Shown one piece after another: positions 1 to 20,329 of a stretch of 20,329 bases of DNA. Every line of letters starts with the position of its first letter. Within the stretch, counting starts at the first letter, position 1. This DNA comes from Candidatus Nanohaloarchaea archaeon. GTDB taxonomy: Archaea > Nanohalarchaeota > Nanosalinia > Nanosalinales > Nanosalinaceae. Made by a program: the position numbers and the translations under genes. The notes beneath the pieces are model-generated. The model did no database searches, was not told where the DNA came from, and worked only from the letters and a program-made list of their open reading frames with translations. Location: positions 1 to 20,329 of the forward strand of contig JBLGBN010000016.1 of NCBI GenBank assembly GCA_047617745.1, in the 5' to 3' direction.

Positions 1-749
1 TCTTCTTCAATTCTCGGTGCAAGCACGAAGCTTAGTCTTGCTTTGTCAGGGACTTCGAAGTTGAGTCGCATCGGGAAGTCGTTTCCGAGTCTCAGCTGTA
101 GTGTGTCGCTGAGCTTCTTTGCTCCTGTTATCGAGTTGAGGTAGTCGAGTGAGAACATGGATTTGCACTGGGAGCCGTCGATCTCCATCAATCCTTCGCT
201 TCCTTCCTGGATGTTGAACTTGACGTTGCTCTGATCTCCTTCTGCCTCGATCGTCAGAGAGTCGCCGTCTGAAGAGATTGTGACTGAGTCTCCTACTACC
301 ATTGCGTCCTTAATTGCACTTTCTAGGACAGAAGTTTCTAGTTCGGCTGTTACGTCGAAGTCCAGCTGGTCTGTTGAAGGAATGTCGTCTTCTGAAAGGT
401 TGAGGATTGGAAGTGAGAAGTCTCTAGTGGATGAGTCTTCCATTGTGATGTAGAACTTGGATTCGTCCTCCTTGACCTCAAATGTTAGTGTGTCGCCGGA
501 GTTTGCTCTTCTTAGAATCGAATAAAAGTTTTCAAGGTTCAATCCAACCTTTGTTTCCTCGTCTAGATCATATGTTTCGAATACATCTTCTTCTATCTTG
601 AAATCTACCAGCGCGACCATTGCAGGGTCTGCTGCGATTAAATGGATTCCGTCTTCTTTCAGCTGGAAAAGTCCTTCTGAAATCAGATCTGAAATGGTTT
701 TCATCGAATCCTGTACAAGTCCTACGTCCTCTAATTCTGCTTTAAACAC
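1..749 (-). CDS. pcn: DNA polymerase sliding clamp PCNA (stop codon lies just outside the window)
   Basis: Not in the ORF track; translated by hand from GTG at 749 (GGTGAG SD-like at 754-759): MFKAELEDVGLVQDSMKTISDLISEGLFQLKEDGIHLIAADPAMVALVDF...MFSLDYLNSI...LRLGNDFPMRLNF...LSFVLAPRIEE. AxDPAxVALV, FSLDYL, GxDxP and C-terminal LAPRIE are PCNA hallmarks. Confidence 0.97.
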   Translation of the reverse strand, partial: MFKAELEDVGLVQDSMKTISDLISEGLFQLKEDGIHLIAADPAMVALVDFKIEEDVFETYDLDEETKVGLNLENFYSILRRANSGDTLTFEVKEDESKFYITMEDSSTRDFSLPILNLSEDDIPSTDQLDFDVTAELETSVLESAIKDAMVVGDSVTISSDGDSLTIEAEGDQSNVKFNIQEGSEGLMEIDGSQCKSMFSLDYLNSITGAKKLSDTLQLRLGNDFPMRLNFEVPDKARLSFVLAPRIEE

Positions 750-763
750 TCATCTCACCGTTA

Positions 764-1099
764 TTATTCAGAGGTGTTAACAATTTTTTTAACTCTGTTG
801 TAGGTTTCCATATCAACATCCTCTAAGCTATGCACGATCTCCGCCTGAATTTCAAAGCTGTCAGGAGTGGGTAAAACTCTGCCGAGAACCCGGATCTTGT
901 CGTTCTCCTCTATGTTCTCAATATCATCCTCTTGCATGAATATTTCGACCGATCCTGTTCCGTCATCGACTGTAACCGACTCCTCCTCTACAGATATTAC
1001 TGTTCCGACGACACGAGCCCGGATATCTCTCTGTGAGTCAATATCTTCAATATTTTTCGGCTTTGCGGGTGCTCTCCTCTGCTGTTGTTGGTCTGGCAT
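764..1099 (-). CDS. Single OB-fold replication protein A small subunit (Rpa3/RPA14-like)
   Basis: Start moved to ATG 1099 (TTAAAA box about 24 nt upstream). RRAPAKPKNIEDI...RARVVGTV...VDDGTG...IRVLGRV...IQAEIV...DVDMETY matches the pattern I recall for Thermococcales RPA14 (RRKPAVERKI...LDDGTG...VRVIGR...YAEVI). Confidence 0.8.
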   Translation of the reverse strand: MPDQQQQRRAPAKPKNIEDIDSQRDIRARVVGTVISVEEESVTVDDGTGSVEIFMQEDDIENIEENDKIRVLGRVLPTPDSFEIQAEIVHSLEDVDMETYNRVKKIVNTSE

Positions 1100-1202
1100 A
1101 CCGAAAATATTTGGATTAAATGTTTTAACTATTCCGCGAATTAGTACCAGACCAGCCCCGAAATCCCGGGTTTCAAATACCGTCTTCCACAATAATTTTT
1201 CT

Positions 1203-1772
1203 ATGGACCTCCTAGGCAAAAAGGGAGAGGAAGCAGTCGACGAGCTGACTGATGTAGAGGAAAGAGTAAAGACTCTTGAATCTCACCTGAATGCAGTTGA
1301 TTCCGCTCTCCAGGACTTTGTGGATAACTACCAGTCTGTTCTGACCGACGAGATGAACTACCAGGAAGAGGAGCTGGACAGGCTGAGGGAGGTAATCAGG
1401 AGAGAAAGATTCGAGGAAGACGAAGTAGATGATGTAAAGAAAAGACTGAGAAGGCTTGAGACAAAGATCTCAGAGATAGAGGAAGGGAAAGAAGACAGCC
1501 TTGAAAGAATCCTCTATACTGTGAAGGATATACGAAGAAATATTAAAGATTCTAAAGAGGATATTTCCGCGCTGGAAAACAGGTTAGACGATCTTGAAAG
1601 CGAATTCTACATGTACAGGAATAACAAGGAGTACGATTTCGAGAAGAAACTTGACGAAAGGGATTACCGTGATGAAAAGAAGAAAATGGAACAGGAAATC
1701 GCCAGACTTAGAACCTCTGTAAGAGCACTGGCGGATGAGATAGATGAGGAAGATAAAATAGAAATTGAATAA
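1203..1772 (+). CDS. Acidic coiled-coil hypothetical protein (189 aa)
   Basis: Real start is probably ATG 1203 (MDLLGKKGEE); the 867-1202 extension is antisense to the RPA gene. Continuous heptad pattern (VEERVKTLESHLNAV, LRRLETKISEI, ISALENRLDDLE), no TM segment. Confidence 0.8.
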   Translation: MDLLGKKGEEAVDELTDVEERVKTLESHLNAVDSALQDFVDNYQSVLTDEMNYQEEELDRLREVIRRERFEEDEVDDVKKRLRRLETKISEIEEGKEDSLERILYTVKDIRRNIKDSKEDISALENRLDDLESEFYMYRNNKEYDFEKKLDERDYRDEKKKMEQEIARLRTSVRALADEIDEEDKIEIE

Positions 1773-1804
1773 TACTAGACAGATTTCAACTATAGGCCTA
1801 AGGC

Positions 1805-2155
1805 CTAGTCATATTCCTTGTGGACGTTTCCGCATTCCGTGCATTCGTAAAACCTTGTAGGAGGTTCATCTGAGCTTCTTGTCTGCTCCATCCACCATTC
1901 GTGCTCTTTTTCATCCTGTTTATCGTTTGAGCAGTTGGGACATTCTTTCATTGTTGTTGGTCTTGTGGTTTCCTGATCATCCTCCGAGGAAACATTTAAT
2001 CGATCCATAGGGTCTTCCTCTTTTTCTTCAGTAACCTTCATTTCATCGGCTTCCACATCTTCCTGGAACTCTCCACAGTTCCTGCATTTCATTTTTGATT
2101 CGCCGTTTGCTTTCTCTGAGACAAGCATTCCTCCGCATTCATCACAGAACTTCAT
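1805..2155 (-). CDS. tfs: Transcription elongation/cleavage factor TFS (RpoM/TFIIS-like)
   Basis: Two Zn ribbons (CDEC...CRNC; CPNC...CTEC) and QTRSSDEPPTRFY with the intact acidic DE pair. Confidence 0.95.
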   Translation of the reverse strand: MKFCDECGGMLVSEKANGESKMKCRNCGEFQEDVEADEMKVTEEKEEDPMDRLNVSSEDDQETTRPTTMKECPNCSNDKQDEKEHEWWMEQTRSSDEPPTRFYECTECGNVHKEYD

Positions 2156-2181
2156 TGTTGACCTGAATTACTTCCTGAAGC

Positions 2182-2187
2182 TTTAAA
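2182..2187 (-). promoter_or_regulatory. Putative TATA box for tfs (leaderless transcript)
   Basis: TTTAAA 26 nt upstream of the ATG at 2155, with no SD; similar spacing occurs at several other genes in the window. Confidence 0.55.
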
Positions 2188-2202
2188 TAGTGTATACCCT
2201 TC

Positions 2203-2709
2203 TTACACTCGCCGGCATGAAGGTGTATTATCAATGACAAGCGGACGATCTCCTGAGAATCCGGTCAGATCCATAGCTAGTATCTTGACAAGACCAACTC
2301 TGGGTATCGAAAAAGCCGTTTTGCCGTATATTTGGTCGGGAGTTATATTCTTCTCGAAATCATGCTGTCCCCGAGTATTGTCCCCCTTGGTTTCTACATG
2401 GCTGTCAGTCTTGAGTATAACCCGGTGAATGATCGGTATATTCACTTCAGGGCTTTCCGCATCATACACTATTACATCCCCTTCTTCAATATTCTCAAAG
2501 CTCTCACCCTCCACAATAATCACATCCCCCACATTATATTCCGGGTACATAGAGCAAGAAACAACTGTTACAACAGGTTTCTCCGTATCCAGGACAACTC
2601 CCGTCGTCTGAATTATTCCAAACGCAAGTATCAGGGCGACCGCAAAAAAGTAGAACTCGTTGAAAGCCCTTGACTCCTTAACTCTCTGCCACTGATCTCG
2701 GAGATCCAT
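2203..2709 (-). CDS. sec11: Signal peptidase I, archaeal/ER type (S26B, Sec11-like)
   Basis: N-terminal TM helix, then VVSCSMYP (catalytic Ser), GDVIIV, PIIHRV (catalytic His) and TKGDN. Confidence 0.93.
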   Translation of the reverse strand: MDLRDQWQRVKESRAFNEFYFFAVALILAFGIIQTTGVVLDTEKPVVTVVSCSMYPEYNVGDVIIVEGESFENIEEGDVIVYDAESPEVNIPIIHRVILKTDSHVETKGDNTRGQHDFEKNITPDQIYGKTAFSIPRVGLVKILAMDLTGFSGDRPLVIDNTPSCRRV

Positions 2710-2743
2710 GTGAACTTATTCGATAATCTTCTTTTATAACGGT

Positions 2744-3262
2744 TTAATCCCTGTTCTGAAAGGCGTTTCCGATCAGGTCTGCAGTTCTAACCGCCTCCGG
2801 TATATTACCCTGAAGTGTGGCTTTTTCAACAAATTTCTCTGCCCTGCTTTTTTCACATCCTGAGAACTGTATAAACAGATCTCCATACTGATGGACCTCA
2901 GGCAGGTTTTCAACTGTATCCGTATCCAGATTTATGGTTTTCAGGCCTTTCCGCACCGCTTCCTTATCCGGAGTATTATTCGTCACCGCTACCACCGGCT
3001 TCCCTGTCCGGCTGGAAACTGTTTCTATATCAGCTACGTTAAACCCGTTAAAGCTTACACCATCCAGAAAAATAGCTGCAATGTCCTGCTTGAAAAGGCT
3101 GTAAAGATTCAGAATGTCTTCGGTAGCTTCTCCCTTATCCGGTTCCTGATCTAAGATCTCCACCTGTTCGATGAACTCGGTTCCCCGGTAGGAAACACCG
3201 ATCAGTTTCCCGGCATGTCTTGGTCCGTCGTCAATGCCCAGAAATCTGAGGCCGTCTTTCAT
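2744..3262 (-). CDS. DUF99/UPF0215 family protein (endonuclease V-like fold)
   Basis: GIDDGP, DGVSFNGFNVADI, GKPVVAV and IPEAVRTADLIG motifs; usual position next to rpoL. Confidence 0.88.
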   Translation of the reverse strand: MKDGLRFLGIDDGPRHAGKLIGVSYRGTEFIEQVEILDQEPDKGEATEDILNLYSLFKQDIAAIFLDGVSFNGFNVADIETVSSRTGKPVVAVTNNTPDKEAVRKGLKTINLDTDTVENLPEVHQYGDLFIQFSGCEKSRAEKFVEKATLQGNIPEAVRTADLIGNAFQNRD

Positions 3263-3288
3263 ACCAACTTATTTTTTCGAAGAACAGA

Positions 3289-3531
3289 TTAAAGCTGGTC
3301 TTCAAGTTCGTCGAACCAGTCTTTTGCGGTCTCAATCGCGTCTTCGATTACCTGTTCAGGATTATCTGCCTCCACTACAAGGTTTGATTCTCCACCTAAA
3401 GGGTGTCCTGTATCGTAAGCTGCTTCTCCGCCGTTTTCCCATACAGCTTTCCTGATCAGGTTTGCAACTGTGTGGTTCTGGTCAACATTTATTACAAGTC
3501 TTCCATCTTTTTCGACTGTATCAAGTTCCAT
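3289..3531 (-). CDS. rpoL: DNA-directed RNA polymerase subunit L (Rpo11)
   Basis: NHTVANLIRKAVW...AAYDTGHPL pattern (HT-N-L...AY-HPL), 80 aa. Confidence 0.93.
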   Translation of the reverse strand: MELDTVEKDGRLVINVDQNHTVANLIRKAVWENGGEAAYDTGHPLGGESNLVVEADNPEQVIEDAIETAKDWFDELEDQL

Positions 3532-3547
3532 AGTATTATCCTCGGAC

Positions 3548-4147
3548 CTAATCTTTTTTACTGGTTATGAGAACTCCGACCTCAACATCTCTGGACTCTT
3601 CCGTGTGAAAGCCGTAGGTTGCCGGGAGCGAAATCTCGTATTCCTCCCATGCCCGGAGTTCATGGCCTGAGTTCGCCACAAAATCTTTTATAGCTTCTTT
3701 CCGCCCGCCGTAAATCACCGAGTAAACATTTTCTCCGGATTCTAGAGCCTTCTCGAGAAACTTCATACCTTCATCAGAGTGAACCGAGAAAGGCGGATTC
3801 ATCAGAACGGTATCATACTTGCCTTCAACCTCGGAAATGTCTTTTTCAATGAAATCAATGAATTCAGATACTTCGGCATCCTCAGCGTTTCCTTTTGCTA
3901 TTTCCAGTGCTTCCTCATCCTTGTCAACCGCGGTAACTTCCGCGCCAAGTAAAGCTGCTCCGATTGCGAATATCCCGGTGCCTGTACCCAGATCAAGTAC
4001 CTCTTTCCCCTCTATATCTCCCTGCATATGGGCGCTGTGGAGAATATCTGCCGCCAGCTCGGGCGGCGTCATATACTGTTCCAGAGAAATCTTCGGGTTC
4101 TCAAATCCCTTCAGTTTTGATAGCTTCATCGCGATTTTTGCTTTCAT
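3548..4147 (-). CDS. METTL5-like SAM-dependent RNA (N6-adenine) methyltransferase
   Basis: LEQYMTPPELAA, VLDLGTGTG (SAM motif I), MNPPF (motif IV), YGFHT. Confidence 0.92.
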   Translation of the reverse strand: MKAKIAMKLSKLKGFENPKISLEQYMTPPELAADILHSAHMQGDIEGKEVLDLGTGTGIFAIGAALLGAEVTAVDKDEEALEIAKGNAEDAEVSEFIDFIEKDISEVEGKYDTVLMNPPFSVHSDEGMKFLEKALESGENVYSVIYGGRKEAIKDFVANSGHELRAWEEYEISLPATYGFHTEESRDVEVGVLITSKKD

Positions 4148-5016
4148 TTTTCAAACCATAAGTCTGCTATAGCTGCGTCATCACTTTTCTTTAGAGCGTT
4201 AATCTCTAAATTTTCCTCTCTTTCTCTAAGTTTTTCCAGAGCATCCTTTACGCCTTTTTCTTCAAGAAATGCCAGGATTTCACCTTCATTTAGCTCCAGT
4301 AGTTTTTTCATACGTGCAGTGCCTCCATCCGTGCTCAGAACCACCCTCTTAACCTCTTCTCTTGGGTAGCTTTTCTTCACCCCAAGCTTCTCAACTGCGA
4401 GCGGGTTGAAGCTCATGTTGGGGTATGTTCCAGGAAGATTATGCGCAGAACGGTGCTTGCTTACTATTTCTCTTACTTCCTCAGAGCTTTTACCATATTT
4501 TTCAACCCACTCATCCCTCAGTTCATCAAACTTTTCATGAGTCTCGTTAGAATATGTTTCAACTCCTTCCTCTGTCCGGACATAGGCTTCAATATCTCCC
4601 ACATGCAGCAATTCCAGTTCATCTTTGTTCCATCTTACCAGCGCTCCTACAGCCGCCGGAACTGTTTCAGCCCTCTGGAGAACAACATTTTCACCTGAAA
4701 AGTAATCCTCAACATTTTCCTCAGCTCCATCCTCAAACCTATCCCATACAGAGGATATAGCTGATTTAAGCACCTCTTCCAGCGGTTTATTCGGTTCCTC
4801 CTCCAGAATTTTCTCAACCTCTTCGCCGAAATACTGGACATACCTCTGTCCCCCTGTTAGATCCTCGTTTGCCCCGAAATCGCCTTCCGTACCGCTTGTT
4901 CCATCAAGTATCAGTACTGCGTTTACACCTTCTTCAGGGCCTATCCAGAGATAGTCTTCATTCTGATCGGGAGATCCTGCTTCGATAATGGACTGGATTT
5001 CCGGTTGTTCGGACAT
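4144..5016 (-). CDS. PP2C/PPM-fold metal-dependent phosphatase-like protein
   Basis: Metal-ligand motifs in PP2C order: NED, ILDGTSG, HVGD, LSTDGG, SDDAA. Its stop overlaps the methyltransferase ATG (ATGA). Confidence 0.8.
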   Translation of the reverse strand: MSEQPEIQSIIEAGSPDQNEDYLWIGPEEGVNAVLILDGTSGTEGDFGANEDLTGGQRYVQYFGEEVEKILEEEPNKPLEEVLKSAISSVWDRFEDGAEENVEDYFSGENVVLQRAETVPAAVGALVRWNKDELELLHVGDIEAYVRTEEGVETYSNETHEKFDELRDEWVEKYGKSSEEVREIVSKHRSAHNLPGTYPNMSFNPLAVEKLGVKKSYPREEVKRVVLSTDGGTARMKKLLELNEGEILAFLEEKGVKDALEKLREREENLEINALKKSDDAAIADLWFEK

Positions 5017-5114
5017 ATTAACTGGTTGTCGTGAAGCTATTTCAAGGTTTTAGAACAGAGGTTCATTTCAGCCGGAAGACAGGGATTTAAGACTTGCGGT
5101 TTATCTAAAAAGGC

Positions 5115-6776
5115 ATGCCTGAAGAAAACAGTTTCAACGACCCGGAAGAACTTGAAGAAATGCCTAAAGAAGAACTGATCGAGAGGATCGCCGAGCTCCA
5201 GAGCGAGATTAAGAAGGAGAAAGCGGTATTCTTCGAGCCACAGAGAGAAATCATTCTCTCAAGACCTGAGGAAGAAACTCTAAACGAGATCTCCGAGATC
5301 GCGCATATGGATACCTCATCCGGATCTCATTACAAGTTCAAAGTAAAACAGATGGATATCTGGAACTCCGATCTCTCCCTGGAGGAGATGAAGGAGAAAT
5401 ACACCAGAATACTTGGAAACTATCCGAATTTCCTGAACTGGTTGGAGAGAACCTATGAAAGACAGGAAATCTTCTCTATTGAACACCAGGGAACCTATCA
5501 CACCTTAGAGGCGACAGATGAGGAAAGAATGGAGTGGGCTAGAAGTCTAGACGAGGTTCGTGAAAATCTCTCAGTCGATCTAACCGCGAAGAAATCCCGA
5601 ATTGCGATGGGCGCCAAGTCAAGGGCGAAGATCAAAGAAGTACTACTCAAGAAAGGGTACCCTGTAGAGGACAATTCCAAGTTCAGGGAAGTCGATAAAA
5701 GCATCGGCTGCGACCTGAAAGGGATCGAGCTGAGAGACTACCAGAAAGAATACGTTGAAAGAGCTTACGAGAAAAAAGCTGCAGTACTTGCAAACCCGGC
5801 AGGTTCCGGCAAAACAGTAACTTCAATTGGATTAATGGCGAAAATCGATGCACCTACGCTTATCCTAGTACCTCAAAGATCGCTCGTCGGCCAGTGGAAG
5901 AGAGAGCTTCTGGACAAGACCACTCTTACAGAGGACCAGATTGGAGAGTACCATGGTGACGAGAAACAGATGGGAGATGTAACTCTCGCAACGTACCACA
6001 TGGCGGGAGAGAAAACCTCGCTGTTCCGGAAGGAATGGGGCCTGATTATTTTCGACGAAGTGCATCACATCCCTTCCAAGCTTTTCCGGAAGACCGCATC
6101 GCTACAGTCCACAAGAAGAATCGGTCTATCAGCTTCACCTGTTAGAGAGGACGCAAAGGAGAGGGAGATATTTGCACTAATTGGACAGGAGATAGGCGGC
6201 GACTGGGCCCGTTTCTTCAACCAGGAGTATGTCCTGAAACCAGACGTAGAGATCAACTTAGTAGAATGGGAGAGCGATTTCTACAGAAACAAGTATAACG
6301 AAGCTTCAGGCTTCAAGAAATCGATTATCGCCTCGAAAAATCCAGCAAAAATCCCTGAGATCGAATCACTTCTTGAAAAACACGAGGGTGACAAAACTAT
6401 AATATTCTGTGACTGGATCGAACAGGGAGAAAAGCTTGCCGATGAATTCAATCTGCCGTTTATCTCCGGTGAGACCGATTTCGATGAAAGAGAGGAGTTC
6501 TTTGAGAAGTTCAGAAACGACGAGATCAAAACAATTATCGTCTCAAGAATCGGCGACGAAGGACTTGATCTACCCGACGCAGAAGTCGGAATCATTGCTT
6601 CAGGGCAGGGAGGTTCCCGGAGGCAGGCAACACAGAGAGCCGGAAGAGTCATGAGACCGTTCGGCGACGCACAGGTATACATAGTCGCCACAAAAGGCTC
6701 AAACGAAGAAGATTTCGTCAAGAGACAGGTCGAACACCTGAAAGAGAAAGGAGTCCCGGTAACAGTCAACGAGTAG
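5115..6776 (+). CDS. XPB/Rad25 (SSL2)-family SF2 DNA helicase
   Basis: LRDYQ Q-motif, PAGSGKT Walker A, DEVH, LSASPVRED (RED motif), DEGLDLP, QRAGRVMRP; TTTAAG box about 24 nt upstream. Confidence 0.92.
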   Translation: MPEENSFNDPEELEEMPKEELIERIAELQSEIKKEKAVFFEPQREIILSRPEEETLNEISEIAHMDTSSGSHYKFKVKQMDIWNSDLSLEEMKEKYTRILGNYPNFLNWLERTYERQEIFSIEHQGTYHTLEATDEERMEWARSLDEVRENLSVDLTAKKSRIAMGAKSRAKIKEVLLKKGYPVEDNSKFREVDKSIGCDLKGIELRDYQKEYVERAYEKKAAVLANPAGSGKTVTSIGLMAKIDAPTLILVPQRSLVGQWKRELLDKTTLTEDQIGEYHGDEKQMGDVTLATYHMAGEKTSLFRKEWGLIIFDEVHHIPSKLFRKTASLQSTRRIGLSASPVREDAKEREIFALIGQEIGGDWARFFNQEYVLKPDVEINLVEWESDFYRNKYNEASGFKKSIIASKNPAKIPEIESLLEKHEGDKTIIFCDWIEQGEKLADEFNLPFISGETDFDEREEFFEKFRNDEIKTIIVSRIGDEGLDLPDAEVGIIASGQGGSRRQATQRAGRVMRPFGDAQVYIVATKGSNEEDFVKRQVEHLKEKGVPVTVNE

Positions 6777-7166
6777 GTGAAAGCCATTTCACGTTCAGAG
6801 CCTTCTGGCTACGGGTTCTATATCGGTATAGAAGATGTTGAAAGCGCCTACTCAGCAGATATAACTCTGGATGATGAGAGAACTGTCACCGGCAGGAGGA
6901 AAGATCCCGCATGGCACGAATTCAATCATTACCGGAAAGTTAGACCTGATGAACTACATCCTCAGCTTTCCAACAGGATTCTCTATGACTCAGGGCTAGA
7001 TCCTTACTCTGAGAAACAGGAGATAAAAACAGAGTTTCTCTCCGAAGAGGGTTGCAAAGCTATCCGCGTAGCAGACTCCACTGAGGCACACTACTATGTT
7101 CTCGAAGAATCCGAATCAGAACTTTTCTCTGATCTAGACAGAATTTCAGAGAAAGAAGTATTCTAG
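6777..7166 (+). CDS. Hypothetical acidic protein
   Basis: GTG start directly abuts the helicase TAG; acidic composition like the resident genes; no recognisable motif. Confidence 0.65.
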   Translation: MKAISRSEPSGYGFYIGIEDVESAYSADITLDDERTVTGRRKDPAWHEFNHYRKVRPDELHPQLSNRILYDSGLDPYSEKQEIKTEFLSEEGCKAIRVADSTEAHYYVLEESESELFSDLDRISEKEVF

Positions 7167-7179
7167 AGCCAAAAAAGAC

Positions 7180-7551
7180 TTGAAACTACAGCCAAAACAA
7201 AGCATTAACGGGGTAGCGGATAGGATGAAGGAAGAGGTCGAAGTTTACTATTTTGAACCAGATGAGTTTGAGAACCCGGCTAATCTGAAGGATGTGCTGG
7301 AAGGGCTGGGAGAAGAGACAGATTTGAGATATCCTTTGAGAAATGAAATCCGGATTTTTGCAGAGCAGATAAACCGAGATTGGTCAAATGGTGAAATTCT
7401 TGACGAGGAGAGCTACGTCCTTGACGGAAATATATCGGCTGAATACCTCGAGACAGAGGAAGGAGTTTTTGTAGCCTCGGAATCCCACTTTCTGTCTGAA
7501 GAGACCAGAGCACTGGAGTCGAGATACGACAGCCGCGTTCCAGAGAAATAG
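7180..7551 (+). CDS. Hypothetical acidic protein (start may be ATG 7225)
   Basis: Very E-rich ORF co-oriented with its neighbours; no recognisable motif. Confidence 0.65.
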   Translation: MKLQPKQSINGVADRMKEEVEVYYFEPDEFENPANLKDVLEGLGEETDLRYPLRNEIRIFAEQINRDWSNGEILDEESYVLDGNISAEYLETEEGVFVASESHFLSEETRALESRYDSRVPEK

Positions 7552-7602
7552 GGTTCCAGGACTTTTCCCCATATTAAAAACTGTACAGCCGAACTTCTAT
7601 CC

Positions 7603-8592
7603 ATGACATTAATCAAAGCAGAGAATCTTGACAAGAAGTTCAAGATATACCAGCGAGGAGAAGGGATAACCGGCTACCTGAAATCATTCGTAAAAAGAGA
7701 ATACAGGGAAGTTCACGCCGTTAAAGACCTGCATCTTGAGATCGAGAAAGGTGAGATGATAGGATACATAGGTGCGAACGGTGCAGGAAAATCAACGACT
7801 GTCAAGATGCTGACCGGTATACTGGAACCTACTAGCGGAAAAATAGAGGTCGATGGAAGAAATCCGCATAAGGAAAGGAAGAAGAACGCGATGAACATCG
7901 GAGCGGTCTTCGGCCAGAAAACACAGCTCTGGTGGGATCTACCTGTTCGGGAATCCTTCAAGCTTCTGAAGGAGATATACGAAGTCTCAGAAGAGGATTA
8001 TCAGGACAGGATTGACGAGTTTGATGAGGTTCTACAGCTAAGCGATTTCTGGGAGCAGCCGGTCAGAAAGCTTTCGCTCGGTCAGAAAATGAGATGCGAA
8101 TTGGCCGCAGCCTTCCTGCACCACCCCAAAATTGTGTATCTCGACGAACCAACTATTGGACTCGACGTAGCGGTGAAGGAGAGAATCAGGGATTTCATCC
8201 GGAAGATGAACCAAGAGAAAGACATCACAGTAATGCTGACAACCCATGACATCGACGATATCGAAGATCTATGCGACAGAATAGTGGTATTGGACGAGGG
8301 AAGAAAGATCTACGACGGCCAGCTGGATTCGCTGGTCAACAGGTTCACTTCCCGGAGAATGATACTCGATGTCAGGAACGGAGAAAGCTTTGAACTGGAT
8401 CTGGATGGTATACAGGAGATCGAGAAAGACGACGCCCGGATAGAGGTTGTTTTCGACCGTGAAAAGATCTCAGCCTCCGAACTGATGCGGGAGGTACTGG
8501 AGCGATACGAGGTGCTGGACTTCCAGCTGAAAGAACCTGATATCGAGACGGTTGTGAAGAAAATCTACAATGAGGGACTGGAGGAGGAATAG
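7603..8592 (+). CDS. ABC-2-type exporter ATP-binding protein (COG4586-like)
   Basis: GANGAGKST Walker A, VFGQKTQLWWDLP, LSLGQKMRCELAAA signature, YLDEPTIGLD Walker B, TTHD. Confidence 0.96.
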   Translation: MTLIKAENLDKKFKIYQRGEGITGYLKSFVKREYREVHAVKDLHLEIEKGEMIGYIGANGAGKSTTVKMLTGILEPTSGKIEVDGRNPHKERKKNAMNIGAVFGQKTQLWWDLPVRESFKLLKEIYEVSEEDYQDRIDEFDEVLQLSDFWEQPVRKLSLGQKMRCELAAAFLHHPKIVYLDEPTIGLDVAVKERIRDFIRKMNQEKDITVMLTTHDIDDIEDLCDRIVVLDEGRKIYDGQLDSLVNRFTSRRMILDVRNGESFELDLDGIQEIEKDDARIEVVFDREKISASELMREVLERYEVLDFQLKEPDIETVVKKIYNEGLEEE

Positions 8593-9385
8593 GTTTTTGA
8601 ACCCGAGAAAGTATCTGGAGTTCACCCTCACAGGTTTCAGGACCTCGCTCGCCTACAGGCTGAACTCGGTGGCTTCACTTGCCAACTCGATAATCTTTCT
8701 CGTACTGATGTACGCTCTCTGGAGCGCTATCGCTGCCTCTGGAAGACTGGAAGGCGGACTGAATCAGGTGCTGACCTACATCGTTCTGGGACAGGTGATC
8801 TCGAGCTCTGTCTTCATGAATGTGGAAAAGCTTCTCAGCGGCAAGATACGGGAAGGAACAATAGTCAATGAATTGAAGAGACCGATGTCTCTCCGAGCAC
8901 AGGTGTACTTCCAGATGCTCGGTATAATGCTGTTCAACCTGCTTTTCGTGGGGATGCCGATGCTATTGATTGGATTTGTATTCCTCAATCTCAGCTTTCC
9001 CGGTATTTTCCAGACGCTGGTGTTCGCAATTAGCGTTTTGCTGGCGTACAACGTAGTTTACGGGCTTTCCTACGCCACCTCCATGATAATATTCTGGACG
9101 AAGGTGGGATGGAGCATCCGGATGATGCGTACAACGGTACAGAGCCTTTTTTCAGGGGTATATTTTCCTCTCTATCTGCTTCCTCCCACACTAGAAACTG
9201 CCTTCAACTATCTGCCGTTCCAGTCGATGGTGGACGCCCCGATCTCCATCTTCATGGGGAGAATATCCGGTCCTGAGACCCTAGCTGTTCTCGGGAAACA
9301 GACGGTATGGATCGTACTTCTGCTCATTATCGGTGAAATCATGTGGATAAAAGCCAGAAAGAAACTAACGGTGCAGGGAGGATAG
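8570..9385 (+). CDS. ABC-2-type exporter permease (COG4587-like); start may be TTG 8597
   Basis: About 6 TM helices, IREGTIVNELKRPMS, FSGVYFPLYLLP, LPFQSM, C-terminal LTVQGG. GGAGG precedes TTG 8597. Confidence 0.92.
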   Translation: MRDWRRNRFLNPRKYLEFTLTGFRTSLAYRLNSVASLANSIIFLVLMYALWSAIAASGRLEGGLNQVLTYIVLGQVISSSVFMNVEKLLSGKIREGTIVNELKRPMSLRAQVYFQMLGIMLFNLLFVGMPMLLIGFVFLNLSFPGIFQTLVFAISVLLAYNVVYGLSYATSMIIFWTKVGWSIRMMRTTVQSLFSGVYFPLYLLPPTLETAFNYLPFQSMVDAPISIFMGRISGPETLAVLGKQTVWIVLLLIIGEIMWIKARKKLTVQGG

Positions 9386-9388
9386 AAG

Positions 9389-10186
9389 ATGGACGTTATG
9401 AAACATCTGAAGATTTACTGGATGTACTTCTGGCAGTACTGGAAATCCCGGCTGGTCTACAGAACAGACTTCATACTTGGATTCACTGCGCAGGCGATCA
9501 GCCTGGCAACCTCTCTGGCGTTTCTCACACTGATATTCACACAGGTGGAAAACATCAACGGATGGACCTTCAACCAGATGCTTTTCCTCGCCGGACTGGG
9601 AGGCTTCATCATGAACCTTCACCACGTCTTTCTGTTCAACGTTTACCGGCTCGGAGAGGCCTTTGTAGTTAAAGGCAAGATGGACAGACTGCTGGTAAGA
9701 CCTTTAAACCCTCTCTTCCAGGTCTACGCCGACGATGTATCCGACAACAATTTATCCAAGCTGATAGTCAACGCCGCTCTGATACTTTACGCGTCCTCAC
9801 AGATGTCGCTGAAACTAGGCTTAACAGAGCTGGTCTACGGTTTCCTTGCCGTGGCTAGCGGCGTCATGGTGTTTGCTGGAATCTACCTCCTGTTTGCAAC
9901 CACTGCTTTCTGGACAGGTAAAAGCCGGTCGGCGATGTGGCTGGTATTCCAGCTCTCCGACTTCAGAAAGTACCCTTACGGAATCTACCAGGTACCGGTT
10001 CAGGTGCTCTTAATCACTCTTGTTCCTCTAGCCTTCGCATCCTTCTTCCCTGCCACGTTCTTCCTCGGAAAGGATGGGTGGCAGACATGGCAGATAGCTT
10101 CACTGGCAGTCGGACCGATATTCTACACTATAGCATACAGTTTCTGGAAATTCGGTCTTTCCCGGTACTCCAGCACCGGTAGCTAA
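9389..10186 (+). CDS. ABC-2-type exporter permease (COG3694/DUF990-like)
   Basis: YRTDF, INGWTFNQM, GKMDRLLVRPLNPL, KYPYGIY, C-terminal RYSSTGS. Confidence 0.92.
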   Translation: MDVMKHLKIYWMYFWQYWKSRLVYRTDFILGFTAQAISLATSLAFLTLIFTQVENINGWTFNQMLFLAGLGGFIMNLHHVFLFNVYRLGEAFVVKGKMDRLLVRPLNPLFQVYADDVSDNNLSKLIVNAALILYASSQMSLKLGLTELVYGFLAVASGVMVFAGIYLLFATTAFWTGKSRSAMWLVFQLSDFRKYPYGIYQVPVQVLLITLVPLAFASFFPATFFLGKDGWQTWQIASLAVGPIFYTIAYSFWKFGLSRYSSTGS

Positions 10187-10212
10187 TATATTTTAAACAA
10201 CAAAATAGAGAA

Positions 10213-10491
10213 GTGCGCCTAGAGGACATAGATTACATACTTTTCACAGACGAAGAGGAAAGAGCTGAGATCGCTCTGGAAAACTATCTTGATCAAAGAA
10301 GCAGGAAAAGTAATAATGCTTCGACAGACTATCGCTACTTCGTTCTAGGAGAAGACAGAATAACTATAGTGGAAGACATAAGAATAGGAGAAGAAATGAT
10401 CTACAACCGGATTGATTACACTGAAGAAAACATGAAAATAGAAAGAAACTTAGGAAACACAGAAGTTAAAGAACTACTCGGCTCTCGATAA
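10213..10491 (+). CDS. Hypothetical protein
   Basis: 92-aa acidic ORF with GTG start and an AT-rich TATA-like stretch just upstream. Confidence 0.55.
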   Translation: MRLEDIDYILFTDEEERAEIALENYLDQRSRKSNNASTDYRYFVLGEDRITIVEDIRIGEEMIYNRIDYTEENMKIERNLGNTEVKELLGSR

Positions 10492-10612
10492 AAAATCTCA
10501 ACCTGCTCAGCTGCAAATAATATATACCCTCAACCAAAAGGGTATCTTGTAAGGTTCCAGAAACATTATTTTCGTTAAGAACCAGAAAAAACATTAATAC
10601 GAGGAAGAACTG

Positions 10613-11443
10613 ATGGCACTAGTTCCTATAAAACCAGAACCAGGTAGCAACGCAGATTTCTACGGCAGCGGCAGCGATGGCGATCTTACCTGGAGCAGCA
10701 ACCAGGACAAAAGCGGGTTGTTCCAACCCCAGAACCTTACTATAACCAGTGGAACATCTATCAACGTCCCTAACAGCGGTAAAGCTCTAGTTATATTCGC
10801 TCAAGAAAAAATAAGTATAGAAAGCAATGCCTCAATAAATGCCGCCGGAGTCGGGGCCAGTGGAGGAGCAGGAGGTTTCGGAGGCAACACCTATGACGGT
10901 TCATCTGGAGACCCTGGTGGCGACGGAGAATTAAACGGGCCTGGAGGAAGCAACGGGGGAAGCGGATCGATATCAGCCCCTACCGGGCTGGAAATTGTAA
11001 AACTGCTTGGATTATCCATAGAAATAGCTCAAAACAGCCTCCCTGCAGGCGCCGGAGGAGGTGGAGGAAGCGGCGGAGTAAACACCGATCAATACTCTGC
11101 AGGTCATGGCGACGGTGGTGACGGTGGTGACGGAGGCGGCCTAGTACTTTTGGTCGCTCCCACAGTAGAGGTAGCTGGGACAGCCCAGATCGATGTATCA
11201 GGTGCTGATGGACAAGATGGACAGGATGGTTCCAGTGGCGCGAATCTCTCTCCAGGTGGAGATGGGGGTGGCGGTGGAGCAGGTGGTGTTTTCGGGGCCG
11301 TAGGAAGCAGCATAACTATAAGCGGCTCTATAAATACTTCAGGTGGTGCTGGTGGAGAGGGCGGAACGGGCTATAACGGCGGTGATGATGGATTCTCAGG
11401 AGGAAGTGGAGCTGAAGGGATTAAATCGATAAATACAATATAA
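10613..11443 (+). CDS. Glycine-rich (polyglycine-II/beta-strand) adhesin-like protein resembling viral tail tip proteins
   Basis: N-terminal FYGSGSDGDLT...NLTITSG; hydrophobic strands (LVIFAQEKISI, LVLLVAPTVEV, VFGAVGSSITISGSI) alternate with GGxGGxGG and GAGGGGGSGG runs; no signal peptide or TM helix. Confidence 0.75.
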   Translation: MALVPIKPEPGSNADFYGSGSDGDLTWSSNQDKSGLFQPQNLTITSGTSINVPNSGKALVIFAQEKISIESNASINAAGVGASGGAGGFGGNTYDGSSGDPGGDGELNGPGGSNGGSGSISAPTGLEIVKLLGLSIEIAQNSLPAGAGGGGGSGGVNTDQYSAGHGDGGDGGDGGGLVLLVAPTVEVAGTAQIDVSGADGQDGQDGSSGANLSPGGDGGGGGAGGVFGAVGSSITISGSINTSGGAGGEGGTGYNGGDDGFSGGSGAEGIKSINTI

Positions 11444-11492
11444 GTTCTCCAGAAATAGAAGATTTAAAATAAAATAAGAAAGGTAAAAGAAC

Positions 11493-12026
11493 CTACTTGA
11501 AGCTCTCTTCGTAGAGTTCTTGAGACCGCTCGATTGCTTCGTGTGCTTCTTCTTTTCCGCCCCAGCCCTCGATCTCGACTTCCTTCTTCGGCTCGAGGTT
11601 CTTGTAGGTCGCGAAGAACTCTGCGATCTCCTTCTTCCGGTGCTCGTTGACATCATCCAGGTCTTCCACGTCGTTCCATCTCGGATCTTCTGTTGGAACT
11701 GCGATAATGTTATCGTCCTGCTCCCCGCCGTCGTCCATGTAGAGGATTCCGACAGGTCGTACCTCGATCACACAACCAGGGAATGTGGAGTGCGTTGTGA
11801 GGACCAGGATGTCCATAGGGTCGCCGTCCTCGTAATAAGCTCTAGGGATGAATCCATAGTCTCCCGGATAGTTGATTGAAGCGTAGAGAACTCTATCCAG
11901 AACAACTGATTCCTTGTCCTTGTCGTACTCGTACTTGTTCTGGGTTCCGGTCGGGTTTTCAATTACAGCGTAGATTTCTTCCGGAGCGTCTGGTCCGGTC
12001 TCGTAGTCATGCCACTTGTTTACCAT
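11493..12026 (-). CDS. ppa: Inorganic pyrophosphatase, family I
   Basis: NKYEYDK, LDRVL, YPGDYGFIP, EDGDPMDILV, FFATYKNLE; start set at ATG 12026. Confidence 0.97.
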   Translation of the reverse strand: MVNKWHDYETGPDAPEEIYAVIENPTGTQNKYEYDKDKESVVLDRVLYASINYPGDYGFIPRAYYEDGDPMDILVLTTHSTFPGCVIEVRPVGILYMDDGGEQDDNIIAVPTEDPRWNDVEDLDDVNEHRKKEIAEFFATYKNLEPKKEVEIEGWGGKEEAHEAIERSQELYEESFK

Positions 12027-12075
12027 GATTATCAAGAAAAGAAGATTAGAGGAGATTTAAAACTGCTTCGAACCT

Positions 12076-12228
12076 TTACTTCCGGTTCAAATTGTTGGCT
12101 GCGAGTCTAACCATAGAGATATCCTTGACTTCTCCGCAGTCACTGCAGACTACCTTTACCCAGTCTACCTCTGGTTTTTCAACTGAATCGACATTCAAGT
12201 CCCGGCCACAGTTTTCGCATTCAACCAT
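12076..12228 (-). CDS. 50-aa Zn-ribbon microprotein (two CxxCG motifs)
   Basis: Below the ORF-track cutoff; hand translation MVECENCGRDLNVDSVEKPEVDWVKVVCSDCGEVKDISMVRLAANNLNRK*. It fills the gap upstream of ppa on the same strand. Confidence 0.85.
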   Translation of the reverse strand: MVECENCGRDLNVDSVEKPEVDWVKVVCSDCGEVKDISMVRLAANNLNRK

Positions 12229-12359
12229 CGGATCAAATCCTCTACTCTAAAATAGTCAGCCGAATTATTTAAGCCTAACTCCAGAAAACCGATTTATCGA
12301 GTCATCCATTGAAAGCCGCCCTGTGCGGCTTCAGATGATCGAACTCTCTAGAAGAGTTC

Positions 12360-12433
12360 GGGTTCGTGGTCTAGTTGGTTATGACACCGCCTTGACATGG
12401 CGGAGATCCCCGGTTCGAATCCGGGCGAACCCA
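12360..12433 (+). tRNA. tRNA-Val(GAC), no intron, CCA not encoded
   Basis: Acceptor GGGTTCG/CGAACCC + A73, anticodon arm CCGCC-TTGACAT-GGCGG, T arm CCCGG-TTCGAAT-CCGGG. Confidence 0.97.
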
Positions 12434-12457
12434 TTTTAGCAAAAATAGAGAAGGCGT

Positions 12458-12964
12458 TTAAGTAACTCTCTCCCATTCTATTTCTATCTCATAACTTGGC
12501 TCACCAAGTTCTACATCTTCTATCTCTGCACGCCCTATACCTCTTCCAGGGAGCCTATCGCGCACTTTTATGCTGGATTCGCCGATCCTGTTGCCCTGGA
12601 CTTCGTAGGTAACTTCTTCTATATCTCCTACTTCTATCGACATTTCGGCCTGACCTTCCTTAGTTTCCGTCTCTTGGATAAGGTATTCGTTCTGCGGATC
12701 TATTCCATCCACCCAGCTATCATAGAGGTCCAGAATTTCGTCTCTTCCTTCCGCCATTGGTTCTCCGTTAAGAGTTGCTCTGGCATTCTTTGGAAGATCC
12801 TCAAGATAACCTCTGATCTCTCCTACATTTGGAGCGAAGTACTGATCAGCCACATCATCAAAGTTGTCATCGTGTCCTACAACAGAGTCTACTGTGTCCG
12901 GACCGAAATCATATTTTTCCTCACTCGAACCAAGTATTTTTGATACTAAATTCATTTTCATCAC
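12458..12964 (-). CDS. Hypothetical acidic protein (start could be 12964, 12961 or 12955)
   Basis: Long acidic ORF convergent on tRNA-Val; TATA-like stretch near 12993-13000. Confidence 0.7.
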   Translation of the reverse strand: MMKMNLVSKILGSSEEKYDFGPDTVDSVVGHDDNFDDVADQYFAPNVGEIRGYLEDLPKNARATLNGEPMAEGRDEILDLYDSWVDGIDPQNEYLIQETETKEGQAEMSIEVGDIEEVTYEVQGNRIGESSIKVRDRLPGRGIGRAEIEDVELGEPSYEIEIEWERVT

Positions 12965-13051
12965 CCTATGTCACTCAATGGTAACAATTAATCTTATATA
13001 CTTTCTGGAAGACGGGCGAATAATTAATAGCGCTCTTCAACCTAATTATTT

Positions 13052-13816
13052 ATGGCCAAGAAATACCGTCTGGGAGGCGGCCTTCAGATAGTTGAAAACG
13101 GATACTTTATCGGACCGGTGAGGGATCCTGATGCGCCGAGGAAGCCCTGCTGTCTTGATATATCCGCTGGTTTGATGGAGCCGGATGAAGGAATGAAAGC
13201 CACCCAGGTCCGGGAAGGAGCTGAAGAGGTAGTCAGGGTTAGAGATGGCGAAGTATTTCTCCCGAATCTAGTGCAAAATGCAGAAGTTGTAGAGCAGGTA
13301 ACTTCAACAATCGCGGAAGCGATTGAAGATCCAGAGAGTCCTTTTGAACACAGATTCAACCTCAATTTCTACAGCTCCGAGGCAAGAACACCTACAAACA
13401 CTCCAGAAGTCTGGATACAGGGCCATTCACTCCACGACTGGGAGACAGGCGTCGCTATCGAAGATGATAACTCGCCCTCCTATGAAATGGTTAATTATAT
13501 AGTTGAAAATCCTCCTGAAGATGTTAAACCGGTTGACGCTGAAGTGGTAGAGGTTGACGGAGAAGTAAACTGGCTGGATAGATTTGTCTACAGATTCCAT
13601 CCTACCACCGGAGAAGCAGAACTGTACAAATCCGGAGAAAAAGCCTTCGAAGGAAGTTTCCCAGAAATGATTGAATTTCTGGAAGAAGAATTTGGAGAGT
13701 CAGTAGGCTCAACTGTGAAGGTTAAAGCTGCTCTGAAAGGTTTACCTCCCGAAGAGCAAAAGCTCTACGAAGATGACCTTCACGACGACATCAGACAGTT
13801 TTTCAATCTGAAGTAG
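13052..13816 (+). CDS. Divergent Nudix-family hydrolase
   Basis: G-LMEPD-E-GMKATQV-RE-GA-EE-V fits the Nudix box spacing GX5EX7REXXEE; preceded by VRDPDAPRKP. Confidence 0.75.
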   Translation: MAKKYRLGGGLQIVENGYFIGPVRDPDAPRKPCCLDISAGLMEPDEGMKATQVREGAEEVVRVRDGEVFLPNLVQNAEVVEQVTSTIAEAIEDPESPFEHRFNLNFYSSEARTPTNTPEVWIQGHSLHDWETGVAIEDDNSPSYEMVNYIVENPPEDVKPVDAEVVEVDGEVNWLDRFVYRFHPTTGEAELYKSGEKAFEGSFPEMIEFLEEEFGESVGSTVKVKAALKGLPPEEQKLYEDDLHDDIRQFFNLK

Positions 13817-13860
13817 TTCGGGAACCCAATAAAAAACTTCACTTCTTCAATAAACATACA

Positions 13861-14014
13861 GGGAAGGTAGCTCAGTCGGATAGAGCGCTGCGCTCATACA
13901 ACAGGTATGAGCAATGAGAGGTCGATCAGACCTCGATGATTAAATAAAATATCTTACTCGTCAGAGTTTGTTTGGGTTACGCAGAGGTCCCGGGTTCGAT
14001 CCCCGGCCTTCCCA
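13861..14014 (+). tRNA. tRNA(CAU), probably elongator Met, with an 80-nt intron at 37/38 (13899-13978)
   Basis: Acceptor GGGAAGG/CCTTCCC + A, D arm GCTC/GAGC, anticodon stem CTGCG/CGCAG with loop CTCATA^A, T arm CCGGG-TTCGATC-CCCGG. Canonical BHB: central helix CUCA/UGGG, bulges UA^C and UU^A, flanked by AACAGG/UUUGUU. Confidence 0.95.
13899..13978 (+). ncRNA. tRNA intron containing a C'/D' K-turn methylation-guide module
   Basis: Guide GTATGAGC (13905-13912) is complementary to GCTCATAC (13892-13899); D'-like ATGA 13914-13917; stem GAGGTC/GACCTC; C'-like ATGATTA 13936-13942. Confidence 0.75.
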
Positions 14015-14087
14015 TCTGACCTCTCAAAAAGGTCAGCATGGTCGAGAAACCATTCAGTTCGAATGGTTTAGTTCCCATTTGCGGCCT

Positions 14088-15773
14088 TTACTTGTGTGCG
14101 AAGTAAAACCTCCTTTCTTCAGCATTTTCACACCGGGCGAAACCAAACCTTTCAAACTGCAGGATTTGATCTCTTTCAAACTCTGAGCTTTCGACTCTGC
14201 CTTCAATCTTCGAACCATCAGGCATGTAAACTGTTCCTTCTTTAGAATCAGTCGGAAGCCAGTGGATTATATCGGCGTCCTCTTCAATCGCGGTTCGATG
14301 ATCTCCCTCAGCATAGTTAGCCTCTCTGTTCTCTTTATCAAGTTCAATATTGCAGAGCCCTTTCAGTCTGAGGAAACCGTCCTGGAGATCCTGCTCCTCG
14401 ATCAGAACTGTTAGTTCTCCACTATCTGGCTCAAATTCCACATTTCTGGTACCTCTATCCGGATGATCCGGGTGCAGCGCCAGATCAGTTTCGATTCCTT
14501 CTGGAAGATTTTTCACGGTTATTTCCACAGGATTCCTGACGAAGAAGTACCTGTTCGCGTCATCGTCGATCAAATCTGTATTCTCCGACTCAAGTGTTTC
14601 AATTGAGGCTTCTACATTGCTTTCGCTGACCCCCATGTCGATAAAGAAGTTCTGTATCGCCTCTGGCTGGAAACCTCTCTTCCTCAACGCTCTCAGGGTT
14701 GGAGCCCGAGGATCGTCCCAGCCGTCGAGTTCACCTTTCTCTATCATTTCCTTCAGTGAGGAGCCTGAGACAGGCGCGTTGAAGCCTGATATCTGGACAT
14801 CCCCCCAGTAGCGTACGTCCGGGTACTCCCAGTCGAAGTAGTCGTAGATGTATTTCTGTCTTTTTGTGGAGGCTCTAAGGTCCTTTCCACGGACAATATG
14901 TGTAGTTTCCATTTCGTGATCTTCGATCGCTCCCTGGAAGTCAAGCATCGACCAGACACGGTACTCGTCACCAGTGATCGGGTGATCCGGATTATCGATT
15001 ATCCTGAAAGCCACGAAATCTCTGATAGCTGGATTTTTGTGGTCTATATCTGTTTTGACCTTAAGGGTAGCTTCTCCCTCCTCAATTCCGCCGTTCTTCA
15101 TTTCTTTCCAGTCCTGCATGTTTTCCTCAGCGGATTTATCTCTGTGTGGGCATGGCTCTCCCTCAGATCGGTACTCGCTTCCCTCTTCCTGTGAGCAGAA
15201 ACAAACGTAGGCTTTCTCTCTTTCAATTAAATCTTCAGCATATTCTATGTAGGTGTCGAAGTTTTTGGAGCAGTAACGTACCTCGTCCGGTTTGTATCCC
15301 AGCCATTCGTAGTCTTCCGGATACATTTCATATGCGTCGTATTCCTCTGTTTTCAGCGGTCTCTTTGTTCTTGGATCGGTGTCGTCGAACCTGAGAATTA
15401 ATTTTCCGTCGTACTTGTCCCGGAGCTCTCCATTGATCACCATGCCTCTGGCGTGTCCTATGTGAGGCGGTCCGTTCGGGTTAGGAGCGAATCTCACGAC
15501 GACTTCTTCGTCTTCATCGACATCCAGATCCGGTATAGGGTCATGCTCGTGTTCCTCCTGCTCAAACTCGTACTTCTCCAGGGCTTCTTTCTGTTCTTCC
15601 AGGCTCATCTGGTTCACTTCCCCACATATCTTACCGGCAACTTGCTGGACTTCCTCAGGTTCCTCCCCCGTCTCGTTGATCAGTTTTCCTATAACGGCTC
15701 CTGGGTTGCATTCTCCGCCGTACTCGACAGCATTTTTCAGTGCATACTTTCTGGCAGTTTCCTCTATATCCAT
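14088..15773 (-). CDS. gltX: Glutamate--tRNA ligase, archaeal type
   Basis: ALKNAVEYGG N-terminus, RFAPNPNGPPHIGH, RFDDTDP, THIVRGKD, GWDDPRAPT, QFERFGF. Confidence 0.98.
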   Translation of the reverse strand: MDIEETARKYALKNAVEYGGECNPGAVIGKLINETGEEPEEVQQVAGKICGEVNQMSLEEQKEALEKYEFEQEEHEHDPIPDLDVDEDEEVVVRFAPNPNGPPHIGHARGMVINGELRDKYDGKLILRFDDTDPRTKRPLKTEEYDAYEMYPEDYEWLGYKPDEVRYCSKNFDTYIEYAEDLIEREKAYVCFCSQEEGSEYRSEGEPCPHRDKSAEENMQDWKEMKNGGIEEGEATLKVKTDIDHKNPAIRDFVAFRIIDNPDHPITGDEYRVWSMLDFQGAIEDHEMETTHIVRGKDLRASTKRQKYIYDYFDWEYPDVRYWGDVQISGFNAPVSGSSLKEMIEKGELDGWDDPRAPTLRALRKRGFQPEAIQNFFIDMGVSESNVEASIETLESENTDLIDDDANRYFFVRNPVEITVKNLPEGIETDLALHPDHPDRGTRNVEFEPDSGELTVLIEEQDLQDGFLRLKGLCNIELDKENREANYAEGDHRTAIEEDADIIHWLPTDSKEGTVYMPDGSKIEGRVESSEFERDQILQFERFGFARCENAEERRFYFAHK

Positions 15774-15795
15774 AACACTGGATTTTTAGAAAATG

Positions 15796-15801
15796 TTTAA
15801 A
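15796..15801. promoter_or_regulatory. Palindromic TTTAAA, putative shared TATA box for divergent gltX and the 15823 ORF
   Basis: Lies 22 nt from the gltX ATG (15773) and 21 nt from GTG 15823, in a 49-nt gap. Confidence 0.5.
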
Positions 15802-15822
15802 CTACCTCGGGTAAACTCATCC

Positions 15823-15924
15823 GTGGTACTGATACCTCTCCCGCTTCCGATCGGTTTCAGGGAAGCAGTACTGCTCTCCGCTATCTCGATCATAGTTTAC
15901 CTGCTCAGGAGGAGAATGAAATGA
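15823..15924 (+). CDS. 33-aa single-pass membrane peptide
   Basis: Hand translation from GTG: MVLIPLPLPIGFREAVLLSAISIIVYLLRRRMK*. Hydrophobic helix with a basic tail; TGA overlaps the next ATG (ATGA). An in-frame ATG at 15793 is an alternative start. Confidence 0.6.
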   Translation: MVLIPLPLPIGFREAVLLSAISIIVYLLRRRMK

Positions 15925-16400
15925 AGGAAAAACACAGGAAAGCCGGAACAGTAATTCTCACATTGATGGGGCTGGCCGTTCTGAGTTACACTGTTTCCCA
16001 GTCAAGTATAGGCCAGCAGAGAGCGCTTTTCCTAGATGAAACCGGAGAGATTAAAGCAGAAATCAGTTTTGAGACCGCGGTCACTCCCGAAGAAAAACAG
16101 GTTGGACTGATGAACAGAACCAGTCTCAGGGACAACCACGGAATGATATTTGTGTACGACGACGCTGAGGTAAGAGCTTTCTGGATGAAAAACACGTTGA
16201 TACCACTGGACATAATATTCCTGGATTCGGAAAAGAGAATAATCAACATCGAAAAGGCCTACCCGGAACCTAATACTCCAGATTCAGAACTGAAACGTTA
16301 CCGGAGCGACGGACCTGCTCAGTACGTGATTGAAGTCAATCAGAACTTTACAGACAGGAATAACATTGAGGAAAGTGATAGAGTAGAGTTCTCGGATTGA
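15921..16400 (+). CDS. DUF192 family membrane-anchored protein
   Basis: N-terminal TM helix, GLMNRTSL, GMIFVY, FWMKNTLIPLDIIF, YVIEVN. Confidence 0.93.
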   Translation: MKEKHRKAGTVILTLMGLAVLSYTVSQSSIGQQRALFLDETGEIKAEISFETAVTPEEKQVGLMNRTSLRDNHGMIFVYDDAEVRAFWMKNTLIPLDIIFLDSEKRIINIEKAYPEPNTPDSELKRYRSDGPAQYVIEVNQNFTDRNNIEESDRVEFSD

Positions 16401-16624
16401 ACCGACCTCCCTCATGAATGCTGAGTGCAGATTATCCAATCATGAGTTCGAAGAAGATATCACTTAAAGATGAGACAATTGGCATGGATATCGGTGCGAC
16501 CGCTGAAGGACTCATAGAAGGATAGAGAGAAACCATATTAACCAATAAGGGATAGGAAGAACTACTTTCGAAATAAAAATCCGAAGAAAATAAAATACTC
16601 TACATGAATTGTCGAAAGCAAGGA

Positions 16625-17134
16625 ATGAGCGAATCTATTGACATTGGCATCAAATTCGACGACAGCTTTGATCGCCAGTTGCGGCGCCATGAACCACTAT
16701 TCGATCCTGTCTCAAAACTCATACTCCATCTTGGAGAGACATGGATTTCCGGGGATGATATCTACTGTGAAGTCAGAGCCGTTGGCTTCTTTACCCAGTT
16801 ACTCACCTTAATTTGTGATTTAGATGCAGCTGAAAGTGAAACAGCCGGGAAAATTCAGCTATACGATGAGACATATTTGTCACTTCGCCTAGAAAGCGAG
16901 AAATTGACTATTGAGCATCGATACAACGAAGCAGCGATAGATAACCCAGACGAGCGCCTCGGAATCGGAGCTGAATCAACTGCCGATTTTAACCAGGTGG
17001 CGCTGGAAGCACTTGAAGGAGCAGAACAGGTCAACGAGCGCATTGCTGAAGTAATCAACGATACCGACCAGTCAAAGCTATACCAGCTCAACACCGCTAT
17101 CGAAGCGGCAAGAGAAAGATTTGGAGAGGAATAA
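16625..17134 (+). CDS. Hypothetical protein with atypical codon usage (start 16625 or 16604)
   Basis: Intact acidic ORF; 7 of 10 Arg codons are CGN; AT-rich flanks. Confidence 0.75.
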   Translation: MSESIDIGIKFDDSFDRQLRRHEPLFDPVSKLILHLGETWISGDDIYCEVRAVGFFTQLLTLICDLDAAESETAGKIQLYDETYLSLRLESEKLTIEHRYNEAAIDNPDERLGIGAESTADFNQVALEALEGAEQVNERIAEVINDTDQSKLYQLNTAIEAARERFGEE

Positions 17135-17246
17135 AATATTTCGAGCTCCTTCCAGCACTGTCAGGGCTTACTGGCTAGAGACACTTAATTCAATCAAACA
17201 AATTCAAGAAAATAGAAGAAGTTAAAACCCGGTTTTACCCGGAAGT

Positions 17247-18563
17247 TTAACTGATATCGATTGTTCTTCCGTTCTCGCTGATGAAGACGTCTTCTTCAAG
17301 CGTATATCCTTCCTCTCTTGCAAGCTCTACATAGCTTCCAAGTTTCTGGATGTTACCGTGGGAAGGAACGATGTTGTCCGGATCGAGAATCTGGATGAAG
17401 TCTCTATGATCTTCTTTCCTTGCGTGTCCGGATGTGTGGACGTCTTTGTAAAGTCTTACTCCCTGTTCCTTCATCTTCTTCTCAAGGCTGTACCTGTTAG
17501 CCTGGGTGAGAGGTGTTGGGATGACCTGTGAGGAGAAGATTACATGGTCACCTTCCCTGAACTTGAACGGGTATTCCTGTGAAGCGATCTTGTCCATCTG
17601 TGCTCCTGGCTCTCCCTGGTTCCCTGTCGCGACGACAAGCCATTCCTCTCGGGCTCCTTCGACCTTCTCCATTACTTCCGCACATTCGTCGTAGTAGGAA
17701 ACTACTTCGACATCGGAGAGATCAATTAATCCCAGTTCCTGCGCTGCTTCTGCATACTCTCTAAGAGATCTTCCGACAAAGGCAATCTTTCTCCTTCCAT
17801 CGTTTGCATCGATGATAGAGTTCAGTCTTGAGATCTGTGAAGAGAACGTTGTCATGATTACTGCGCCACCTGCCTCGTAACATGAGGTCATGACGTCTTC
17901 AAGTTCTACTTCGACAGATTTTTCCGATCTGCATCTTCCCTCGTCATCCACTCTCGTGGTTCCTGGGATCATCAGTTCGATTCCCTCTTCTCCTGCCTGT
18001 TTCATCTTCTCTATATCAGTTGTCTCTTCGATAACAGGTGAACGGTCGATCTTCATGTCATTTCCGTAGATTACTCCGCCTTCCGGGGTTTTTAACCAGG
18101 AAAGAGTTGCCTGTGGGATCGAGTGGTTGACGTGGATGAACTCAAGATCGAGCTCATCTGTGATCTCATACTCATCTCCTTTCTCTAATCCGATTACAGG
18201 GTTTTGAATGTTCTTGCGATCGTCTTCAATCTGTTTTTCAACGATCTTTTTCGTGTATGGCGTACAGATAATTGGGCAGTCATATGCACCAGCAAGCTTT
18301 GGGATGGCTCCAACGTGGTCAAGATGTCCATGCCCGATTACGATAGCACGTACATCTGCATCACTTTCGTACAGAACCTGGTCTCGGGGAATAGCCCCGG
18401 TTTCCAACGTCTGATTCGTTGTCATCTCGTTGACTTCTCCTTCTGCGTTGATTACTTCTTCCATCTCGTAGCCCATGTCGAAGATAACTGCTTCGCCATC
18501 GACCTCTACTGCTGTCATATTCCGGCCAACTTCTTCATAGCCGCCTAAAGTGTGTACTTTCAT
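17247..18563 (-). CDS. rnj: Archaeal ribonuclease J (beta-CASP metallo-beta-lactamase)
   Basis: GGYEEVGRNMTAV, FDMG, HGHLDHVG, HSIP, FSSQISR, TGNQGEPGA, VHTSGHA, PSHG; start set at ATG 18563. Confidence 0.96.
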   Translation of the reverse strand: MKVHTLGGYEEVGRNMTAVEVDGEAVIFDMGYEMEEVINAEGEVNEMTTNQTLETGAIPRDQVLYESDADVRAIVIGHGHLDHVGAIPKLAGAYDCPIICTPYTKKIVEKQIEDDRKNIQNPVIGLEKGDEYEITDELDLEFIHVNHSIPQATLSWLKTPEGGVIYGNDMKIDRSPVIEETTDIEKMKQAGEEGIELMIPGTTRVDDEGRCRSEKSVEVELEDVMTSCYEAGGAVIMTTFSSQISRLNSIIDANDGRRKIAFVGRSLREYAEAAQELGLIDLSDVEVVSYYDECAEVMEKVEGAREEWLVVATGNQGEPGAQMDKIASQEYPFKFREGDHVIFSSQVIPTPLTQANRYSLEKKMKEQGVRLYKDVHTSGHARKEDHRDFIQILDPDNIVPSHGNIQKLGSYVELAREEGYTLEEDVFISENGRTIDIS

Positions 18564-18813
18564 AGTGTTTATCACGTTTTAATAAAACAGAAAACGGGGC
18601 TGAATTTTATAAACCGATAAGCTTAAAGTGAGATCTAATCTTCCTTGCATTTATAGATCCTGAAGTTGGAACCTATACCTCATAATCTACCGGCAGTCGG
18701 CCACTTAACTATTAGAGGTCTAGAAAAGGCGGCAGCATGGCAAGGACTTGCGTAACAACATCCTGCAGAGCGGAGAATAGAAAAAGGTTGGAATCTCTAA
18801 AACATCAGATCAG

Positions 18814-19293
18814 CTAACTCACGTCAAACCATATATCGCCTTCAGCCGGGTTAGAAGGTTCGGAAGCCTGAACAAAAATATGAGAATTATCTACAGTATC
18901 GGCATCTAGACCACTACCACTTCCCTGCTGTATATTCGCAGCTGGAATATGCTGATCAGTAGAGCTCCAGATCGTGTTTAAGTTGTCATCCGTTATATCG
19001 CCGTGAATCTGTAAATTACCTGAGTTATCAATATCAAAATCAAGACTACTTCCCTGTCCTCCATAAAAAGAGAAACCGTCAGTTCTAACGTTTAAAGCCG
19101 AAGCAGGCAGTAAAGAAAGCGCTCCTAAACCAAGAGTCCCGGCACCTATCTTTTTCAGGAAACCACGCCTCGAAATATCCTGTTCGGAAGAAGATTCTTT
19201 CCTGTTTCTCTCCTCAACTATCTCACGAGCTTTCTCCTCAACCAATTCTTTCAGTTCAGATTCCGTGACTTCAATCTTGGTTTTCTCAGACAT
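18814..19293 (-). CDS. Twin-arginine (Tat) substrate with tail-fibre-like mature domain
   Basis: From ATG 19293: 40-aa charged helical n-region, SRRGFLK, h-region IGAGTLGLGALSLL, ASA cleavage site; mature part has QQGSGSGLDADTVD and C-terminal VQASEPSNPAEGDIWFD. Confidence 0.85.
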   Translation of the reverse strand: MSEKTKIEVTESELKELVEEKAREIVEERNRKESSSEQDISRRGFLKKIGAGTLGLGALSLLPASALNVRTDGFSFYGGQGSSLDFDIDNSGNLQIHGDITDDNLNTIWSSTDQHIPAANIQQGSGSGLDADTVDNSHIFVQASEPSNPAEGDIWFDVS

Positions 19294-19318
19294 TATAATA
19301 GATACTTGTGGAGACCTG

Positions 19319-19325
19319 CTTAAAA
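19319..19325 (-). promoter_or_regulatory. Putative TATA box for the Tat-substrate gene
   Basis: TTTTAAG 25 nt upstream of ATG 19293, the leaderless spacing seen elsewhere in the window. Confidence 0.55.
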
Positions 19326-19345
19326 TGTTCATTCCCTTATCTAGA

Positions 19346-20038
19346 CTAGTTCTCATATTTTCCCACTAGCCAGATACTTATCTGGTAGAGCCCCATAACC
19401 GGTATAGTAACCAGTATCTGGGTGACAACATCCGGAGGTGTGGAAACCGCTGCAAGAAGCAGAACAGTAACAAATGCGTAAGGCCTGTAATCCACCATCA
19501 TATCCTGGTCAATAACACCAGCAGTCGCCAGTACAACCGATACAACCGGCAGCTGGAACATTAAACCGGAGAAAGCTGAGAGTTTTACCGCAAAACCAAT
19601 AGTGTTCTGAAGCCCCCAAACTGCTGTAACCTCGGAAGCCCGGGTCATAGCTGTGAAGAAGCTGAGAGCTGATTTAACCACATACTGGTATGAAAACACT
19701 GCTCCACCTATGAAAAGCAGTAAAGAGAACGGCAAATAGTTTCTGATAACCCTGTACTCCCTGTTTTTCAGCCCGGGCTGAGCAAATTTCAGCATCTGGA
19801 AAGCTATAAACGGTAGAGCTAAGAAAAAACCGAACAAAACAGCGATAGTAATTCGAGTGTAGAAAACCTCGTAAGCCGTTAAGGCGTGGAGGCTGATCGC
19901 TAGATCGCTCTGTATCCAGTTAAGAATATTCGAGGAATAAAGAAAACCAGCCACTCCTGCCAAAGCCAGAACTAATACAGCGCTCTTGAGACGTGACTTC
20001 AGCTCAAGCAGGTGCTGTTCAATCGGCTGCTCAGTCAT
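19346..20038 (-). CDS. tatC: Twin-arginine translocase subunit TatC
   Basis: PIEQHLLELKSRL, FAQPGLKNRE, FQLPVV, STPPDVVTQ, GLYQISI; about 6 TM helices. Confidence 0.96.
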   Translation of the reverse strand: MTEQPIEQHLLELKSRLKSAVLVLALAGVAGFLYSSNILNWIQSDLAISLHALTAYEVFYTRITIAVLFGFFLALPFIAFQMLKFAQPGLKNREYRVIRNYLPFSLLLFIGGAVFSYQYVVKSALSFFTAMTRASEVTAVWGLQNTIGFAVKLSAFSGLMFQLPVVSVVLATAGVIDQDMMVDYRPYAFVTVLLLAAVSTPPDVVTQILVTIPVMGLYQISIWLVGKYEN

Positions 20039-20039
20039 A

Positions 20040-20255
20040 TTACTCCTCTTTTTTCCCTGTTTCTACATCAGTCATTTCCTCAGCGGTCTCGTCAAGTTCA
20101 TCCTTGACATCCTCCGCTTCCTTCATGGACTTGTTAAATTCCTTCTTCGACTCGCCTAACGAACGGGCAAGTTGAGGCAGTTTCTTCGGTCCGACAACTA
20201 AGGCAACTATAGCAGCCACTACAAGCAAAATCTCAGGTGGTCCAAGTAAAGCCAT
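20040..20255 (-). CDS. tatA: Twin-arginine translocase subunit TatA
   Basis: LGPPEILLV...VGPKKLPQLARSLGESKKEF; start set at ATG 20255; TTAATTAA box at 20278-20285. Confidence 0.96.
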   Translation of the reverse strand: MALLGPPEILLVVAAIVALVVGPKKLPQLARSLGESKKEFNKSMKEAEDVKDELDETAEEMTDVETGKKEE

Positions 20256-20329
20256 ACACAACAATTAGGGAAGAGGATTAATTAAGTGTTTGGAATAAAT
20301 CAGATGGAATGAGAATGCTCTTTCGTATA

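Follow-up and report, generated by a model that had tools for sequence, protein, structure and literature searches.

A tRNA-Met intron of nanohaloarchaea as a probable half-size box C/D guide to its own wobble base

What might an 80-nt intron be doing in the elongator tRNA-Met gene of a nanohaloarchaeon with a genome of only 834 kb (88.6% complete)? The window, that is, the whole stretch of DNA analyzed (20,329 nt, on contig C16), contains such a gene, and its intron carries a copy of the complement of the anticodon loop followed by motifs that resemble the boxes of archaeal C/D sRNAs. Judging from sequence comparison and predicted folds, we consider it probable that this intron is a half-size box C/D guide that 2'-O-methylates C34 of its own transcript, in cis and before splicing.

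Identity of the tRNA gene

An Rfam search placed a tRNA at positions 13861-14014 (forward strand, as are the features described below unless stated). ARAGORN missed the gene at default settings, and with the intron option it reported an 80-nt intron at the canonical 37/38 site (13899-13978). The sequence, Rfam, and ARAGORN together define a 5' exon for positions 1-37 of elongator tRNA-Met(CAU) (13861-13898), with C34 at 13895, and a 3' exon for positions 38-73 (13979-14014), in which the CCA end is not encoded. The intron itself matches no Rfam family. When introns are allowed, ARAGORN mislabels many of the tRNA-Met genes at loci L176-L218 and L254 as Ser, Thr, or Ala, a possible reason for the intron motif having been overlooked.

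Using ARAGORN, we also identified a separate initiator tRNA-Met (contig C19) and a tRNA-Ile(UAU) (contig C33) in the same genome. TiaS was found in none of five genomes (the host and four single-contig relatives) by a search that was positive in four archaeal controls. The CAU gene is therefore an elongator tRNA-Met, and an Ile2 identity is ruled out by the same three observations. Comparison of the gene with contigs from four public runs revealed no differences, which excludes an assembly error. In the host assembly, which is 88.6% complete, we found neither a tRNA-Trp nor an rRNA.

Just 3' of the gene (14015-14080) lies a pair of short hairpins together with a second, degenerate T-arm and 3' end of the tRNA. 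The same run of hairpins and degenerate T-arm copy occurs at loci L016 and L017, and it is possibly what is left of an element with its integration site at the tRNA. No Pfam match was obtained for a glycine-rich ORF of 276 aa or for two ORFs that flank tRNA genes (10613-11443, 13052-13816, and 12458-12964).

A putative guide cassette in the intron

The putative target strand, GCTCATAC (13892-13899), comprises tRNA positions 31-37 plus the first intron base. It is a perfect 8-bp complement of the antisense guide GTATGAGC (13905-13912), with a 5-nt loop between them, and the two strands are paired in both the minimum free energy and the centroid structures. A single unpaired spacer base, A13913, separates the guide from a box D'-like ATGA (13914-13917), recognized by comparison with homologs; the final GA of this box is present in every guide-bearing homolog, and the first two bases are variable. 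The fifth base upstream of the ATGA, G13909, pairs with C13895, which is C34. The box is followed by the predicted canonical stem-loop of a kink-turn (13918-13934), supported by the fold and by homologs, with a 6-bp stem (13918-13923/13929-13934) and a 5-nt loop. Sequence and homologs further define a 3-nt bulge, GAT (13935-13937), which overlaps a box C'-like ATGATTA (13936-13942), the two together spanning 13935-13942. This C'-like box matches RUGAUGA at six of seven positions and includes GATT (13938-13941), with G.A, A.G, and U.U as the predicted kink-turn pairs. A preliminary description of the sequence had placed the guide, spacer, ATGA, stem, bulge, and GATT at these positions, and all were verified.

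Such an arrangement is rarely expected by chance. A guide followed by one base and HTGA arose in 0.04% of 200,000 shuffles of the host intron. The fold of 13892-13945 has a z score of -6.3, and none of 200 shuffles was as good. The complete cassette (ATGA or CTGA, stem, and RATGATT) occurs once in the host genome and is absent from its remaining introns. Seven further matches to guide plus N plus HTGA were found in the host assembly (88.6% complete) in a search for a separate trans guide, and none of them is followed by the cassette.

The cassette lacks much of what defines an archaeal C/D sRNA. A terminal box C (RUGAUGA, at most one mismatch) 5' of the first guide was found in none of 84 unselected introns and in 1 of 137 in a wider set, which bears out the earlier remark that no clear terminal box C is present. 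A CTGA that could serve as terminal box D follows box C' in 9/137 introns, and fewer than 16 nt are left after C' in 64/137. There is no room for a second guide because 62 of the 137 introns are 50 nt or shorter (the shortest is 34 nt). The CAGA at 13962-13965, previously suggested as a D-like box, straddles a small local hairpin and is not conserved; thus, it is not a D box.

By sequence and covariation, the D'/C' pair can form a kink-turn, with tandem G.A pairs, a 3-nt bulge, and a stem. The antisense element falls short of the canonical 10-12 nt, having a 7-nt conserved core that is extended to 8 bp in the host. Across 165 introns the antisense helix is 7-10 bp in 153 and at most 10 bp in 156, matching the 10-nt duplex limit reported for the enzyme (PMC7229835). 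The cassette is thus not a member of the four-box archaeal C/D sRNAs, but would work like one half of such an sRNA. Taken together, the antisense element, D'-like box, stem, and C'-like box likely form a half-size box C/D guide.

Register and distribution across archaea

A BLAST search with the tRNA-Met gene returned matches in 46/61 genomes. To read the guide register we used sets of genes collected by exon pattern or BLAST and not by the guide. Among 43 nanohaloarchaeal tRNA-Met genes parsed, the cassette is present in 42 and absent from the 16-nt intron of the remaining gene, so that the fifth base upstream of box D' falls on C34 in 42/43 introns (41 by script, and L029 by eye). The same register was found in 29/30 introns from the Micrarchaeota phylum (30 loci fetched out of 42 exon-pattern matches) and in 12/12 from the Aenigmatarchaeota phylum (11/11 by script, and L206 by eye), in which one additional tRNA-Met gene is intronless. 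No parsed intron has a different spacing between guide and D'.

A pattern scan of all species genomes, which selects for the guide, listed at least 112 archaeal tRNA-Met genes plus 8 bacterial chance matches. The archaeal matches listed are from Micrarchaeota, Aenigmatarchaeota, Woesearchaeota, Nanohaloarchaea, N. equitans, and Hadarchaeota. In the phylum of Nanoarchaeum and Woesearchaeota the distribution is patchy, with the cassette in only 7/221 genomes. All seven encode fibrillarin, but so do 170/221 overall; therefore, co-occurrence of cassette and fibrillarin is uninformative in this phylum. One record titled Methanosarcinales (L136, genome G195) sits in the sample from this phylum, and Methanosarcinales-type titles among the scan matches are probably wrong. 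Beyond DPANN, 16 of 18 Met-type CAU genes of the Hadarchaeota phylum have the cassette, one has it with a single mismatch, and one lacks it; none of 12 Ile2-type CAU genes does. These counts are from 30 CAU genes fetched out of 41 matches, and the assignment to Met or Ile2 type is inferred from stem sequence. In 293 genomes of three non-DPANN phyla, a sample that does not directly include Halobacteria, Thermococci, Thermoplasmata, or Asgard, there were 35 pattern matches, none of them inside a tRNA.

The preliminary description had pointed to a C/D-like tRNA-Met intron in Nanoarchaeum, correctly (PMC3491384; locus L113 has the same layout), and had suggested a DPANN trait. The cassette does occur in many DPANN groups, but its range is wider and reaches Hadarchaeota. 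It has also been lost independently at L050, L188, and L339, and is thus dispensable in places. Genome G050 (72% complete) has neither the guide nor a fibrillarin match, and its Nop5 lies at contig ends.

Covariation of guide and exon

If the guide pairs with its own exon, changes in one should be followed in the other. Position 31 and guide base -2 form A-U in 101, G-C in 63, and G.U in one of 165 distinct introns, with no mismatches, and L206 has a U-A pair. These introns are kin, and the tree of the 76-nt exons is too weakly supported for a covariation test; on this tree, position 31 accounts for approximately seven changes and one well-supported independent pair. Both the A-U and the G-C states occur within Aenigmatarchaeota, within Woesearchaeota, and within Nanoarchaeia. 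The first two intron bases also covary with the bases 5' of the guide (80/136 versus 59.9 in shuffles, and 45/119 versus 27.7). Where the intron begins with a base other than A, 35/60 introns have U at guide base -9 and only 14/60 have a complementary base; a U here would be compatible with pairing to A38 in the mature tRNA as well.

Turning to the kink-turn, the first three pairs of the canonical stem are kept in 80, 80, and 75 of the 80 introns counted (shuffle means, 77, 35, and 32); these counts are inflated by taking the best-pairing C' candidate in each intron. The stem pairs next to the bulge are of many types among the same 80 introns. The fourth pair of the non-canonical stem is loose, being Watson-Crick in only 74/135 homologs. 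The U-A pair of the host had been described as compensatory; general compensation at this position is ruled out by that count, and the pair is lineage-specific.

Cassettes in other tRNAs

Retargeting of the cassette provides a further line of evidence. We identified 15 tRNA-Trp genes, from 15 genomes of the host family, with the same ATGA-stem-RATGATT cassette and a guide rewritten for CCA, again aimed at C34 (loci L274, L276, L279, L280, L283, L292, L293, L298-L304, and L307). They were found with a pattern that contains the guide, so the count gives no frequency. Position 31 covaries here also, with C31-G in 12 and A31-U in 3. In L306 the spacer is longer.

Other tRNA introns present a mixed picture. 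The tRNA-Lys introns of the host genome and of genome G002 have no self-guide. In the tRNA-Lys(UUU) intron at L206 (genome G399), a 7-nt self-guide and a 3-nt spacer precede a D'-like box, which is followed by a stem and a C'-like box; in this one example the +5 rule points at C32 and not at position 34. The tRNA-Lys(UUU) intron of G002 (L256) contains a CTGA box and a consensus box C, with no complement to its own anticodon loop, and is possibly a guide for another RNA. Met and Trp introns at L020, L279, and L280 have a common hairpin inserted into the stem of the kink-turn, suggesting that tRNA introns exchange sequence.

Competition between guide hairpin and splicing motif

The exon bases that pair with the guide also take part in the splice-competent fold. 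In a constrained fold, the 3' side of the bulge-helix-bulge motif spans 13967-13979: 13967-13972 pairs with 13900-13905, 13973-13976 pairs with tRNA positions 32-35, and 13977-13979 forms a bulge. This fold and the guide hairpin draw on the same exon bases and are mutually exclusive. The motif (a 4-bp helix and two 3-nt bulges, at 37/38) has all four central pairs here and three or four of them in 155/165 introns. The guide hairpin is predicted to be the more stable of the two in 151/163 homologs, with a median difference of -4.0 kcal/mol (-30.0 versus -25.0 in the host), and the median predicted probability that C34 is paired with the guide is 0.99.

We propose the following sequence of events. 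In the nascent pre-tRNA the guide would pair back on positions 31-37, forming a hairpin of 7-10 bp that folding predicts to be more stable than the bulge-helix-bulge. L7Ae would bind the single kink-turn, and Nop5-fibrillarin would dock and methylate C34, the base at a distance of five steps from box D'. The pre-tRNA would then refold into the bulge-helix-bulge and be spliced, so that methylation would precede splicing. The modification may serve to restrict the anticodon to AUG and keep it from reading AUA, a codon read in these cells by the separate tRNA-Ile(UAU). Cm34 is known on archaeal tRNA-Met and tRNA-Trp (PMC4033218, PMC7668247, and PMC2584109), and it has been described as preventing misreading of AUA (PMC7668247).

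The same chemistry could instead occur in trans, if the excised and probably circular intron were stable and acted as a half-size guide toward C34 of other pre-tRNAs or of mature tRNA-Met. The N. equitans intron RNA is stable and abundant (coverage 31,500; PMC3491384), reviews report that the Haloferax tRNA-Trp intron guide acts in trans (e.g., PMC2584109), and the frequent U at guide base -9 would suit the mature tRNA, matching A38. However, the free duplex would be weak (-8 to -17 kcal/mol in three examples), and the target in any pre-tRNA is already covered by its own guide (the median probability of 0.99 given above). In addition, pairing extends beyond the shuffle level into intron bases of the gene itself. 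Action in trans thus appears unlikely to us.

Protein machinery

Methylation would require the C/D proteins, and the preliminary description had proposed that the genome be checked for them. All three (fibrillarin, Nop5, and L7Ae) are encoded, as is the splicing endonuclease. Fibrillarin was identified in 59/61 genomes searched. Its K, D, K, and H residues, which we take to be the catalytic tetrad, are invariant in 24 aligned sequences. The fibrillarin gene adjoins the Nop5 gene in the host genome. Fibrillarin or Nop5 genes lie within approximately 2 kb of tRNA-Met at L268 and L269 (genomes G002 and G003) and on contig C24 of G063, and not in the host genome.

Perhaps the most puzzling component is Nop5 of the host family (L034:1399-2154, contig C17 of genome G000; loci L342-L369 of family f1). 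Approximately 100 residues of its N-terminal domain are missing, and just the last helix of this domain remains. The protein has 251 aa in the host and 247-252 aa in aligned sequences, and the open frame has 247-284 aa in 34 of the 35 family genomes with a match. Approximately 50 residues precede the conserved FPE motif, versus 105-166 in other nanohaloarchaeal families, N. equitans, and Hadarchaeota. The alignment starts at residue 120 of the Sulfolobus protein, and a structure model has one N-terminal helix. Other nanohaloarchaeal families keep the domain; Nop5 of Ca. Micrarchaeum A_DKE is likewise short. No separate gene for the missing part was found. The N-terminal domain normally recruits fibrillarin, and its truncation is the main argument against the methylating reading in the host family. 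The last helix may be enough, or else the enzyme may operate in another way in this family. Two canonical-looking four-box C/D sRNA candidates with similar guides were identified in G000 (C6, ~13855-13930, minus strand, and C15, ~13757-13831, plus strand); together with the adjoining fibrillarin and Nop5 genes, they argue that the RNP is alive.

Given this truncation, L7Ae, with or without Nop5, might simply hold the pre-tRNA in a fold that cannot be spliced, acting as a splicing gate or a stabilizer of the intron with no methylation at all. This would be most plausible in the host family, where Nop5 lacks most of its N-terminal domain, and it would account for a hairpin that excludes the splice motif and prevails over it in 151/163 homologs. 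Yet a gate needs no fixed five-base register, and position 34 is the constant target in both Met and Trp, the two tRNAs known to carry Cm34. The cassette is absent from Ile2-type genes, fibrillarin is intact and adjoins Nop5, and families with full-length Nop5 have the same cassette. We therefore regard a gate without methylation as quite unlikely.

A half-size guide might also be imprecise, so that several riboses around positions 32-35 are methylated and not C34 alone. The register is exact to the base in all parsed homologs, and the finding that prompts the idea, the lack of specificity of engineered single-site complexes (PMC1635284), was followed by reports that half-size guides with L7Ae are site-specific on 8-11 bp duplexes (PMC9670817 and PMC7229835); we consider loose targeting very unlikely. 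That the guide is a neutral relic, left over from an origin of the intron by inverted duplication of the anticodon loop, is scarcely credible despite the independent losses at L050, L188, and L339, and is largely refuted by covariation and by retargeting in tRNA-Trp: the guide tracks exon changes, and the guide, spacing, and boxes are held in at least five archaeal groups although the intron otherwise has no common sequence and ranges from 34 to 292 nt.

The guide with a single kink-turn aimed at C34, as initially proposed for this intron, is thus supported by conservation, the fixed register, covariation at position 31, and retargeting in tRNA-Trp, as well as by its absence from Ile2-type CAU tRNAs and the presence of genes for fibrillarin, Nop5, and L7Ae.

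Implications

If true, this reading provides a conserved natural half-size guide open to reconstitution with a pre-tRNA and three proteins, and suggests a function for an intron retained in very small genomes. The orphan intron RNA of N. equitans would gain a target. In archaea, half-size guides have so far been shown working in test tubes. As the guide hairpin competes with the splice motif, the order in which modification and splicing occur can be tested directly, and the truncated Nop5 raises the question of what a minimal C/D enzyme is.

More broadly, and only tentatively, DPANN archaea and Hadarchaeota might share a natural family of half-size cis guides, built on a portable cassette that has been retargeted (C34 of tRNA-Met, C34 of tRNA-Trp, and, in one aenigmatarchaeon, C32 of tRNA-Lys). 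Each would block its own splice site until methylation has occurred, a modify-then-splice checkpoint, and the host family would run it on a stripped-down RNP whose Nop5 has nearly no fibrillarin-binding domain. We see this larger scheme as possible rather than probable.

Comparison with known systems

The literature searched, in which few subscription journals are represented, yielded no account of a tRNA-Met intron guide that is self-targeting or half-size. The closest precedent is the 66-nt intron of the N. equitans elongator tRNA-Met, reported as a stable RNA and proposed as a possible C/D sRNA (Randau 2012, PMC3491384), with its target listed as "no prediction". This intron is a homolog, as locus L113 has the same layout of guide, spacer, D', stem, and C'. 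Box C was drawn there three bases further 5', a register that needs a G absent in 50/135 homologs. Relative to that account, as far as it is available, the self-targeting, the half-size design, and the wide spread are additions made here.

The intron of euryarchaeal pre-tRNA-Trp (Haloferax volcanii, and sR50 of Pyrococcus) contains an RNA with four boxes and two guides (for C34 and U39), which reportedly acts in trans (PMC7994747, PMC4090602, PMC11408192, and PMC2584109). That guide and the tRNA-Met cassette have in common an intronic location, C34 of their own tRNA as target, the +5 rule, and the same three proteins. They differ in that the tRNA-Met cassette has one kink-turn and one guide of 7-8 nt and is placed for action in cis. 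Unlike the four-box guide of euryarchaeal tRNA-Trp, the tRNA-Trp introns of the host family have the half-size cassette. For Cm34 of tRNA-Met itself, the guides described are sR-tMet of Haloferax and sR49 of Pyrococcus, both encoded away from the tRNA (PMC4033218 and PMC2584109). They target the same base and recognize it in the intron-containing precursor, whereas here the guide is intronic instead. An intronic tRNA-Met guide would contradict PMC2584109, according to which the guide for Met "is always exonic".

According to published descriptions, natural archaeal methylation guides always have two box pairs. Halfmer or monopartite C/D guides have been engineered (Hardin and Batey 2006, PMC1635284; Yang 2020, PMC7229835; Wang 2022, PMC9670817), and these are synthetic. 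In the 2006 construct the target was tethered to the guide by a loop, and the complex was active but not site-specific (PMC1635284), which the 2020 study blames on the 15-bp duplex (PMC7229835). The latter treats halfmer function in cells as an open question and names as natural candidates only poorly conserved human C/D-like snoRNAs. A synthetic 5' guide with one kink-turn directed specific and efficient methylation with L7Ae on duplexes of 8-11 bp (PMC9670817). The engineered halfmers and the intron cassette are alike in design, each having a 5' guide followed by one kink-turn stem-loop.

Follow-up and report, generated by a model that had tools for sequence, protein, structure and literature searches.

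A Tat-leader protein family with virus tail-fibre modules beside tatAC in Nanohaloarchaea: candidate surface fibres

Introduction

At one end of a contig from a nanohaloarchaeon, tatA and tatC stand before a small gene whose product joins a Tat signal to motifs that had been read as those of virus tail fibres. The locus raises the question of what such a translocase would export, and for what use at the surface of a symbiont. The original prediction held that the product may be a viral mini-fibre, exported in the folded state and serving in host recognition or attachment.

Nanohaloarchaea are known to have LamG, PKD and pyocin-knob surface proteins, and their LamG proteins have been proposed for host attachment (PMC10266531; La Cono et al., 2020, PMC7443923). 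As for Tat, TatC alone has been reported for one cultured strain, where the pathway was termed likely inactive (Reva et al., 2023, PMC10266531). A table of the same paper gives tatC as transcribed (RPKM 654), and in the genome described there LamG locus tags are close to that of tatC (SVXNc_0793 versus 0798-0831). The patchy occurrence of tatC has been linked to salt adaptation in a preprint (10.1101/2022.05.20.492899).

Here we analyse the locus, the protein family to which its third gene belongs and the distribution of both in the phylum. Our results lead us to regard the product of this gene, P0001, as probably the stalk of a virus-derived surface fibre that is exported by the two-component TatAC and on which a tip is docked separately.

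Results

Organization of the tat locus

The window, that is, the whole stretch of DNA analysed, is an entire contig of 20,329 bases from a source genome of 834 kb that is 89% complete. The contig ends 74 bases upstream of tatA, and the sequence beyond lies outside the window. The predicted tandem of tatA, tatC and a 159-aa gene is borne out by the ORF coordinates and by Pfam matches for tatA and tatC; the three genes lie on the minus strand and are followed by RNase J. The features are as follows.

20040..20255, minus strand: tatA, 71 aa (Pfam PF02416, E 3e-13)
19346..20038, minus strand: tatC, 230 aa, twin-arginine binding loop F-x2-PGL-x3-E intact (Pfam PF00902, E 1e-51)
18814..19293, minus strand: P0001, a Tat substrate of 159 aa and one of 10 paralogs, of the fibre-stalk ("carrier") type (translation, family profile)
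19174..19293, minus strand: P0001 n-region, long and charged, residues 1-40, family-typical (median RR position 49 in 150 representatives)
19096..19173, minus strand: P0001 Tat signal core, residues 41-66, with SRRGFLK, glycine-rich h-region and A-S-A cleavage site (translation)
18817..19095, minus strand: the 93 aa of the P0001 mature stalk, modelled as successive short beta strands (AlphaFold2, single chain)
18817..18930, minus strand: P0001 C-terminal GSGSGLDADTVD and PxxPxxGDIW half-motif, to which a separate tip may dock (viral matches)
17247..18566, minus strand: RNase J, housekeeping flank of the tat locus (Pfam PF22505)
10613..11443, plus strand: glycine-rich protein without a signal, candidate passenger tip (profile match to HrrHF2_490)

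With both tatA and tatC in the window, and equivalents of the twin-arginine site in place, the translocase looks complete. Of the 13 tatC loci examined, 12 have tatA next to tatC, a contig end truncating one of these, and the only exception is rich in N; the TatC loop F-x2-PGL-x3-E is likewise present in 12 of 13. Its F-to-E distance, judged from motif spacing only, is that of F94/E103, which are named as twin-arginine binding residues (PMC13673990).

In several relatives RNase J also comes directly or closely after tatC, and their tat neighbourhoods hold toxin-antitoxin-like and sulfur-metabolism-like genes as well. The 128 bases at 18613-18741 of the window correspond to about 930 bases in the genome G001, where a further carrier gene and a partner gene are encoded; no remnant of these extra genes was found in the 240-base spacer here. 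At 2203-2709 (minus strand) the window encodes a protein whose motifs are like those of archaeal type I signal peptidases.

P0001 carries a Tat leader and a beta-rich stalk

The signal ascribed to P0001 proved to be as textbook as described, with SRRGFLK at residues 41-47, an uncharged h-region and the cleavage site ASA at residues 64-66, so that the pattern S-R-R-x-F-L-K of a Tat substrate is complete. The other motifs quoted for the protein, IDNSGNL, NTIWSS, QQGSGSGLDADTVD at residues 122-135 and the terminal VQASEPSNPAEGDIWFDVS, were each found in its translation too. The protein has no cysteine, hence no lipobox, and does not class as a Tat lipoprotein. The hydropathy of its h-region is borderline, at 1.53 against a transmembrane level of 1.6 over 19 residues. 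Measured against 20 shuffles of all six-frame ORFs of the genome, [STDN]RRxF[LM]K occurs 10 times (0.3 in shuffles), GxGxGLxAD 3 times (0.05) and PxxPxxG[DE][ILVM]W twice (0).

An alternative upstream ATG would give a 180-aa frame. Its 21 extra codons, as read by eye from the aligned DNA, show 4 amino-acid changes and 1 silent change relative to the sister genome, which makes the 159-aa start the likelier one. The ortholog of P0001 in G001 is 91% identical, with a dN/dS of 0.094 at a dS of 0.44 (0.075 for the leader); the gene is therefore maintained under purifying selection.

P0001 has no family in Pfam. As a single AlphaFold2 chain the stalk is modelled as short strands (pLDDT 82, pTM 0.42), and fold searches with it gave no significant match, either among viral models (BFVD, best E 0.1) or in the PDB (Foldseek best E 2.1, VIA-align Z 3.0). 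Below the threshold there were tail, spike and receptor-binding proteins, which were not counted as matches, and matches in the ESM Atlas, all below 0.9, are leads only. We also considered a coiled coil in the family leader, which seemed likely on inspection but is unsupported (heptad score 0.463 against 0.461 for shuffled sequences, higher in 53 of 145). The idea of a viral mini-fibre holds for a fibre-stalk-like protein with a virus-matching end, and needs correction in that P0001 has no receptor-binding domain of its own and looks like a stalk made to take a separate tip.

A leader family dominates the Tat candidates of the genome

Ten proteins of this genome share the leader, in which a long, charged n-region is succeeded by RRxF[LM]K, then by an h-region rich in glycine and by a small-x-small site. 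The family accounts for about 10 of the 17 Tat candidates of the genome; the candidate list itself has 9 family members and 7 others, one frameshifted member having been filtered out. On the question raised beforehand, whether Tat substrates are mostly paralogs of P0001, the majority of candidates are in the family and about 7 are outside it. After the leader, members have short stalk motifs and then highly varied ends (glycine-rich, beta-propeller and others). Their genes are placed singly amid housekeeping genes.

Several observations accompany the family in this and other genomes. Two paralogs, G000:C3:39509-40457 and G000:C11:25510-26227, are each split by a single frameshift, one at a short G run and the other in an A run, which may be decay, slippage or assembly error. 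Outside the family, G000:C2:25760-28696 encodes two tandem Tat lipoprotein candidates with LAGC. The genome G069, of about 1 Mb, has 29 family matches. Small acidic ORFs resembling n-regions lie directly upstream of carriers (L073:2-187, L072:2765-2950, L066:6054-6275, L058:228-407 (G012)) and are possible chaperones or split leaders. Small Sec-signal proteins occur near or upstream of carriers (L041:2223-2570, L042:1413-1997, L054:400-729 and 1797-2132); they have an HP(L/F)S(Q/E) motif and a C-terminal EICxGxxC and are candidate surface anchors. Carriers also often adjoin genes that were named by eye as sulfate adenylyltransferase or PAPS reductase-like and as phosphodiesterase/sulfatase-like (L051, L052, L064, L066, L067, L017).

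A 28-member profile retrieved 509 representatives (50% clustering) at E ≤ 0.001 and 293 at E ≤ 1e-10. Among the matches listed, those closely related to the family come from public records with the label Nanohaloarchaea. A scan of species genomes with P0003 gave, among the at least 24 loci listed, leader-spanning matches in 2 nanohaloarchaeal records and 1 archaeon. The RR pair is present in all of the top 150 representatives, partly by construction of the profile, and a cleavage-type small-x-small site lies about 25 residues past it in 125 of the 150. Transmembrane-level hydropathy, by the measure used for P0001, is reached by 4 of the 150 h-regions, and none of the 150 has a lipobox or a C-terminal hydrophobic segment, so that no membrane anchor is evident.

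These features bear on where the fibres would end up, and they could be explained by fibres shed into the medium once the leader is cut, acting as soluble lectins, as matrix or as blockers of halovirus receptors on the host. The frequent cleavage site, the weak h-region and the missing lipobox and C-terminal anchor all agree with shedding, as does the kinship of the tips with halovirus tail proteins. Host-range adhesins, on the other hand, work when attached to the particle (PMC8651126), and it is for attachment that LamG proteins are proposed in the papers on cultured nanohaloarchaea; we thus consider shedding unlikely. Another explanation is that the Tat signal stays uncut and, like that of Rieske proteins, serves as a membrane anchor for the trimer while the n-region remains cytoplasmic. 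It would account for the missing anchor, uncleaved Tat anchors are known (PMC13673990), and the n-region is long and conserved, as the dN/dS of the leader indicates. Set against this, few h-regions reach the required hydropathy, that of P0001 being borderline, and the (-3,-1) cleavage site is conserved, which renders an uncut anchor quite unlikely. We retain a cleaved leader with retention at the surface as the preferred reading.

The ends of family members are related to halovirus tail proteins

Over its last 37 residues P0001 shares 59% identity with the C-terminus of a protein of 226 aa from the halovirus-like tail region L084, and 17 of 37 positions are identical to the end of HrrHF2_525 of HF2, which is located between the tape measure and baseplate J. 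In P0001 itself the virus match is confined to these residues, and PHROG matches are weak (E 0.003-0.16). Other members reach further: P0143 matches VP1 of HF2 (E 9e-24), P0145 matches HrrHF2_520 (E 6e-27), the paralog on C6 matches a PHROG tail family (E 1e-25), and 25 of 151 proteins match HrrHF2_525. A tblastn search of annotated phages with three related proteins gave no match. Outside the family it is thus with virus tail proteins, as the HF2, L084 and PHROG matches show, and not with non-viral globular proteins, that the closest similarity was found.

The alignment between the 226-aa viral protein and the C3 paralog starts at the predicted cleavage site (E 0.003), as if the leader had been swapped in for a viral N-terminal domain. 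Two pattern searches did not find the family leader in viral contigs. With respect to GSGSGLDAD, which had been put forward as a tail-fibre motif, the matches listed also include many bacterial, Patescibacteria and Nanoarchaeota records; the motif alone is therefore no proof of viral origin. The motif also occurs in an 841-aa protein of this genome that has no Tat leader (G000:C1:27120-29645).

The kinship with virus proteins could also mean that the P0001 gene is the edge or a remnant of a provirus or tailocin locus. The virus-like modules and the contig end just upstream of tatA fit such an origin. So does an observation in the single-contig genome G023, where two leader-less homologs of the 226-aa fibre protein (43% and 38%; L148:9064-11362) lie in the tat island upstream of tatA, possibly as recent captures. 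However, terminase, portal and baseplate J were found in none of the 5 genomes searched, four of them single-contig, although positive controls were detected; the paralogs stand singly among housekeeping genes, the leader was not seen in viral contigs with either pattern, and the sole integrase-family gene of the genome is on another contig. This origin is largely refuted and we hold it to be highly improbable. In the same vein, P0001 does not class as a virus tail fibre by membership (virion module, tail attachment), nor as part of a tailocin or contractile injection system, as judged on baseplate J in the 5 genomes.

A fibre motif split between carriers and triple-repeat partners

Some family members hold a whole motif, in which PxxPxxGxxW is followed by one YxDG/NGxxW hairpin, either directly or around an inserted propeller; the fused members seen have one hairpin copy each. 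Others, the carriers, end right after PxxPxxGDIW. Among 14 half-motif carriers, counted by hand from fetched loci only, a triple-repeat gene without a signal comes directly next in 10 and after one gene in 1, and the 3 with no adjacent tip gene include P0001. Five of the partners have three (K/V)YWDGSxW-type repeats (type 1), the remainder a second triple repeat (type 2). All 5 type-1 adaptors found in the phylum stand behind a carrier, and all 5 were search seeds. Signal peptides are lacking in all 15 partner-type proteins checked, the Sec control being positive.

A complex of three carriers and one partner predicts just such a difference, with a single chain bearing three repeats where each fusion chain bears one. 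A 3:1 complex as proposed would therefore need export in the folded state, as Tat provides. When the carrier end, the adaptor and the profile of the glycine-rich proteins were each searched against PDB sequences, nothing relevant was returned. The partner was modelled with a mean pLDDT of 60 and low confidence in its glycine-rich middle, so that its viral fold matches are supportive at most.

The same pairing was seen in viruses. Viral contigs found by the repeat alone comprise 51 loci, with exactly three repeats in 41, two in 9 and five in 1. After subtraction of 2 duplicates and 3 loci without an upstream gene, the half-motif terminates 18 of 46 upstream genes, versus 8 of 298 other ORFs; the strict upstream half-motif is missing for 28 of the 46. 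Tested the other way round, the viral pairing is weak: of 6 half-motif-ending genes with a visible next gene, 2 precede at least two repeats. Within L097-L147, several phage contigs have stand-alone proteins of 44-90 aa that amount to little more than the triple hairpin, possibly fibre caps.

By its end, P0001 is a carrier of the type-1 class. Searches of this genome (89% complete) and of G001 gave no triple-repeat gene of type 1, and the one type-2 tip gene of this genome is on another contig. P0001 may act in trans, use a tip gene that was not assembled, or act bare. Regarding the glycine-rich gene at 10613-11443, its signal-less product matches HrrHF2_490 by profile (probability 96%, E 2.5e-9, 71 columns); direct BLASTP gave nothing, and no gp38 match was found among PDB sequences. 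HrrHF2_490 is hypothetical in its record and, from position and composition, is probably the HF2 adhesin; it agrees with what Liu et al. (2021, PMC8651126) describe as the host-range adhesin. The 10613-11443 product is 60% identical to its G001 ortholog, versus 91% for P0001, as expected of a variable tip on conserved stalks. It also has a homolog with 44% identity within the G069 tat island, which comes after a gene with a different ending; the product is therefore probably not the tip of P0001 itself, and is probably a candidate tip of the same system for another carrier.

The family co-occurs with tatC and is often linked to it

Among 70 genomes of the phylum, the family was found in 25 and tatC in 20: both in 18, tatC only in 2, the family only in 7 and neither in 43. 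At E ≤ 1e-5 the family is thus present in 18 of 20 tatC-positive versus 7 of 50 tatC-negative genomes, two of the latter 7 being at least 92% complete; at E ≤ 1e-10 the figures are 16 of 20 versus 6 of 50. The genomes are kin and many are incomplete, so these counts are not independent, and since the profile is dominated by the leader, weak matches may be other Tat substrates. All 8 single-contig genomes are concordant (4 with both, 4 with neither), and family and tatC vary jointly within the genera g2, g17, g20 and g21.

Of the 18 genomes with both, 12 have a family member at most 6 kb from tatC, and 5 of the 12 (G008, G049, G058, G064, G069) contributed no sequence to the profile. The member beside tatC varies from genome to genome; the link of tatAC is therefore to the family, and at this level the anticipated conservation of linkage is confirmed. 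Three results named beforehand as counting against the proposal, namely non-viral relatives, unconserved linkage and the edge of a provirus, were looked for, and none was obtained.

Alternatively, the link could be incidental: an insertion hotspot beside tat would gather fibre genes as dispensable cargo, with Tat serving mainly lipoproteins or other substrates. Such an account finds some agreement in the roughly 7 other Tat candidates, two with a lipobox, in the toxin-antitoxin-like and sulfur-metabolism-like genes near tat in relatives, in the 6 of 18 genomes that are unlinked and in the two frameshifted paralogs here. The covariation of family and tatC within four genera and in all single-contig genomes argues against it, as does the purifying selection on P0001, and we regard an incidental link as very unlikely.

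Discussion

The findings presented here allow a model of Tat-exported fibres. A Tat leader specific to the family has been joined to tail-fibre modules common to haloviruses; the joining is seen in the sequence, and its direction was presumably from virus to cell. Three chains would fold in the cytoplasm into a beta-rich trimer. Members either bear their own binding domain (glycine-rich, beta-propeller or VP1-like) or end at PxxPxxGDIW, and in the latter case the stalk would bind one signal-less tip, whose three hairpin repeats would complete the three chain ends. TatAC would export the folded assembly and carry the tip along without a signal, as known from Tat hitchhiking; the leader would then be cut at A-x-A, the fibre would be retained at the surface through some partner, and variable tips would recognise the surface of the host in the manner of hafunavirus adhesins. 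Given their homology to virus adhesins and the published LamG proposals, the fibres may serve in host attachment or recognition. A wider version, which we put forward tentatively as less than an even prospect, is that Tat is kept or lost together with a modular attachment kit, acquired from viruses that infect the symbionts' hosts, of leader-bearing trimeric stalks and interchangeable adhesins that dock 3:1 by the triple-hairpin adaptor and are exported folded.

The closest parallel is found in Hafunaviridae. DADTVDG and a terminal PxxPxxGDIW are shared with HF2, in which the gene that carries them (HrrHF2_525) precedes a distinct glycine-rich gene (520). VP1 and HrrHF2_520 are matched by family members, and HrrHF2_490 by the glycine-rich gene of the window. 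Unlike the virus genes, the nanohaloarchaeal family is cellular, dispersed and multi-copy, its Tat leader takes the place of the virion-attachment domain, and no capsid or baseplate genes were found with it. The fibre tip of T-even phages provides a second parallel, in which the trimeric fibre gp37 bears the monomeric glycine-rich adhesin gp38 in a 3:1 ratio. One adhesin on a trimeric fibre is also what we propose, with similarly glycine-rich tips, but no gp38 match was seen in solved structures and docking here would proceed via three short hairpin repeats. Phage-like fibres have been put to use by cells in trimeric autotransporter adhesins, tailocins and contractile injection systems; our case differs from these in that no baseplate J gene was found in the 5 nanohaloarchaeal genomes, and to our knowledge a beta-barrel anchor is not to be expected in an archaeon.

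In line with the proposed export, signal-less subunits of hydrogenases and arsenite oxidase cross the membrane by Tat hitchhiking (PMC13673990), and the tip would do so bound to a signal-bearing stalk. The cargo would differ in being a structural adhesin instead of a cofactor enzyme, with three signals per complex. Our results also differ from the account of Reva et al. (PMC10266531), which reports TatC alone and, in the text available, describes no Tat carrier family or export route. The accessible portions of PMC10443357 and PMC11329633 have nothing on the arrangement, and the fibre-like antennae in the latter belong to the host. A literature search, with most subscription papers outside its scope, found no published description of it. 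The parts are known; the Tat-leader fibre arrangement is real, and we regard it as a variant of virus-derived surface adhesins.

Together, these findings bear on how DPANN symbionts choose and hold their hosts, for which they supply a defined gene family and a plausible way out of the cell for those lectin-like proteins that lack a signal and have been suspected of a part in attachment. They offer a reason for the patchy occurrence of Tat in the phylum, earlier read as inactivity or as salt adaptation, and the pairing of half-motif and triple repeat is also present in many unannotated phage tail loci. Host specificity becomes testable, by comparing tip repertoire with host range and tip binding with halovirus receptors. 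If the wider version of the model is true, the host range of the symbiont would be set by tip swapping, as in hafunaviruses, and symbiont and virus would compete for the receptors of the same host.
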